DNA of 64,000 bases from Stenotrophomonas sp. (GTDB taxonomy: Bacteria; Pseudomonadota; Gammaproteobacteria; Xanthomonadales; Xanthomonadaceae): assembly GCF_035634915.1 (NCBI RefSeq), contig NZ_DASQCB010000019.1, forward strand, positions 67,668 to 131,667. Reading direction: 5' to 3'. Position numbers and translations under genes: made by a program. The notes beneath the pieces were generated by a model, which did not search any database, was not told the DNA's origin, and saw only the letters and a list, made by a program, of their open reading frames with translations. This document shows positions 1 through 64,000 of the stretch, one piece after another (positions within the stretch are counted from its first letter, which is position 1; every line of letters starts with the position of its first letter).

Positions 1-2633
1 TCGGTGGCGGTGACTACGCCATGCGCGCCTGGCTGGACCCGGACAAGGTGGCCTCGCGCGGCCTGACCGCCAGCGACGTGGTCGCCGCCATGCGCGAGCA
101 GAACGTGCAGGTCTCGGCCGGCCAGCTCGGTGCGGAACCGCTGCCCAACAGCCAGTTCCTGACCCTGATCAATGCCCAGGGCCGCCTGAAGTCCGAGAAG
201 GAATTCGGCGACATCGTTCTCAAGAGCGGCACCGATGGCGAGATCGTGCGCCTGTCCGATGTGGCCCGCGTGGAACTGGGCGCCGGCGACTACACCCTGC
301 GCTCGCAGCTGGACGGCAAGAACGCCGTGGGCATCGGCATCTTCCAGGCACCGGGCGCCAACGCGCTGGAAATCCGTGATGCGGTCATCGGCACCATGGA
401 CGAGATGCAGAAGACCATGCCGTCCGACGTGAAGTACGAAGCGGTGTATGACACCACCATCTTCGTGCGTGACTCGATCAAGGCCGTGGTCTCCACCCTG
501 CTCGAAGCCATCGCCCTGGTGGTGCTGGTGGTGATCCTGTTCCTGCAGACCTGGCGTGCCTCGATCATTCCGCTGATCGCCGTGCCGGTGTCGGTGGTGG
601 GTACCTTCGCTGCGCTGTACCTGCTGGGTTTCTCGATCAACACGCTGAGCCTGTTCGGCCTGGTGCTGGCGATCGGCATCGTGGTCGACGATGCGATCGT
701 GGTCGTCGAAAACGTTGAACGCAACATCGAGGAAGGCCTCACCCCACTCGCAGCGGCCCACCAGGCCATGCGCGAAGTGTCCGGCCCGATCATCGCGATC
801 GCCCTGGTGCTGTGCGCCGTGTTCGTGCCGATGGCCTTCCTGTCCGGCGTCACCGGCCAGTTCTACAAGCAGTTCGCGGTCACCATCGCCATTTCCACGG
901 TGATCTCGGCGATCAACTCGCTGACCCTGTCGCCGGCCCTGGCCGCGCGCCTGCTGAAGCCGCATGACGCTGCCAAGGATGCGCCGACGCGCATCATCGA
1001 CCGCCTGTTCGGCTGGGTGTTCCGTCCGTTCAACCGCTTCTTCAAGTCCAGTTCGGAAAAGTACGAGCGTGGCGTGTCGAAGATCCTCGGCCGTCGTGGT
1101 GCGGTGTTCGTGGTCTACGCGATCCTGCTGGTCGGTACCGGCATGATCTTCAAGCTGGTGCCGCCGGGCTTCATCCCGACCCAGGACAAGCTGTACCTGA
1201 TCGCCGGCGTGAAGCTGCCGGAAGGCTCGTCGATCGCCCGTACCGATGAAATGCTGCGCAAGGTCGCCAGGATCGCCCAGGAAACCGATGGCGTTGCCCA
1301 CACCATTTCGTTCCCGGGCCTGAACGCGCTGCAGTTCACCAACACGCCCAACACCGGCGTGGCGTTCATTCCGCTCAAGCCGTTCGCCGAGCGTCATGGC
1401 CGTACCGCTGCGCAGATCAATGCCGAGATCAACCAGAAGATCGCCGGGCTGCAGGAAGGCTTCGCCTTCGCGATGATGCCGCCGCCGATCCTCGGCCTGG
1501 GCAACGGCAACGGCTACCAGATGTTCATCCAGGACCGTGGCAACCTGGGTTACGGCGCGTTGCAGAATGCCGTGCAGGCGATGCAGGGCACCGTCGCGCA
1601 GACCCCGGGCATGGCCTTCCCGATCACCAGCTACCAGGCCAACGTGCCGCAGCTGGATGCGGAAGTGGACCGCGTCAAGGCCAAGGCCCAGGGCGTGCAG
1701 CTCACCGAGCTGTTCGACACCCTGCAGACCTACCTGGGTTCGGCCTACGTCAACGACTTCAACCAGTTCGGTCGTACCTGGCAGGTGATCGCCCAGGCCG
1801 ATGGCCCGTTCCGCGAGAGCGTCGAAGACATCGGCAAGCTGCGTACCCGCAATGATCGCGGCGAGATGGTGCCGATCGGTTCGATGGTCACCGTCAAGCA
1901 GACCTTCGGCCCGGACCCGGTGCTGCGCTTCAACGGCTACCCGGCCGCCGACCTGGCCGGTGAAGCCGATCCGCGCCTGCTGTCCTCGGCCGAAGCGATG
2001 AACAAGCTGACCGAGATCGCCGGCAAGGTGCTGCCGGTGGGCATGACCACCGAATGGACCGACCTGAGCTACCAGCAGGCCACCCAGGGCAAGGCTGCCT
2101 TCATCGTGTTCCCGGTGGCGATCATGCTGGCCTTCCTGGTGCTGGCGGCGCTGTACGAAAGCTGGTCGCTGCCGCTGGCGGTGATCCTGATCGTGCCGAT
2201 GACCCTGCTGTCGGCCCTGTTTGGCGTGTGGATGACCGGTGGTGACAACAACGTGTTCGTGCAGGTCGGCCTGGTGGTGCTGATGGGCCTGGCGTGCAAG
2301 AACGCGATCCTGATCGTCGAGTTCGCTCGAGAACTGGAAATGGGCGGCAAGGGCATCGTTGAAGCGGCGCTGGAAGCCTGCCGCCTGCGTCTGCGTCCGA
2401 TCGTGATGACCTCCATCGCGTTCATCGCCGGCACCGTGCCGCTGGTGCTGTCCCACGGTGCAGGCGCCGAAGTGCGCTCTGTCACCGGCATCACGGTGTT
2501 TGCCGGCATGCTGGGCGTGACCCTGTTCGGTCTGTTCCTGACCCCGGTGTTCTACGTGGCCCTGCGCAAGTTCGTCACCCGCAACGGCGGTGGCCAGCTG
2601 GTGCAGCACGGCGATCCCACCCTCCATCACTGA
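1..2633 (+). CDS. smeW: RND multidrug efflux permease (AcrB/MexB type), 5' end outside window
   Basis: The frame of ORF 21..2633 stays open to the window edge. The translation is a large multi-TM RND sequence. It is followed by an SDR gene and a NodT-type OMP gene, the order known for S. maltophilia smeU1-V-W-U2-X. Confidence 0.85.
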   Translation, partial: GGGDYAMRAWLDPDKVASRGLTASDVVAAMREQNVQVSAGQLGAEPLPNSQFLTLINAQGRLKSEKEFGDIVLKSGTDGEIVRLSDVARVELGAGDYTLRSQLDGKNAVGIGIFQAPGANALEIRDAVIGTMDEMQKTMPSDVKYEAVYDTTIFVRDSIKAVVSTLLEAIALVVLVVILFLQTWRASIIPLIAVPVSVVGTFAALYLLGFSINTLSLFGLVLAIGIVVDDAIVVVENVERNIEEGLTPLAAAHQAMREVSGPIIAIALVLCAVFVPMAFLSGVTGQFYKQFAVTIAISTVISAINSLTLSPALAARLLKPHDAAKDAPTRIIDRLFGWVFRPFNRFFKSSSEKYERGVSKILGRRGAVFVVYAILLVGTGMIFKLVPPGFIPTQDKLYLIAGVKLPEGSSIARTDEMLRKVARIAQETDGVAHTISFPGLNALQFTNTPNTGVAFIPLKPFAERHGRTAAQINAEINQKIAGLQEGFAFAMMPPPILGLGNGNGYQMFIQDRGNLGYGALQNAVQAMQGTVAQTPGMAFPITSYQANVPQLDAEVDRVKAKAQGVQLTELFDTLQTYLGSAYVNDFNQFGRTWQVIAQADGPFRESVEDIGKLRTRNDRGEMVPIGSMVTVKQTFGPDPVLRFNGYPAADLAGEADPRLLSSAEAMNKLTEIAGKVLPVGMTTEWTDLSYQQATQGKAAFIVFPVAIMLAFLVLAALYESWSLPLAVILIVPMTLLSALFGVWMTGGDNNVFVQVGLVVLMGLACKNAILIVEFARELEMGGKGIVEAALEACRLRLRPIVMTSIAFIAGTVPLVLSHGAGAEVRSVTGITVFAGMLGVTLFGLFLTPVFYVALRKFVTRNGGGQLVQHGDPTLHH

Positions 2634-2696
2634 CATGCACTCCCGCGGTCGCCGCCCCGAGCGGCGGCCGCTTCCCCCAAACCAAGGCATGAATCC

Positions 2697-3434
2697 ATGA
2701 ACACCCATCAGAACAAGATCGCGCTGGTCACCGGCGCCACCCGTGGCATCGGCCTGGAAACCGTGCGCCAGCTGGCCCAGGCCGGCGTGCACACGCTGCT
2801 GGCCGGCCGCAAGCGCGAGACCGCGGTGGAGCAGGCATTGCTGCTGCAGGGCGAAGGCCTGCCGGTGGAAGCCATCCAGCTGGACGTGACCGATGCCGCC
2901 AGCATCGCCGAGGCCGTCGAGCAGGTGCGCCAGCGCCACGGCCGCCTGGACATCCTGGTCAACAACGCCGGCATCATGATCGAGAACCCGGCGCAGGCGC
3001 CGTCCGAGCAGTCGCTGGATACCTGGCACCGCACCTTCGACACCAACGTGTTCGCGCTGGTCGCGGTCACCCAGGCCTTCCTGCCGCTGGTCAAGCAGGC
3101 CAAGTCCGGCCGCATCGTCAACGTGTCCAGCATGCTCGGCTCGCAGACCCTGCACGCCGACCCGACGTCGGGCATCTACGATTTCAAGGTTCCCGCCTAC
3201 AACGCCTCCAAGGCAGCGGTGAACAGCTGGACGCTGGCCCTGGCCTACGAGCTGCGCAACACGCCGATCAAGGTCAACACCGTGCACCCCGGCTACGTGA
3301 AGACCGACATGAACGGTGGCAACGGCGAGATCGAGATCAGCGAGGGCGCGCGTTCCAGCGTGGAAATGGCGCTGATCGGCGAAGCCGGTGCCAGCGGCAG
3401 CTTCACCTACCTGGGCGAGGTGCTGCCATGGTGA
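2697..3434 (+). CDS. smeU2: short-chain dehydrogenase/reductase embedded in the RND operon
   Basis: 245 aa with Rossmann motif TGATRGIG, NNAG, and catalytic Y-x3-K (YNASK). It lies between the pump and OMP genes. Confidence 0.85.
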   Translation: MNTHQNKIALVTGATRGIGLETVRQLAQAGVHTLLAGRKRETAVEQALLLQGEGLPVEAIQLDVTDAASIAEAVEQVRQRHGRLDILVNNAGIMIENPAQAPSEQSLDTWHRTFDTNVFALVAVTQAFLPLVKQAKSGRIVNVSSMLGSQTLHADPTSGIYDFKVPAYNASKAAVNSWTLALAYELRNTPIKVNTVHPGYVKTDMNGGNGEIEISEGARSSVEMALIGEAGASGSFTYLGEVLPW

Positions 3435-4849
3435 TCCGCACGTTGGCGGTGGCCATCTCCAGCCTGGTGCTGGCAGGGTGTGTCAGCGTCGGCCCCAACT
3501 ACACGGCCCCGGCGCAGGAGCCGGTGGTCCTGCAGGGCGCGCAGCAGGCGGTGTTCACCACCGCTTCGCCGGTGGCCAGCTGGTGGGCCCAGTTCGATGA
3601 TCCGGTGCTGGAAGAACTGGTGCACGGCGCACTGTCGGAGAACCTGGACCTGCGCGTGGCCGTGGCCCGCGTCAGCCAGGCCCGCGCGGTATTCGTCGAA
3701 AGCCGCTTCGACCAGGCCCCGCACATCACCGCTGACGGCAGCTACGACCGCCGCAGGCAACCCGATCCGCAGCTGGGTGGGCAGCGGGTGTTCAGTGAAA
3801 GCTACCAGCTCGGCTTCGATGCGGGCTGGGAGCTGGATCTGTTCGGCCGCAAGCGCCGTGCTGCAGAAGCCGCACGCGCCGATCTCGGTGCCGAGCAGGC
3901 CAATCTGGCCGATGCGCAGGTGCTGGTCGCCGCCGAAGTGGCACGCAACTACTTCGAGCTGCGCGGTACCCAGAAACGCATCGCGGTGGCCCAGCACACG
4001 CTGGAAAACCTGCGCGATACGCAGAAACTGACCGAAGCACGCTGGGAGCTGGGTGCCGGCAGCGAACTGGATGTGCAGAGCAGCCGCGCCCGCCTGAAGG
4101 CGATCGAGGCCGATATCCCGCTGCTGGAAGTGTCCGAGGCACAGTCGCGCAACCGTCTGGCGGTGCTGCTGGGCCAGCGCCCGGAAGTGCTGACCGCGAT
4201 GCTGGCGCCGCAGGACGTGCCGGCGTTTGCCAAGGCGCTGCCGCTGGGCGACACCCGCGAACTGCTGCGCCAGCGTGCCGATGTGCGCGTGGCCGAACGT
4301 CGCCTTGCTGCCGCCACCGCGCGTGTCGGCGTGGCCACGGCCGACCTGTTCCCGCGGCTGTCGCTGTCCGGTTTCGTGGGCTTCCTCGGCGGCGATGCCA
4401 GTGGCCTGGTCAACGGCAACAACAAGGCCTGGTCGCTGACCCCATCCATCAGCTGGGCCGCGTTCGACTTCGGCACCGTGCGCGCACGCCTGCGTGCCAG
4501 CAAGGCCGAGGCCGAAGGCGTGGCCGCGCAGTACGAGCAGGCCGTGCTGCTGGCGCTGGAAGACACCGAGAACGCGCTGACGCGCTACGCCAAGCAGCAG
4601 GCGCGGCTGGCCATCGTGGTCGAGCAGGCGCAGGCGGCGCGGCGTGCCGAATCGCTTGCGCAGATCCGCTTCCGCGAGGGTTCGGAGGACTTCCTGACCC
4701 TGCTGGATGCGCAGCGCACGCAGCTGGCCGCCGACGATGCACTGGCCGCGGCCGAGGCCGAAGTCAACGTCAGTGTGGTCGGTGTCTACAAGGCACTGGG
4801 CGGCTGGGGGCAGTCGCCACAGGCAACGAGCGTGGCTCAGGTGCAGTAG
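3428..4849 (+). CDS. smeX: efflux outer-membrane lipoprotein, NodT/OprM family
   Basis: 473 aa with lipobox LVLAGC and a two-repeat OMF-like sequence. The start overlaps the smeU2 stop (ATGGTGA). Confidence 0.85.
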   Translation: MVIRTLAVAISSLVLAGCVSVGPNYTAPAQEPVVLQGAQQAVFTTASPVASWWAQFDDPVLEELVHGALSENLDLRVAVARVSQARAVFVESRFDQAPHITADGSYDRRRQPDPQLGGQRVFSESYQLGFDAGWELDLFGRKRRAAEAARADLGAEQANLADAQVLVAAEVARNYFELRGTQKRIAVAQHTLENLRDTQKLTEARWELGAGSELDVQSSRARLKAIEADIPLLEVSEAQSRNRLAVLLGQRPEVLTAMLAPQDVPAFAKALPLGDTRELLRQRADVRVAERRLAAATARVGVATADLFPRLSLSGFVGFLGGDASGLVNGNNKAWSLTPSISWAAFDFGTVRARLRASKAEAEGVAAQYEQAVLLALEDTENALTRYAKQQARLAIVVEQAQAARRAESLAQIRFREGSEDFLTLLDAQRTQLAADDALAAAEAEVNVSVVGVYKALGGWGQSPQATSVAQVQ

Positions 4850-4872
4850 GCCCGGGCCTGCAGTACCCGCAC

Positions 4873-4909
4873 GGGGACGGATGCGAAGGCATCCGTCCCC
4901 GTGTTGTGT
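4873..4909 (+). terminator. rho-independent terminator after smeX
   Basis: 12-bp stem GGGGACGGATGC/GCATCCGTCCCC with loop GAAG, followed by GTGTTGTGT. Confidence 0.6.
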
Positions 4910-4999
4910 CTGGCCACGTTGCCGCAGTGACGCTTCTGACTCTGCCGGAACGGCCGCCCGCCGTAGTAACTAATAGGCGGATTTCAAGGAGGGGCGGCA

Positions 5000-5263
5000 A
5001 TGAATGACGACAAGCAATCAACCCAGCGGCTGCTGTTCGGTGACCCCGGGCTGCCGGGCGCGGGCCTGTCCGTAGCGGTGGTGGCGTTGCTGGTACTGGC
5101 CGTGCTGGCCGTGGGCATCGGCTTCCTGCGCCTGCCGGATTCGATGCTTGGGCCGGGCCTGGTCGGCATTGGCCTGTTCCTGGCCATTGGTGCACGCATC
5201 TGCCAGGCCCGTGACCAGCACCAGGCGCTGTATCGCCTGCTGGGAGGGCGGCGGCCATCCTGA
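5000..5263 (+). CDS. small hypothetical membrane protein (2 predicted TM)
   Basis: 87-aa ORF preceded by AAGGAGG. Contains two hydrophobic stretches. No family recognised. Confidence 0.45.
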   Translation: MNDDKQSTQRLLFGDPGLPGAGLSVAVVALLVLAVLAVGIGFLRLPDSMLGPGLVGIGLFLAIGARICQARDQHQALYRLLGGRRPS

Positions 5264-5296
5264 CGATGGCCGCACGCAGGTCATGCCTGCAGTCGA

Positions 5297-6154
5297 TCAG
5301 CGCTTCGGCCAGTCCAGTTCAACCACCAGCGGGAAGTGGTCCGAGGGCAGCACGCCGCCGATGCGGCGGTCATCGGTGGTGAAGCGGCGGGCGTGGAAGC
5401 CGCGCACCAGCACCCAGTCCAGCTGCACGGTGGCCTTGCCGGTGAAATCGTGGAAGGTCTCGCGCGGGCCCTGCGGTGCCTTCACCTGGGTGCGGGTGTC
5501 CTGCAGCACGCGCGTGAAGGCCTTGTAGGTCTCGCTGCCCGGCTCGGTATTGAAATCACCGGTCAGCACCACCGGCAGGTCGGCCGGCAGCGTGCCCAGG
5601 CGCGTGGCGATGAGTTCAGCACCCTTGAGGCGGCGTGGCTCGTCCTCGTCGCGGTAGGGCAGGTGGGTGTCCATGAAATAGAAACGACGGCCATCGTCGA
5701 GGCGGCGGAACAGTGCCCACGTGACCATGCGCGGGTAGAGGTTGCCCCAGGTGATGCTGCCTGGCACGTCCGGCGTATCGGACAGCCAGAAATCGCCCGA
5801 CTGCTCGATCGCCAGCACCTTGCTGTCGTAGAACACACCCATGTGCTCGTCGCCCTCGCCACCACGGCGGCCCTGGCCGAACCAGCGGTAGCCGGGCAGG
5901 TGGGCGGCCAGGTAGGTCGCCTGTTCCTGCACCAGCTCCTGCGTGCCGATCACGGCCGGATGTGCATCGAGGATGACCTTGACCATCGCATCGCGGCGGT
6001 CGTCCCAGCGCTTGCCGGGCTCGGTATCGGCCGGGGTGCGTACGTTGAACGACATCACTTTCAACGGCGCGGGCGGTTGGGCTGCCCAGGCAGCCACGGG
6101 CAGAGCAAGGGCCAGCAGTGCGCAGAGTGCAGGCCGGCGAAGACGCGGGAACAT
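5297..6154 (-). CDS. secreted endonuclease/exonuclease/phosphatase (EEP) family protein
   Basis: Motifs LKVMSFNVR near the N-terminus and SDHFPLVVELDW at the C-terminus. Signal peptide MFPRLRRPALCALLALALPVAAWA. Start moved to Met15 of ORF 5297..6196. Confidence 0.75.
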   Translation of the reverse strand: MFPRLRRPALCALLALALPVAAWAAQPPAPLKVMSFNVRTPADTEPGKRWDDRRDAMVKVILDAHPAVIGTQELVQEQATYLAAHLPGYRWFGQGRRGGEGDEHMGVFYDSKVLAIEQSGDFWLSDTPDVPGSITWGNLYPRMVTWALFRRLDDGRRFYFMDTHLPYRDEDEPRRLKGAELIATRLGTLPADLPVVLTGDFNTEPGSETYKAFTRVLQDTRTQVKAPQGPRETFHDFTGKATVQLDWVLVRGFHARRFTTDDRRIGGVLPSDHFPLVVELDWPKR

Positions 6155-6289
6155 CGTGGAATCCCTCCATTCCATGAAAACGGTTTCACGGAGCATGCCA
6201 TGGAACGGGCGGAGGTGGTGTGCCGGGATGGGCGGCTGGCGAACGCCGGGCGGTCACGGGGGCCGCCCGGCGAACCGGCTGGTGCGCGA

Positions 6290-6538
6290 TCAGGGGTCGT
6301 AGATCATCCCGTTTTCGTCGCGGTTGTAGTGGTCGCTGACCTCGCGCGTGCCGTCGTCGTAGATGACGTAGGCCGTGCAGGCCTGGTGGTACTGGCCTCC
6401 CATGCGGATGGGCACGCACTCTTCCTCCCATCCGACCACCTCGGCGGCATTCGCCGGGATTGCCGGGGCCATCGCCGCCAGCGCCAGCACGGCGCCGAAC
6501 GAACTTGCAAGCATCTTCCTGTGCAGCATCGAGCACAC
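6290..6538 (-). CDS. small secreted two-cysteine protein, paralog 1
   Basis: 82 aa with a signal peptide ending ANA. The mature part ECVPIRMGGQYHQAC... resembles the neighbouring ORF. An internal Met start is possible. Confidence 0.55.
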   Translation of the reverse strand: MCSMLHRKMLASSFGAVLALAAMAPAIPANAAEVVGWEEECVPIRMGGQYHQACTAYVIYDDGTREVSDHYNRDENGMIYDP

Positions 6539-6594
6539 TCCTTATGTCAGAGTTCCTGAACGCGCTTTGGAGAGGGCCTCGGAGGCCGACGGCC

Positions 6595-6843
6595 TCAGTC
6601 AGCCGGGATGTACCAGGTACCGTTCTGGTCGATCCAGTACTCCGAGGTGTAGACCGAGCCATCGGGCAGGGTGTGGGTGACCGTGCAGTGCTGGTGCACC
6701 ACGTTCCATCCCATCCTTACCGGCACGCACTGGGTGGTCGACGTTCCCGGAAGCCCGGCGGCCGAGACACCGGCCGGGGAAATGGCTGCTGCGGCCAACA
6801 TCAGTGCTGCCAGCGGAGCCAGTTGCAGTTTCATAAGCATCAT
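6595..6843 (-). CDS. small secreted two-cysteine protein, paralog 2
   Basis: These are the last 82 codons of track ORF 6595..7935 (MMLMKLQLAPLAALMLAAAA...). The mature part QCVPVRMGWNVVHQHC... aligns with 6290..6538. Confidence 0.6.
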   Translation of the reverse strand: MMLMKLQLAPLAALMLAAAAISPAGVSAAGLPGTSTTQCVPVRMGWNVVHQHCTVTHTLPDGSVYTSEYWIDQNGTWYIPAD

Positions 6844-7023
6844 CCTTGCTTTCTGCAATCGCGCACATGCGCAGGCCCTGTGTAGCACGGAGCGGGCAGG
6901 GCGGGTAGTGTCTGCGCAGCGCGCGGCCGTGACGCGATTGACGCATTTCGACACGTCGGGAAAGATACGCCCCTGTTCCGGGCCAGCCATATCGCCACGC
7001 CCTCCCCCCCAAGAGGAGTTCAC

Positions 7024-9132
7024 GTGCTGAGATATTCGCGGCTGACGGTCGCCATTTCGTTGCTGGTCTGCGCCCACGCCCACGCCGAACAGGCCCCGCC
7101 CGAGGCACAGACGCTGGACAAGGTCGTCGTGACCGCCTCGCGTACCGGCCAGGACGCGGCCACCGCGCCGCAGACCGTGGTCATCATCGGCAAGGAGCAG
7201 ATCGAGCAGCAGCTGCGCCTCAGCAGCAATTCGTCCGATGTGCTGTCCAGCCTGCTGCCGTCCTACACGCCCAGCCGCGGCAAGATGAACGGCAGTGGCG
7301 AGACCCTGCGTGGGCGCACGCCGCTGATCCTGGTCGATGGCATCCCGCAGTCGAACCCGCTGCGCCCGACCGGCCGCGAAGCGCACACCATCGATTACGC
7401 GCTGGTGGAGCGCATCGAAGTCATCCAGGGCGCCAATGCCATGAATGGCCTGGGCGCCACCGGCGGCACCATCAACCTCATCACCCGGCGTCCGGAACCG
7501 GGTGCGGTCAACCAGCACGTGGGCGTGCAGGCCACGCTGCCCACGTCCGAGGTGCGCGGTGAAACCGCCGGCTACCGCGCCGATTACCGCATCAGCGGCA
7601 GCAAGGGAAAGTGGGATTACCTGCTGGGCGCCGGCTATGAAGACCAGGGCCTGTGGGTGGATGGCGATGGCACGCCGATTGGCGTGGATGTCACCCAGGG
7701 CGACCTGATGTCGACCCGCGCCTACGACCTGCACGCCAAGCTGGGCTACTGGATCGACGACAACCAGGAACTGCAGTTCAGCAGCAACCGCTACCGCATC
7801 AAGTCCAAGGCCGAGTACCTGCCGGTGGCCGGCAACCGCGACCTGGGCATTCCCACCACCTCGGTGCGTGGCACGCCGCCGGGCACCCCGGCCTGGAACG
7901 ATGCCTGGACCACTGGCCTGAGCTACACCCATCACGACCTGGCGGGCATGGAGCTGAAGGCGATGGTGTTCAACCAGGAATTCGAAGGCCTGTTCGGCGC
8001 CGACAATTCGTCCACCTTCCAGGACCCGCTGATCGCACCGGTCGGGACCTTGTATGACCAGTCGCGCTCGACCGCCTCCAAGTGGGGCTCCAAGACCAGC
8101 CTGGGCCGCGATGACCTGCTCGGCGGCGACCTGAAGATCACCGCTGGCGTGGACACGCTGCGCGACAGTGGCAAGCAGGATCTGTACGGCACCGGCCGCA
8201 CCTACGTGCCCGATTCGCGCTACAGCAGCGTGGCCGGCTTCGTGCAGGCCGACTACAAGTTGCTGCCGCAGCTGACCGTGCAGGGCGGCTGGCGCCGCGA
8301 AGAGGCCGACCTGCGCATCGACAGCTACACCACGCTGTACCGCTACAACCGCGTGGCGGTGCAGGGCGGCAAGCTCAAGTTCCGGCAGAACCTGCGCAAC
8401 ATCGGCCTGGTGTACGCGCCGACCGGTCGCTTCAACACCTTCGTCAGCTATTCCGAGGGCTTCGGCATGCCCGATGTCGGCCGCGTGCTGCGTTCGATCA
8501 ACACGCCGGGCACCAACGTGGAATCGCTGCGTTCCTTGCAGCCGCTGCTGACCCGCAACAGCGAGATCGGCGTGCGCTACCGCTCGCCGTCATGGGAAGC
8601 CGAAGCCAGCGCGTTCCAGTCGCGCTCGGAATACGGCACGCGCGTCATCGCAGTCGACGGCGCATTCCAGCTCGCCCGCGAGAAGACGGCCATCGAAGGC
8701 CTGGATGCGAGCGTGCGTTATCGTCTGAATGATGCGCACCGCCTCGGCCTGTCCTATGCCTGGACCCGCGGGCGCTACGACAGCAATGCCGATGGCCGGC
8801 TCGACGCGCGTCTGGATGGCCTGAACATCGCGCCCAACCGCGTCATCGCCACCTGGTCGGCGCAGTGGACGCCGGAGCTGTCGACGTTCCTGCAGGGGCA
8901 GTATGCCTTCAGCCGCACCTTCGACGAAGCCGCCAAGGAGTTCAGCGGCTACGCGCTGTTTGATCTCGGCGTGGACTATCGGCTTGCCAGGGGCAAAGTG
9001 AACCTGGGCATCGCCAACCTGCTAGACCGCCAGTACATCACCTACTACTCGCAGAGCGCGCTGATCGAGCCGGCGCGGTATTTTGCCGGGCGTGGGCGCA
9101 CGGTGACTGTGGGTTACAGCCTGGATTTCTGA
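7024..9132 (+). CDS. TonB-dependent outer-membrane receptor
   Basis: 702 aa with a signal peptide, a plug region (DKVVVTASRTGQ...) and a beta-barrel ending in a terminal aromatic residue (...GYSLDF). GTG start. Confidence 0.85.
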   Translation: MLRYSRLTVAISLLVCAHAHAEQAPPEAQTLDKVVVTASRTGQDAATAPQTVVIIGKEQIEQQLRLSSNSSDVLSSLLPSYTPSRGKMNGSGETLRGRTPLILVDGIPQSNPLRPTGREAHTIDYALVERIEVIQGANAMNGLGATGGTINLITRRPEPGAVNQHVGVQATLPTSEVRGETAGYRADYRISGSKGKWDYLLGAGYEDQGLWVDGDGTPIGVDVTQGDLMSTRAYDLHAKLGYWIDDNQELQFSSNRYRIKSKAEYLPVAGNRDLGIPTTSVRGTPPGTPAWNDAWTTGLSYTHHDLAGMELKAMVFNQEFEGLFGADNSSTFQDPLIAPVGTLYDQSRSTASKWGSKTSLGRDDLLGGDLKITAGVDTLRDSGKQDLYGTGRTYVPDSRYSSVAGFVQADYKLLPQLTVQGGWRREEADLRIDSYTTLYRYNRVAVQGGKLKFRQNLRNIGLVYAPTGRFNTFVSYSEGFGMPDVGRVLRSINTPGTNVESLRSLQPLLTRNSEIGVRYRSPSWEAEASAFQSRSEYGTRVIAVDGAFQLAREKTAIEGLDASVRYRLNDAHRLGLSYAWTRGRYDSNADGRLDARLDGLNIAPNRVIATWSAQWTPELSTFLQGQYAFSRTFDEAAKEFSGYALFDLGVDYRLARGKVNLGIANLLDRQYITYYSQSALIEPARYFAGRGRTVTVGYSLDF

Positions 9133-9140
9133 GGCAAAGC

Positions 9141-9164
9141 GCGGGCAGGATCATTCCTGCCCGC
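9141..9164. terminator. hairpin between convergent genes (possible bidirectional terminator)
   Basis: GCGGGCAGGA-TCAT-TCCTGCCCGC overlapping the stop of the minus-strand gene. Confidence 0.35.
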
Positions 9165-11160
9165 TGTCGTGCGCCTGCATGTCCTCATGCAGGATGCGCC
9201 GCAGTTCGACGATGGCCGGCGTGGCTTCCTGCACGCTGTGCCCCGATACGATCACCTTTTCCGACACCGCGTTGGGCAGGTGCGAACTCCAGTACGGCAC
9301 CAGCCCGTCATCGGTCTTTTCCAGCGGGCCATCGGCGCTGGCGCGCGCGATGATCGAGTGATAGCGCACGCGCGGTGACATCGGCAGATCGGCCACCGCT
9401 TTCACGAACGGATCGTCCTTGTCCAGGTTCTGGATGCTGTTCATCTGGTAGCCCTGCTTGGCGTCCTTGGCGTCGAAGCTGCCACCATCATCCACGCCGG
9501 CCACATCCTCCAGCACGGTCAACGGCAGGCGCACCAGCCGGCCGATCCAGCGGCCGAGCCGGGTGCCGGCCACATCCGTGCCCCGGTGCGGGGTGGCGAT
9601 GAACACGACCCGCGAAATTTCCGGCTCGGGCTGGAAGGTCAGCAATGGCGCGCCGCGGGTACGCAGCAGTTCCCGCTGCCGGGGGCTCAGCTTGGCCGTC
9701 GACAGCAGCGTATCCACCAGGTGATCGCCGGACGAAGACACCAGCAGGCGCGAGATGACCCCGCCCATGCTGTGCGCGACCACCACCATGTCATGCGACG
9801 CCTGCGCCTTCCCGGTCGGATCGTAGTGCTGCATCACATCATCCAGCGTGTGCCGGATGGCATCGTGGCTGAGGGCGATGGGCATGTTGGTGGGGTAATA
9901 GAACTGCCAGACCTGGAACTCGCGGCGGATCTCGTCGTCGCGCATCAGCTCGTTGGCCACGTTCACCCAGGCTTCCGGGCTGCTGGCCAGGCCATGGATC
10001 ATCAGCAGCACCCGTCGGTTGGGATCGTACGGCTGCAGCATGAACAGGTGCGGCCGATCAATGCCGCCCTTGCTGCCGAACAGGCTGCGCAGCGACTGCC
10101 GGCTGAAATTGGCGCGCGCCAGCCACAACGCGTAGCCGGCGGTGAAGTTGGCGGCCAAGGGCACCTTCTGCCCATGCAGTTCAACGGCCGCGATCTGGTA
10201 GGGATCATGGATCTCGATCGTGGGCGTTTCATCGTGCAGGACTTCCCACAGGTTGGCGCCGGAGAACCGCAGCAGCACGGTTATCGACGGCGAAGGCATG
10301 CCGCTCCAGCGTTGAGCCGAAGGCGCATCATCAGTCGCCGCTTTACCGTTCCCGTGTGCCACCGCCAAGCCGTCGCTGGCCGGGTCCGCCATGACCGCCA
10401 CCAGCTCGGCGCCAAAGCCATCGCGCCGCTGCACCCGGCGCAGGGTGCCGGTGAAGGACAGCGAGGCGGCTGGCACCAGTTCGATGGGCTGGCGGGTGTC
10501 CTGCACCACGCCGGTGTCTGCCGGCGCCAGCACGAAGGTCCAGCGGCCCAGCTGCAGGCGGCCATCCTCATTGCGCACCTGCTGGCTGGAATAGGCGTCG
10601 AACAGCATCACCGCCGCTTCCTGCGCGGCCAGGTTGTAGTAGTCGCGCACCTGGGTCTGGCGATCCTCGAAGCCGCGCTGGTTGGCGGTGCGTTCGGTGA
10701 AGAACAGATACGCATAGGACTGGCGCGCCACCTGCATCCACGCATCCAGCCGCGGCTGGAAGCCGGCATCGGCCACGATCATGGCCGGCGTGGTGCCGCG
10801 CTTGGCCTTGGGCGCGGGCATCGCCATCGCCTGCTGCAGCCACAGTTCTGCCAGGGTCGAGCGCTTGTCCTCCTCGCGCACCACGATGCTTGCTTCCATC
10901 GCCTCGATGCAGGGCAGGCCAGGCTTCGCGCAGGTGGTCTCGTCCAGGCCGGCCACCCGCAGTGTCTCCATCGTGGCCGCGCTCAGCCTGCCACTGGTGA
11001 GGATGTCGCCGCGCTTGAGCGCGATGTACTGGCCCGGGGTGACCGAGGCCACCTGCACCGAGGGGCCGAACTGGCGCAGCGTGGCGCAGCCGCTCAGCAG
11101 GAGCAGCGCGGTGATGATGAGGGTCGTGTGGCGGATGACGCCGATGCCCGTGGTTGCCAT
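9151..11160 (-). CDS. large lipoprotein with C-terminal alpha/beta-hydrolase (lipase/esterase-like) domain
   Basis: 669 aa with lipobox LLLSGC, the segment HGLASSPEAW and the nucleophile elbow AHSMGG. The N-terminal ~350 aa match no family I recognise. Confidence 0.7.
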   Translation of the reverse strand: MATTGIGVIRHTTLIITALLLLSGCATLRQFGPSVQVASVTPGQYIALKRGDILTSGRLSAATMETLRVAGLDETTCAKPGLPCIEAMEASIVVREEDKRSTLAELWLQQAMAMPAPKAKRGTTPAMIVADAGFQPRLDAWMQVARQSYAYLFFTERTANQRGFEDRQTQVRDYYNLAAQEAAVMLFDAYSSQQVRNEDGRLQLGRWTFVLAPADTGVVQDTRQPIELVPAASLSFTGTLRRVQRRDGFGAELVAVMADPASDGLAVAHGNGKAATDDAPSAQRWSGMPSPSITVLLRFSGANLWEVLHDETPTIEIHDPYQIAAVELHGQKVPLAANFTAGYALWLARANFSRQSLRSLFGSKGGIDRPHLFMLQPYDPNRRVLLMIHGLASSPEAWVNVANELMRDDEIRREFQVWQFYYPTNMPIALSHDAIRHTLDDVMQHYDPTGKAQASHDMVVVAHSMGGVISRLLVSSSGDHLVDTLLSTAKLSPRQRELLRTRGAPLLTFQPEPEISRVVFIATPHRGTDVAGTRLGRWIGRLVRLPLTVLEDVAGVDDGGSFDAKDAKQGYQMNSIQNLDKDDPFVKAVADLPMSPRVRYHSIIARASADGPLEKTDDGLVPYWSSHLPNAVSEKVIVSGHSVQEATPAIVELRRILHEDMQAHDSGQE

Positions 11161-11281
11161 GCGATCCTCCAGCGCGGTCGCGCCACTCTAGCGGCCGGGG
11201 TGTCAACGCGGAAGCACAGGGTTGAACGCGCGCTGCACGGACTGTGACACCATCGCCGGCAGTGCTTTTCAGGGACCGACG

Positions 11282-11737
11282 ATGCACCTGCTGGAAACGC
11301 GGATTCCGCCGCCGCTGCTGATGCTGCTGTCTGGGGTACTGGGGTATCTGATGGGCCGGGCGTGGCCGTGGCCTGCGCTGGCCGTGCCGGCCTGGGTCGC
11401 AGCACTCGTGGTGCTGGCAGGGCTGGCCCTGAACCTGCTGCCCAAGCTGGCCTTCCGCCGCGCACGGACCTCGGTCAACCCGCTGCGCCCGGCGGCGGCC
11501 ACCGCGCTGGTCACCGGCGGCATCTACCGCTACAGCCGCAACCCGATGTACCTGGGGCAGGCGCTGGTGCTGCTGGGGGCCATGCTGTGGCTGGGCAGTG
11601 CGGCGGCACTGCTGGTGGTGCCGCTGTTCGTCGGCTGGATCACCCGTTTCCAGATCGTGCCCGAAGAGCGGGTGCTGTCCGCCCGGTTTGGCGCCGACCA
11701 TGCTGCCTTCCGGCGCGAGGTGCGGCGCTGGCTGTAG
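11282..11737 (+). CDS. isoprenylcysteine carboxyl methyltransferase (ICMT/PEMT-like) family membrane protein
   Basis: Multi-TM protein with motif YRYSRNPMYLG. Start moved to Met21 of ORF 11222..11737. Confidence 0.7.
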   Translation: MHLLETRIPPPLLMLLSGVLGYLMGRAWPWPALAVPAWVAALVVLAGLALNLLPKLAFRRARTSVNPLRPAAATALVTGGIYRYSRNPMYLGQALVLLGAMLWLGSAAALLVVPLFVGWITRFQIVPEERVLSARFGADHAAFRREVRRWL

Positions 11738-11814
11738 GGCAGGGAGGCGTCCTGGACGGGCAGCCGGGGTCCTGGCCAGGCCCGCAGGTAATTGCGCGGG
11801 GCAATAGCCGGAAC

Positions 11815-12189
11815 TCAGACCATGCGCACACCGGCGGCGTCGGTGTCGACGGTGATGACCTCGATCAGCGCCCACAGTGCGGTGATGAACAGGCCGATCA
11901 GCAGCCAGCCCAGCAACAGCGTGATCAACAGCTGTGCAACGGCACGGCCGTGGTAGCCGGCGTAGAAGTTGTGGATGCCCAGCCCACCCAGGAACAGGCC
12001 CAGCAGGACGTAGGCGACACGGGCGCGGGCGACCGGTTGCGGCTGCGCGTAGGGGGCCGCGTACACCGGTGCCACATGCAGCGGCGGCGGGGTCGGACGG
12101 CTGGCGCCGACAGGGGCGCCGCAGCCGACACAGCTGGCCGCCTTGTCACTGACTTCGCGACCACATTCCAAGCAACTGATCAACGCCAT
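11815..12189 (-). CDS. zinc-ribbon plus TM2 domain membrane protein
   Basis: N-terminal CxxC...CxxC (CLECG...CVGCG), a Pro-rich linker and TM2-type motif GLGIHNFYAGY. Confidence 0.7.
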   Translation of the reverse strand: MALISCLECGREVSDKAASCVGCGAPVGASRPTPPPLHVAPVYAAPYAQPQPVARARVAYVLLGLFLGGLGIHNFYAGYHGRAVAQLLITLLLGWLLIGLFITALWALIEVITVDTDAAGVRMV

Positions 12190-12280
12190 CGTTCTGTTCC
12201 CTGTGCTGGGCGGGGTGTCCGCCGGTCCAAAGGGACATTATCGGTTGTACTGAGGGGAATGCGGCCATCACGCGGGCAAC

Positions 12281-12320
12281 AAAAAAGCCGGACCCCAATC
12301 GACGGGAGTGTCCGGCTTTT
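12281..12320 (-). terminator. rho-independent terminator of ssrA
   Basis: AGCCGGAC...GTCCGGCT hairpin. The A-run on the plus strand is a T-run on the minus strand, immediately 3' of the tmRNA CCA end. Confidence 0.7.
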
Positions 12321-12343
12321 CGTGCCCCGAAGGGCGGTACAGA

Positions 12344-12736
12344 TGGTGGAGGTGGGCGGAATTGAACCGCCGTCCGAAGGCACTCCATCCCCAGCACTAC
12401 ATGCTTAGCTCACCGTTGGATCTCGCCCCCGAGCAGCACGGTGTGCAAAGCGCACCCGGGGACCAGCCTGTTGTGTTCTAGTGCCGGACTGACAGGCAGC
12501 CGCCCAGCGCGATTCCATGATAATGACTCTACGCTGCGAGCATGGACACAAGCAGTTTCGAGGCTCCGCCTAAGTCGGCAGAAGGTCACGCACCGCAGTT
12601 TTTAGGCTGCGAGAGCGACCGGAGCGTAGTTGTCGTCGTTGGCAACTAGAGTTTTGCAGCTGGATTTACGAGGACAGCTACCCCCTCGGCATGCGCCAAG
12701 CGACTTCACAACCCCCGTCGAAACCAATGCACCCCC
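12344..12736 (-). ncRNA. ssrA: tmRNA (transfer-messenger RNA)
   Basis: On the minus strand the 5' end reads GGGGGTGCATTGGTTTCGACGGGGGTTGTGAAG. The 3' end reads GGCGGTTCAATTCCGCCCACCTCCACCA (T-arm plus acceptor CCA). An internal tag ORF encodes ANDDNYAPVALAA-stop at 12602..12643. Confidence 0.93.
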
Positions 12737-12929
12737 GGTTTCTTCAAGTCCTGCGAGGCTTTCAGGTGTCTGGTTGCCCAGAGACCCGCCCAACGAGCGC
12801 AATGGTACGGCAATCTTCCTGAACAGTCACGTCCGGCCCGGTGCGGGTCTGGCCGCATCTGTGCCGATGGACACGTTGTGGCGCCCGTGCGCGCCGTGCT
12901 CGAATCGAGCCCTTCAGCCTTCGGGGAGC

Positions 12930-14006
12930 ATGCGGATGTCACTCAGGTCGCGGGCAGTACGGGGCGCGTGGATCGTCGTTCTGCTGATGCTGCCCCCGTG
13001 GGCGTACGCCGAGCCAGCCAGCCATGCGCCACAGCCCGCTCCCCTGGTGACGGTGGGCTATGACGAGACCTTTGATCTGTTCAATCTGCTGGACAACCTG
13101 GCCGATTGGCTGCCGGGCTATACCAGCGCGATCTACCAGCAGGATTGGGAACGCCGCTTTGGGCTGGATGCGCAGGATCGTGCGGCACTTGAGGCCTACG
13201 CCCGGTTCCGCCAGCGTACCTCGCCCATGGCCCGTGGTGACGACGCGGCGCGGCCCGTGGTGGATCGCCTGTTTGCTGGCAGCGACACCCGCGTCGGCGA
13301 TCCCTATACCCGCCATTTCCAGGATGCCGCGTCATTCCACGCTGCCGCCAAGGCTGCAATTGCTGCCCAGGCACCTGCCGACCGCGAGCTGTTGCGGCGC
13401 TATTACGCGCGCTTCGAACCCCGTGCCCGCGAACTGCTGGCAGGGGCTGGACGCTTCACCCGGCAGCAGGACGCCTTGACCCGGGAGCTGGCGGCGCCGG
13501 AGGCCGCCGCGTTCGTTGCGCGCATGCGCACGTTCTATGGCACCGAAGCTGTGCCGGTCTTCCAGGTGCGTTTTGTGTGGTGGCCATACACCAACCGCAC
13601 CCAGGCCAAACTGCGCGGCGGTGCCATCGTGCTGTTCTCGCCGCTGGGCGTGGATGACGACTGGGGGCCGATCGTGCTGCACGAGTACGCGCATTTCCTT
13701 TCCGCAGGCCAGTCTGCGGCCAACCGGGAGACGCTGGCGGCGGCGTTCGCGCGGTTGTGCCCGGCCGCCCTGGCGCTGCCCAATCCGTTGAACGCGCTGG
13801 AAGAGCCATTGGCCATCTACTGGGCGCAGTACCGCTTTGAGCAGGAGGTGCGGGGTCAGCCACTGCCCACTACGACCTCGTGGTATGTGCAGCCGCATGC
13901 CGACCGCGCGGCGAAGGCCATCGCGGCCGCGTTTCCAGCCGATCGTCCTGCGCCGGCGCTGGCTGCAGGCCCGCTGTTGCAGGCCGCCGCGTCGGTCTGC
14001 GAGTGA
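12930..14006 (+). CDS. hypothetical secreted protein with HExxH motif (possible metallopeptidase)
   Basis: Start set at MRMSLRSRAVRGAWIVVLLMLPPWAYA (signal peptide), because the 5' part of ORF 12630..14006 overlaps ssrA. Contains the HEYAH motif. No family recognised. Confidence 0.55.
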   Translation: MRMSLRSRAVRGAWIVVLLMLPPWAYAEPASHAPQPAPLVTVGYDETFDLFNLLDNLADWLPGYTSAIYQQDWERRFGLDAQDRAALEAYARFRQRTSPMARGDDAARPVVDRLFAGSDTRVGDPYTRHFQDAASFHAAAKAAIAAQAPADRELLRRYYARFEPRARELLAGAGRFTRQQDALTRELAAPEAAAFVARMRTFYGTEAVPVFQVRFVWWPYTNRTQAKLRGGAIVLFSPLGVDDDWGPIVLHEYAHFLSAGQSAANRETLAAAFARLCPAALALPNPLNALEEPLAIYWAQYRFEQEVRGQPLPTTTSWYVQPHADRAAKAIAAAFPADRPAPALAAGPLLQAAASVCE

Positions 14007-14117
14007 GATCGGGCGATTGCCGCACGGCCGTCATAGCGGATTGCTAACTTCGTTGGGACGGTTTTGCGACACACTGGCAACCACCATCCGAGCCAGGACC
14101 GACACGGAGACCCAGCG

Positions 14118-14690
14118 GTGAGCGACGCCACACCACAACGCAGCCTGCGACAACTGGTCGGGCCGGTCGGTGCCGACTACCGTCGGCGCGCGTTGCCGCC
14201 GGGCTGGGTATGGGCTGTACTGGCAGCCATCCTCACCGCGGCCTGCCTGACCGCGCTGCCGGCGACGGCGGCGGTGTTCCTGGTGGCCAGTGCCGTGGTG
14301 GTGTATTGGCCGCGGCGCGATCAGGCCCTGGTGCCGGGCTGGCGCATGTTGGCGCTGGCCGTGCTGGCGGTGATGGTCTGGGGCCCGGACGTCATCGCGC
14401 TGTGGTTCGAGCACGGTGCGGCCGTGGCCCTGCTGACGCTGGCGTCGCTGAGCATCCTGACCCATGTCCGCCGCAGTTGGGCGCTGTCGCAGCAGCTGCA
14501 GCACCAGGCGGATGCGCTGGATGACCAGCAGTTGCTGGCCCTGTTGCCTGACGATGCGGCCCAGCTGGCAAAGCAGTGGCGTGCGGGCGATGACCGGCAT
14601 GCGCCGGAGCTGGCGGTGGTGATGCACCTGGCGGTGATGCACGCCGCACTGGCGCCGCGGATGCGCGGGCAGGGCGTGCTGGCGGGCTGA
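14118..14690 (+). CDS. hypothetical membrane protein (about 4 TM)
   Basis: ORF 14064..14690. A GTG at 14118 follows GGAGA. Hydrophobic segments are present but no family is recognised. Confidence 0.4.
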   Translation: MSDATPQRSLRQLVGPVGADYRRRALPPGWVWAVLAAILTAACLTALPATAAVFLVASAVVVYWPRRDQALVPGWRMLALAVLAVMVWGPDVIALWFEHGAAVALLTLASLSILTHVRRSWALSQQLQHQADALDDQQLLALLPDDAAQLAKQWRAGDDRHAPELAVVMHLAVMHAALAPRMRGQGVLAG

Positions 14691-14702
14691 TCGCCCGCCT
14701 TT

Positions 14703-14733
14703 CTGTAGGCCGAGCATCGGCTCGGCTCTACAG
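14703..14733. repeat. SMAG-type GTAG palindrome (REP)
   Basis: CTGTAGGCCGAGCATCGGCTCGGCTCTACAG. Confidence 0.7.
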
Positions 14734-14740
14734 ACGGCGG

Positions 14741-15244
14741 TTACGCGTCGCGGTTTCCGCGACGCATCACGCGCTGCTTCTCGATCGCCCAGTCGCGGTC
14801 CTTGGCGGCATCGCGCTTGTCGTGGGTCTGCTTGCCCTTGGCCAGCGCCACTTCCAGCTTGATCTTGTTCTTGCTCCAGTACATGGCCGTGGGCACGATG
14901 GTGTAGCCATCACGCTCGACCTTGCCCACCAGCTTGTCGATCTCGTTCCGGTGCAGCAGCAGCTTGCGCTCGCGCCGGTCGTTGGCCACCACGTGGGTGG
15001 AGGCCTGGATCAGCGGGGTGATCTGTGCGCCGATCAGGAAGATCTCGCCCTGCTTCACATAGGCATAGGCGTCGATGATGTTGCCGCGCCCGGCGCGGAT
15101 CGACTTCACTTCCCAGCCCTGCAGGGCCAGGCCTGCCTCGAAGCGCTCCTCGATGTGGTACTCGTGGCGGGCACGCTTGTTCAACGCGATGGTCTTGTTG
15201 GCCGTCGCGTTCTTTGCTTTATCCTTGCCGCTGTTCTTGCTCAT
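14741..15244 (-). CDS. smpB: SsrA-binding protein
   Basis: 167 aa, [50 protein letters not shown]..., a typical SmpB. These are the last 167 codons of ORF 14741..15580. Confidence 0.93.
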
Positions 15245-15301
15245 TTCCGTATTGTCTCCGATTCGGGCCCGCCCGGTCGATGGCCGAAACGCACCGCCTT
15301 T

Positions 15302-15727
15302 ATGCCTACTATCCGCCGCAGCGCCCTGGTCGAACATTCGGCCGCGCGCATGTTCGACCTGGTCAATGACGTCCAGGCCTACCCGCGCCGCTTCCGCTGG
15401 TGCTCGGATGCCCGCGTCCTGGAACAGGGCGAGGACCGCCTGGTCGCCCGCCTGGATCTGGGCCTGGGTTCGTTCAGTACCTGGTTCCAGACCGAAAACA
15501 CCCTGCAGCGCCCGCACAGCATCGATATGCAGCTGCGCGACGGCCCGTTCAAGCAGCTGCATGGCCGCTGGGAATTCCATGCGCTGGCCGAGGACGCCTG
15601 CAAGGTCACCCTGACCCTGGAGTTCGAACCGAAATCCCGCCTGCTCGCGCCGGCGCTGGCGATCGGTTTCCAGGGGCTGGCCGACCGCATGGTCAACGAT
15701 TTCGTCCGCGTGGCCGACGAGGGCTGA
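15302..15727 (+). CDS. ratA: SRPBCC/RatA family protein (ribosome-association toxin RatA-like)
   Basis: 141 aa, [31 protein letters not shown]... It sits in the conserved smpB-ratA-rnfH context. Confidence 0.85.
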
Positions 15728-15730
15728 GCG

Positions 15731-15988
15731 ATGATCGAGGTCGAAGTGGTGCTGGCCTGGCCGCAGCAGGTGCTGTCACGCCGGTTGCAGCTGCCGGAAG
15801 GTGCCACCGTGGCCGAGGCCATTGCCGCCGCCGACCTCGAGGGCAGCGCCGACTGCCCGGCTGCCGCCGTGCATGGCGTGCTGGCCCGCCCGCAGCAGGC
15901 GCTGCTGGAGGGTGATCGGGTGGAGCTGCTGCGGCCGCTGCAGGCCGATCCCAAGGAAAACCGCCGGCGTCGCGCGCGCGGCGATTGA
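15731..15988 (+). CDS. rnfH: RnfH family ubiquitin-like protein
   Basis: 85 aa, immediately downstream of ratA as in other gamma-proteobacteria. Confidence 0.8.
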
Positions 15989-16024
15989 CTCGGGTTGCCC
16001 GCCCCGAGGGGCGGGCAGGAAGGC

Positions 16025-16414
16025 TCAGCGGCCCTTCTTCTTGTCCTTGGCCAGGTTGCGGCCGAACTGGCGCACCGTCTGCTGGGCCAGGGCCTTGTCG
16101 TTGGCCGGGAAGTAGTCGCCTTCCCAACGTGTGACCGCGTCGTTCTCGAAGTACACGGTGAAGTTCTTCACTTCGGTACGGCCGAGGCGGTCCACGCGCT
16201 GGCTGGCGGTGTAGTCCCAGCGCTGGGCGTGGAACGGGTCCGGCACGGACGGGGTGCCCAGCAGCGCATTCACCTGCTGCTTGCTCTGCCCGACCTGCAG
16301 CTTGGACACGGCATCTTCCCGGATCAGGTTGCCCTGATAGATGGGTTGCTTGTAGATGATGCCGCACCCGGTGGTGGACAGGGCGACGGCGGCGACCAAC
16401 AGAAGATTGCGCAT
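16025..16414 (-). CDS. bamE: outer membrane protein assembly factor BamE (SmpA/OmlA)
   Basis: Lipobox LSTTGC followed by IYKQPIYQGN...LGTP. Lies divergent from fur, the usual arrangement. Confidence 0.85.
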   Translation of the reverse strand: MRNLLLVAAVALSTTGCGIIYKQPIYQGNLIREDAVSKLQVGQSKQQVNALLGTPSVPDPFHAQRWDYTASQRVDRLGRTEVKNFTVYFENDAVTRWEGDYFPANDKALAQQTVRQFGRNLAKDKKKGR

Positions 16415-16517
16415 CGGTACTGGCGGTTGGGGAAATCAAACCGATGATACACTCCCGGCGTGCCACCGCGACCCAATCCGAGGCAGCTGGCGCTAAATCG
16501 CCAATGAACGGAGACCT

Positions 16518-16925
16518 ATGGAAACCCACGACCTGCGTAAAGTCGGCCTGAAGGTGACCCATCCGCGGATGCGGATCCTGGCGCTGCTCGAGCAGCGCAA
16601 TGCCCAGCACCATATGACCGCCGAAGACATCTACCGCCAGCTGCTGGAGCACGGCGATGAAATCGGCCTGGCCACGGTGTACCGGGTGCTGACCCAGTTC
16701 GAGGCCGCCGGCCTGGTGCTGAAGCACAACTTCGAAGGCGGCCAGGCCGTCTATGAGCTGGACCGCGGCGGCCACCACGACCACATGGTCGATGTGGACA
16801 GCGGCAAGATCATCGAGTTCGAAAGCCACGAGATCGAGGAACTGCAGCGCAAGATCGCCGCAGACCACGGCTACGAGCTGGAAGAGCACTCGCTGGTGCT
16901 GTACGTGCGCAAGAAGCGCAGGTAA
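16518..16925 (+). CDS. fur: ferric uptake regulator
   Basis: 135 aa, LKVTHPRMRILALLE...ATVYRVLTQFEAAGLV...HHDHMVD, a typical Fur. Confidence 0.93.
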   Translation: METHDLRKVGLKVTHPRMRILALLEQRNAQHHMTAEDIYRQLLEHGDEIGLATVYRVLTQFEAAGLVLKHNFEGGQAVYELDRGGHHDHMVDVDSGKIIEFESHEIEELQRKIAADHGYELEEHSLVLYVRKKRR

Positions 16926-16954
16926 GGCGCTGCAGCCAGAGGCTGATGTGTGAA

Positions 16955-16982
16955 GACCCCGGGCCTGTCCCGGGGTTTTTCG
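16955..16982. terminator. terminator after fur (between convergent genes)
   Basis: CCCCGGG-CCTGT-CCCGGGG followed by TTTTT. Confidence 0.6.
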
Positions 16983-16986
16983 TTGG

Positions 16987-18234
16987 TCACAGTAGATCCA
17001 CGCCATGCGTGGATGGGCCCAGCAGCACCTCCAGATCCACCGCCTCGGCCATCGCCCGGTTGCCCGCATCCCCCGGGTGCAGGTGGTCACCGGAATCGAA
17101 GGCGGCGGCCATCCGCGTAGGCTCGGCCGGATCGCGCAGGGCCGCATCGAGGTCGATCACGGCATCAAACGGGCTCTCGCTGCGCAGCCATTCATTCAGC
17201 TGCCGGCGCAGCGCGTCCTTGTCCTCTGCGTAATAGTCGTCAAGCGGTGTGCCGGGCAGGGCGCCGGCGAACGGCGGCAGGGTCGCGCCGAGGATGCGCA
17301 GGCCGTGGCGGTGGGCCTGCTGGGCCAGCGCCCGGTAGCCGGCCTGCAGCTGGCCCAGCGTCGGGCGGGCCTCGTCGCGGGCGAAGGCGGTGCCCGGCCA
17401 GCTGATGTCGTTGATGCCGATCAACACGATCACACTGGCCGCGCCGGGCTGGTCGATCACGTCGCGTTGGAAGCGGGCGAGGGCGGCTGCGCCCATGCCA
17501 TCGCGCAGCAGGCGGCCGCCGGAAATGCCGGCATTGACCACGGCCACGCCACGCGGGGCCAGACGGGCGGCCAGATGGTCGGTCCAGCGCTGGTCCTGGT
17601 CCAGGCTGGCGGTGGCGCCATCGGTGATCGAATCGCCGATGACCACCACGCTGCGCGCGCTGGGCGGTGCCTCGACATCAATGCCCGCCAGCAGCACGCG
17701 GGCGGTGGTCGGGTGGGCGTCGCCCAGGGCCGTCGCGTCGCTCTGGTTGCCCAAGGCGATCCAACTGGTCTGGCGGCCTTCCCAGTGGAAGGTCTGCATC
17801 AGGGTCGGTCCGGCCAGGTAGGTACTGACCTGCACCTGCTGCAGGTTGCGGGTAGGCAGTGCGAGCGGGTCGCTCAGGCGCTGCTCGCCCGGCGCGATGC
17901 GCACGCCCGGCTGGCCATTGAAGCGCAGCGCCACCGGCGCCGACCCGGGCTGCACGGTCACGCTGGCAGCACCGATCTGCAGGGGCTGCGTACCGTAGGC
18001 ATTGCTCAGCCGCACTCGCAGGCGTGGTCCGCCCAGGCTGAGGCGCGCGGTCTGGCGGAAGGTCTGGTTCTGCAGCTGCGCCGGCACCAGGGCCGGGAAC
18101 AGGAAGTCGGCCCCCCACACGGGTTGTGGGCTGGCCTGCCAGCTGGCGACCCAGTGGTTCGGCGGGGCGGCATCGGCGGTGGTCGAGGTGGCGATACTGA
18201 CAAGTGCGGAGGCGATCAAGCTGAGGCGTGTCAT
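16987..18234 (-). CDS. secreted SGNH/GDSL hydrolase family protein
   Basis: Signal peptide MTRLSLIASALVSIATSTTADA and GDS block VVVIGDSITDG. Has a C-terminal DxxH-like region. Start moved to Met7. Confidence 0.7.
   Translation of the reverse strand: MTRLSLIASALVSIATSTTADAAPPNHWVASWQASPQPVWGADFLFPALVPAQLQNQTFRQTARLSLGGPRLRVRLSNAYGTQPLQIGAASVTVQPGSAPVALRFNGQPGVRIAPGEQRLSDPLALPTRNLQQVQVSTYLAGPTLMQTFHWEGRQTSWIALGNQSDATALGDAHPTTARVLLAGIDVEAPPSARSVVVIGDSITDGATASLDQDQRWTDHLAARLAPRGVAVVNAGISGGRLLRDGMGAAALARFQRDVIDQPGAASVIVLIGINDISWPGTAFARDEARPTLGQLQAGYRALAQQAHRHGLRILGATLPPFAGALPGTPLDDYYAEDKDALRRQLNEWLRSESPFDAVIDLDAALRDPAEPTRMAAAFDSGDHLHPGDAGNRAMAEAVDLEVLLGPSTHGVDLL
16992..17014. repeat. SMAG palindrome overlapping the 3' end of the SGNH hydrolase ORF
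   Basis: GTAGATCCACGCCATGCGTGGAT. The same unit occurs intergenically at about 29096, 58080 and 58168. Confidence 0.7.
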
Positions 18235-18275
18235 CGGGCATTCCCGGAACAAGGGACTGCCATGGTGATTTCCAC

Positions 18276-18327
18276 ATCATCTGTGAACTAGACTGCAGGT
18301 GGACAATCATCTGTGAACTGGATTCAC
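18276..18327. promoter_or_regulatory. candidate LysR operator region (direct repeats plus T-N11-A type palindrome)
   Basis: ATCATCTGTGAACT occurs at 18276 and again at 18306, 30 bp apart. GTGAA-CTGGA-TTCAC lies at 18313..18327, in the divergent intergenic region between the hydrolase and LysR genes. Confidence 0.35.
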
Positions 18328-18331
18328 TTCA

Positions 18332-19249
18332 ATGGCACGCCCCGACATCAACCGATCCGGCGAACTGGAAGTGTTCGTGCGGGTGATCGAAACCGGTGGT
18401 TTTTCGGCCGCCGCGCGCTCGCTGGACATGACGCCCTCGGCGGTCAGCAAGCTGGTGGCGCGGCTGGAGCAGCGGCTGGGTACGCGCCTGCTGCAGCGCT
18501 CCACCCGGCAGCTGCAGCTGACCCCGGAAGGCTGTGCGTTCTATGAACGTGGCCTGCGCGTGCTGGCCGACCTGGAGGAGGCCGAGCGCTGCGCCAGCGC
18601 CCATGCCGAGCCGCGCGGGCGGCTGCGGGTCAATTCCAACGTGCCCTTCGGCCAGCACTTCCTGCTGCCGCTGCTGCCCGGGTTCCTGCAGCAGCACCCG
18701 CAGGTGGGCGTAGACCTCACCCTGAATGACGAGGTGATCGACCTGCTGGAGCAGCGTACCGACGTTGCCGTGCGGGCGGGGCCGCTGAAGAGTTCCAGCC
18801 TGGTGGCGCGGCGGCTGGGCGCGACCCGGATGATGATCGTGGCGGCGCCGTCCTATGCCCGCCAGCAGGGTCTGCCGGCCACCGCCGAGGAACTGCTGGC
18901 CCATAACCGCCTGGATATCGGCCATGCGCGGGCGATGCAGGGCTGGCCGCTGCTGCAGGACGGCAGCGAGCGCAGGGTGCTGCCCAGTGGCAACGCCCGT
19001 GCCAGCAATGGCGACGCGCTGCGCCAGCTGGTGCTGGGCGGTCTGGGTCTGGCGCGCCTGGCCGCGTTCCAGGTGCAGGGCGACATTGCCGCGGGGCGTC
19101 TGCTGCCGGTGCTGGAAGCGGCCAACCCGGGTGACCTGGAAGAGGTGCACGCGGTGTTCCTGGGGCAGGGGGGGTACCTGCCGCTGCGGGTGCGTGCGTT
19201 CCTCGATTACCTGGTGGAGCACGTGGATCTGGCGCGGCCGTTGGGGTGA
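18332..19249 (+). CDS. LysR family transcriptional regulator
   Basis: N-terminal wHTH (FSAAARSLDMTPSAVSKLVARLEQRLGTRLLQRSTR) plus a LysR substrate-binding domain. Confidence 0.85.
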   Translation: MARPDINRSGELEVFVRVIETGGFSAAARSLDMTPSAVSKLVARLEQRLGTRLLQRSTRQLQLTPEGCAFYERGLRVLADLEEAERCASAHAEPRGRLRVNSNVPFGQHFLLPLLPGFLQQHPQVGVDLTLNDEVIDLLEQRTDVAVRAGPLKSSSLVARRLGATRMMIVAAPSYARQQGLPATAEELLAHNRLDIGHARAMQGWPLLQDGSERRVLPSGNARASNGDALRQLVLGGLGLARLAAFQVQGDIAAGRLLPVLEAANPGDLEEVHAVFLGQGGYLPLRVRAFLDYLVEHVDLARPLG

Positions 19250-19268
19250 AACCACGCATGGACGTGCG

Positions 19269-19346
19269 GGAGCCGAGCGTGGGCTCGGCTCTACACGGTG
19301 GTCTCGTTAGGGCGCACGGCTGTAGAGCCGAGCCCACGCTCGGCTC
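19269..19346. repeat. SMAG dimer (two inverted GTAG palindromes)
   Basis: GAGCCGAGCGTGGGCTCGGCTCTACA ... TGTAGAGCCGAGCCCACGCTCGGCTC. The second unit reaches the recN stop codon. Confidence 0.75.
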
Positions 19347-21006
19347 AATGCGCCAGCAGCTTGCGGGCCGCAGCGCGTGCTTCCTTGCTCACTTCCACGC
19401 CGCCCAGCATGCGTGCCAGTTCTTCCTCGCGCGCCCTGGTGTCCAGCTTCTCCACCGCGCTCTGGGTCATGCCTTCCACCGGCGCCTTGCTGACCCGGTA
19501 ATGGGCATGGCCCTTGGACGCGACCTGCGGCAGGTGGGTAACGCACAGCACCTGCCGCTTCTCGCCGAGCGCGCGCAGTTTCTGGCCGACGATGTCGGCC
19601 ACCGCGCCGCCGATGCCCGAATCGACTTCGTCGAACACCATGGTCGGCACCGCATCCAGATCCAGTGCGGCCACTTCGATGGCCAGCGAGATACGCGAAA
19701 GTTCACCGCCGGAGGCGACCTTGCGCAGCGCCCGTGGCGGCTGGCCGGCGTTGGCCGCCACCAGGAACTCCACGCGCTCGGCGCCCTGTGGGTCGGGCTT
19801 GCCGCTGTCCTGCGGTTCCAGCTCGATCAGGAACTGGCCGCCGCCCATGCCCAGCTCGGCGATGATGCCGGTGGTGGTGGCCGACAGCTCTGCGGCGGCC
19901 TTGCGGCGGCTGGCACTGAGTACTTCGGCCTGCACGCGCCAGGCAGCGGCGGCCTTGTCGATCTCACCGGCCAGGCGCTGCAGGCGCTCGTCGGCGCCAC
20001 GCAGCTGCTCCACTTCGGCATGCATGCGTTCGCGCTGCGCGCCCAGTTCGTCCATCGGCACGCGGTGCTTGCGGGCCAGGTCGTGCAGGCGGCCGAGGCG
20101 GCGCTCGTTTTCCTCGAACTGCTCCGGATCGGCATCGAGGTCGTCATGCACGCGGTCCAGCAGCGACAAGGCCTCATGCAGCTGGATCGAGGCGTTCTCG
20201 ATCAGGCCGTCCACCTCGCCCAGGCGCGGGTCGTGCTCGACCAGCCGCGACAGTTCGTGGCGCACCTGCTGCAGCAGGTCCAGGGCCGAGCTGCCGTCGT
20301 CGCCGTTGAGCTGGTTGCTGGCCGCCTGGCAGGCGCTCAGCAGGGCGCTGGCGTGGGCCTGGCGGCGGTGGCTGGCACCCAGTGCGGCAATCGATTCGGG
20401 TTCCAGGTCCTCGCGGTCCAGTTCGCGCAGCTGGTGTTCGAGGAAGCCGATGCGGTCGGATACGTCGCCCTGTTGCGACAGCGCCAGTGACTCATCGACC
20501 AGCGTCTGCCAGGCCGCAGCGGCGCGGCGCACCTGGCGGCGTTCGTCCTCGTTGCGGGCATAGGCGTCGAGCAGGGCCAGCTGCGACGGGCGCGTCAGCA
20601 GGGCCTGCTGCTCGTGCTGGCCGTGGATTTCCACCAGCCGGCCAGCCAGCTCGGCCAGCTGCGCCAGGGTGACCGGGCGGCCGTTGATCCACGAGCGCGA
20701 GCCACCATCGGCGCGGATGACCCGGCGCAGCTGGCACTGGTCCTCGTCGTCCAGCTCGTTCTCGGCCAGCCACTGGCGCGCAGCCTGCAGCTGGTCCAGG
20801 GCGAACTCGGCCGACAGTTCGGCGCGTGCGGCACCGTGGCGGACCACGCCGCTGTCGGCGCGCAGGCCGGACAGGAAGCCGAGCGCGTCCACCATCAGCG
20901 ACTTGCCGGCGCCGGTCTCGCCTGAAACGACGGTCATGCCCGGCCCGAACTCCAGCTCGGTAGCGCGGACGACGGCAAAATCCTTGATCGAAAGATGTCT
21001 GAGCAT
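19345..21006 (-). CDS. recN: DNA repair protein RecN
   Basis: 553 aa, MLRHLSIKDFAVVRATELEFGPGMTVVSGETGAGKS..., with an SMC-like coiled coil and a C-terminal signature. Start moved to Met23. Confidence 0.93.
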   Translation of the reverse strand: MLRHLSIKDFAVVRATELEFGPGMTVVSGETGAGKSLMVDALGFLSGLRADSGVVRHGAARAELSAEFALDQLQAARQWLAENELDDEDQCQLRRVIRADGGSRSWINGRPVTLAQLAELAGRLVEIHGQHEQQALLTRPSQLALLDAYARNEDERRQVRRAAAAWQTLVDESLALSQQGDVSDRIGFLEHQLRELDREDLEPESIAALGASHRRQAHASALLSACQAASNQLNGDDGSSALDLLQQVRHELSRLVEHDPRLGEVDGLIENASIQLHEALSLLDRVHDDLDADPEQFEENERRLGRLHDLARKHRVPMDELGAQRERMHAEVEQLRGADERLQRLAGEIDKAAAAWRVQAEVLSASRRKAAAELSATTTGIIAELGMGGGQFLIELEPQDSGKPDPQGAERVEFLVAANAGQPPRALRKVASGGELSRISLAIEVAALDLDAVPTMVFDEVDSGIGGAVADIVGQKLRALGEKRQVLCVTHLPQVASKGHAHYRVSKAPVEGMTQSAVEKLDTRAREEELARMLGGVEVSKEARAAARKLLAH

Positions 21007-21064
21007 GGGTACAGGGGTGTCTGAGCCGCGCAACGCTAGCACGCGCGGCGGGGTGGTCCAATGA

Positions 21065-21093
21065 CTTGCCAAGGCGACGCACCGCCATTATCT
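21065..21093 (+). promoter_or_regulatory. weak sigma32-like promoter candidate upstream of hrcA
   Basis: CTTGCC-N14-CCATTATCT. This is only a partial match to CTTGAA-N13-17-CCCCATNT. Confidence 0.25.
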
Positions 21094-21120
21094 AGTGTCC
21101 GTGTCTCACAGGTTGATTCC

Positions 21121-22185
21121 ATGCACGGTTCCGCTGACCAGCTTGCCCCGCGTGCGCGCCATCTGCTGCGCACGCTGATCGCGCGCTACATCCAGGACGG
21201 TGAGCCGGTCGGCTCGCAGACGCTGGCGCGCGTGGCCGGCCTGGAAGTCAGCCCGGCCACCATCCGCAACATCCTGGGCGATCTGGAAGACCTGGGCCTG
21301 CTGGCCTCGCCGCATACCTCGGCCGGGCGCATCCCTACCGCGCACGGCTACCGGGTCTTTGTCGACAGCCTGCTGCAGATGCAGCCGCCGGGCGAGGGTG
21401 AACTGGCCCGCCTGCGCCACGAACTGGCCGGTGGTGGCAGCACCCAGGCCCTGCTGGGCAGCGCCTCGGAGCTGCTGTCGGCGATGAGCCATTTCGTCGG
21501 CGTGGTCAGTGCCCCACGTCGCGAGCAGTTCGCCTTCCGCCAGATCGATTTCGTGGCGCTGGACGGGCGCCGGGTGCTGGCGATCCTGGTCTTTGCCGAC
21601 AACGAGGTGCAGAACCGGGTCATCGAGACCCGCCAGGACTTCGAACCCGGGCAGCTGGAACAGGTAGCCAACTACCTCAATGCCCATTTCGCGGGCCTGC
21701 CCCTGGTCGAGATCCGTACCCGCCTGCTGCTGGAACTGCGTGACGCGCGTTCCGAGCTGGAGCAGCTGCTGGCGCACAGCATCGAACTGGCCGAGCAGGC
21801 CCTGCAGCCGCCGGCCGACGACATGCTGGTGGCCGGCCAGACCCGGTTGATGGGGGTGCAGGACCTGTCCGACCTGGAACGCCTGCGCGAGCTGTTCGAG
21901 CTGTTCTCCAGCAAGCGCGAGATCCTGCAGCTGCTGGAGCGGACCATCCAGGCCCCGGGCGTGCGCATCTTCATCGGCGAAGAGACCGGGATGATGCCGC
22001 TGCAGGGGGTCTCGCTGGTCACCGCGCCCTATACCGCCAACGGCCAGGTGCTGGGCGTGCTGGGGGTGATCGGGCCCAAGCGGATGGCCTACGACCGGAT
22101 GATTCCACTGGTCCAGGCCACCGCGGACGTGCTCGGGGCGGCGTTTTCGCCCCCGGGGCGCGGTCCGGGGCCGGCTGACGCTTGA
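21121..22185 (+). CDS. hrcA: heat-inducible transcription repressor HrcA
   Basis: RARHLLRTLIARYIQDGEPVGSQTLA... is a typical HrcA N-terminus. It is followed by grpE-dnaK-dnaJ. Confidence 0.9.
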   Translation: MHGSADQLAPRARHLLRTLIARYIQDGEPVGSQTLARVAGLEVSPATIRNILGDLEDLGLLASPHTSAGRIPTAHGYRVFVDSLLQMQPPGEGELARLRHELAGGGSTQALLGSASELLSAMSHFVGVVSAPRREQFAFRQIDFVALDGRRVLAILVFADNEVQNRVIETRQDFEPGQLEQVANYLNAHFAGLPLVEIRTRLLLELRDARSELEQLLAHSIELAEQALQPPADDMLVAGQTRLMGVQDLSDLERLRELFELFSSKREILQLLERTIQAPGVRIFIGEETGMMPLQGVSLVTAPYTANGQVLGVLGVIGPKRMAYDRMIPLVQATADVLGAAFSPPGRGPGPADA

Positions 22186-22248
22186 AACGCAGCATCCCGC
22201 CCACACTAGGGTGGGTGGAGGCGGGCAGTGACCGCCAGGGACCCAGAC

Positions 22249-22764
22249 ATGAACCAAGAACATCCAGATATCGAATCGCAGCAGAGCGCCGCCGATGCGG
22301 CCGCTGCCGCAGGCACCCATGACGAACTGGAGCGCCTGCGCGCCGAGGTCGAGCAGGTCAAGGCCGATGCGCTGCGTGAGCGCGCCGACCTGGAGAACCA
22401 GCGCAAGCGCGTGGCCCGCGACATCGAGCAGGCCCGCAAGTTCGCCAACGAAAAGCTGCTGGGCGAGCTGCTGCCGGTGTTTGACAGCCTGGATGCCGGC
22501 CTGAAGGCCGCCGGCGACGATGCCAACCCGCTGCGCGAGGGGCTGGAAATGACCTACAAGCAGCTGCTGAAGGTCGCCGCCGACAACGGCCTGGTCCTGC
22601 TGGACCCGACCGGCCAGCCGTTCAACCCGGAACACCACCAGGCCATCAGCCAGGTGCCGGCCCCCGGCGCCGCCCCCGGCAGCGTGGTGACCGTGTTCCA
22701 GAAGGGCTACCTGCTCAACGAGCGCCTGCTGCGGCCGGCGCTGGTGGTGGTGGCCGCCGATTGA
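22249..22764 (+). CDS. grpE: nucleotide exchange factor GrpE
   Basis: Coiled-coil [29 protein letters not shown] plus the GrpE C-terminal domain. ATG at 22249 was chosen over GTG at 22228. Confidence 0.9.
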
Positions 22765-22796
22765 CGCGCCGGGCCGGCAACGGCCCGTCGCCGCCA

Positions 22797-22824
22797 GGTA
22801 GTGCCGGGCCAGGCCCGGCGTACC
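22797..22824. repeat. SMAG palindrome between grpE and dnaK
   Basis: GGTAGTGCCGGGCCAGGCCCGGCGTACC. Confidence 0.6.
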
Positions 22825-22856
22825 TTGAACGGTTGAACACAGCGTTCGGGTGATGG

Positions 22857-22885
22857 CTTGAATGTTCCACGAGCCTCCCCCACAT
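22857..22885 (+). promoter_or_regulatory. sigma32-type heat-shock promoter of dnaK
   Basis: CTTGAA-N14/15-CCCCCACAT about 65 bp upstream of the dnaK ATG. Matches the consensus CTTGAA...CCCCATNT. Confidence 0.55.
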
Positions 22886-22949
22886 CCCATTCATCCACCG
22901 GCCGACCGGCCGGACTGACACCCACAAGCATTCTTCAGGAGTCTCCCCC

Positions 22950-24872
22950 ATGGGCAAGATCATTGGTATCGACCTCGGCACCACCAACTCGTGCGTGGCG
23001 ATCATGGACGGCGGCAAGGCCCGCGTCATCGAGAATTCGGAAGGCGATCGCACCACCCCGTCGATCGTCGCCTACACCAAGGACGGCGAAGTCCTGGTCG
23101 GCGCCTCGGCCAAGCGCCAGGCCGTCACCAACCCCAAGAACACCTTCTACGCGGTGAAGCGCCTGATCGGCCGCAAGTTCACCGACGCCGAAGTGCAGAA
23201 GGACATCGCCCACGTCCCGTACAGCATCCTGGCCCATGACAATGGCGACGCTTGGGTGTCGACCAGCGATGCCAGGAAGATGGCGCCGCAGGAAATCTCG
23301 GCCAAGGTGCTGGAAAAGATGAAGAAGACCGCCGAGGACTTCCTCGGTGAGAAGGTCACCGAAGCGATCATCACCGTGCCGGCCTACTTCAACGACAGCC
23401 AGCGCCAGGCGACCAAGGACGCCGGCCGCATCGCCGGCCTGGACGTCAAGCGCATCATCAACGAGCCGACCGCGGCCGCGCTGGCCTATGGCCTGGACAA
23501 GGGCGACAACAAGGATCGCAAGATCGTGGTGTACGACCTGGGCGGCGGCACCTTCGACGTCTCGGTGATCGAGATCGCCAACGTCGACGGTGAGAAGCAG
23601 TTCGAAGTGCTGGCCACCAACGGTGACACCTTCCTGGGCGGCGAAGATTTCGACAACCGCGTCATCGAGTACCTGGTTGAAGAGTTCAACAAGGACCAGG
23701 GCATCGACCTGCGCAAGGATCCGCTGGCCCTGCAGCGCCTGAAGGACGCCGCCGAGCGCGCCAAGATCGAGCTGTCCAGCGCCCAGCAGACCGAAGTGAA
23801 CCTGCCGTACGTCACCGCTGACGCGTCGGGTCCGAAGCACCTGAACATCAAGCTGACCCGCGCCAAGCTGGAAGCCCTGGTGGACGAGCTGATCCGCAAG
23901 TCGATCGAGCCGTGCCGCGTCGCCCTGAACGATGCCGGCCTGCGTTCGAGCGACATCAGCGAAGTGATCCTGGTCGGTGGCCAGACCCGCATGCCGAAGG
24001 TGCAGCAGGCGGTGACCGAGTTCTTCGGCAAGGAACCGCGCAAGGACGTCAACCCGGACGAAGCCGTGGCACTGGGTGCGGCGATCCAGGGCGGCGTGCT
24101 GGGCGGCGACGTCAAGGACGTGCTGCTGCTGGACGTGACCCCGCTGTCGCTGGGCATCGAGACCATGGGCGGCGTGTTCACCAAGATCATCGAGAAGAAC
24201 ACCACCATCCCGACCAAGGCCTCGCAGGTGTTCTCCACCGCCGAGGACAACCAGTCGGCCGTGACCGTGCACGTGCTGCAGGGTGAGCGCGAACAGGCCC
24301 GCTTCAACAAGTCGCTGGCCAAGTTTGACCTGTCCGGCATCGAGCCGGCTCCGCGCGGCCTGCCGCAGGTGGAAGTGTCCTTCGACATCGACGCCAACGG
24401 CATCCTGCACGTGTCGGCCAAGGACAAGAAGACCAACAAGGAACAGAAGGTCGAGATCAAGGCCGGTTCGGGTCTGTCCGAGGAAGAGATCGCGCGCATG
24501 GTCGCCGACGCGGAAGCCAACCGCGAAGAGGACAAGAAGTTCCAGGAACTGGTGCAGGCCCGCAACCAGGCCGATGCCCTGATCCACGGCACCCGCAGCG
24601 CCATCACCGAGCACGGCAGCAAGGTTGGCGGCGATGTCATCGGCAAGGTCGAGGCGGCGCTGGCCGACCTGGAAACCGCGATGAAGGGCGACGACAAGGC
24701 ACAGATCGAAGCCAAGTCGAAGGTGCTGGAGGAAGCCGGCCAGGCGCTGTTCGCCGCTGCTTCGGCCGACCAGGGCGGTGCCCCGGGTGCCGACGCCGGC
24801 AACGCAGGCAAGGCGCAGGATGACGTGGTGGACGCCGAGTTCACCGAAGTCAAGGACGACAAGAAGTCCTGA
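22950..24872 (+). CDS. dnaK: molecular chaperone DnaK (Hsp70)
   Basis: 640 aa, [17 protein letters not shown]...DLGGGTFD..., unmistakably Hsp70. Confidence 0.98.
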
Positions 24873-24884
24873 TCCGGACCGACA

Positions 24885-24916
24885 CGGGACGCTGGCTGCC
24901 AGCGTCCCGTTGTCGT
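24885..24916 (+). terminator. hairpin after dnaK (partial terminator/attenuator)
   Basis: CGGGACGCTGG-CTG-CCAGCGTCCCG followed by TTGTCGT. A second hairpin, AAGAGCGGA...TCCGCTCTT, lies at about 24961..24984. Confidence 0.45.
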
Positions 24917-25026
24917 ACCAGGGTCCTGACCGCCCACCGGCGTGTCGGGGCGCCCGACGCAAGAGCGGACCTGGTTCCGCTCTTCCGCTTTGACGAATCC
25001 CGACTTTCCGGAATGCGATCCACGAT

Positions 25027-26154
25027 ATGAGCAAGCGCGATTACTACGAAGTGCTGGGCGTTGCCCGCACCGCCACCGACGAAGAGCTGAAGAAGGCCTA
25101 CCGTCGCTGCGCGATGAAGTTCCACCCGGACCGCAACCCGGGTGATGCGGCGGCCGAAGCCTCCTTCAAGGAGTGCAAGGAAGCCTACGAAACGCTGTCC
25201 GACGGCAACAAGCGCCGCATGTACGATGCCCACGGCCACGCCGCGTTCGAGCACGGCATGGGCGGCGGCGGTGGTCCGGGCGGCCCGGACATGAACGATA
25301 TCTTCGGCGATATCTTCGGCAACATCTTTGGTGGCGGCGGTGGTGGCCCGCGCCAGGCCCGTCGCGGTGCCGACATCGGTTACGTGATGGAACTGGACCT
25401 GGAAGAGGCCGTGCGCGGCGTCGAGCGCCGGATCGAGATCCCGACCCTGGCCGAGTGCGGCGACTGCGATGGCAGTGGCTCCGAAGACGGCAAGGTCGAG
25501 ACCTGCAACGTCTGCCATGGCCGCGGCCAGGTGCGCATCCAGCGCGGCATCTTCGCCATGCAGCAGGCCTGCCACAACTGCAACGGCCGAGGCCAGATCA
25601 TCGCCAAGCCGTGCAAGACCTGCCACGGCAACGGCCGCATCGAGGAAGACAAGGTGCTGTCGGTGAAGGTGCCCGCTGGCGTCGACACCGGTGACCGCAT
25701 CCGCCTGCAGGGCGAAGGCGAGGCCGGCCCGGCCGGTACGCCGCCGGGTGACCTGTACGTGGAAGTGCGTGTGCGCGAGCACCACATCTTCCAGCGTGAC
25801 GGCGACGACCTGCACTGCGAAGTGCCGATTCGCATCTCGCAGGCCGCGCTGGGCGACACCGTGCGCGTGGCCACCCTCGGCGGCGAAGCGGAAATCCGCA
25901 TCCCGGCCGAGACCCAGACCGGCAAGCTGTTCCGCCTGCGCGGCAAGGGCGTGCGTTCGGTGCGCAGCCGCAGCGAAGGCGATCTCTACTGCCGCGTGGT
26001 GGTGGAAACCCCGGTGAACCTGACCGCCGACCAGCGCAAGCTGCTGGAGCAGTTCGAGGCGACCTTCAACGGCGAGGAAGCACGCAAGCATTCGCCGAAG
26101 TCCGCTACCTTCATCGATGGCGTGAAGGGCTTCTGGGACCGGATGACGTCCTGA
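25027..26154 (+). CDS. dnaJ: molecular chaperone DnaJ
   Basis: J domain with HPDRNP, a G/F-rich region and four CxxCxGxG zinc-finger repeats. Confidence 0.97.
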
Positions 26155-26176
26155 GTTTCCAGCTACGTGTTGAACG

Positions 26177-26203
26177 AAAACGCCGGGCTCTGCCCGGCGT
26201 TTT
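26177..26203. terminator. bidirectional rho-independent terminator after dnaJ
   Basis: AAAA-CGCCGGG-CTCT-GCCCGGCG-TTTT between convergent genes. Confidence 0.65.
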
Positions 26204-26215
26204 CGTGTGGGGTGC

Positions 26216-26599
26216 CTACATGATTTCCCAGTTGGCATCGCCCTGCAGGCGGCGGCCCTGGAACAGCAGCGTTCCGCGATCGCCAACAACGTCCAGCTCG
26301 AACCATGGCTGGCCATCACGCTTTCGTGGACGGACGTAGAGCCGTTTTTCGCGTCGATTCATTTCGACGTAGTACGCATTGCGCTCCGGGGCGTCGTCCG
26401 CCTTTCCCGTCCAGACGACATGGATGTAGCCGTCATCGCTTCGACCCTGGATCTCAAGCCGGAAGCGGAATCCGTCCTTCTGTTCGTCCGAGTGGAAGCG
26501 GAAATGCGTGCCGCTGGCCTGCGCGGGTGGGCTGATGACGGCCAGCGCCAGTAATACGGCAACAGCGAATCCTGACGCGACGATCCATGCCTTCTTCAT
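26216..26599 (-). CDS. hypothetical secreted protein
   Basis: 127 aa with signal peptide MKKAWIVASGFAVAVLLALAVISPPAQA. No family recognised. Confidence 0.55.
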   Translation of the reverse strand: MKKAWIVASGFAVAVLLALAVISPPAQASGTHFRFHSDEQKDGFRFRLEIQGRSDDGYIHVVWTGKADDAPERNAYYVEMNRREKRLYVRPRKRDGQPWFELDVVGDRGTLLFQGRRLQGDANWEIM

Positions 26600-26706
26600 G
26601 CGGGTCTCCTTTCCTTGGGACGGTTATCGAAGCACGCACGTGCTGGCAGACATCCTACCCGGACGCGGCCGTGGATCCACGCCATGCGTGGGTGCCGTTC
26701 AACGCC

Positions 26707-27504
26707 TCACCGGAAGAACGCCGCCGGCGTCTGCCCCAGCTGCCGCTTGAACATGCTGGTGAACGCGCTGGGGCTGTCGTAGCCCATCGCCAGTGCCACA
26801 TCGATGACCTTCTCGCCCACTGCCAGGCGCTCCATCGCGGCCAGCAGGCGGGCCTGTTGCCGCCACTGGCCGAAGGTCAGGCCCAGCTCGCTGGCGAAAT
26901 GGCGCTGGATGGTCTTCACGTCCACCGCGAGGGCCTGGGCCCAGTCCTGCAGGGTGGCTTCATCGCCAGGATGCTTCTGGATGTGCTGGCAGATGCGCTG
27001 CAGGCGTGGGTCGGTTGGCGTTGGCAGGTGCAGCGGCAGCACGTCCATGCGGTGCAGTTCGTCCAGCAGCAGGCGCACCACGCGGCCATCGCGGCTGTCG
27101 TCCTGGTGCTCGCCCTCGATCAGCGTCGCGGCATGCAGCAGCTCGCGCAGCAGCGGCGCAACCTGCACCGCGAAGGCTTCGGTGGCCAGCTGTGGGGCGA
27201 ACGCGGGGTCGATGTACAGGCTGCGCATGTGCACATCGGCGATGCAGTCCACTGCATGGGCCATGCCGGCCGGCATCCAGATCGCACGGGTGGAAGGCAC
27301 TACCCAGCGGCCGACCTCCGAACGCACCACCATCAGCCCGGACATCGCATAGACCAGCTGGTGGCGGCGATGACGGTGTGGCGAAACCCGGGTGCCGCCC
27401 GGGTAGTCCTTCACCCGGCACGTGACCGGGCGATGGCCGGGCACCTCATTCCAGGGCGCGGATTCCCGGATCGCGCAGGGTGTGTCCTTTTTGCGATATG
27501 GCAT
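26707..27504 (-). CDS. AraC family transcriptional regulator (cupin N-domain)
   Basis: C-terminal double HTH (...AMGYDSPSAFTSMFKRQLGQTP). Start moved to Met64 (MPYRKKD) of ORF 26707..27693. Lies divergent from an MFS gene. Confidence 0.8.
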   Translation of the reverse strand: MPYRKKDTPCAIRESAPWNEVPGHRPVTCRVKDYPGGTRVSPHRHRRHQLVYAMSGLMVVRSEVGRWVVPSTRAIWMPAGMAHAVDCIADVHMRSLYIDPAFAPQLATEAFAVQVAPLLRELLHAATLIEGEHQDDSRDGRVVRLLLDELHRMDVLPLHLPTPTDPRLQRICQHIQKHPGDEATLQDWAQALAVDVKTIQRHFASELGLTFGQWRQQARLLAAMERLAVGEKVIDVALAMGYDSPSAFTSMFKRQLGQTPAAFFR

Positions 27505-27577
27505 GACCAGAACGCGGCGGAAGGGAGGGGGAGGGCACCGTAGCATGCGGGGCTTGCCCCCAACCTGACTGCGCACC

Positions 27578-28777
27578 ATGTCCAGCCTGGCCACACCCAC
27601 CCCCGCCGTCCGCAGCTCGACCCGCGGCGTACTGGCGGCGATTTCCACCTCCCATGTCGTCAACGACATGATGCAGTCGCTGATCCTGGCCATCTATCCG
27701 GTGATCAAGGGCGGCTTCAACCTCAGCTTCACCCAGATCGGCCTGATCACGCTGACCTACCAGCTGACCGCCTCGATCTTCCAGCCGCTGGTCGGCCTGG
27801 TCACCGACCGCAGGCCCGCGCCGTACTCGCTGCCGATCGGCATGGCCTCGACCCTGTGCGGCATGCTGCTGCTCGGCTTCGCGCCAAATTACGCAATGGT
27901 GCTGCTGGCCGCGGCCATGGTCGGCATCGGTTCGGCCATCTTCCACCCGGAAGCCTCGCGCATCGCGCGACTGGCCTCCGGCGGCCGTCACGGCTTTGCC
28001 CAGTCGGTGTTCCAGGTCGGTGGCAATTTCGGGACTGCCTTGGGCCCGCTGATTGCCGCGGCGGTGATCGTTCCCTACGGCCAGCACGCTGCCTCGTGGT
28101 TTGCCGGCGCCGCGCTGATCGGCATCGCCCTGCTGACCTATGTCAGCCGCTGGTATGCGCTGCACCTGGGCACGCCGCGTCCGGTCGGGCAGGGCACGAT
28201 GGCCGCGCGGCATCCCACCCGCACCGTGGCCAGGGTGATGGTGATCCTGCTGGTGCTGATCTTCAGCAAGTACTTCTACATGGCCAGCATCGGCAGCTAC
28301 TTCACCTTCTACCTGATCCACCACTTCGGCATTCCGGTGGCGCAGGCGCAGCTGCATCTGTTCGCGTTCCTGGTGGCCTCGGCGGCCGGTGGCTTCCTCG
28401 GTGGCCCGCTGGGCGACCGCATCGGCCGCAAGCCGATCATCTGGACCTCGATCCTGGGCGTGGCGCCGTTCGCGCTGGCGCTGCCGCATGCGGATCTGTT
28501 CTGGACGACGGTGCTGGCGGTGCTGATCGGCTTCGTCCTGTCGTCGGCGTTCTCGGCCATCGTGGTGTATGCGCAGGAGATGATGCCGCACCGCATCGGC
28601 ATGGTCTCGGGGTTGTTCTTCGGTTTTGCCTTCGGCATGGGTGGGCTGGGCGCGGCGGTGCTGGGCCTGCTGGCTGACAGGACCAGCATCGAGTACGTGT
28701 ACCAGCTGACCGCGTTCCTGCCGCTGTTGGGCATCATCGCGGCCTGGCTGCCGCCGTCACGTCCTGCTGCTCACTGA
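27578..28777 (+). CDS. MFS transporter (Fsr-like)
   Basis: 399 aa with about 12 TM and the MFS loop motif DRRPAPY / GDRIGRK. Confidence 0.85.
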   Translation: MSSLATPTPAVRSSTRGVLAAISTSHVVNDMMQSLILAIYPVIKGGFNLSFTQIGLITLTYQLTASIFQPLVGLVTDRRPAPYSLPIGMASTLCGMLLLGFAPNYAMVLLAAAMVGIGSAIFHPEASRIARLASGGRHGFAQSVFQVGGNFGTALGPLIAAAVIVPYGQHAASWFAGAALIGIALLTYVSRWYALHLGTPRPVGQGTMAARHPTRTVARVMVILLVLIFSKYFYMASIGSYFTFYLIHHFGIPVAQAQLHLFAFLVASAAGGFLGGPLGDRIGRKPIIWTSILGVAPFALALPHADLFWTTVLAVLIGFVLSSAFSAIVVYAQEMMPHRIGMVSGLFFGFAFGMGGLGAAVLGLLADRTSIEYVYQLTAFLPLLGIIAAWLPPSRPAAH

Positions 28778-28787
28778 GGGGTGGGGT

Positions 28788-29375
28788 TTGCAGGGCTTGC
28801 AGCCCTGCACCTGCTGCAATCAACGGCAATGTCAGAAGCCAGAGCGGCATTCCGTGGGATGGCGGGGTGGGTCCGGTTGAGGGGGACGCTGCAAGTACGT
28901 CCATGTAAGCTCGGTCGCCGCATCCATGCGGCTCACGCCCCCTCAACCGGACCCACCCCGCCTTCGACAGTTGTCCGCGGTCTGTCGGAACAGCGTTCTG
29001 CTTTGGTGGGTGCCGACCGTTGGTCGGCACGGGGTCGGATATCGATATCTGACAGACGTGTCGACCAACGGTCGACACCTACCAACAACGACACAGTAGA
29101 GCCACGCCATGCGTGGATGAATTCATCCGATATTTGACAATTGTGCCGACCAACGGTCGGCACCCACCAACAGCTGTATTTGCCAACAGCCGCGGGAAAC
29201 TGTCAGAGGTGGGGCGGTGTGGGTGGGCAGGACCGTTGGCGCCATGGATGGCGCCATCGAGCCCCCATGGATGGGTTTACGGCGTGTCCTGCCCACCCAC
29301 ACCTCCCCGCCATCCCACGGAATGCGGCTCTTGATCTTGCTTCGGCTTCTGCAGGTGCAGGGCTGCAAGCCCTGC
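28788..29375. repeat. composite repeat superstructure A (two inverted ~180-bp elements flanking SMAG palindromes)
   Basis: Left copy 28788..28970 and right copy (reverse) 29200..29375. The core holds GGTGGGTGCCGACCGTTGGTCGGCAC, GTGTCGACCAACGGTCGACACCTACC, GTAGAGCCACGCCATGCGTGGAT and GTGCCGACCAACGGTCGGCACCCACC. Confidence 0.85.
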
Positions 29376-29405
29376 CGAAAACCCCCTTGGGCGTAGAATG
29401 CGGGG

Positions 29406-30314
29406 ATGAGCGAATCCCTCGACAACCACCTGCTCCACGGCCGTCGCCAGCGCCCCGACGGGCCCTCGCCGATCGACGTCATCTCCGTCCAGTCGCAGCT
29501 CGTCTACGGCCACGCCGGCAACAGCGCCGCCGTCCCGCCGATGCGCGCCCTCGGCGTGCGCGTGGCGGAAATCCCGACCGTCCTGCTCAGCAATGCGCCG
29601 TTCTACGACACCACCCGTGGCCGCGTGCTGCCCGCCGACTGGTTTGCTGATCTGCTGCTCGGTGCCCGCGAACGCGGCCTGCCGCAGCGGGCGAAGAAGC
29701 TGGTCTCCGGCTACTTCGGCAGCGCCGCCAACGGTGCCGCCTTCGCCGACTGGCTGGACGAGGTCCTGCCGGCCTGTCCGCAGCTGCGCTACTGCCTGGA
29801 CCCGGTGATTGGTGATACCCACACCGGCCCCTATGTGGAGCCGGGGCTGGAGGCGATCTTCGGCGAACGCCTGCTGCCGCATGCGTGGCTGGTCACGCCC
29901 AATGCCTTCGAGCTGAACCGGCTGACCGGCATGCCGGCCCTGGCCGAGGCCGACGCCATCGCCGCAGCGCGCACGCTGCTGGCGCGTGGTCCGCAGTGGG
30001 TGATCGCGCACAGCGTGGGCGGCAACCCGGGTGAACTGGTCACCCTGGCCGTCGGCCACGAGGAAACCTGGCGCTGGACTTCGCCACTGCTGCCGGTGGA
30101 CGTGGCCGGCACCGGTGATGTGCTGATGTCGCTGGTGGTTTCCTTCCTGCTGCGTGGCGAGTCGATGCAGCAGGCCATCTCGCGCGCCATTGCCGGTACC
30201 CATGCCGCACTGGAAGCCACCCTGGTCAACGGCTTCGAGGAATTCGACGTGATCGCTGCCGCGCCTGCCGCGCTGGCGGAGGCCACCCGCTTCCACGCCG
30301 AACGCGTGGCATGA
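29406..30314 (+). CDS. pdxY: pyridoxal/pyridoxamine kinase
   Basis: SVQSQLVYGHAGNSAAVPPMRALG... closely resembles the PdxY N-terminus. A ribokinase-like fold motif DVAGTGD is present. Confidence 0.85.
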   Translation: MSESLDNHLLHGRRQRPDGPSPIDVISVQSQLVYGHAGNSAAVPPMRALGVRVAEIPTVLLSNAPFYDTTRGRVLPADWFADLLLGARERGLPQRAKKLVSGYFGSAANGAAFADWLDEVLPACPQLRYCLDPVIGDTHTGPYVEPGLEAIFGERLLPHAWLVTPNAFELNRLTGMPALAEADAIAAARTLLARGPQWVIAHSVGGNPGELVTLAVGHEETWRWTSPLLPVDVAGTGDVLMSLVVSFLLRGESMQQAISRAIAGTHAALEATLVNGFEEFDVIAAAPAALAEATRFHAERVA

Positions 30315-31441
30315 GCGGGCTGCAGACGCGCACGCCGCGCACGGTCGGCATCGTGGGCAGTGCCGGCGCCTACGGGCGCTGGCTGGCCCGCTTCTTCCAG
30401 CAGCACATGCAGCTGCAGGTGATCGGCCACGACCCGTCCGATCCGGATTCGCAGACGCCCGAACAGTTGCTCGCGCAGGCGGATGTGCTGGTGTTTTCCG
30501 CACCCATCCGGCATACCCCAACGCTGATTGCCGACTACGTGCAGCAGTCGGCGGGCCGCGAGCAGGGGCGCCTGTGGCTGGACGTCACCTCGGTGAAGGA
30601 TGCGCCGGTGCAGGCGATGCTGGCCTCGCAGGCCGAAGTGGTCGGCCTGCACCCGATGACCGCGCCGCCGAAGGCGCCGACCCTGAAGGGCCGGGTGATG
30701 GTGGTCTGCGAAGCGCGGCTGCAGCACTGGCAGCCGTGGGTCGACAGCCTCTGCGCCGCCCTGCAGGCCGAGTGCGTGCGCGCCACGCCGCAGCGCCACG
30801 ACCAGATGATGGCGCTGGTGCAGGCCATGGTGCATGCCACCCACCTGGCGCAGGCCGGCGTGCTGCGCGAGTACCAGCCGCAGCTGGGCGATCTGGCCGC
30901 GATGATGCCGTACCGCTCGGCCTCGTTTGAACTGGATACGGCGATCATCTCGCGCATCCTGTCGTTGAACCCGGCGATCTACGAAGACATCCAGTTCGGC
31001 AACCCCTACGTGGCGCCGATGCTGGATCGGCTGGTCGGCCAGCTGCAGGCACTGCAGGCGCAGGTCGGGCAGGGCGACGATGCGGCGCGCGGCTGGTTCC
31101 GCGAGCAGCTGCTGGCGGCCAACCATGCGGCGTTCGGTGAGCCTGCGCTGGCTGCGGGCAACTACACCTTCGAGCGCGTGGGCTACCTGCTGGCCGACCT
31201 GACCGAGCGCAACGCCTTGTCGGTGCACCTGCCGGAGGATCGGCCGGGTTCGCTGCGCGAGCTGCTGCATGTGTTCGAGCAGCACCGCATCAGCCTGGCC
31301 TCGATCCACTCCTCACGGACGCCGGGCGGCGAGGTGCATTTCCGTATCGGTTTCGTTGCCGGCAGCGATCCGCTGGCCATCGCGCGGGCGGCAGTGGAGG
31401 TCGATGCCAGCGGCATCGGCCGGGTCCTGGGGCAGGCCTAA
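30311..31441 (+). CDS. prephenate dehydrogenase family protein with C-terminal ACT domain
   Basis: NAD-binding VGIVGSAGAYG, a TyrA-like core (VGLHPM...) and an ACT-like tail. The start overlaps the pdxY stop (ATGA). Confidence 0.75.
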   Translation: MSGLQTRTPRTVGIVGSAGAYGRWLARFFQQHMQLQVIGHDPSDPDSQTPEQLLAQADVLVFSAPIRHTPTLIADYVQQSAGREQGRLWLDVTSVKDAPVQAMLASQAEVVGLHPMTAPPKAPTLKGRVMVVCEARLQHWQPWVDSLCAALQAECVRATPQRHDQMMALVQAMVHATHLAQAGVLREYQPQLGDLAAMMPYRSASFELDTAIISRILSLNPAIYEDIQFGNPYVAPMLDRLVGQLQALQAQVGQGDDAARGWFREQLLAANHAAFGEPALAAGNYTFERVGYLLADLTERNALSVHLPEDRPGSLRELLHVFEQHRISLASIHSSRTPGGEVHFRIGFVAGSDPLAIARAAVEVDASGIGRVLGQA

Positions 31442-31552
31442 TCATCCACAGGCGGTGTGGATGATTTCTGGGCAAATATGTGGATAACCGCGCGCAGCCT
31501 TTGGCAGGCAAGGCTGTCAAGATGCTTGGCGAAAAATTGACCACACGATTTT

Positions 31553-31624
31553 TGTAGAGTCGAGCCATGCTCGACTGCCTTATGCTCTCGGCCGAGAGCG
31601 TGTCGACCAAGGTCGACACCTACC
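31553..31624. repeat. three adjacent REP/SMAG palindromes
   Basis: TGTAGAGTCGAGCCATGCTCGACTGCC, then GCTCTCGGCCGAGAGC, then GTGTCGACCAAGGTCGACACCTACC. Confidence 0.7.
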
Positions 31625-31626
31625 AG

Positions 31627-31734
31627 AGCGGGGCGGCGCGAAATCCGTCAGCGCGAGGCCACAGCGGGGCGGCGCGAAATCCGGCAGGGCGAGACCAGAG
31701 CGGGGTGCCGCGAAATCCGGCAGCGCCGGGCCAG
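31627..31734. repeat. 36-bp tandem direct repeat, 3 copies
   Basis: AGCGGGG(C/T)G(G/C)CGCGAAATCCG... starts at 31627, 31663 and 31699. The copies are contiguous with no spacers. Confidence 0.85.
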
Positions 31735-31746
31735 GCCCGGCGGATC

Positions 31747-31941
31747 TCAGATCGTCAAGCGCAGTTCGCCACCGCTGGTGGTGAACTCACGGCCATTGCG
31801 TACCAGGTGGCGACCATCGTCCAGTTCATAGCGCGGGCTGCTCTCCACCTTCTGGCCGCTACTGCTGGCATCTGGCTTGAACTCGATGATGATGTGGCTT
31901 TCGCCATTGGCGTCGACTGCAGGGAACTGACGGAACGACAT
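31747..31941 (-). CDS. small hypothetical protein (64 aa)
   Basis: Strong RBS (AAGGAGGTGCACG-ATG) and GC3-rich codon usage. No family recognised. Confidence 0.5.
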   Translation of the reverse strand: MSFRQFPAVDANGESHIIIEFKPDASSSGQKVESSPRYELDDGRHLVRNGREFTTSGGELRLTI

Positions 31942-32012
31942 CGTGCACCTCCTTCAGCGGATCCTTCGGTTTCGCCGACAGCTTGGGCCGGCCGGTGTTA
32001 GCCGGCCGTCAA

Positions 32013-33818
32013 TCAATCGACGAACTGCAGTCGCGCCAGCTCCGCATACAGTCCACCTTCAGCCAGCAGCTGCGCATGCGTGCCTTCGGCGACGATGCGG
32101 CCCTGGTCCATCACCACGATGCGGTCGGCCTTGAGTACGGTCGCCAGGCGATGGGCGATCACCACGGTGGTGCGCCCGGCCATCAGCCGTTCCAGTGCCT
32201 GCTGCACGCTGTGTTCACTCTGCGCGTCCAGTGCGCTGGTGGCCTCGTCCAGCAGCAGGATGGGCGAATCCTTCAGCAGCGCACGGGCAATCGCCACGCG
32301 TTGCTGCTGGCCGCCGGACAGGCGCGCGCCGCGTTCGCCCAGCTCGCTGTCATAGCCCTGCGGCAAGGCGCGCAGGAAGGTATCGGCCTCAGCTGCACGC
32401 GCTGCGGCCTCTACCTCGGCATCGCTGGCCTGTAGGCGGCCATAGCGGATGTTGTCGCGGGCACTGGTGGCGAACAGGGTCGGTTGCTGCGGAACCAGCG
32501 CAAGCTGCGCACGCAGATCAGCCGGGTCGACCTGGCGCACGTCGTGGCCATCCACGCAGATGCGGCCGCTGGCCGGATCATGGAAACGCAGCAGCAGCGA
32601 CAGTACCGTGCTCTTGCCGGCACCGGACGGGCCGACCAGGGCCACCGTCTCGCCGGGACGGACGTTCAGGCTGAAATGATCCAGCGCCGCCTGGTCCGGC
32701 CGCTGCGGGTAATGGAACACCACGTTGTCGAACTGGATCTGCCCCTGCAGCGGCTGCGGCAGGGCGTGCGGCCGCGCAGGCGCGCGGATCTCGATGTCCT
32801 CCTGCAGCAGTTCACCGATGCGGCCCATGCCACCGGCGGCGCGCTGCAGTTCATTCCAGACCTCGGCCAGCGCGCCCACTGAACCACCACCGATCAGTGC
32901 GTACAGCACGAACTGGCCCAGGGTGCCGGCACTCAGGCGGCCATCGATGACATCGTGTGCGCCCAGCCAGAGCACGCCGACGATGGCGCCGAACACCAGC
33001 AGGATGGCGCTGGCGGTGACCAGCGACTGCGCGCCGATGCGACGGCGCGCGGCGGTGATGGCATCGCCGAGCGCGTGGTCGAAGCGACCGCGCTCGTAAG
33101 GTTCGCGGGCATGCGCCTGCACGGTGCGCACCGCGCCCAGGGTCTCGCTGGCCAGGCTGTTGGCATCGGCGATGCGGTCCTGGCTGTTGCGGGCGACCAC
33201 GCGCAGCTTGCGCGCGCCGATGATGATCGGCAGCACCGCCAGCGGGATGCCCAGCAGCGACCACGCCGCCAGCCGTGGGCTGGTGACGAACAGCATCGCC
33301 AGGCTGCCGACCACGGTCACGCTGCTGCGCAGGGCCACCGACATGGTCGAGCCGACCACGCTGCGCAGCAGTTCGGTATCGGCGGTCAGGCGCGAAACCA
33401 GTTCGCCGCTGCGGCTGCGGTCATGGAAGCCGGCGCCGAGCTGGATCAGGTGTGCGTATAGCTGGCTGCGCAGGTCGGCCACGACCTTTTCGCCCAGCAG
33501 CGACACAAAGTAGAAGCGCGCGGCGGTGCCCAAGGCCATCACCACCGCCACCAGCATCAGCAGGGCGAACGCGCGGTTGATCTGGCCGCCACTGCTGAAG
33601 CCGTGGTCGATCATCTGCTTGACCGCCGGCGGCAGGCTCAGCGTGGCCGCCGAGGAGACCGCCAGGGCCAGCAGCCAGGCGGTGAACAACCCGCTGTGGC
33701 GGCGCACGAACGGCCACAGCGTACGCAGGCTGCCCAAGCGGCGCAGCGGCGGGGTTGAAGCGGACGTCTCGTCCTTGTCAGTCATCCTGGTCGTCATCTT
33801 GTATGCGGATACGGTCAC
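32013..33818 (-). CDS. ABC transporter, fused permease/ATP-binding (MsbA-like exporter)
   Basis: Six-TM N-domain, Walker A GPSGAGKS, signature LSGGQQQR and Walker B ILLLDEATS. The start is uncertain; Met at 33797 or 33785 is also possible. Confidence 0.85.
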   Translation of the reverse strand: MTVSAYKMTTRMTDKDETSASTPPLRRLGSLRTLWPFVRRHSGLFTAWLLALAVSSAATLSLPPAVKQMIDHGFSSGGQINRAFALLMLVAVVMALGTAARFYFVSLLGEKVVADLRSQLYAHLIQLGAGFHDRSRSGELVSRLTADTELLRSVVGSTMSVALRSSVTVVGSLAMLFVTSPRLAAWSLLGIPLAVLPIIIGARKLRVVARNSQDRIADANSLASETLGAVRTVQAHAREPYERGRFDHALGDAITAARRRIGAQSLVTASAILLVFGAIVGVLWLGAHDVIDGRLSAGTLGQFVLYALIGGGSVGALAEVWNELQRAAGGMGRIGELLQEDIEIRAPARPHALPQPLQGQIQFDNVVFHYPQRPDQAALDHFSLNVRPGETVALVGPSGAGKSTVLSLLLRFHDPASGRICVDGHDVRQVDPADLRAQLALVPQQPTLFATSARDNIRYGRLQASDAEVEAAARAAEADTFLRALPQGYDSELGERGARLSGGQQQRVAIARALLKDSPILLLDEATSALDAQSEHSVQQALERLMAGRTTVVIAHRLATVLKADRIVVMDQGRIVAEGTHAQLLAEGGLYAELARLQFVD

Positions 33819-34383
33819 GGGTGGCGTCGCGCAGGCGGATTTTCAATGCGTCGACCTGGTCGACGGGCAATTCCACCCGCAGCCGCACACCGTTGGCATC
33901 GAACTGTTCATCGCGCTTTTCGGCGGCAAACACGGGCAGGGCAGCGTGCAGGGTACCCAGGTCCTCGAAACCAGCCTGCAGCTGCAGGCGTGCCATTGCC
34001 ACCAGCGGCAGGCGCGGGGCGGTACGCAGGCACTCGGCGGCGGTGCCACCATAGGCGCGCACCAGGCCGCCGGCACCCAGCTTGATGCCGCCATACCAGC
34101 GGGTCACCACCACCACCACGCGGTCGAAGCCCTGGCCATCGATGGCCGCCAGGATCGGCCGCCCGGCGGTGCCGGCCGGCTCGCCATCATCGCTGGAACG
34201 GTACTCCTGGCCATGCCGGTAGGCCCAGCAGTTGTGGGTGGCATCGGCGACCGCCACCTGCTGCAGGAAGGCCAGCGCAGCCGCGCCGCTGTCGATGGCC
34301 GCGGCGTGTGCGGTGAAGCGACTGTGCTTGATGTCCAGCGTGTGGCTGACGGGCTGGGCGAGGGTATCGGGCATTCCCGCCAT
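33778..34383 (-). CDS. yigZ: YigZ/IMPACT family protein
   Basis: IKHSRFTAHAA...HNCWAYR...DDGEPAGTAGRPIL...VVVVTRWYGGIKLGAGGLVRAYG, typical of the family. Confidence 0.8.
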   Translation of the reverse strand: MAGMPDTLAQPVSHTLDIKHSRFTAHAAAIDSGAAALAFLQQVAVADATHNCWAYRHGQEYRSSDDGEPAGTAGRPILAAIDGQGFDRVVVVVTRWYGGIKLGAGGLVRAYGGTAAECLRTAPRLPLVAMARLQLQAGFEDLGTLHAALPVFAAEKRDEQFDANGVRLRVELPVDQVDALKIRLRDATRDRIRIQDDDQDD

Positions 34384-34408
34384 TCTACGGGGTCAGGCCG
34401 GGTGCAAC

Positions 34409-35371
34409 TCAGTCGTCCAGCAGCGGTCGCAGGTCCTTCGGCAGGCGTGCCTCGGGGTAAAGCTGCAGGTAGCGCTCCAGGCTGGCACGGGCCAGATCGC
34501 GCTGGCCGCTGTCGCGGCGCTCGCGGATCTTCTGCAGCCACTGCCGACGTGGCAGCCTGGCATCGGCCGCTACTTCAGAGTTCACCACATCGGCACTGAG
34601 GTCAGCGTCGCTGGACCGGCGCAGCATCACCCCGGGGGCGCTTGCCGGTGCCTGCGCGCTGTTGGCCTTGAAGGCTGCGGGCGCGGCGCGGCGCGCGCTG
34701 CGGGCAGCGTCGCCGCTGGCCGGCTCACTCGCTGCCGCGTCGGCCTCGCGGGCACCGCCGAGGACATCCAGGTCGAGCGCAGCCGGGGCGGGTGCCGCAC
34801 GGGGCACCGGTGCCGGGGGTGCGGGTGCCGCTTGCGGTGGCGGTGCGGACATGGCCTCTGCCACGGGCGCTGCAGGCGCTGCCTGCACCTTGGGCGCATG
34901 GGCAACGGCGGGCGTGCCGGTCGGCGCGCGTGCCGCCGCCGATTTCTGTGGTGCAGGTGGTCGCGGCGGCGGTGGTGGCGCAGCTTCAGCCGCAGCAGAT
35001 GCAGGCGGCGGTGCCGGGGTATCGGCCGCTGCGTTGTCTTCGACAACGGGTGCGGCGGCAATCTGTGCCTCCTGCGCAGGCACGACCGGCGGTTCCGGGC
35101 GCATCTGCCAGGCGATGCCAACCGCAAACACCATCGAGGCGGCAATGCCGAATACCGCCGGCCAGCGCGAGCGCGGGCGGTGTGCTCGGCGGGTCGGCGC
35201 CGTGGCGCTGCCGGCCGCTGCAGGCCTGGCCTCGGCTGTGGGGGACACCGACGCGCGCGCGGCCGCCAGGATCGCTGCGTCCAGCGCAGCAGGCGGTGCC
35301 TGGTCATGGCGGCGGCCCATCAGGCCGGCCAGCGCACGTTCTTCCGGCGTCAGCGGATCGTCTCGGTTCAT
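34409..35371 (-). CDS. putative anti-sigma factor (single-pass, Ala/Pro-rich)
   Basis: Overlaps the stop of the upstream ECF sigma gene by 4 bp. Has one TM (WPAVFGIAASMVFAVGIAW) and a low-complexity periplasmic part. Confidence 0.55.
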   Translation of the reverse strand: MNRDDPLTPEERALAGLMGRRHDQAPPAALDAAILAAARASVSPTAEARPAAAGSATAPTRRAHRPRSRWPAVFGIAASMVFAVGIAWQMRPEPPVVPAQEAQIAAAPVVEDNAAADTPAPPPASAAAEAAPPPPPRPPAPQKSAAARAPTGTPAVAHAPKVQAAPAAPVAEAMSAPPPQAAPAPPAPVPRAAPAPAALDLDVLGGAREADAAASEPASGDAARSARRAAPAAFKANSAQAPASAPGVMLRRSSDADLSADVVNSEVAADARLPRRQWLQKIRERRDSGQRDLARASLERYLQLYPEARLPKDLRPLLDD

Positions 35372-36030
35372 GCGTTCAATCCCGCACGCAGCTTGTCCAT
35401 CGCATAGCGCAGCCGCGATTTCACGGTTTCCCGGCCGACGCCGGTGATCTGGCCGATCTCCTCAAGGCTCAGTTCCTGTTCCAGCCGCAGTTGCAGCACC
35501 TCGCGCTGCTCCGGCGGCAGGTCTTCCATCGCCAGCTGGATGCGCCGGCGCTGCTCGAATTCAGACAGTTCAGCTTCCGGCGTCTGCCCGTCTTCCAGCG
35601 CGGCCAGGCGCAGATCGGCATCGACAGGCGCGGCAGGACGATGGCGGGCGGCACGCCAGTGGTCGTTCAGGCGGTTGTGCGCGATGCGGAACAGCCAGGT
35701 GCTGAATGCGGCTTCGGGCTGCCAACCGGCACGGGCGCTGATCACCCGCTGCCACACGTCCTGGAAGATCTCCTCGGCCAGTGCGTTGTCGCGCAGCTGA
35801 CGCAACAGGAAGCCGAACAGGCGCTTGCGATGGCGTGCATACAGGCTTTCGAACGCCTGCAGGTCGCCACCGGCCCAAGCCAGCATCAGCGCTTCATCGG
35901 TTGGCAGGGCGGTTGCTTCCACGGCATACAGGGTAAGGCCTGCAGGCGATGGCGCATAGCAGCTGGCGGGGGCGGGCAGGGCGCAGTTCACGGCCGTTCG
36001 CGTGGGGGTGTCGCCAGCAGGAACGTTCAT
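35368..36030 (-). CDS. ECF-type RNA polymerase sigma factor
   Basis: Region 2 (DEALMLAWAGGDLQAFESLYARHRKRLFGFLLR...FQDVWQRV) and region 4 (LPPEQREVLQLRLEQELSLEEIGQITGVGRETVKSRLRYA). The start is uncertain; it could be further downstream. Confidence 0.8.
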   Translation of the reverse strand: MNVPAGDTPTRTAVNCALPAPASCYAPSPAGLTLYAVEATALPTDEALMLAWAGGDLQAFESLYARHRKRLFGFLLRQLRDNALAEEIFQDVWQRVISARAGWQPEAAFSTWLFRIAHNRLNDHWRAARHRPAAPVDADLRLAALEDGQTPEAELSEFEQRRRIQLAMEDLPPEQREVLQLRLEQELSLEEIGQITGVGRETVKSRLRYAMDKLRAGLNA

Positions 36031-36134
36031 GCGCACGAAACGGGGTTGGCGGGCTTCCATTGCCCCCCCTGTCGCGCGTTATGCTCGACCACTCAGGGGA
36101 GGCGGCGCTGTAGCGACGCCAAGAGAACGTCATT

Positions 36135-38996
36135 TTGTCCACGCAAGCCGACCGTGTGCCACTGCTGTCACCCCACGAGGCCGTCCTGAGCACGGCGCTG
36201 GTGCGCGCATTGCATGCGCTGTTGCCGGAAACCGCGATCGTGCGGGTGGGCTGGAACGACCCGCAGCTTGGCCGCGGCCAGGATGCCTGGCCGCAGGACG
36301 CTGCTGCGTCCGACAGGCCGGCGGCGGAAGACGGGCTCGACTGGGACCATACGGTATGGGAGCACGCGGCCTGGGAGCACGACGGGGCCCAGCTGTCGCT
36401 GCGCGTGCGCGGGGCATCGCCTTCGGAAGCCTGGTGGGGCGTGTCGCGGCAGGCGATGGAACTGGCCCTGCAGCGCGGCCGCCAGGCCGGGCAGATCCGC
36501 GCACTGGAACAGGCTGAACGCCTTCAGCAGGCGCTGTTCCAGATTGCCGATCTGGCCGGCGCCGACCTGGAGATGGGCGAGATGCTGCGCCACGTGCACG
36601 GCGTGCTGGGTTCGCTGATGTACGCGGAGAACTGCTACATCGTCGAGTACGACGATGTGCGCGACCAGATGCGGTTCCTGTATTTCGCCGACCAGGTGGA
36701 TGACTTCGTGGCTGACCCTTCGGTGAGTTACGACGCCGGGCAGATGCCACGCAGCCTGACCGTGGCGCTGCTGCGCCACGGCAAGCCACTCAGCGGCCCA
36801 TCGCGCGAACTGCTGGCCGATGCCGAAGACGAGCACGACCCTGAGCGCGGCCCGGAAAGCCTTGATTGGCTGGGTGTGCCGATGCTGCGCGATGGCCGCG
36901 TGTGTGGCGCCATCGTGGTGCAGAGTTACCAGCAGGCCTCGCTGTATGGCGAGGCCGAGCGCGCGCTGCTGGGGTTTGTCGCCCAGCACGTGCAGACCGC
37001 GATGGACCGGCGCCAGGCACAGGTGCGGCTGGAACAGCAGGTGGAACGGCGCACCCTGGAACTGCAGCGTGCCAACCGCAGCCTGCAGGACGAGGTGGCC
37101 GAGCGCCGCCGCGCCGAACAGCTGCAGACCGCCCTGTACAACATCGCCGAAATGGCGATGTCGGCCGACAGCCTGGCCCAGTTCTACGGCCAGGTGCACG
37201 GCGTGGTGGGACGCCTGCTGGACGCGCGCAATTTCTACATCGCCCTGGTCACCGCGCAGGGCGATGGCCTGGATTTCGTCTACTCGGTGGACGAACACAA
37301 TGCCTCGCGCGCGCCGCGTGCGTTCAGCCGTGGCCTGACCGAATACGTGGTACGCCACCGGCGCCCGCTGCTGGCCTCGCGGGCACAGATCGATGCACTG
37401 CTGGCCACCGGCGAAGTGCGTGAGTCGGGCGTGCGTTCGCACTGCTGGCTGGGCGTGCCGCTGCTGCGCGATGACGAGGTGGTGGGCGCGATCGTGGTGC
37501 AGAGCTACACCGATCAGATCGCTTTCAGCGTGCATGACCAGCGGCTGCTGACCTTCGTGGCGCAGAACATCGGCACTGGCCTGGCCCGCCAGCGCGACCA
37601 GCAGCAGCTGCGTTCGGCCCATGCCGAGCTGGAAAAGCGCGTGGAAGAGCGCACCCGCGAGCTGGCCGAGGTCAATGACAAGCTGCTGGGCCAGATCGCC
37701 GAGCGCCTGCGCGCCGAACAGCGGTTGACCCACCAGGCCATGCACGATGCGCTGACCGGCCTGCCCAACCGCCTGCACCTGCTCGACCGCCTGGAGGACG
37801 CGCTGGCGCTGGCCCGCCGCGAGGGCGGCCCGGAGTTCGCGGTGCTGTTCCTGGACCTGGACCGCTTCAAGCTGGTCAATGACAGCATCGGCCACGCCGC
37901 TGGCGACCGCATGCTGGTGGAAGTGGCCAAGCGCATCGTCTCGATGGCCGGTGATGGCGACGTGGTGGCGCGACTGGGCGGTGATGAATTCGCCATCCTG
38001 CTGGAATGTCCGCAGGGTTTGGCCCAGGCGCTGGATTTCGGCCAGCGCCTGCTGCTGGCCCTGCAGGAATCGATGTGGATTGCCGGGCGCGAGCTGTTCC
38101 CTTCGGGCAGCCTCGGCATCGCCCTGTGGAACACGCACTACCGCACCGGCGAAGAGCTGCTGCGCGACGCCGATGCGGCCATGTACCGGGCCAAGGCCCA
38201 GGGCCATGACCGCTGCGCGATCTTCGACGAGGACATGCGCGAGCAGGCCATGCGCAGCCTGGACCTGGAAGCGGACCTGCGCCGGGCGATCAACAACCGT
38301 GATTTCGTGCCGTTCTACCAGCCCATCGTGCGCCTGTCCGATGGCGAAGTAGTCGGCCACGAGGCGTTGCTGCGCTGGCAGCACGAGCGCCGCGGCCTGC
38401 TGCTGCCCGGCGCCTTCCTGGAACTGGGCGAGGAGAGTGGCCTGATCGAACAGGTCGACTGGCTCATCTACGAGCAGGTCATCGCCGGCCTGGCCGATGG
38501 TGGCCGCGGCTATGTGTCGGTGAACGTGTCACCGCGGCATTTCCGTTCAGCCGATTTCAGTGCACGCCTGTTCGGCCTGCTGGAAGCCAACGATGCCGAT
38601 CCGCAACGCCTGCGCCTGGAAATCACCGAGGTGGCGCTGCTGGACGATGGCCCGCATACGCTGCGCATCCTCAAGGGCCTGCGCGAGCGCGGCATCCAGG
38701 TACAGCTGGATGACTTCGGTACCGGCTTCTCGGCGCTGTCCTACCTGCACCGGTTCCCGATCAGCACCCTGAAGATCGACCAGAGCTTCATCGCCGGGCT
38801 GCACGGGCCGGAGGCACAGAGCACGCGTGCGCTGGTGGAGGGCGTGCTGTCGCTGGCGCGCACCCTGGGCATCGAAACCATCGGTGAGGGCATCGAGACC
38901 GAAGCCCAACGCCAGAGCTTGTTCGAGCTGGGCTGCGACTACGGCCAGGGCTACCTGCTGGGGCGGCCGGCACCGTGGACGCGCGCGGTGGCCTGA
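36135..38996 (+). CDS. GAF-GAF-GGDEF-EAL signalling protein (diguanylate cyclase/phosphodiesterase)
   Basis: Two GAF-like regions (LGVPMLRDGRVCGAIVVQSY, LGVPLLRDDEVVGAIVVQSY). Canonical RLGGDEFAIL, then EALLRW, DDFGTG and KIDQSFI. TTG start is tentative. Confidence 0.85.
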   Translation: MSTQADRVPLLSPHEAVLSTALVRALHALLPETAIVRVGWNDPQLGRGQDAWPQDAAASDRPAAEDGLDWDHTVWEHAAWEHDGAQLSLRVRGASPSEAWWGVSRQAMELALQRGRQAGQIRALEQAERLQQALFQIADLAGADLEMGEMLRHVHGVLGSLMYAENCYIVEYDDVRDQMRFLYFADQVDDFVADPSVSYDAGQMPRSLTVALLRHGKPLSGPSRELLADAEDEHDPERGPESLDWLGVPMLRDGRVCGAIVVQSYQQASLYGEAERALLGFVAQHVQTAMDRRQAQVRLEQQVERRTLELQRANRSLQDEVAERRRAEQLQTALYNIAEMAMSADSLAQFYGQVHGVVGRLLDARNFYIALVTAQGDGLDFVYSVDEHNASRAPRAFSRGLTEYVVRHRRPLLASRAQIDALLATGEVRESGVRSHCWLGVPLLRDDEVVGAIVVQSYTDQIAFSVHDQRLLTFVAQNIGTGLARQRDQQQLRSAHAELEKRVEERTRELAEVNDKLLGQIAERLRAEQRLTHQAMHDALTGLPNRLHLLDRLEDALALARREGGPEFAVLFLDLDRFKLVNDSIGHAAGDRMLVEVAKRIVSMAGDGDVVARLGGDEFAILLECPQGLAQALDFGQRLLLALQESMWIAGRELFPSGSLGIALWNTHYRTGEELLRDADAAMYRAKAQGHDRCAIFDEDMREQAMRSLDLEADLRRAINNRDFVPFYQPIVRLSDGEVVGHEALLRWQHERRGLLLPGAFLELGEESGLIEQVDWLIYEQVIAGLADGGRGYVSVNVSPRHFRSADFSARLFGLLEANDADPQRLRLEITEVALLDDGPHTLRILKGLRERGIQVQLDDFGTGFSALSYLHRFPISTLKIDQSFIAGLHGPEAQSTRALVEGVLSLARTLGIETIGEGIETEAQRQSLFELGCDYGQGYLLGRPAPWTRAVA

Positions 38997-39015
38997 GCCA
39001 CCACGCGCGCGGGCA

Positions 39016-39609
39016 TCAACGCAGCGCGGCGCGGCGCTTCTCGTCAATCCACTTGGAGGCCTGGGCTGGCTCGTACGCCTGCATCCACGCCAGCATTTCA
39101 TCGATGTCCGAGCCGTACCACAGGTCCTGGCGCTGTTCCGGGTGCAGGAAGCGCTCTTCCACCATGCGGTCGATCATGCCGATCAGCGGGGCGTAGAAGC
39201 CGTCCACGTCGAGGAACGCGCAGGGCTTGTTGCCGATGCCGAGCTGGCGCCAGGTGAGCATCTCGAAGATCTCTTCCATGGTGCCGAAGCCGCCGGGCAG
39301 GGCGACGAAGCCGTCGGACAGGTCGAACATGCGCGACTTGCGCTCATGCATCGAACCGACGATTTCCAGTTCGGTGAGGCCGCGGTGGGCCACTTCCCAG
39401 TCGGCCAGCTGGCGCGGGATGACGCCGGTCACTTCACCGCCGGCGGCGAGCACGGCATTGGCAACGGTGCCCATCAGGCCGACGTTGCCGCCGCCGTACA
39501 CCAGGCGCATGCCGTCACGGGCGATGCGATCGCCCAGCGCCATGGCGCGTTCGGTGTAGACCGGCTTGCTGCCAGCGTTGGAGCCACAGTAGACACAGAG
39601 GGACTTCAT
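39016..39609 (-). CDS. LOG family protein (TIGR00730, nucleotide 5'-monophosphate nucleosidase)
   Basis: MKSLCVYCGSNAGS..., GGGNVGLMG and PGGFGTMEE motifs. Start moved to Met17. Confidence 0.85.
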   Translation of the reverse strand: MKSLCVYCGSNAGSKPVYTERAMALGDRIARDGMRLVYGGGNVGLMGTVANAVLAAGGEVTGVIPRQLADWEVAHRGLTELEIVGSMHERKSRMFDLSDGFVALPGGFGTMEEIFEMLTWRQLGIGNKPCAFLDVDGFYAPLIGMIDRMVEERFLHPEQRQDLWYGSDIDEMLAWMQAYEPAQASKWIDEKRRAALR

Positions 39610-39635
39610 GGGGGATTCCTGTCTCTTGGTACGGA

Positions 39636-39681
39636 AACGAAAACGCCCCGCCGGCAACCGGGTCAGCGGTCGCGGGCGGGG
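39636..39681 (-). terminator. candidate terminator after the aminotransferase gene
   Basis: On the minus strand: CCCCGCC...GGCGGGG followed by CGTTTTCGTTT. Confidence 0.4.
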
Positions 39682-39711
39682 TGTTGGTGGATTATGACGC
39701 GTTGGCGCGGG

Positions 39712-41208
39712 TTACGCGGCGGCGGCCTGCTCACGGCGCGGGCCTTCACGCAGGGCGCGGCCGACCAGGCCCACCAGCAGGTCCAGCTCTTCGCTGTCCA
39801 TGCCGAAGTGCGGGGTGAAGCGCAGCGAGTTCTCGCCACCGTGGATCACGTTGATGCCGTGCCGGCGCAGCCATTCCTCGGTCGAGCCGGCGCCATAGCA
39901 CTTGAACTGCGGGGCCAGCTCGCAGGAGAACAGCAGGCCGGTGCCCTGCACCTTGGTGATCAGCCCACCCAGCTCGCTTTTCAGCTGTTCCAGCTTGCGC
40001 ACGGCCTCGGCGCCGCGTTCGGCGATGTTGGCGCGCACCTGCGGGGTCAGCTGGGCCAGGGTGGCACAGGCCACGTCAAGCGCCCGCGGGTTGCTGGTCA
40101 TGGTGTTGCCGTAGATGCCCTTGCGGTACAGCTGCGCGGCATGCTCGGTCACCGCCAGCACCGACAGCGGGTACTGCGCGGCATTGAGCGCCTTGGAATA
40201 GGTTTCCATGTCCGGCGGGTCCAGGCCTTCGAAGCCCGGGTAATCCACCACCGACAGCACGCCGTGGGCGCGCAGGCCGGCCTGGATCGAATCGAGCAGC
40301 AGCAGGCTGCCGTGGGCGCGGGTCAGTTCGCGGGCCACCGCGTAGAACGCCGGCGGCACCGAACGGCCCGGGTCACCTTCGCCCATCACCGGCTCCAGGA
40401 ACACCGCTTCGATGAACCACTGGTGGCGCTCGGCATCCTCGAACACCTTGCGCAGGCCGGCCTCGTCGTACGGCGCGACGGTAATCACCGAGTCCTCGCC
40501 ACGGTAGCTGGCCAGGTGCTGCTGGTAGCTCTTGCGGCTGGAATCGGAATACAGCGCCGGGCGATCGGTGCGGCCGTGGAAGCTGCCCTTGATGACCACG
40601 CGCTTGATGGCGGCACTGGCATGGCGCGCGCCCAGGTCGGTCTGCAGCTTGGCGTTGACGTCGGCGATGCGTGCGGCGAGGCCGACCGCTTCGGAGCCGG
40701 AGTTCAGGCACATGAAGCGGGCGAACGGGCAGCCGCCGCGGCGGTGGCCGATTTCCTTGCGCAGGGCGCTGATGAAGCGCTGCTGCGACAGGCTCGGGGT
40801 CATGATGTTGGCCATCACCTGCGGGCGAGACATCGCTTCGAGCACCGCATCAGGGGTGTGGCCGAAGCCGAGCATGCCGTAGCCGCCCGCGTCGTACAGC
40901 ACCGCACCCTTCAGGGTGACCACCCACGGGCCGCGCGCAGCCAGCGCCACGTACGGGGTCACCGCGTCATCGGCATAGAAATTGACGAAGCCGTCCTGCA
41001 TCGCATCGATCTGCGCCTGCTCGTCCTGCGCCAGCAGCGGCCCCAGTTCCTGCTGCACGCGCGCGAATTCAGCGGCGGCGGCGTCCACAGCGGCAACCAG
41101 CTGCGGGTGGCGGGCGGACAGTGCGGTCAGGGTGGCGTCGTCCAGGCCGCTGGTGAGGCGGTTGCCGGGCTGGGCGCGGAGGGGGGCGAGGCGTTCGATG
41201 AAGCTCAT
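39712..41208 (-). CDS. class III (acetylornithine/GABA-type) PLP-dependent aminotransferase family protein
   Basis: MCLNSGSEAVGLAARI, KGSFHGRT and LLLLDSIQAG motifs. Start moved to Met21 (MSFIERL). Confidence 0.8.
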   Translation of the reverse strand: MSFIERLAPLRAQPGNRLTSGLDDATLTALSARHPQLVAAVDAAAAEFARVQQELGPLLAQDEQAQIDAMQDGFVNFYADDAVTPYVALAARGPWVVTLKGAVLYDAGGYGMLGFGHTPDAVLEAMSRPQVMANIMTPSLSQQRFISALRKEIGHRRGGCPFARFMCLNSGSEAVGLAARIADVNAKLQTDLGARHASAAIKRVVIKGSFHGRTDRPALYSDSSRKSYQQHLASYRGEDSVITVAPYDEAGLRKVFEDAERHQWFIEAVFLEPVMGEGDPGRSVPPAFYAVARELTRAHGSLLLLDSIQAGLRAHGVLSVVDYPGFEGLDPPDMETYSKALNAAQYPLSVLAVTEHAAQLYRKGIYGNTMTSNPRALDVACATLAQLTPQVRANIAERGAEAVRKLEQLKSELGGLITKVQGTGLLFSCELAPQFKCYGAGSTEEWLRRHGINVIHGGENSLRFTPHFGMDSEELDLLVGLVGRALREGPRREQAAAA

Positions 41209-41420
41209 TGCAGATCTCCTGAAACGATGGGTCGCACGGGCCTTCAAAAGCAAAACGCGCGTCATCACGCGCGCTTCGGGGGCGGACTCGTGCTGCGGAC
41301 TTCCTTCCCGATGCTAGCACTTGTTTTTTTGCGCGATAACCCCGCAGAAACCTGCTGCATAGCAGCATATTGCCCGACGTTCGGTACGAAGCGCGCCGGC
41401 TCGCAGGCGCTGGACGTACA

Positions 41421-42488
41421 ATGCGCGCCATTGTCGACCTGTTGCCGATCACTGCCTTGAAGAAGTCCGATTTCCACTACGACCTGCCGGCCGAACTGAT
41501 TGCGCAGGCGCCCCTGGCCGAACGCTCGGCCAGCCGATTGATGCTGGTGCCGCCGGCGCCGGCCGCCTTCAGCGACGTGCAGGTCCGCGACCTGCCTTCG
41601 CTGCTGCAGCCGGGTGACCTGATGGTATTCAACGACACCCGGGTGATCCCGGCGCGTCTGTTCGGGCAGAAGGCCAGCGGCGGCCGCGTCGAGATCCTGA
41701 TCGAGCGGCTGCTGGGTGGCCAGCAGGCGCGTGCCCAGGTCGGTGCCAGCAAGTCGCCCAAGGCGGGCAGCCGCATCGCCCTGGATGCCGGTGGCGAGGC
41801 CGAGGTGCTGGGCCGCGATGGCGAGTTCTACGTGCTGCAGTTCCACGTGCCCGAATCGCTGGAACAGTGGCTGCTGCACGCCGGCCGCCTGCCGCTGCCG
41901 CCGTACATCCAGCGCGAGCCGGGCATGGACGACCGCGAGCGCTACCAGACCGTATTCGCCCGCGAAGTGGGCGCGGTGGCCGCACCGACCGCCGGCCTGC
42001 ATTTCGATGAGCCGCTGCTGGCGGCGCTGAAGGCCAAAGGTGTCGATTTCGGCCACGTCACCCTGCACGTCGGTGCGGGTACCTTCCAGCCGGTGCGCGC
42101 CGATGACCTGAAGGACCACGTGATGCACCGCGAGTGGCTGAACGTGGGTGCCGAACTGGTGCAGCAGGTGCGCCGTACCCGTGAAGCCGGCGGCCGGGTG
42201 ATCGGCGTGGGCACCACCGTGGTGCGCGCGCTGGAAAGCGCGATGCGCGATGGCGAACTGCTGCCGTTTGCCGGCGAGACGCAGATCTTCATTACCCCCG
42301 GCTACCGTATCCGCAGCGTCGACGCGATGGTGACCAACTTCCACCTGCCGGAAAGCACGCTGCTGATGATGATCTCCGCGTTCGCCGGCAAGGACCGCGT
42401 GTTCGAGGCTTACCAGCACGCGATCGAGCAGCGCTACCGCTTCTTCAGCTACGGCGACGCGATGCTGCTGTTCCCGCAGGCGGGCTGA
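41421..42488 (+). CDS. queA: S-adenosylmethionine:tRNA ribosyltransferase-isomerase
   Basis: KKSDFHYDLPAELIAQAP...PLPPYI...TAGLHF...GTTVVRALES, typical QueA. An alternative TTG start lies at 41457. Confidence 0.92.
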   Translation: MRAIVDLLPITALKKSDFHYDLPAELIAQAPLAERSASRLMLVPPAPAAFSDVQVRDLPSLLQPGDLMVFNDTRVIPARLFGQKASGGRVEILIERLLGGQQARAQVGASKSPKAGSRIALDAGGEAEVLGRDGEFYVLQFHVPESLEQWLLHAGRLPLPPYIQREPGMDDRERYQTVFAREVGAVAAPTAGLHFDEPLLAALKAKGVDFGHVTLHVGAGTFQPVRADDLKDHVMHREWLNVGAELVQQVRRTREAGGRVIGVGTTVVRALESAMRDGELLPFAGETQIFITPGYRIRSVDAMVTNFHLPESTLLMMISAFAGKDRVFEAYQHAIEQRYRFFSYGDAMLLFPQAG

Positions 42489-42492
42489 CGCC

Positions 42493-42680
42493 CGGTAGGT
42501 GCGCACCTTGGTGCGCACGCGGGGGTGCCTGCCGGCCAGGAAGGCCACGCATGGCGTGGCTCTACTGCCCCAGGTAGGTGCGCACCTTGGTGCGCACGCG
42601 GCGGTGCCTGTCGGCCAGGAAGGCCACGCATGGCGTGGCTCTACTGCCCCAGGTAGGTGCGCACCTTGGTGCGCACGCCC
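42493..42680. repeat. 79-bp tandem repeat (about 2.4 copies) built from two SMAG types
   Basis: GGTAGGTGCGCACCTTGGTGCGCAC starts at 42493, 42572 and 42651. It is interleaved with GGCCACGCATGGCGTGGCTCTAC. Confidence 0.85.
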
Positions 42681-42723
42681 TGATGGGAGACAATAGGCAA
42701 CTATTTGCCTGAACGACCGCTCC

Positions 42724-43854
42724 ATGTCCCGATTGCAGTTCCAGCTCCAGACCCGCGACGGCCGTGCCCGCCGTGGCCGCCTGACCTTCCCGCGTGGCAC
42801 GGTGGAAACGCCTGCTTTCATGCCGGTGGGAACCTACGGCTCGGTCAAGGGCATCCTGCCGGACCAGGTGCGTGCGCTGGGCGCCGAGATCATCCTCGGC
42901 AACACCTTCCACCTGTACCTGCGGCCGGGCCTGGACATCATCGCCGACCATGGCGGCCTGCATGGCTTCTGCCAGTGGGACGGGCCGATCCTGACCGACT
43001 CCGGCGGTTTCCAGGTGTTCTCGCTGGCCCACCGCCGCAAGATCACCGAGCAGGGCGTGACCTTCGCCTCGCCCACCGACGGTGCCCGCGTGTTCCTGGG
43101 CCCGGAAGAGAGCATGAAGATCCAGAAAGTGCTCGATTCGGACGTGGTGATGATCTTCGACGAGTGCACCCCGTACCCGGCCACCGAGGACGTCGCCCGC
43201 CGTTCGATGGAGCTGAGCCTGCGCTGGGCGCAGCGCAGCCGCAATGCGCATGATGAACTGGGCAATGACGCGGCCCTGTTCGGTATCGTCCAGGGCGGCG
43301 TGCACACCGACCTGCGCAGCCGCTCGGCCGAGGCCCTGCAGGCCATCGGCTTTGACGGTTACGCCATCGGCGGCCTCGCCGTGGGCGAGCCGGAGCACGA
43401 GCGCAATGCCATGCTCGACCACCTGGACCCGGAGCTGCCGGGCGACCGCCCGCGCTACCTGATGGGCGTGGGCCGGCCGGAAGACCTGGTCGAGGGTGTC
43501 GCCCGTGGCGTGGACATGTTCGATTGCGTGATGCCGACCCGAAACGCCCGCAACGGCCACTATTTCACCTCGTTCGGCACCGTACGCATCCGCAACTCGC
43601 AGTATGCGCGCGATATGGACCCGATCGAGCCGGGCTGCGGCTGCGTGGCCTGCAGCGGCGGCTACACCCGCTCTTACCTGCGCCATCTGGACCGCTGCAA
43701 CGAGATGCTGGCGCCCATGCTGGGCACCCTGCACAACCTCTTCTATTACGAAAAACTGATGGCCGACATCCGCGCGGCCATCGAAGCGGGAACCTTCCAG
43801 GCCTTCCGCGAGTCCTTCTATGCAGCACGCGGGGCGGTCGCACCGCCCCTGTAA
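42724..43854 (+). CDS. tgt: tRNA-guanine transglycosylase
   Basis: [20 protein letters not shown]...DSGGFQV...CxCxxC...H zinc site (CGCVACSG). Confidence 0.95.
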
Positions 43855-43989
43855 CCCCCGCAGCACCCCTGCCGAACGGCCCAAGGACGAACGTCCGGGG
43901 CCGTGGCATACTTCAAGGCTGACCCAGATCCGCGGTCGACACCCCCGCCCGTGAACGGACGGGAGCGCCGCCCAACCAAAGGACCAACG

Positions 43990-44334
43990 ATGAACCTGCT
44001 TGCTTTCCTGATTCCCGCCGCCCACGCCCAGGCCGCCGGCGGCCAACCGCAGGGCATGGGCCTGACCACGCTGCTGTTCCCCATCATCCTGATCGCCATC
44101 ATGTACTTCCTGATGATCCGCCCGCAGATGAAGCGGCAGAAGGAGCACAAGGCCATGCTGGAGAAGATCAAGCGTGGTGACGAAGTGCTGACCAATGGCG
44201 GCATCGCCGGCGTGGTCACCGACATCGGCGACAACTTCATCACCATCGAAGTGGCTGACAACGTGCGCATCCGCGTGCAGAAGGGCGCTGTCGGCAACGT
44301 GCTGCCGGCCGGTACCCTGAAGTCGGCCCAGTAA
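43990..44334 (+). CDS. yajC: preprotein translocase subunit YajC
   Basis: MNLLAFLIP...FPIILIAIMYFLMIRPQMKRQKEH... Start moved to Met30 of ORF 43903..44334. Confidence 0.9.
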   Translation: MNLLAFLIPAAHAQAAGGQPQGMGLTTLLFPIILIAIMYFLMIRPQMKRQKEHKAMLEKIKRGDEVLTNGGIAGVVTDIGDNFITIEVADNVRIRVQKGAVGNVLPAGTLKSAQ

Positions 44335-44395
44335 GCCACTCCCTTTCCGATGCACAACCGCGGCGCCGGGGATGGCGCCGCGCGGGACCCAAGCA

Positions 44396-46252
44396 ATGCT
44401 CGAATTTCCACGCTGGAAGTACGTCGTCATCCTGATCGTACTGGCGCTCAGTACCCTGTACGCGCTGCCCAACATCTACCAGAAGGACCCGGCCGTCCAG
44501 ATCACCGCCAACCGTGGCGGAACGGTCGACGACGCGCTGCGCGACCGTGTGCTGGCCGACCTGAAGAAGGCCGGTATCAGCCCGATCGGCGCCGAAAAGG
44601 AAGGGGAAAGCCTGATCGTCCGCCTGCCGGACCTGAAGGCCCAATCCGCGGCCAGCGATTCGCTGCGTGACACCGTCGGCGAGAACTACACGGTGGCCCT
44701 GAACCTGGCCTCGACCGTGCCGGACTGGCTGGCCAAGCTGGGCGGCCGCCCGATGGTGCTGGGCCTGGACCTGCAGGGTGGCGTGCACTTCGTGCTGCAG
44801 GTCGACCAGAAGGCCGCGCTGGACAAGCGCCTGGACGCCTACACCGAAGACGTGCGCAGCACCCTGCGTGACGCGCGCATTCCGTACCAGTCGGTCGAAC
44901 GCCGCGCTGACAACACCATCGTGGCCAACCTGAGCCCGTCGGCCGGTGACGATGCCGCTGCCAACGCCCGCACGGCGCTGGTCAAGTCGCAGCCGACCCT
45001 GGGTTACGACGTCAGTGGCAGCCGCATCACGGTGACCATCCCGGACACCGAGATCTCGCAGATCGCCAACGGCGCCATCGAGCAGAACATCAACACCCTG
45101 CGCAATCGCGTGAACCAGCTCGGCGTGGCCGAGCCGATCATCCAGCGCCAGGGTGCCGACCGCGTGGTGGTGCAGCTGCCGGGTGTGCAGGACACCGCCG
45201 AAGCCAAGCGCATGATCGGCGCCACCGCCACCCTGGAATACCGCGCGGTGGTCGAAGGCAATGCGCAGGACGCGATCACCTCCGGGCGCATCCCGCCGGA
45301 AGCCAAGGTCTACCAGCAGCGTGATGGCCGCGGCCCGATCCTGCTGAACAAACGCGTGATCGTCACCGGCGACCAGATGGTCGGCGCACAGGCGGTGACC
45401 GACACCAACAGCGGTGCCCCGGCGGTCAGCGTGACGCTGAACAACGTCGGCGGCCAGCGCATGTTCGACTTCACCAGCGCCAACGTGAACAAGCCGATGG
45501 CCGTGGTGTACACCGAGCGCGTGCCGACCGTGACCATGGTGGATGGCCAGGAAGTGCGTGGCTTCAAGGTCAACGAGGAAGTGATCTCGGTGGCCAACAT
45601 CAACGGTGTGTTCGGCAAGAACTTCCAGACCACCGGTCTGCAGAAGAAGGAAGCCGAGGACCTGGCCAAGCTGCTGAAGTCGGGTTCGCTGGCTGCGCCG
45701 ATGGACTTCGTGGAAGAGCGCGTGGTCGGCCCGAGCCTGGGTGCGGAGAACGTCAAGAACGGTATCACCGCAGTGGTCTACGCGTTCCTGTTCACCCTGG
45801 TGTTCTTCAGCATCTACTACCGCATGTTCGGTGTGATCACCTCGGTCGCGATGCTGTTCAACCTGTTGATCGTGGTGTCGGTGATGTCGCTGTTCGGCGC
45901 GACGATGACCCTGCCGGGCTTTGCCGGCCTGGCGTTGTCGGTCGGCCTGTCGGTGGACGCCAACGTGCTGATCAACGAGCGTATCCGTGAAGAACTGCGT
46001 GCCGGCGTGCCGGGCAAGACCGCGATCGTGACCGGTTATGACCGCGCTTCGGGCACCATCCTCGACGCCAACCTGACCGGCCTGATCGTCGGCGTGGCCC
46101 TGTTTGCCTTCGGCACGGGCCCGCTGAAGGGCTTCGCCCTGACCATGATCATCGGTATTTTCGCTTCCATGTTCACTGCGATCACCGTGTCGCGTGCGCT
46201 GGCGACGCTGATCTACGGCCGTCGCAAGAAGCTCCAGAACGTGGCCATCTGA
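44396..46252 (+). CDS. secD: protein translocase subunit SecD
   Basis: MLEFPRWKYVVILIVLAL..., a large periplasmic domain and a C-terminal 5-TM block. Lies in the yajC-secD-secF order. Confidence 0.95.
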   Translation: MLEFPRWKYVVILIVLALSTLYALPNIYQKDPAVQITANRGGTVDDALRDRVLADLKKAGISPIGAEKEGESLIVRLPDLKAQSAASDSLRDTVGENYTVALNLASTVPDWLAKLGGRPMVLGLDLQGGVHFVLQVDQKAALDKRLDAYTEDVRSTLRDARIPYQSVERRADNTIVANLSPSAGDDAAANARTALVKSQPTLGYDVSGSRITVTIPDTEISQIANGAIEQNINTLRNRVNQLGVAEPIIQRQGADRVVVQLPGVQDTAEAKRMIGATATLEYRAVVEGNAQDAITSGRIPPEAKVYQQRDGRGPILLNKRVIVTGDQMVGAQAVTDTNSGAPAVSVTLNNVGGQRMFDFTSANVNKPMAVVYTERVPTVTMVDGQEVRGFKVNEEVISVANINGVFGKNFQTTGLQKKEAEDLAKLLKSGSLAAPMDFVEERVVGPSLGAENVKNGITAVVYAFLFTLVFFSIYYRMFGVITSVAMLFNLLIVVSVMSLFGATMTLPGFAGLALSVGLSVDANVLINERIREELRAGVPGKTAIVTGYDRASGTILDANLTGLIVGVALFAFGTGPLKGFALTMIIGIFASMFTAITVSRALATLIYGRRKKLQNVAI

Positions 46253-46268
46253 CGGGACGACACGCACA

Positions 46269-47249
46269 ATGAAACTGTTTCCGCTGCACATCCTCCCGAA
46301 CGACACCAAGATTGATTTCATGCGCTGGCGCCATGTCGCCATGGCAGTCACGATCGCGGTGTTCATTGCTTCGGTGGCCATCATCGGCGTGAAGGGCTTC
46401 ACCTTCGCGCTGGATTTCACCGGCGGCACCCTGATCGAAGCCCGCTTCGATCACCAGGTGGACGTCGAGCAGGTCCGCGAGAAGCTGGAGAGCAATGGCT
46501 TCGAAGGCGCCCAGGTGCAGAGCTACGGTGGCAACACCGATCTGCTCATCCGCCTGTCGCCGCACGGCGAGCACGCCCCCGGTACCGGCGACGCCGCTGC
46601 CGAGGACAAGGCCACCGCCGCGGCGGTGGTCAAGGCGATCAACAGTGCCGACAACCCGGTCACGATCCTGCGCAATGAGTTCGTCGGCCCGCAGATCGGC
46701 AAGGATCTGGCCAAGAACGGCCTGTACGCCACCATCTTCATGCTGGCGGGCTTCCTGATCTACATCGCGGTGCGCTTCGAGTGGAAGTTCGCGGTCACCG
46801 CCAGCATCGTGGCGCTGTTCGACCTGCTGGTGACGGTCGCCTACGTGTCCCTGCTGGGCCGCGAGTTCGACCTGAACGTGCTGGCCGGCCTGCTGTCGGT
46901 GATGGGCTTTGCGATCAACGACATCATCGTGGTGTTCGACCGCGTGCGTGAGAACTTCCGCAGCCTGCGTGCCGAGCCGATGGAGGTGCTGAACCGTTCG
47001 ATCAACCAGACGCTGTCGCGTACGGTGATCACCGCGGTGATGTTCTTCCTGTCCGCCCTGGCGCTGTTCCTGTACGGCGGCAGCTCGATGGAAGGCCTGG
47101 CCGAGACGCACATGATCGGTGCAGTGATCGTGGTGCTGTCTTCGATCCTGGTGGCGGTGCCGATGCTGACCATCGGTGCGCTGCGGGTGAGCAAGCAGGA
47201 TCTGCTGCCGAAGGCGAAGGACGTCGAAGCCCTGGCCCGTCGCCCGTAA
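46269..47249 (+). CDS. secF: protein translocase subunit SecF
   Basis: 326 aa, typical SecF (…FTFALDFTGGT…INDIIVVFDRVRE…). Confidence 0.95.
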   Translation: MKLFPLHILPNDTKIDFMRWRHVAMAVTIAVFIASVAIIGVKGFTFALDFTGGTLIEARFDHQVDVEQVREKLESNGFEGAQVQSYGGNTDLLIRLSPHGEHAPGTGDAAAEDKATAAAVVKAINSADNPVTILRNEFVGPQIGKDLAKNGLYATIFMLAGFLIYIAVRFEWKFAVTASIVALFDLLVTVAYVSLLGREFDLNVLAGLLSVMGFAINDIIVVFDRVRENFRSLRAEPMEVLNRSINQTLSRTVITAVMFFLSALALFLYGGSSMEGLAETHMIGAVIVVLSSILVAVPMLTIGALRVSKQDLLPKAKDVEALARRP

Positions 47250-47275
47250 GCAACCGCGCTGCGAGCAATACACGG

Positions 47276-47301
47276 AAAACCCCGCGCAAGCGGGGTTTTT
47301 T
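47276..47301 (+). terminator. rho-independent terminator after secF
   Basis: AAAACCCCGC-GCAA-GCGGGGTTTTTT. Confidence 0.75.
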
Positions 47302-47304
47302 GTT

Positions 47305-47896
47305 GGCAGGGCTTGCAGCCCTGCACCTGCTTCAAGCCAGGGCAACTTCAAAAGCCGGAGCGGCATTCCGTGGGATGGCGGTGCACTGTGGGTTTGCGGG
47401 GACGGCGCAAGTACGTCCATGTAGCCTTGGTCGCCGCATCCATGCGGCTCACACCCCGCAAACCCACAGTGCCCCGCCTTCGACAGGTTCACGCGGCTGT
47501 TGGCAACGGCGCTACGCGGCTGTTGGTAGGTGTCGACCTTGGTCGACACATCTGTCAGATATCGAACGAGATCATCCGTGTCGACCAAGGTCGACACCTA
47601 CCAGAGCAGAGCGCCGTTCCGACAGATCACGGAAGTCTGTCGAAGGCGGGGTGGGTCCGGTTGAGGGGGCGTGAGCCGCATGGGCCCGAGGCATGCCTCG
47701 GGCGGGTTGGGCAGGACGCCCAACCCCGGTCTTGCCGTGTGCGCAGGACAGCGCACACGAGCAAGCGGCGACCGAGCTTACAGGGACGTACTTGCAGCGT
47801 CCCCCTCAACCGGACCCCCCCGCCAACTCACGGACAGCCCGCTTTTGACGTTGCCGTTACCGTTGCACTGAGCAGGTGCAGGGCTGCAGGCCCTGC
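47305..47896. repeat. composite repeat superstructure B
   Basis: Left ~180-bp copy 47305..47486 and right copy (reverse, 260 bp with an insertion) 47637..47896. The core holds an inverted pair of GGTAGGTGTCGACCTTGGTCGACAC units. Confidence 0.85.
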
Positions 47897-48005
47897 AGAA
47901 AAACCCCACCCTACGCCAGCGTCGGTTGTGCAATCAGCCCCTGCGCACTACGATCCTGCGGTTCGCGTGCGCCCCGTGCGCCGCATCTGCCAACCCGAGG
48001 TTTCC

Positions 48006-49265
48006 ATGGTCATCAAACCGCGCGTCCGCGGCTTCATCTGCGTCACCACCCATCCGACCGGCTGCGAGGCCGCGGTCAAGCAGCAGATCGACTACATCCG
48101 CGCCCGCCCGCCGATCCAGAATGGCCCCAAGCGCGTGCTGGTCATCGGTGCGTCCACCGGCTACGGCCTGGCGGCGCGTATCACCGCGGCCTTCGGCAGT
48201 GGTGCGGCAACCCTGGGTATCTTCTTCGAACGCCCGGGCAGCGAAACCAAGCCGGGCACCGCAGGCTGGTACAACTCTGCCGCGTTCCACAAGTACGCCG
48301 ACGAAGCCGGCCTGTATGCCAAGAGCATCAACGGCGATGCCTTCTCCGATGAAGTGAAGGCCAAAACCATCGAGATGATCAAGGCCGACCTCGGCCAGGT
48401 CGACCAGGTGGTCTACAGCCTGGCGGCCCCGCGCCGCAAGCACCCGAAGACCGGTGAGATCATCAGCTCCACGCTGAAGCCGATCGGCGAGCCGATCACC
48501 CTGCGTGGCCTGGATACCGACAAGGAAGTGCTGACCGAGACCCACCTGCAGCCGGCCACGGCCGAAGAGATTGCCGGCACGGTCGCAGTGATGGGCGGCG
48601 AAGACTGGCAGATGTGGATCGACGCGCTGTCCGATGCCGGCGTGCTGGCCAATGGCTGCACCACCACGGCTTTCACCTACGTGGGCGAAGAGATCACCCA
48701 GGCGATCTACTGGAACGGCTCCATCGGTGCGGCCAAGAAGGATCTGGACGACAAGGTGCTGGGCCTGCGCGCGTCGCTGGCGAAGATCGGCGGCGACGCC
48801 CGCGTCTCGGTGCTGAAGGCCGTGGTCACCCAGGCCAGCTCGGCCATCCCGACCATGCCGCTGTACCTGTCGCTGCTGTTCAAGGTGATGAAAGCGCAGG
48901 GCACGCATGAAGGCTGCATCGAGCAGCTCGACGTGCTCTACGACATCCTGTACGGCGGCAAGGCCGACGGCGTGGCCGTCGACCGCCTGCGCCACGACCT
49001 GGTCGATGGCCAGGGCCGTACCGTCGCCCTGGTGGACGAGGAAGGCCGCCTGCGCGCCGACTACAAGGAAATGACCCCGGAAGTGCAGGGCAAGGTGCTG
49101 GAGCTGTGGCCGCAGGTGACCAACGAGAACCTGTATGAGATCAGCGACCTGGCCGGCTACAAGGCCGACTTCCTGCGCCTGTTCGGTTTTGGCGTGGACG
49201 GCGTGGACTACGAGGCCGACGTCAATCCGGACGTGAAGATCAACAATCTGGTCGATCTGACCTGA
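48006..49265 (+). CDS. fabV: trans-2-enoyl-ACP/CoA reductase FabV
   Basis: [31 protein letters not shown]... matches the FabV N-terminus. The upstream 231 codons of ORF 47313..49265 run through repeats. Confidence 0.88.
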
Positions 49266-49276
49266 CACGATGAACG

Positions 49277-49384
49277 GTAGCGCCGGGCCATGCCCGGCGG
49301 ATGCCGTGGATGCCGCTGCGTTCGCCGGGTATGCCCCGGCGCTACCTGCGCGGGCGGTGGCAGTGCCGGCCGCTGGCCGGCATC
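49277..49384. repeat. SMAG cluster between convergent fabV and FimX-like genes
   Basis: GGTAGCGCCGGGCCATGCCCGGCG, CGCCGGGTATGCCCCGGCGCTACC and GTGCCGGCCGCTGGCCGGCA. Confidence 0.65.
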
Positions 49385-49391
49385 AGCGGAT

Positions 49392-51461
49392 TCAGCCGAA
49401 ATCGAAGTTCATCGACGGCAGTGCCGGCCCGACAAAGTCGCCCTGCACGTAGTCGACGCCTGCACTGAACAGCAGGGTCATCGAGTTGGCATCGCTGACG
49501 AACTCGGCGATGGTGCGGATGCCGGCTTCCTGCGCGCGCGCGGTGATCTGGGTGATCCGGTCGATGTTCTCGCGGGTGGCCGCCAGGTCGCTGGTGAAGC
49601 CACGGTCGAGCTTGAGGAACTGCGGCTCGAAGTGGGCCAGCAGCTGGAACGAATCCAGCCCCGAACCAAACTGCTCCAGGCCGATGCGGCAGCCCAGCGG
49701 CGCAACGTCGGCCAGGAACTGCTGGGCCGCACGCAGGTGGGTGAACACCTTCGCCTCCGGCGCGTGCAGCCACAGCCGTTCGCCCGCCACGCCCTGTGCC
49801 TGCAGCTGCTGGCGCAGGGTGGCGATCATCTTCGGGTCATCGAACGATTCGGGGGTGACCTTGACCAGGATCTGGGTGTCATGGCCGGCACGTGAGCGTT
49901 CGCCCAGCACGTTGATCGCCTGCGCCACCACCCAGCGGTTGATGTCGCCAAGCAGGTCATGTTCCTCGGCAATGCCGAGGAAGGCGGTCGGGCTGAGCAG
50001 CTCGCCGTTGTGTTCCAGCCGCAGGTAGGCCTCGTACAGCTCAAGCGGCTCGCCCTGCAGGTTCAGCACCGGCTGGTAATGCAGCTGGAAGCCGTCGCCG
50101 GCCAGGGCCTCGCGGATGCGAGCGACCCAGCGCTGCACGCGTTCTTCCTCGATACGGTCAACCGCGGCCGGGTCGAAGATGCGCGAGGTGTTGCCCAGTG
50201 CCGCCGCCGCCTGCGCGCATTCGCTGGCACGCGCAAGCACCTGGCCGATGCTGGCGATCTTCTCGCCCACCTGCACGCCACCGATGCTGACCGTGACCGT
50301 GGCCGAGCGCGGGCCGATGCTGAAGACGTGGGCGGCGAAACCTTCGCGGATGCGCTCGGCCAGGGCAACGGTCTGGGCGTAGGCGCCGGACTGCAGCACC
50401 GCGAAACTGTGCTCGCCAAAGCGCGCCATCCGTGCGTCGTCGCCCACCACCGCGGCCAGCTGTGCGGCCATCGCCCCGATCAGGGCGTCGGCCGAGTCCA
50501 GGCCGATGTCGGGGATCAGGCGTGCGTAATGGTCGGGCTCGATCAGCAGCAGGCCGAACTGGCCTTCGCTGCGGCCGGCCTGGGCCACGGCATCTTCCAC
50601 CTGCAGCATGAAAGTGGGGCGGTTGAGCAGGCCGGTGACCTGGTCGCGCTGGCGCAGGTCCTCGACCTCGCGGGCCAGTTCCGGATCCAGTTCCAGGCGA
50701 CGGCGGAACACCACCTGCAGGCAGGACTCGCCCTCGTAGGTGGCGGCGGTGAATTCCATGGTGGCGGGGAACGCGCTGCCATCCTGGTGGCGCGCGTCCA
50801 GCTGGTACTGCGGTGGCGGCGCGTCGCCACGGCTGAGCGACTTCAGCAGCTGCTTGAAGCTGTCCACGTGCTGGGCCGCGACCATGTCCAGCAGCGAGAT
50901 GCCTTCGATGTCCTCGAAGTCCTCGTAGCCGAACATGTCCAGATAGGCATCGTTGGCGCGGATGTGCATGCCTTCGTGCACGTAGGCGATCGGGTCGCGC
51001 GAGGAGGCGATGAGCGCGTCGCAGCGGCGCTCGGTCTCGCGCATCTGCGCCTCGATGCGGCGCAGGCCGCGCCGTGCCTGCAGGTCGACCCACTGGTCGC
51101 GCACCACCGCCAGCAGATGCTCGTTGCGCTGGCGCAGGGCCAGGGCGCGCACCCCATTGCTGCTGGCCTGGACCAGGTCGTCCTCGTCGATGCGATCGGC
51201 CAGCAGCACCAGCGGGATGTCCTTGCCGCTGGCGGCGATGTGCTGTGCCACCAGGGGCAGCGGTATGGCCTGCGAGGGCGACGCCAGCACCAGGTCGATG
51301 GCCTGGCTGGCCAGCACCTGCGACAGTTCGGCCGAATCCTGCGGGCGCCAGGGGCGCACGGCGATGCCGCTGTTGCGCAGGGTGCTGACGATGGCTTCGG
51401 CGTTCTCGCCGCTGTCATCGACGATCAGCAACCGGATGGTGATGTCGTTCGCGTTCTGCAT
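49392..51461 (-). CDS. FimX-like REC-PAS-GGDEF-EAL protein with degenerate signature motifs
   Basis: 689 aa starting at MQNANDITIRLLIVDD. The receiver lacks the acceptor Asp (IDLVLAS). GEHSF replaces GGDEF and EAY replaces EAL. Confidence 0.75.
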   Translation of the reverse strand: MQNANDITIRLLIVDDSGENAEAIVSTLRNSGIAVRPWRPQDSAELSQVLASQAIDLVLASPSQAIPLPLVAQHIAASGKDIPLVLLADRIDEDDLVQASSNGVRALALRQRNEHLLAVVRDQWVDLQARRGLRRIEAQMRETERRCDALIASSRDPIAYVHEGMHIRANDAYLDMFGYEDFEDIEGISLLDMVAAQHVDSFKQLLKSLSRGDAPPPQYQLDARHQDGSAFPATMEFTAATYEGESCLQVVFRRRLELDPELAREVEDLRQRDQVTGLLNRPTFMLQVEDAVAQAGRSEGQFGLLLIEPDHYARLIPDIGLDSADALIGAMAAQLAAVVGDDARMARFGEHSFAVLQSGAYAQTVALAERIREGFAAHVFSIGPRSATVTVSIGGVQVGEKIASIGQVLARASECAQAAAALGNTSRIFDPAAVDRIEEERVQRWVARIREALAGDGFQLHYQPVLNLQGEPLELYEAYLRLEHNGELLSPTAFLGIAEEHDLLGDINRWVVAQAINVLGERSRAGHDTQILVKVTPESFDDPKMIATLRQQLQAQGVAGERLWLHAPEAKVFTHLRAAQQFLADVAPLGCRIGLEQFGSGLDSFQLLAHFEPQFLKLDRGFTSDLAATRENIDRITQITARAQEAGIRTIAEFVSDANSMTLLFSAGVDYVQGDFVGPALPSMNFDFG

Positions 51462-51552
51462 GCACTGCTCCCCAATCTGCAAATCTAGATACACGATGCG
51501 GGGCAGTCCGTCCATGCGCGCACCCCTTGCGAAGCTGGAACGGCGATGCGGT

Positions 51553-52737
51553 TCACACCACGTTGCCGGCGGCGTGGCCACTGGCCCAGGCCCACTGGAA
51601 GTTGTAGCCCCCCAGCCAGCCGGTCGCGTCCAGCACCTCGCCGACGAAATGCAGGCCGGGCACGTGCTTGGATTCCATCGTTGCCGAGGAAACATCCGCC
51701 GTGTCCACGCCGCCCAGCGTGACCTCGGCGGTACGGTAGCCTTCGGTGCCGCTGGCCACCAGCGGGAACGCCCCGAGCAGCTGCCCGGCCTGCCGCAGTA
51801 CCGGTTCGTCCAGCTGCCGCACCGGGCGGTCCGGCAGCCAGTGTTCGCACAGGCGCTGGGCCAGGCGCTTGGGCAGCACCTCGGCCAGCACCGTGCGCAG
51901 TTCGGCCGCCGGGCGGTCGCGCTTCATCTGTCGCAGCCAGGCGGTCGCGTCCTGGCCGGGCAGCAGGTCCAGTTCCAGTGCATCGCCGGGCTGCCAGAAC
52001 GAGGAGATCTGCAGGATGGCCGGACCGCTGACGCCACGGTGGGTGAGCAGCATGAAGTTCTGGAAGCTTCTGCCGTTGCAGCGTGCCTCGATCGGCAGGG
52101 CGACGCCGCTGAGATCGGCCAGGCGCTCCTGGTGGGTGCCACTGAGGGTCAGCGGCACCAGGCCGGCGCGGGTGGGCAACACCTGGTGGCCGAACTGGCG
52201 GGCCAGCTCATAGCCGAAGCCGGTGGCGCCCATGCTGGGGATGGACAGGCCGCCAGTGGCCACCACCAGCGAGGCGCAGTGGAACAGGCCCTGCGTGGTG
52301 TGCACGCGGAAGCCATCGCTGCCGTGCTCGATGCGCTGCACGCTGCAGTCGGTGCGGATCTGCACGCCTGCCGCCTGGCACTCATCCACCAGCATCTTCA
52401 CGATCTGCTTGGAGGAGATGTCGCAGAACAGCTGCCCCAGCTCTTTTTCGTGATACGCGATGCCGTGCCTGTCCACCATCTCGATGAAGTGCCACGGCGT
52501 GTAGCGCGCCAGCGCCGACTTGCAGAAGTGCGGGTTGGCCGAGATGAAGTTGGCCGGGGTGGTGCCGGTATTGGTGAAGTTGCAGCGGCCGCCACCGGAC
52601 ATCAGGATCTTCTTGCCGACCTTGTTGGCGTGGTCGATCACCTGCACGTGGCGGCCGCGCTGGCCGGCGGTGATCGCGCTCATCAGCCCGGCCGCGCCGG
52701 CACCGATGACCAGCACGTCGCAGCGGATCGTGCTCAT
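51553..52737 (-). CDS. HI0933/BaiN-family FAD-dependent oxidoreductase
   Basis: DVLVIGAGAAGLM and GGGRCNFTN motifs. Start moved to Met68 (MSTIRCD). Confidence 0.8.
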   Translation of the reverse strand: MSTIRCDVLVIGAGAAGLMSAITAGQRGRHVQVIDHANKVGKKILMSGGGRCNFTNTGTTPANFISANPHFCKSALARYTPWHFIEMVDRHGIAYHEKELGQLFCDISSKQIVKMLVDECQAAGVQIRTDCSVQRIEHGSDGFRVHTTQGLFHCASLVVATGGLSIPSMGATGFGYELARQFGHQVLPTRAGLVPLTLSGTHQERLADLSGVALPIEARCNGRSFQNFMLLTHRGVSGPAILQISSFWQPGDALELDLLPGQDATAWLRQMKRDRPAAELRTVLAEVLPKRLAQRLCEHWLPDRPVRQLDEPVLRQAGQLLGAFPLVASGTEGYRTAEVTLGGVDTADVSSATMESKHVPGLHFVGEVLDATGWLGGYNFQWAWASGHAAGNVV

Positions 52738-53282
52738 GCCTTGGCGCGCTTGCGCCAGTCCGGAATGATGTCGAGCTGGATCTGGTCGTTGAGCAGCTGC
52801 ACTTCGCCATCCTGGATCAGCACGCTGAAACGCATGGCGCGCTGGATCTGCTGGCCCCACTGCTCGACGAAGGCACCGTCGAGGTCGACCACCGACAGGT
52901 TGTCGAAACGGGCCAGGGCCTTGCCCTGCTTGTTCCACCAGATCTCGGAGGCATTGCCACCGTAGTTCACCACCTGCACCTGGCGGCTGCGGTTGCAGGC
53001 CTTGCGGATGCGCGATTCATCGGGGTGGCCCAGGTCGATCCATTGCAGGATGTCGCCGGTGTAATCGTGGTTCCACAGGTCCGGCTCGTCGTCGGTGCTC
53101 AGGCCGCGGCCGAATTCCAGGCGGTCATCGGCGTTGAGGGCGAAGGCGAGCAGGCGCACCATCAGGCGCTCGTCGGTTTCCGACGGGTGCTGGGCCAGGG
53201 TCAGGTTGTGGGTCGCGTAGTAGCCGCGATCCATGTCGCTGATCTGCAGCTCGGCCTTGCGGATGGTGGCGGTGAGGGCCAT
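52734..53282 (-). CDS. yaeQ: YaeQ family protein
   Basis: MALTATIRKAELQISDMDRGYYATHNLTLAQHPSETDERLMVRLLAFAL... closely parallels E. coli YaeQ. These are the last 182 codons of ORF 52734..54656. It overlaps the downstream gene by 4 bp. Confidence 0.85.
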   Translation of the reverse strand: MALTATIRKAELQISDMDRGYYATHNLTLAQHPSETDERLMVRLLAFALNADDRLEFGRGLSTDDEPDLWNHDYTGDILQWIDLGHPDESRIRKACNRSRQVQVVNYGGNASEIWWNKQGKALARFDNLSVVDLDGAFVEQWGQQIQRAMRFSVLIQDGEVQLLNDQIQLDIIPDWRKRAKA

Positions 53283-53405
53283 GGGGAATCCGTGTACTAA
53301 AGACGACAATGATAGAGGTTTGCCGGAAGGGTGTCCGTGGCAGGAGTGTCTGCCGGGCGTCAACGATGGCACCCTTGCGCTCCTTGCCGCCGCAGAAGTG
53401 ATGTG

Positions 53406-54293
53406 ATGAACCTGCCCAGCCGCCTGCAGCTGCCACCCGGGGCCTGGCCGAACCTGCTCGACGGGTTGTGCGCACGGTTCCCGCGCATCGACCGCGCGCA
53501 GTGGCTGGACCGTTTCGCCCGCGGCCGGGTGCAGGATGTGCAGGGCAGGGCGCTGGCGGCCGACCAGCCCTGGCAGGTCGGGCTGGAGATCCTCTACTTC
53601 CGCGAGGTCGATGACGAACCTGCCATTCCGTTCAGCGAGCGCATCCTGTACCAGGATGGGCATCTGCTGGTGGCGGACAAACCGCATTACCTGCCAGTGA
53701 CTCCGGCCGGTGGCTATGTACGCGAGACCCTGCTGGCGCGGCTGGTGGCGCAGACCGGCAATGCCGACCTGGTGCCGCTGCACCGGCTGGACCGGCTCAC
53801 CGCCGGCCTGGTGCTGTTCTCGCAGCGGCCCGATTCGCGCGATGCCTACCAGCGCCTGTTCCGCGAGCGGCGCATCGACAAGACCTACGAAGCGCTGGCG
53901 CCGGCGCTGCCCGGCCTGCGGTTCCCGCTGCAGCGGCAGAGCCGGATCGTGGCCGGCGAGCCCTTCTTCCGCATGGCCGAAGTGCCGGGCGAGGCAAACG
54001 CGCGCACCCGGGTGGAGGTGATCGCGGCCGAAGGGACCGTCTGGCATTACCGGCTGCGGCCTGAAACCGGGCGCAAGCACCAGTTGCGGGTGCATATGGC
54101 GGCCGTGGGCGCGCCGATCCTCGGCGATGACCTGTACCCGCATCTGCAGCCGGCGGCCGATCCGTTGCAGGCGCCGCCGTTGCAGCTGCTGGCGCGGGCC
54201 CTGGCATTCCAGGACCCGCTCAGTGGCGACATGCGGTTGTTCAGCAGCGAACGTTCGCTGCGGTGGCGCGACGGCGGGGCGGGGGAAGGCTGA
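53406..54293 (+). CDS. RluA family pseudouridine synthase
   Basis: LVADKPHYLPV, HRLDRLTAGLVLFS and KTYEAL motifs. Start moved to Met26. Confidence 0.8.
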   Translation: MNLPSRLQLPPGAWPNLLDGLCARFPRIDRAQWLDRFARGRVQDVQGRALAADQPWQVGLEILYFREVDDEPAIPFSERILYQDGHLLVADKPHYLPVTPAGGYVRETLLARLVAQTGNADLVPLHRLDRLTAGLVLFSQRPDSRDAYQRLFRERRIDKTYEALAPALPGLRFPLQRQSRIVAGEPFFRMAEVPGEANARTRVEVIAAEGTVWHYRLRPETGRKHQLRVHMAAVGAPILGDDLYPHLQPAADPLQAPPLQLLARALAFQDPLSGDMRLFSSERSLRWRDGGAGEG

Positions 54294-54307
54294 ACAGCGT
54301 GGTTTGA

Positions 54308-54796
54308 TCAGCGCGGCTTGATCCGGGCCAGCCATCGATCCAGTTCGGCAGCAAACAGCTGGCGATCGCGCGGGCCCAGCGGCGGCGGGCCGCCCGTCTG
54401 CACCCCGGCACCGCGCAGTTCTTCCATGAAATTGCGCATCGACAGCCGCTCGGCCATGTTGTTGGCGGTGTACAGCTGCCCGCGCGGGTTCAGGGCCACG
54501 GCTTTCTTTTCCAGCACCAGCGCCGCCAGCGGGATGTCCTGGGTGACCACCAGGTCGCCAGCGGCCACCCGTTCGACGATGGCGTTGTCGGCCACGTCCA
54601 GCCCCTGCGGCACCTGGATGGCGCGCAGCCAGCGCGAGGGCGGGGTGCGGATCCACTGGTTGGCGACCAGGGTCAGCTCCAGGCCGACGCGCTCGGCAGC
54701 GCGGAACAGGATGTCGCGAATGACAATGGGGCAGGCGTCGGCGTCGACCCAGATCCTCGGGCGGCCGTGTTCAGCTTGGGTTTCAGCTTCAGTCAT
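54308..54796 (-). CDS. yaiI: YaiI/YqxD (UPF0178) family protein
   Basis: [23 protein letters not shown]...VANQ...DVADNAIV...[13 protein letters not shown] parallels E. coli YaiI. Confidence 0.8.
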
Positions 54797-55098
54797 CTAC
54801 CCAGTGTAGGGTAGGAAAATCCTGAATAGGGACTCGGATTTAGCCTCGATCCGCTGCCAGCCCTTGCCACGCCTAGCGGGGCAGGCGATGCGAATGAATG
54901 TCAGGGCTATCGCTTTTTCCAGAAAACACGCGTATCGTTCGACCCACTGTGTTTGCTAGGGTCACCGTGAATCGTGGCCTGGTGCAGTTGATCTCACGAT
55001 CCGCTCATCGATCCGCTTTACCAACGCCTGCAACTCAGTCTCGGCCCCGATTCCCGGTGGCTGCGATTTTTTCAACATGTGTTTCAGGAGTTAGTCAA

Positions 55099-55308
55099 AT
55101 GTCTGATCGTCAGACCGGCACCGTCAAGTGGTTCAACGACGCCAAGGGCTTCGGCTTCATCACCCCGGAAAGCGGCCCGGACCTGTTCGTGCACTTCCGT
55201 GCCATCCAGGGCACCGGCTTCAAGACCCTGCAGGAAGGCCAGAAGGTCACCTTCATCGCCGTCCAGGGCCAGAAGGGTATGCAGGCTGACCAGGTGCAGG
55301 CGGTCTAA
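55099..55308 (+). CDS. cspA: cold-shock protein (CspA family)
   Basis: 69 aa, [33 protein letters not shown]..., with RNP1/RNP2 motifs. Confidence 0.93.
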
Positions 55309-55334
55309 TCCGTCTGCTACCGTTGGGTAGCCAG

Positions 55335-55369
55335 AAACGCCGGAAGCGAAAGCTTCCGGCGTTTTTTTT
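55335..55369 (+). terminator. rho-independent terminator after cspA
   Basis: AAACGCCGGAAGC-GAAA-GCTTCCGGCGTTT followed by TTTTT. Confidence 0.8.
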
Positions 55370-55375
55370 GCTTTT

Positions 55376-55451
55376 TGTAGAGTCGAGCCATGCTCGACTG
55401 CGCCATGCTCGACTGCGGTGTGAAGGCAGTCGAGCATGGCTCGACTCTACA
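55376..55451. repeat. SMAG cluster (inverted pair plus partial copy)
   Basis: TGTAGAGTCGAGCCATGCTCGACTGCGCCATGCTCGACTGC...GCAGTCGAGCATGGCTCGACTCTACA. Confidence 0.75.
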
Positions 55452-55479
55452 ATGGGCCATGCATTCCAAGAGCCCGCCC

Positions 55480-56169
55480 ATGCGCATCGTCCACCACCTG
55501 GAAAACTCCCGTTCGCTGCGCGTGCTGTGGATGCTGGAAGAGCTGGGGCTGGACTACGAGCTGCGCCGCTACCCGCGCGATCCGAAGACGCTGCTGGCGC
55601 CGCCCGAGCTGCGCCAGGTGCACCCGCTGGGCAAGTCGCCGGTGCTGCAGGAGGGCGATCTGGTGCTGGCCGAATCAGGCGCCATCCTCGACTACCTGGC
55701 CGACCGCTACGACACTCAGCGCCAGCTGTCGCCCGCGCCGATGCCGGCCGAGGCGGCCGAGCGCATCGATTACCGCTACTGGCTGCACTACGCCGAAGGC
55801 TCGGCCATGCCGCCACTGCTGCTGACCCTGGTGATCGGCCGCATCCGCAGTGCGCCGATGCCGTTCTTTGCCCGCCCGATCGCCCGCAGCATCGCCGACA
55901 AGGCCGAGCGCGGGTTCATCGGCCCGCAGCGGCGCCTGCACCTGGAATGGATGGAGCGGCGGCTGGCCGAAAGCCGGTGGTTTGCGGGCGATCGGTTCAC
56001 CGCCGCCGACATCCAGATGAGCTTCCCGATCCAGGCCGCGGCAGCCCGGGGTGGTGGACTGCACGACAAGCCCGCGCTGCGCAGCTTCCTCGCGCGCATC
56101 GGCGAGCGCCCGGCCTACCAGCGCGCCGAGGCCAAGGGCGGCGCCCTGCAGGCCCTGCGCGGCGATTGA
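55480..56169 (+). CDS. glutathione S-transferase family protein
   Basis: MRIVHHLENSRSLRVLWMLEELGLDYEL...HPLGKSPVL...ESGAILDYL. The upstream part of ORF 55390.. runs through SMAG repeats. An alternative start lies at 55459. Confidence 0.8.
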   Translation: MRIVHHLENSRSLRVLWMLEELGLDYELRRYPRDPKTLLAPPELRQVHPLGKSPVLQEGDLVLAESGAILDYLADRYDTQRQLSPAPMPAEAAERIDYRYWLHYAEGSAMPPLLLTLVIGRIRSAPMPFFARPIARSIADKAERGFIGPQRRLHLEWMERRLAESRWFAGDRFTAADIQMSFPIQAAAARGGGLHDKPALRSFLARIGERPAYQRAEAKGGALQALRGD

Positions 56170-56200
56170 GGCGCGGCCTCGCCGCCCCCATCCTGTGGGG

Positions 56201-57766
56201 ATGGATACCAGCGCCCCCCGTTTCGACAACCGCCTGCTGACCGCCCTGCCGGGCGATCCCGAGAGCGGCCCGCGCCGCCGCGAAGTGCGCGGTGCCGCAT
56301 GGTCATCGGTGATGCCGACGCCAGTGGCTGCACCGACCCTGCTGGCCTGGTCGCCGGACGTCGCCGCGCTGCTTGGCTTCGAGGCAGCCGACGTGCAGGA
56401 CGATGACTTCGCCCAGGTGTTTGGCGGCAACGCGTTGTACGCCGGCATGCAGCCGTGGGCAGCCAACTACGGTGGCCACCAGTTCGGCCACTGGGCGGGC
56501 CAGCTGGGCGATGGCCGCGCGATCTCGCTGGGTGAACTGGTGGCCGCTGATGGCCGGCACTGGGAGCTGCAGCTGAAGGGCGCCGGGCCGACCCCGTACT
56601 CGCGCGGCGCAGATGGTCGCGCCGTGCTGCGCTCCTCCATCCGCGAGTTCCTGTGCAGCGAAGCGATGCATCACCTGGGCGTGCCTACCACGCGCGCGCT
56701 GTCGCTGGTCGGCAGCGGCGAGGACGTGGTGCGCGACATGTTCTACGACGGCCACCCGCGCGCCGAACCCGGTGCCATCGTCTGCCGCGTGGCACCGTCG
56801 TTCATCCGCTTCGGTACGTTCGAACTGCCGGCATCACGCGGCGAGACCGCGCTGTTGAAGCAGCTGGCCGATGCCTGCATCGCCCGCGATTTTCCCGAAC
56901 TGCTGGGCGAGGGCGAGGCGCTGCATGGCGACTGGTTCGCACAGATCGCCGTGCGCACCGCCGAGCTGATGGCGCACTGGATGCGCGTCGGTTTCGTGCA
57001 CGGGGTGATGAACACCGACAACCTGTCCGTGCTAGGCCTGACCATCGACTATGGCCCGTATGGCTGGGTGGAGGACTACGACCCGGACTGGACGCCGAAC
57101 ACCACCGATGCCCAGGGCCGGCGCTACCGCTTCGGCACCCAGCCACAGGTGGCGTACTGGAATCTCAACCGGCTTGCACAGGCGCTGTCGCCGCTGTTCG
57201 CCGACGTGCAGCCGCTGCAGGCGGGGCTGGCGGCGTTCCAGTCCACCTTCGTGGCCTGCACGCGCCGCGATGCCGCCGCCAAGCTGGGCCTGGCCGCCGC
57301 CGATGACGATGACCTGCAGCTGTACCTGCGCTGGCAGCAGCTGTTGCAGGACGGCGGGATGGACATGACGCTGGCGTGGCGCGCACTGATGCGGGTGGAT
57401 GCGTCGGCGCCGGATGCCGGCGTGCTGGAGGCGGTGTACTACGACGACGCGCGCCGGCAGGCGGTGCAGGCGCCGCTGCAGCAGTGGCTGCAGGAGTATG
57501 CCGCGCGGTTGCGTGCCGATCCGCTGACGGCGGACGCACGGCTGGCGAAGATGGCGGCAGCCAATCCGCTGTACGTGCTGCGCAACTGGTTGGCGCAGGA
57601 AGCGATCGACCGGGCGGAGCAGGGCGACCTGGGCGGGGTGCATGCGCTGCAGGACGTGCTGCGTGATCCGTACACGGAGCGGCCGGGGCTGGAGCACTAT
57701 GCCGGCAAGCGACCGGCGTGGGCGGATCACCGTGCCGGGTGCTCGATGCTGTCCTGCAGTTCGTAG
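56201..57766 (+). CDS. selO: protein adenylyltransferase SelO (YdiU)
   Basis: NYGGHQFGHWAGQLGDGRAISLGE...GVMNTDNLSVLGLTIDYGPYGW, typical SelO. Start moved to Met51 (MDTSAPRF). Confidence 0.88.
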   Translation: MDTSAPRFDNRLLTALPGDPESGPRRREVRGAAWSSVMPTPVAAPTLLAWSPDVAALLGFEAADVQDDDFAQVFGGNALYAGMQPWAANYGGHQFGHWAGQLGDGRAISLGELVAADGRHWELQLKGAGPTPYSRGADGRAVLRSSIREFLCSEAMHHLGVPTTRALSLVGSGEDVVRDMFYDGHPRAEPGAIVCRVAPSFIRFGTFELPASRGETALLKQLADACIARDFPELLGEGEALHGDWFAQIAVRTAELMAHWMRVGFVHGVMNTDNLSVLGLTIDYGPYGWVEDYDPDWTPNTTDAQGRRYRFGTQPQVAYWNLNRLAQALSPLFADVQPLQAGLAAFQSTFVACTRRDAAAKLGLAAADDDDLQLYLRWQQLLQDGGMDMTLAWRALMRVDASAPDAGVLEAVYYDDARRQAVQAPLQQWLQEYAARLRADPLTADARLAKMAAANPLYVLRNWLAQEAIDRAEQGDLGGVHALQDVLRDPYTERPGLEHYAGKRPAWADHRAGCSMLSCSS

Positions 57767-57775
57767 GGGGGTGTT

Positions 57776-58472
57776 TTGCAGGGCTTGCAGCCCTGCACCC
57801 GCTCACTGCAACGGCAACATCAAAAGCTGGGTATCCGTGGGATGGCGGGGTGGGTCCGGTTGAGGGGGACGCCGTAAACCCATCCATGGGGGCTTGGTCG
57901 CGCCATCCATGGCGCTCACACCCCCTCAACCGGACCCACCCCGCCTTCGACCGTTTCCCGCGATCTGTCGGACATGCTCTTGGGGGGGGGGGCCGACCGT
58001 TGGTCGGCACTTGGTTGGATATCCAGGTCTGACAGATGTGTCGACCGAGGTCGACACCTACCAACAGCGCCGTTGCCAGTAGATCCACGCCATGCGTGGA
58101 TGAATTCATTCGATGTCTGACAGATGTGTCGACCAAGGTCGACACCTACCAACAGCGCTGTTGCCAATGTATCCACGCCATGCGTGGATGAATTCATTCG
58201 ATATCTGACAGATGTGTCGACCAAGGTCGACACCTACCAACAGCCGCGCGCAGCAACAGTCGCAGTTACCGACAGCCGCAGGAATCTGTCCGAGGTGGGG
58301 CACTGTGGGTTCGCGGGGTGTGAGCCGCATGGATGCGGCGACCAAGCCCCCATGGACGGGTTCACGGCGTCCCCGCGAACCCACAGTGCCCCGCCATCCC
58401 ACGGAATGCAGCTCTTGCCTCGGCCGTTGCAGTTGCCGTTGCATTGAGCAGGTGCAGGGCTGCAAGCCCTGC
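57776..58472. repeat. composite repeat superstructure C
   Basis: Left ~180-bp copy 57776..57951 and right copy (reverse) 58286..58472. The core includes about 2.7 copies of an 88-bp two-palindrome module (about 58017..58252). Confidence 0.85.
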
Positions 58473-58505
58473 AAAACCCCCTACAACGATGGTATTACCC
58501 ATTCA

Positions 58506-58520
58506 GTGCGATATTCGCAC
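58506..58520. promoter_or_regulatory. operator-like palindrome upstream of the beta-helix/porin/aroD/MFS cluster
   Basis: GTGCGATATTCGCAC sits inside a larger inverted repeat, ACCCATTCAGTGCG...CGCACTTGAATGGT (58496..58548). A half-site GTGCGATAA lies at 58552. The 11-mer TGCGATATTCG recurs inverted at 63851..63861. Confidence 0.4.
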
Positions 58521-58698
58521 GCACAGTCGATTACCGCACTTGAATGGTGCAGTGCGATAAACCTAATTTCACTCCCGCAGTTTCATAGCAGTCCAAGCGA
58601 TCCACCCCTGGCGGGGCGAGGGCAGCAGCCGGTCCGGTGCTGAAGCCAGGTGCAGGGGAAGACCGCCGGATTTCCCTTCACCTGTGCGGAGTGTTCGC

Positions 58699-60210
58699 AT
58701 GCGCCGTCGTCTGTCCGTTGTTTCCCTGTCCCTGCTTGCCGTGCTGCCGTCGCTGGCGCTGGCCTACCAGGCCGAACCGCCGCGCGAATCGCTGCAGGTG
58801 CTGCGCGTGGACCGTTACGCCGACGATGCCAATGCCGGCTCGCTGCGCTGGGCCATCACCACCGCCAACGCCGCTCCGGGCCGCTACCGCATCGAGATCG
58901 ACGCCGTCGGCGCCGCGCCCTACGTCATCAAGCCGGCCGCGCCGCTGCCGGAAATCAAGGGCCCGGTACAGATCGTCGGCACGCCCTGGGCGCGCGATGG
59001 CCAGTACGTCGCCATCGATGGCTCGGCCTACGTCACCGGCACCGGCACCGATGCCTGCCCGGGCGCCGAACCCGGCCAGTCCGGTACCAACGTGCGCACC
59101 ACCACGCTGCCGGGCCTGGTCCTGCGCGATACCCAAGGCGTCGAGCTGGCCGGCCTGGAGATCCGCAACTTCTGCATCGGCGTGCTGGTCAACCGTTCCA
59201 GCCACAACGAGATCCATGACAACCGCATCGTCGCCAACAAGGGTGGCGCCGGCATCATGCTCACCGGCGACGACGGCAAGGGCCAGTCCACCGCGACCAC
59301 CACGGTGCACAACCGCATCGTGCGCAACGAATTCCTCGATAACGGTGACGGCCTGGAGCTGACCCGTGGCGCGGCCTGGAACCTGGTGGCCGACAACCTG
59401 TTCCAGTCCACCCGCGCCAACCCGGAACCCTCGCAGGGCATCGAGATCCTGTGGGGCAACGACAACAGCGTGGTCCACAACCGCTTCGTCGATTACTCCG
59501 ATGGCCTGCAGATCAACTGGGGCAACCGCAACTACATCGCCGCCAACACCTTCACCGGCAACTCGCTGGGCCTGAGCATCACCGGCAGCGGCAACGTGGT
59601 CGATGGCAATACCATCACCGGCAATGGCATCGGCATCGGCGTGCGCCCGCAGCCGGTCAGTGCGCCGAACCGCTTCACCGCCAACCGCATCTTCGGTAAC
59701 GGCCTGCCGATCGAGCGCTGCGAAGCCGGCGGCGCGTGCGTGAAGGGCCAGCCGCGCGGTGCCATCGTGTTCGGTGTGCCGGGCCTGGAGCACGCCAGCT
59801 TCGTCGGCTCGCGCGGTCGTGGCGTCGACAACGATCCGTCCAAGCGTGCGCGCATCTGCACCGCTGCCGGCCAGGCCAACTGCCAGCCGCTGCCCAACCT
59901 GGGCCAGGCTGCGCCGCAGCTGACCGCCGTGCAGGGCAAGGGCGCGCAGCGCCAGCTCAACGGTCGTTTCCAAGGGGTGCCGGATTCCCGCTACCAGGTG
60001 GAGGTGTTCGGCAACCGTGCCGCCAACGGCAGCGAAGCCGAACTGGTGCTCGGCAGCGTCGAAGCCCGGACCGATGCGCAGGGGCAGGGCAGCTTCACCT
60101 TCCCGCTCGGTGCCGGGGCCGATGCTGCCGCTGCCGGCAGCTTGACCGCCACGGTCACCTCGGCGCAGGGCGCCACCTCCCCCCTGAGCGCGCCGCTGTC
60201 GCTGCGCTGA
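58699..60210 (+). CDS. secreted right-handed parallel beta-helix repeat protein
   Basis: Signal peptide MRRRLSVVSLSLLAVLPSLALA. Repeated PbH1-like units (NEIHDNRIVANKG, NRIVRNEFLDNGDG, NSVVHNRFVDYSDG, NYIAANTFTGNSLG, NVVDGNTITGNGIG). ATG at 58699 follows GGAG. Confidence 0.7.
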   Translation: MRRRLSVVSLSLLAVLPSLALAYQAEPPRESLQVLRVDRYADDANAGSLRWAITTANAAPGRYRIEIDAVGAAPYVIKPAAPLPEIKGPVQIVGTPWARDGQYVAIDGSAYVTGTGTDACPGAEPGQSGTNVRTTTLPGLVLRDTQGVELAGLEIRNFCIGVLVNRSSHNEIHDNRIVANKGGAGIMLTGDDGKGQSTATTTVHNRIVRNEFLDNGDGLELTRGAAWNLVADNLFQSTRANPEPSQGIEILWGNDNSVVHNRFVDYSDGLQINWGNRNYIAANTFTGNSLGLSITGSGNVVDGNTITGNGIGIGVRPQPVSAPNRFTANRIFGNGLPIERCEAGGACVKGQPRGAIVFGVPGLEHASFVGSRGRGVDNDPSKRARICTAAGQANCQPLPNLGQAAPQLTAVQGKGAQRQLNGRFQGVPDSRYQVEVFGNRAANGSEAELVLGSVEARTDAQGQGSFTFPLGAGADAAAAGSLTATVTSAQGATSPLSAPLSLR

Positions 60211-60232
60211 TCACCTCCACGAGACCGCGATC

Positions 60233-61534
60233 ATGATTCCTGCGAAATCCCCGGCACAGGGCATCTCCCTGTCCATCCTTGCCATCGCGCTGCTGCCGGC
60301 GATGGCCCATGCGCAATCCAGCAACCGTTACGAAGGCAGGACGTTCACTGGCGACTGGGGCGGCACCCGCACCGATCTGTACGAGCGTGGCATCGCTTTC
60401 CGCGGCGATTACGTGGGCGAGGCCATGGGCGTGGTCGATGGCGGTTACGGCGAAACCGGCGCGCGCTATGCACAGCAGGTGCGCGTGGGCATGGACCTGG
60501 ACATGGGCAAGCTGGCCGGCTGGGATGGCGGTGCGTTCCACTTCACCCTCAACGACCGTCGCGGCCGCAGCACCTCGGTGGACTTCGTCGGCAACCGCTT
60601 CCCGATCCAGGAAGCATACGGCGGCCAGTACACGCGCCTGACCGAGCTGAGCTATGACCAGACCTTCAATGCGGGCCAGTCGTACTACAAGCTGGGTTAC
60701 TACGCGATGGGCAACCAGTTCGGCCTGCACAGCCTGCTGACCCACTTCGTCAACGCCGCCTTCTGCGCGCACCCGCTGGCGATGTCCGGCAACAGCGGCT
60801 GGTACAACTACCCGATGGCGCGCTGGGGCGGTGAGTTCGCGCAGCAGATCAGCCCGGCGGTGAACGTGCGTACCGGCTGGTTCCAGGTCAACCCGAACCT
60901 GGGCGGCAACATCGAGCGCAACGCGTTCCGTCCCTTCGTCTCGGGTACCACCGGTTCGCTGTTCCCGGTGGAAGTGACCTGGACCCCGGCCAAGGGCAGC
61001 CGCCATGCCGGCGTCTACAAGTTCGGCGGTTACTACGACACCTCGCGCGTAGACAAGCGCGGCCTGGACACCTCGCCGACCACCGGCCGCCACGGCGCCT
61101 ACGTGCTGGCCGAGCAGCGCTTGACCCAGGAATCGGCCGACCCGAGCCGCGGCCTCACCGCCTTCGCGCAGTACATGGTGTCCGACACCGATACCGCGCA
61201 GATCAAGCGCTGGTACGCACTGGGTGGCGTCTACCAGGGCATCGGCTCGCGCGCGCAGGACAGCATCGCGCTGGGCTACGTGGGCGCCGACATCAACGAC
61301 CGCCTGGTCGATGCACGCCGGGCCACGCTGATGAGTGGTGGCGTGCCCATCGATTCGCCGCTGTACAACCTCAGCCAGGCCGAGGAGCTGTTCGAACTGT
61401 CCTACAGCGTCCAGGTGAACCCGTGGCTGATGATCCGCCCGGACGTGCAGTACATCGTCAACCCGGGCACGTTCAATTACAGCGGTACCGACAACGCCTG
61501 GGCCGTCGGTGTCCAGGCCAAGGTGACCTTCTGA
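60233..61534 (+). CDS. carbohydrate-selective porin, OprB family (QuiX-like)
   Basis: Signal peptide ending AMAHA. FTGDWGGTRTDLYERGIAFRGDYVGE is typical of the OprB N-terminus. Beta-barrel with terminal ...AKVTF. Confidence 0.8.
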   Translation: MIPAKSPAQGISLSILAIALLPAMAHAQSSNRYEGRTFTGDWGGTRTDLYERGIAFRGDYVGEAMGVVDGGYGETGARYAQQVRVGMDLDMGKLAGWDGGAFHFTLNDRRGRSTSVDFVGNRFPIQEAYGGQYTRLTELSYDQTFNAGQSYYKLGYYAMGNQFGLHSLLTHFVNAAFCAHPLAMSGNSGWYNYPMARWGGEFAQQISPAVNVRTGWFQVNPNLGGNIERNAFRPFVSGTTGSLFPVEVTWTPAKGSRHAGVYKFGGYYDTSRVDKRGLDTSPTTGRHGAYVLAEQRLTQESADPSRGLTAFAQYMVSDTDTAQIKRWYALGGVYQGIGSRAQDSIALGYVGADINDRLVDARRATLMSGGVPIDSPLYNLSQAEELFELSYSVQVNPWLMIRPDVQYIVNPGTFNYSGTDNAWAVGVQAKVTF

Positions 61535-61569
61535 TGGCCGCACGCTCCCTCCACGCTCTGGTGACAGCC

Positions 61570-62421
61570 ATGAAATTCCCGTTCGCGTCCGTTGTCCTCG
61601 CCGGTGCGCTCAGCGCCTCCCCCCTGCTGGCCCTGGCCGCACCGCCGCCGGCGGTGCTGCAGGTTGGCCAGCTGCGCATCGGCGAGGGCAGCCCCCGCAC
61701 CATCGTGCCGATCACCGGCGCCACCGCTGAGGTCGCGCTGCAGCAGGCCGCCGCGATCGCTGCCAGCAAGGCCACCGACATCGCCGAATGGCGCATCGAC
61801 TACCTGGACATCGCTACCGATGGCAAGGCACTGGTCGCGCTGGGCAAGCGCATCCAGGCCACGCTGGGCGGCAAGCCGGTCATCGTCACCTTCCGTACCA
61901 AGGCCGAAGGCGGCGCCAAGCCGATCAGCGATGCCGACTACGGTGCGCTGTACGCCACGCTGCTGCGCGGCGGCGTCGCCCAGCTGATCGACGTGGAGAT
62001 GTTCCGCGACCCGAAGGTCGTGCAGTCGCTGGTGGCACAGGCGCACAAGGCCGGGGTCAAGGTGGTGATGTCCAACCATGACTTCCATGCCACGCCGCCG
62101 CGCGAGGAGATCGTCGCACGCCTGCTGAAGCAGCAGGCCCTCGGCGCCGACGTGCTGAAGATCGCGGTGATGCCGCGTGATGCCGGCGACGTGCTGGCGC
62201 TGCTCGATGCCACTTGGCAGGTGCGCCAGCAGAGCGACAAGCCGCTGCTGACCATGTCGATGGGCGGCACCGGCGTGGTTTCGCGCCTGGCCGGCGAAAC
62301 CTTCGGCCAGGCCCTGACGTCCGGCATGATCGGCACCCCGTCGGCGCCGGGCCAGGTCGAGGTCGATCGCCTGCAGGACGTCCTGCAGGTCATCCATGCA
62401 TCCAGCCAGGCCGGTCACTGA
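61570..62421 (+). CDS. aroD: type I 3-dehydroquinate dehydratase with N-terminal signal peptide
   Basis: MKFPFASVVLAGALSASPLLALA followed by an AroD-like core (IVPITGAT, DIAEWRIDYL, LIDVEMF, GADVLKIAVMPRD containing the Schiff-base Lys context). An alternative ATG at 61534 overlaps the porin stop (TGATG). Confidence 0.8.
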   Translation: MKFPFASVVLAGALSASPLLALAAPPPAVLQVGQLRIGEGSPRTIVPITGATAEVALQQAAAIAASKATDIAEWRIDYLDIATDGKALVALGKRIQATLGGKPVIVTFRTKAEGGAKPISDADYGALYATLLRGGVAQLIDVEMFRDPKVVQSLVAQAHKAGVKVVMSNHDFHATPPREEIVARLLKQQALGADVLKIAVMPRDAGDVLALLDATWQVRQQSDKPLLTMSMGGTGVVSRLAGETFGQALTSGMIGTPSAPGQVEVDRLQDVLQVIHASSQAGH

Positions 62422-62474
62422 GACCTTCCCCGCCGGACGTTCCACCGCACCACGCTGTTGCAGGAAACCGCACC

Positions 62475-63800
62475 ATGAGCCACGCCTCCGCCGCTGCACC
62501 GCCGCTTGTCCTTGAACGGATGAGTCCCTTCCAGTGGACCGCCATCGCCATCTGCGTGCTGTTGAACATGCTCGATGGCTTCGATGTGATGGTCATGGCC
62601 TTCACCGCACCGCATGTATCGGCGGACTGGGAACTGTCGGGCAAGGTGCTGGGGCTGATGCTCAGCGCCGGCCTGGTCGGCATGGCGCTGGGTTCGTTCC
62701 TGCTGGCGCCATTGGCGGACCGCTGGGGCCGGCGGCCGATGATCATCTGCTGCCTGCTGATCCTGACCAGCGGCATGGCGCTGTCGGCGCTGGCCGGCAA
62801 CGCCTGGCAGCTGGGCGCGCTGCGCGTGTACACCGGCATCGGCATCGGCGGCATGCTGGCCGGTGTCGGCGTCATCACTGCCGAGTACGCCAACGCCAAG
62901 TGGCGCAGCACGGCGGTCGCGTTGCAGGCCACCGGCTATCCCATCGGCGCCACCGCCGGCGGCCTGCTGGCGGCGTGGATGCTGGAGCACTGGTCCTGGC
63001 ACAGCGTGTTCCTGATCGGCGCTGGTGCCTCGCTGCTGTGCATTCCGCTGGTGTTGAAGTGCCTGCCGGAATCGCTGGATTTCCTGGTCGCGCGTCGCCC
63101 GGCCAATGCGCTGCCGCGACTGAACGCGCTGCTGTCACGCATGCGCATGCCGGAACTGCAGGCACTGCCGCCGGCACCGGTGCGCAATGGCCAGCGCCAG
63201 GGCTATGCCGCGCTGTTCGTCGGCGACCTGCGTCGCGTCGCGCTGCTGATCGCGCTGGCGTTCTTCCTGCACATGTTCGCCTTCTATTTCGTGCTGAGCT
63301 GGACGCCGAAGCTGCTGGTGTCGGCCGGCGTGTCGGCGCAGCAGGGCATCACCGGCGGCGTGCTCCTGAACCTGGGCGGCATCGTCGGTGGCAGCCTGTT
63401 CGGCTGGCTGGCGTCGCGCTGGTCGCTGTCGAAGCTGACCGCGGGCGCGCTGCTGCTGGCGATGGTGTCGATGCTGGGCTTTGCGGCCTTCAACACGCAG
63501 CTGGGCGTGGCGTTCCCGTTGGCCTTCGTGATCGGTGCGGCGCTGTTCGCAGCGATGGCCGGCCTGTACGCGGCGGCACCGGTGGTGTTCGCCGCTGAAG
63601 TGCGGACCACAGGCCTTGGCTGGGCCATCGGCATCGGCCGCGTCGGCGCGATTCTCTCGCCGCTGACCGTGGGCGTGCTGGTGGATGGCCACTGGCAGCC
63701 CTCCGCGCTGTATGTGTTGTGCGCCTTGCCGCTGCTGCTGGCGGCGTGGGCGTGCCTGGGCCTGCGCGTGGGCGTGGGCGTCGGCCAGAACCGGCGTTGA
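62475..63800 (+). CDS. MFS transporter, aromatic acid:H+ symporter (PcaK/BenK-like) family
   Basis: 441 aa, LLNMLDGFDVMVMAF, LADRWGRRP and 12 TM. Start moved to Met88 (MSHASAAAPP) of ORF 62214..63800. Confidence 0.85.
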   Translation: MSHASAAAPPLVLERMSPFQWTAIAICVLLNMLDGFDVMVMAFTAPHVSADWELSGKVLGLMLSAGLVGMALGSFLLAPLADRWGRRPMIICCLLILTSGMALSALAGNAWQLGALRVYTGIGIGGMLAGVGVITAEYANAKWRSTAVALQATGYPIGATAGGLLAAWMLEHWSWHSVFLIGAGASLLCIPLVLKCLPESLDFLVARRPANALPRLNALLSRMRMPELQALPPAPVRNGQRQGYAALFVGDLRRVALLIALAFFLHMFAFYFVLSWTPKLLVSAGVSAQQGITGGVLLNLGGIVGGSLFGWLASRWSLSKLTAGALLLAMVSMLGFAAFNTQLGVAFPLAFVIGAALFAAMAGLYAAAPVVFAAEVRTTGLGWAIGIGRVGAILSPLTVGVLVDGHWQPSALYVLCALPLLLAAWACLGLRVGVGVGQNRR

Positions 63801-63827
63801 ACCGATGGCCGAGGTAGTTCAGTCAAT

Positions 63828-63864
63828 GTGCGATTATCGAATGTAAGGACCGAATATCGCATTG
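63828..63864. promoter_or_regulatory. pair of IclR/PcaR-like operator boxes
   Basis: GTGCGATTATCGAAT (63828..63842) and the inverted CCGAATATCGCATTG (63850..63864), about 110 bp upstream of a GTG start with an AAGGAG RBS. Confidence 0.45.
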
Positions 63865-63971
63865 ACCGGACGGGGTGCCGTGGCGACCATGTCCGGGTCG
63901 TGTTTTCCCTTCGCAGTGGCCCTGCAGTGTGGCGGCGATGACCGCCGGCAGGCAGGGCAAGGAGCAATGCA

Positions 63972-64000
63972 GTGATCGACAAGACCGTGGCCAGCGTGCA
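63972..64000 (+). CDS. 5' end of an unidentified CDS (possibly CoA-transferase subunit A-like), truncated by window
   Basis: AAGGAG lies 7 nt before GTG. The translation VIDKTVASV... loosely resembles PcaI/ScoA N-termini. Only 9 codons are visible. Confidence 0.3.

Follow-up and report, generated by a model that had tools for sequence, protein, structure and literature searches.

Three intergenic spacers of the analysed window, the whole 64,000-nucleotide stretch of Stenotrophomonas DNA, each hold two facing copies of a long structured element. This raises the question of what the repeated unit is, to which known repeats it is related, and whether its conserved pairing reflects a function or merely the way in which repeats are copied. 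An earlier reading of these letters (the sequence-only reading) had proposed selection on structure or a non-autonomous mobile element with very long terminal inverted repeats.

Six arms form three facing pairs in the window

The six copies lie at the coordinates and in the orientations that had been reported, as three facing pairs, and all six have the same layout. In each copy, hereafter called an arm, a G/T-rich lead-in is followed by the palindrome GCAGGGC(T/C)TGCAGCCCTGC, a variable stretch and CCGTGGGATGGCGG, after which a long hairpin enclosing two small hairpins runs into the closing sequence CCGCCTTCGACAG, which in beta arms often reads CCACCTCTGACAG. The parts of the three loci are listed below; alpha and beta denote the arm classes described in the next section.

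28778-28975, plus strand: locus A alpha arm, stem class v1 (covariance model 135.6 bits)
28778-28789, plus strand: lead-in of this arm, GGGGTGGGGTTT
28790-28808, plus strand: palindrome of this arm
28809-28851, plus strand: variable stretch of this arm
28852-28970, plus strand: three-way-junction core of this arm
28976-29194, unstranded: locus A centre, four REP/SMAG units in alternating orientation
29005-29030 (plus), about 29058-29083 (minus), about 29097-29119 (plus), about 29143-29168 (minus): the REP/SMAG units of locus A
29195-29393, minus strand: locus A beta arm, v3 (covariance model 127.5 bits)
29200-29320, minus strand: three-way-junction core of this arm
29357-29375, minus strand: palindrome of this arm, with the lead-in to about 29389
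29230-29342: sub-threshold match to Rfam Ysr224 in the locus A beta arm
47291-47490, plus strand: locus B beta arm, v2 (covariance model 124.5 bits)
47306-47324, plus strand: palindrome of this arm; three-way-junction core at 47368-47486
47491-47636, unstranded: locus B centre, two REP/SMAG units with heads outward, 47525-47549 (plus) and 47578-47602 (minus)
47637-47912, minus strand: locus B alpha arm, long form; core 47637-47833 with a nested 81-nt insertion
47820-47833, minus strand: degenerate core motif of this arm, CCGTGAGTTGGCGG; palindrome at 47878-47896
57767-57960, plus strand: locus C alpha arm (covariance model 138.1 bits)
57778-57796, plus strand: palindrome of this arm; three-way-junction core at 57835-57953
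57961-58285, unstranded: locus C centre, a REP/SMAG cluster
58022-58285: locus C tandem repeat, three copies of an 88-bp REP-pair unit
58286-58486, minus strand: locus C beta arm, v2 (covariance model 127.2 bits)
58286-58404, minus strand: three-way-junction core of this arm, then a hexamer-repeat stretch and the palindrome at 58454-58472

The outer palindrome occurs at 6 sites in the window, against 0.15 expected. The 14-mer core is found there five times exactly and once with two mismatches; when up to two mismatches are allowed 2.2 matches are expected, and one unrelated match lies at 34377. A covariance model built from the family recovered exactly these six places in the window. Every arm folds with an energy of -99 to -118 kcal/mol on either strand. 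The paired stem measures 25-27 bp when its conserved GGCGGGG/CCCCGCC base is included, and the inverted symmetry extends inward past CGACAG. In the long copy at 47637-47896, the loop of the second inner hairpin is extended by an 81-nt insertion (47684-47764), which recurs at the identical loop position at six further loci (L125, L162, L178, L210, L219 and L230).

All three loci begin, as had been noted, at an upstream stop codon or terminator. The alpha arms of loci A and C adjoin directly (0 nt) the TGA stop of an MFS gene (28775-28777) and the TAG stop of selO (57764-57766), and locus B follows the T-run of the secF terminator, for which the beta lead-in GGGGTTTTTT also serves as 3' half and T-run. 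The spacing to the next start codons likewise agrees with the earlier description, at 16-30, about 95-110 and about 200 bp; beyond the locus A beta arm, pdxY starts at 29406.

At Rfam gathering thresholds, the sole match in the window and 18 loci was the tmRNA at 12344-12736. Matches to miRNA precursors at permissive thresholds were dismissed as generic long-hairpin matches, real sequence similarity being seen for Ysr224 alone. Hammerhead and other small ribozyme cores, tRNA-like and 5S-like folds were dropped after comparing the junction sequences by eye with their consensus cores, and Rfam gave no such match. An intrinsic terminator was also rejected for the outer palindrome: its hairpin comes after the U-run on one strand and before an A-run on the other, and the interior of locus A has no promoter-like or terminator-like site. 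The open reading frames listed across the elements are spurious long frames as are usual for G+C-rich DNA. A literature search for the Stenotrophomonas motif sequences found nothing.

The repeated unit is an asymmetric composite

The arrangement was followed through about 190 arm copies at 110 loci in more than 20 genomes of the S. maltophilia complex. Of 73 pairs of adjacent arms at these loci, 69 are in facing orientation, so that the facing layout is not peculiar to the window. The unit that is repeated is the whole asymmetric composite of 520-750 bp. One arm, alpha, carries a GGTCCGG stem and the other, beta, a GTGTGGG, CTGTGGG or GTGTCGG stem, and all 28 classified pairs combine an alpha with a beta arm. 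When alpha is set on the left, the centre always reads a long hairpin or a right-pointing REP (REP>) and then a left-pointing one (<REP). The centre of locus A matches the REP classes Smal3 and S_sp1 of Nunvar 2010.

Because the composite is an oriented element with two diverged arm classes, two identical stems never occur at one locus; this rule, first noticed within the window, generalises to other loci. The proposal of very long terminal inverted repeats survives in part: the arms are paired inverted repeats with 60-85% identity, but they are not equivalent, as they belong to two diverged classes on either side of a polar centre. The three unrelated stem versions of the sequence-only reading proved instead to be points in a graded series, with dozens of variants in two arm classes, and its statement that the 22-25-bp SMAG description is insufficient for these elements was borne out. 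Chimeric, truncated and IS-disrupted copies occur, and deletions have fused the two facing arms, as in L173. Each superstructure probably represents a single copy of a non-coding composite repeat that is confined to the S. maltophilia complex, apparently an undescribed variant of a known repeat family.

Pairing in the arm core is conserved while its sequence is not

The arm core comprises 119 nt and forms a three-way junction. For covariation analysis the alignment was pre-filtered to at most 6 mismatches in the 27-nt arm, with three exceptions restored. Paired cells amount to 94.4%; the corresponding share is 77.4% after shuffling and 39-52% when the partners are slid. Changes on both sides were seen at 25 of 40 base pairs, a count that overstates independent events because many alignment rows are orthologous copies. 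Covariation is retained within classes (11 pairs in the alpha subset, 24 in the beta subset), the small hairpins H1a and H1b covary with just 3-4 bp each, and RNAalifold independently predicted the identical junction. The structure-preserving variation is therefore strong, as the first reading had suspected, and the structural constraint on the arms is real.

The helices behave as cassettes. The versions of the outer stem, of H1 and of H2 are reassorted into almost every combination, and among 96 full cores only some 2-3 have mismatched arm versions. When one orthologous locus was compared between 8 species, arm versions, hexamer repeats and REPs proved to have been swapped between flanking genes that are ~95% identical. 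The long stems contain 15 G-T cells and 56 A-C/C-A cells, as compared with 2223 Watson-Crick cells. Because G-U wobble is rare and chimeric, truncated and IS-disrupted copies exist, these data do not single out RNA-level selection over constraint or correction at the DNA level.

Such observations would be expected if the palindromes were maintained neutrally in inert repeat DNA, one arm of an inverted repeat being copied from the other by intrastrand template switching during replication (quasi-palindrome correction) and whole hairpins being spread among copies by gene conversion. Templated mutation of quasi-palindromes is an established mechanism. The rarity of wobble in the long stem fits DNA pairing better than G-U-tolerant RNA, both strands fold equally well, cassette reassortment is massive and extends to swapping at orthologous loci, and the fusion of facing arms in L173 is as expected of unstable inverted repeats. 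This account has to be weighed against the sequence of the unpaired bases, for which relatives of the arm are informative.

The arm core is a distant homologue of YPAL/RU-2

YPAL/RU-2 (Rfam RF02770, Ysr224) is the Yersinia palindromic sequence, a MITE of about 168 bp (De Gregorio et al. 2006, as reviewed by Delihas; Delihas 2007). Its reported insertion sites are dyad symmetries, and it is transcribed together with genes upstream, whose mRNA it affects (PMC2229807). A covariance model made from 94 Stenotrophomonas cores (R1) matched copies from Enterobacter (L239; 85 bits, E=3e-17), Yersinia (L231; 58.4 bits, E=5e-11), an E. coli plasmid (L238; 40.6 bits) and Pantoea (L237; 35.7 bits), with E-values on enterobacterial copies of 1e-5 to 3e-17 overall and controls at 23 bits or less. 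One further match of this model (L246) was set aside as an unrelated REP-doublet hairpin. In the reverse direction, Rfam Ysr224 scored the arms at 23.4-34.6 bits (E=1e-6); the arms do not reach its gathering threshold of 70 bits, and neither the window nor the 18 loci contain such a match. The Yersinia copy is identical to the published RU-2 sequence at 166 of 168 positions, and its H2 string was traced to Delihas 2007.

The arm core is thus a distant homologue of the YPAL/RU-2 MITE and not a new fold. The sequence-only reading had counted membership of an already catalogued MITE or REP family without transcript or structural conservation against itself, and through the Ysr224 homology this is partly the case. 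A whole Stenotrophomonas arm used as BLAST query found nothing among plasmids, the YPAL core had no match in the E. coli chromosome, and a 14-mer scan of viral contigs gave chance matches only.

Conserved loops bear on neutral maintenance and on possible RsmA binding

Both small loops read C-N-T-C-C-N-T-G and vary at the N positions only. The loop 8-mer is CNTCCNTG in 89 of 93 cases for H1 and 91 of 93 for H2, with entropy exceeding 1 bit solely at the two N positions, and the pattern holds in all enterobacterial copies inspected. The junction and six of the eight loop positions are invariant in ~90 Stenotrophomonas copies as well as in those from Yersinia, Pantoea, Enterobacter and the E. coli plasmid, which have unrelated stems. 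Correction of one arm by the other cannot keep unpaired bases unchanged across bacterial orders. The two arms of the composite are, moreover, kept different in 28 of 28 pairs, and H1a and H1b covary despite their shortness. We therefore consider purely neutral maintenance rather unlikely.

A different explanation of the loops is that the arms form a dispersed regulatory RNA module, which would recruit or titrate RsmA on many mRNAs; pairing of UCC loops with GGA ribosome-binding sites would be a weaker variant. On the opposite strand the loops become C-A-N-G-G-A-N-G hexaloops, the optimal CsrA/RsmA-RsmE site, and their spacing of about 25-30 nt suits one CsrA dimer. As the arms are inverted pairs, every transcript crossing the composite would carry one such dual site. 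The published CsrA consensus is (A/U)CANGGANG(U/A), with the SELEX motif RUACARGGAUGU (PMC6849547). Judged by its letters, the reverse strand of every arm contains (A/U)CANGGANG(U/A); that of Yersinia H1 reads CUACAUGGAUGU, the conservation of the loop 8-mer in Stenotrophomonas and enterobacterial copies is in keeping with this reading, and the 81-nt insertion brings two further hairpins with GUCCU loops, AGGAC on the other strand.

The motif is short, however, and in Yersinia it is the UCC strand that seems to be transcribed, to judge by the terminator layout and by the strand represented in the Rfam Ysr224 model. At other enterobacterial loci the element is co-oriented with the upstream gene, and convergent downstream genes make the transcribed strand ambiguous. 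Long-form arms persist even though the motif is lost at the inserted loop. A transposase or other DNA-binding protein recognising CATCC would also explain this conservation, and CATCC is found inverted in the conserved 5' flank GGGATGG. We know of no RsmA-titrating sRNA identified in Xanthomonadaceae. Regulation through RsmA is accordingly very unlikely in our view, and the three-way junction as a candidate protein-binding RNA module, a putative dual site for one CsrA/RsmA dimer, is a long shot.

Insertion-like behaviour at gene ends and the RAYT alternative

The element is absent from the orthologous spacers of sister species, as the presence/absence check proposed earlier revealed. The secF-fabV spacer measures 170-230 bp in three other Stenotrophomonas species as opposed to 756 bp in the window, and the MFS-pdxY spacer 68 and 110 bp in two relatives as opposed to 628 bp; secF-fabV or MFS-pdxY spacers without the element were found in S. 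tumulicola, S. rhizophila, S. daejeonensis and two closer relatives. Such insertion-like behaviour of a non-coding multi-copy element favours the earlier suggestion of a non-autonomous mobile element. The target-site duplication that had been suggested as a test was not visible in the two filled/empty comparisons, whose spacers are too diverged for certainty; at these two loci the element resembles a spacer replacement and not a clean insertion. Because identical loci are occupied across many species of the complex, what can be seen is turnover of content and not recent mobility.

A long open reading frame stops 5-27 nt before the palindrome at 97 of 129 outer ends, compared with 10-12 in control windows. 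Truncation of the upstream gene's C-terminus by insertion was rejected, as the MFS protein extends to the same C-terminal position as its orthologues.

The stop codons matter for the possibility that the composite is a giant REPIN/BIME-type element moved by a REP-associated tyrosine transposase (RAYT) or by an HUH enzyme of the IS200/IS605 kind. Lying 11-19 nt from a T-R-R(G), the outer palindromes would then act as subterminal hairpins recognised on single-stranded DNA, and the inner REPs would be part of this system as well. These inner units are indeed genuine REPs of classes for which Stenotrophomonas has cognate RAYTs, the inverted arrangement is like that of REPINs, and the outer ends have the form (G)T[AG][AG]GGGG...hairpin, often with GTAG. 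They resemble in this the left ends of IS608, in which a cleavage tetranucleotide lies upstream of a hairpin. Yet the tetranucleotide varies (CAAG, TTGG) where an end faces a promoter and, not being conserved there, T-R-R looks like the stop codon of the host gene and not like a signal of the element. The head of RAYT-flanking REPs, GTAG or GTGG directly before a 20-35-bp palindrome, is present in the inner SMAG units; it is lacking at the long hairpin and at the outer palindrome, for which the nearest T-R-R-G is variable and 11-19 nt off. The outer palindrome is not among the published Stenotrophomonas REP classes, and the solitary enterobacterial relatives lack such palindromes altogether. 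A crude HUH-motif screen detected no transposase or RAYT-like ORF near any of the 110 loci. Mobilisation by such an enzyme is therefore highly improbable.

A working model and its implications

In the explanation that we prefer, the two inverted arms, one alpha and one beta, are diverged YPAL/RU-2 relatives that bracket REP/SMAG palindromes in fixed polarity, and the element lies at gene 3' ends and terminator positions, where it takes up the spacer directly after the stop codon. Its anatomy, covariation, homology, polarity, position at stop codons and absence from sister species are observations, whereas the mechanism of mobility, transcription and any effect on mRNA are inferred. When single-stranded, an arm is predicted to adopt the 25-27-bp stem, the three-way junction and the two small hairpins with C-N-U-C-C-N-U-G loops. 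Gene conversion between genomic copies may exchange whole helices, and copies with an unpaired long stem would be removed or repaired, so that persistence would depend on the fold and not on the sequence of the stem. SMAGs are known to change the stability of upstream transcripts (PMC3184786). By analogy with YPAL and SMAG, the composite may be co-transcribed with flanking genes, and its most likely mode of working would be that of stable hairpins at 3' ends, barriers or processing structures that influence mRNA stability.

S. maltophilia repeats have hitherto been described by 22-25-bp SMAG/REP units, to which the composites add a second and much larger layer. At many gene ends they take up the entire intergenic spacer, and they will probably cause difficulties for annotation, assembly and MLVA typing. 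The range of the YPAL family is extended from Enterobacterales to Xanthomonadales. Across these orders the stems are free to vary whereas the junction with its two CNUCCNUG loops is fixed, which suggests a specific binding partner such as a transposase, an RNase or an RNA-binding protein. Cassette-like helices and rare mismatched stems also provide a natural data set for separating selection on the fold from palindrome self-correction and gene conversion. Should the loops bind RsmA, a mobile repeat would wire many genes into a global post-transcriptional regulator, giving the S. maltophilia complex a repeat-borne, genome-wide RsmA-binding network at gene 3' ends.

Comparison with known systems

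Like MITEs in general, the composite is multi-copy and non-coding and has inverted repeats at its ends. It covaries as structured RNA families do, but its Watson-Crick-only changes cannot separate RNA from single-stranded DNA. ERIC and Correia (NEMIS) elements are likewise non-coding MITEs with a long hairpin, insertion variants at fixed positions and ends that supply or abut stop codons, and are transcribed with neighbouring genes; their sequence is unrelated, and their TA target duplication was not seen in the composite.

With BIMEs (Nunvar 2010 for Stenotrophomonas; Roscetto 2008 for SMAG arrays) the composite shares a mosaic of palindromic units, their alternating orientation and the location at gene ends, and its centre is a REP/SMAG cluster that is sometimes tandemly amplified, as in the 88-bp units at 58022-58285. 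BIME descriptions, however, include neither the ~200-bp three-way-junction arms nor an outer non-GTAG palindrome, and it is the arms that define the composite, not the REPs. REPINs, or REP doublets (Bertels and Rainey 2011), also consist of an inverted repeat pair with compensated hairpin changes and intergenic dispersal. The composite is ~10x larger, its arms are of different classes, its outer palindrome has no adjacent GTAG head, and no RAYT link was found.

YPAL is a repeat of Enterobacterales and thus of a different bacterial order. Its termini TGAGGTTATTGAC...GTCAGCAGTCTGAA were not found in the Stenotrophomonas arms; YPAL is characterised by TGAGGTTATTGACAAAG ... TTGTCAGCAGTCTGAA and ~168 bp, whereas these arms measure about 195 bp, start with a G/T-rich lead-in and a 19-bp palindrome and close with TTCGACAG..CTGTCGG. 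The outer 19-bp palindrome and a hexamer microsatellite are additions relative to YPAL, the stem is G+C-rich and perfect, and apart from rare exceptions the arms form inverted alpha/beta pairs that enclose REPs. YPAL is further marked by a target-site duplication of 3-26 bp at or adjoining a dyad symmetry. A duplicated terminator lies on both sides of the copies from Yersinia, Pantoea and the E. coli plasmid; in the two Stenotrophomonas comparisons, with their diverged spacers, no duplication could be made out. Common to both is the architecture of a long variable stem, a three-way junction and two small hairpins, with H1 ACGCTGCAAGTACGTCC(A/G)TGTA(A/C)GCTC in the window nearly identical to that of the E. 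coli plasmid copy (25 of 27 positions). Both also have the CNTCCNTG loops, the junction strands (AC / TCGR / AC) and similar stem flanks, both are located at gene 3' ends and dyad symmetries, and a facing pair of the enterobacterial element is likewise present on one Enterobacter plasmid.

Six arms form three facing pairs

The sequence-only reading had described six copies of a structured repeat in three facing pairs, and direct reading of the three loci bore out both their positions and their arrangement. Each locus is one composite of two arms, an arm being a ~195-nt copy with a lead-in, an outer 19-bp palindrome, a variable stretch and a 119-nt three-way-junction core. As had also been noted, the composites lie just past gene ends and before the next gene:

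28778-29393, locus A, directly after an MFS transporter gene stop codon, 5' of pdxY
47291-47912, locus B, beginning past the T-run of the secF terminator, 5' of fabV
57767-58486, locus C, directly after the selO stop codon, 5' of a beta-helix protein gene

The distance from the element to these next start codons ranged from 16 to about 200 bp. A repeat finder recovered the six copies as direct and inverted families of up to 170 nt, and their alignment gave a mean identity of 62% over about 200 columns, with conserved blocks at the palindrome, CCGTGGGATGGCGG, the two small hairpins (H1 and H2) and the closing sequence. The window holds six palindrome sites versus 0.15 by chance, and the 14-mer core is present in five exact copies and one with two mismatches, a signal far above chance. 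Each arm is predicted to fold, on either strand, at -99 to -118 kcal/mol into a 25-27-bp stem around the two small hairpins, and the 47637-47896 copy is longer owing to 81 nt inserted into the loop of the second of these. On direct reading and alignment the finding is real and the earlier description largely accurate.

Several other features of the window were recorded:

12344-12736, reverse strand, full-length tmRNA gene (Rfam RF00023, 194 bits)
31622-31733, tandem array of three 36-bp units adjoining a REP
36589-37730, internal direct repeats 579-600 bp apart (families D7, D13 and D14, identity 71-83%)
42491-42648, tandem array of two 79-bp units with REPs inside
58022-58285, three tandem 88-bp REP-pair units within locus C
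58487-58640, A+T-richer stretch 3' of locus C with a repeated CAGTGCGATA(A/T) motif before the beta-helix protein gene

No gathering-level Rfam match other than the tmRNA was found in the window. The three arrays are VNTR loci of SMAG type, such as serve in MLVA typing, the 36589-37730 repeats look like a duplicated domain within a coding region, unrelated to the composite, and the CAGTGCGATA(A/T) motif is possibly an operator.

The composite has two unlike arms and a polar centre

A scan for the palindrome followed by the core, with one genome per species, returned at least 110 loci, and every locus among the matches listed came from the S. maltophilia complex (maltophilia, sepilia, pavanii, beteli, geniculata, muris, africana, forensis, riyadhensis, cyclobalanopsidis and others). 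A profile search of these loci yielded about 190 arm copies among the matches listed. Among these matches, 69 of the 73 pairs within 1.5 kb lay face to face with the palindrome outermost, most commonly with an inner gap of 105-135 nt. Facing pairs are therefore the general rule, which leaves the earlier interpretation of the loci as superstructures unweakened. Poly-G/poly-C and N runs occur inside arms of draft assemblies (L129:3725-3840; L121, L208 and L210), where the hairpins seem to break sequencing and assembly.

Instead of the three unrelated stem versions first reported, the arms carry dozens of variants in two classes, alpha (stem GGTGGGTCCGG...) and beta (CACTGTGGG, CGGTGTGGG or CGGTGTCGG). 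The claim that the two copies at one locus never share a stem version held well beyond the window: all 28 pairs with both arms classifiable among the matches listed combined alpha with beta, while random pairing would give about 35% same-version pairs. In the composites compared, the polarity of the centre was fixed with alpha on the left, the alpha-side unit being a 19-bp-stem hairpin (GGGGTCAGATCCGTTTTCC...) or a forward REP and the beta-side unit always a reverse REP. The simplest reading is that the entire 520-750-bp structure repeats as a single element whose two halves have diverged, which accounts for the lack of loci with two identical stems; the instability of long perfect palindromes is a possible additional selective reason for unlike arms. 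At some loci a beta arm is joined by a third arm type lacking both core motif and palindrome. The inner units match published REP/SMAG classes, but that the composite is a giant REPIN mobilised by a RAYT/HUH enzyme is most improbable, as no RAYT link was found in the published REP classes or in a crude HUH-motif screen of the loci among the matches listed.

Covariation supports the three-way junction

We scored 94 distinct 119-nt cores, drawn from loci among the matches listed, against a hand-drawn three-way junction; 91 had a 27-nt arm partner at six or fewer mismatches and three failed that filter. Standard pairs filled 94.4% of cells (77.4% when shuffled), 25 of 40 pairs were changed on both sides (21.2 shuffled) as were 666 cells (241 shuffled), and in 500 shuffles all three measures stayed below their observed values, figures to be read in the light of a filter that favours paired copies, of many rows being orthologues and of the ability of related sequences to beat shuffles. 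These two-sided changes agree with the earlier claim that the stems stay self-complementary as their sequence changes. Further pair types, 49 in the 94 cores, showed no excess over shuffling (47.8). Sliding the partners by 1-3 columns brought pairing down to 39-52% of cells, and this control, together with the number of different pair types, makes the fold itself secure. RNAalifold without an input structure returned the same helices with 23 compensated pairs. Covariation was present in all four helices, and also in alpha arms (11 pairs) and beta arms (24 pairs) taken separately.

The long stem comprised 2223 Watson-Crick, 15 G-T/T-G and 56 A-C/C-A cells, most of the last from two inherited positions. 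A wobble-rich, one-strand RNA would show a different pattern. The low G-T count fits a requirement for pairing on both strands, which is expected since the element is inserted in both orientations and always as an inverted pair, and equally fits pairing at the DNA level. In RNAalifold, two basal pairs alternate between G-C and G-U on the sense strand.

Among the matches listed, the loop 8-mer CNTCCNTG was present in H1 of 89 of 93 cores and in H2 of 91 of 93, with an entropy of 1.1-1.2 bits at the two N positions and 0.2 bits or less elsewhere; the conserved 5' flank GGGATGG includes the inverse of CCATCC. Two unlike ~80-nt inserts of further hairpins recur at one point of this motif, where they replace the AT ahead of CCATG:

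H2 insert: window 47684-47764; L125, L162, L178, L210, L219, L230
H1 insert: L128, L138, L150, L155, L176, L186, L189, L219, L221

They occur with all stem versions and together in L219, and the H2 insert bears two GUCCU loops. Either site-specific nested insertion or spread by conversion could have placed them.

The element mostly abuts stop codons and is absent from relatives' spacers

Between secF and fabV, S. tumulicola, S. rhizophila and S. daejeonensis have a spacer of 170-230 bp versus 756 bp in the window, and a terminator and a conserved motif upstream of fabV are present in all four. This motif, CGTCGGTTGTG...GCGCACTACGATCC (window 47912-47960; L232, L233 and L235, loci without the element), is probably a regulatory site, and in the window the element ends just before it. 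The secF terminator has the stem GGCCGCGC/GCGCGGCC at the three loci without the element and CCCCGC/GCGGGG in the window (47270-47304), where its 3' half and T-run are the G/T-rich lead-in of the element; it may have been rebuilt from the element's end. Likewise, two closer relatives have 68 and 110 bp between the MFS gene and pdxY versus 628 bp in the window, where the element reaches from the stop codon up to GGCGTA(A/G)AATGCG, a conserved sequence just 5' of pdxY. The MFS protein is not shortened, which rules out its truncation by the element. The suggestion of a mobile element was thus borne out in part: the element is missing from the relatives' spacers, but no target duplication was visible in either comparison, the spacers being highly diverged.

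Among the matches listed, an ORF of at least 100 codons stopped 5-27 nt ahead of the palindrome at 97 of 129 outer ends, compared with 10-12 in control windows further upstream. The usual outer end has the stop codon immediately before the G-run, and abutment was seen at 46 of 55 alpha and 39 of 57 beta ends among these matches. The end triplet is probably a stop codon of the host itself, since promoter-facing ends carry CAAG, TTGG and similar sequences in its place.

Helices appear to be exchanged as compensated cassettes

Versions of the outer stem, H1 and H2 combine in almost every way, which implies that helices are swapped as cassettes. At one locus orthologous in eight species, with flanking genes about 95% identical, the left arm has stem version v2 or v3 depending on the species and the right-arm stem occurs in three sequences, all fully compensated, while hexamer repeats and REP content also differ. 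Between palindrome and core lies a microsatellite of hexanucleotide units, (GCAACN)n, (GCCAGA)n or (GCCGAA)n, found at:

window 28809-28851, 29321-29356, 47325-47367, 57797-57834 and 58405-58453
other loci L144, L190 and L226

Its unit and copy number vary among arms and among species at one locus, making it a possible typing marker.

Conversion tracts ending within a core should often make mismatched stems. Cores joining halves of different versions are rare (L186, partly L197), which suggests that such copies are removed or repaired. Truncated copies also occur, and individual damaged forms include:

L186:7515-7635, v2 5' half with v3 3' half, unable to pair
L173:4024-4228, deletion joining the 5' stem halves of two facing arms
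L141 and L183, arms disrupted by an IS

The core is related to YPAL

No arm in the window or in 18 loci from elsewhere matched Rfam at curated thresholds; at permissive thresholds Ysr224 (RF02770) matched with E about 1e-6 and evident identity across both small hairpins. The Ysr224 consensus is present on Yersinia and Pantoea plasmids, and the Yersinia copy, identical at 166 of 168 positions to the reverse complement of the RU-2 printed by Delihas (2007), is by its sequence a YPAL miniature insertion sequence. We compared copies from Yersinia, Pantoea and Enterobacter and from E. coli, Klebsiella and Citrobacter plasmids. They share with the Stenotrophomonas arms the junction, the H1/H2 sequences, the CNTCCNTG loops and a basal 6 bp that covaries (GTAAAG/CTTTAC, GGAAAG/CTTTCC, GCAAAG/CTTTGC), whereas the distal stems are wholly unlike. 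A covariance model built from Stenotrophomonas cores only, for which E-values are rough, matched as follows:

Enterobacter copy, 85 bits, E=3e-17
Yersinia copy, 58 bits, E=5e-11
E. coli plasmid copy, 41 bits, E=7e-7
Pantoea copy, 36 bits, E=1e-5
control loci picked for carrying the 14-mer, 23 bits or less

Judged from these alignments and scores, homology of the core can be taken as established. An Enterobacter chuandaensis plasmid (L239) carries facing YPAL-like cores at 374-494 (+) and 595-718 (-), about 100 nt apart and with tandem repeats of about 62 nt ahead of them; Stenotrophomonas is thus not alone in having the inverted-pair layout. Purely neutral maintenance, by palindrome correction and conversion, is unlikely, given that unpaired loop and junction bases are invariant across bacterial orders.

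On insertion YPAL duplicates 3-26 bp of its target at or beside dyad symmetries, and it is transcribed together with upstream genes (Delihas review, PMC2229807). In agreement with the former, two copies of a local terminator hairpin (AAA-hairpin-TTT, about 21-28 bp) flank the Yersinia, Pantoea and E. coli plasmid copies (L231:1430-1640, L237:1085-1335 and L238:385-600), the left keeping the A-run and the right a long T-run, a pattern that suggests duplication of a bidirectional terminator when the copy inserted. On the reverse strand both loops read CANGGANG, the published optimal Rsm site (PMC6849547), and the arm could be a CsrA/RsmA-binding or anti-Shine-Dalgarno RNA module; we regard this as very unlikely, as the Yersinia terminator layout and the Ysr224 model strand suggest that the UCC strand is the transcribed one in Yersinia, and one motif is missing from long-form arms.

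With moderate confidence, we favour a composite, YPAL-derived, non-autonomous repeat of gene ends that is reshuffled by conversion. It would have invaded gene ends in the ancestor of the S. maltophilia complex, gene conversion since then reshuffling its copies, and copies without the fold would disappear. Its hairpins may be transcribed with neighbouring genes and serve as stable 3' structures; our confidence in such an mRNA-level role is much lower, because it draws on analogy with YPAL (PMC2229807) and SMAG (PMC3184786).

We found no description of the composite in the SMAG, REP/RAYT and YPAL papers examined. The arms fall below the Rfam threshold, lack YPAL termini and add the outer palindrome and the hexamer microsatellite, which leaves strict membership of YPAL unestablished. 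The element is best seen as an apparently undescribed composite form of a repeat family already known, not as a novel kind, and what makes it worth pursuing is its fixed alpha/beta polarity, its abutment on stop codons and an invariant loop motif common to bacterial orders.
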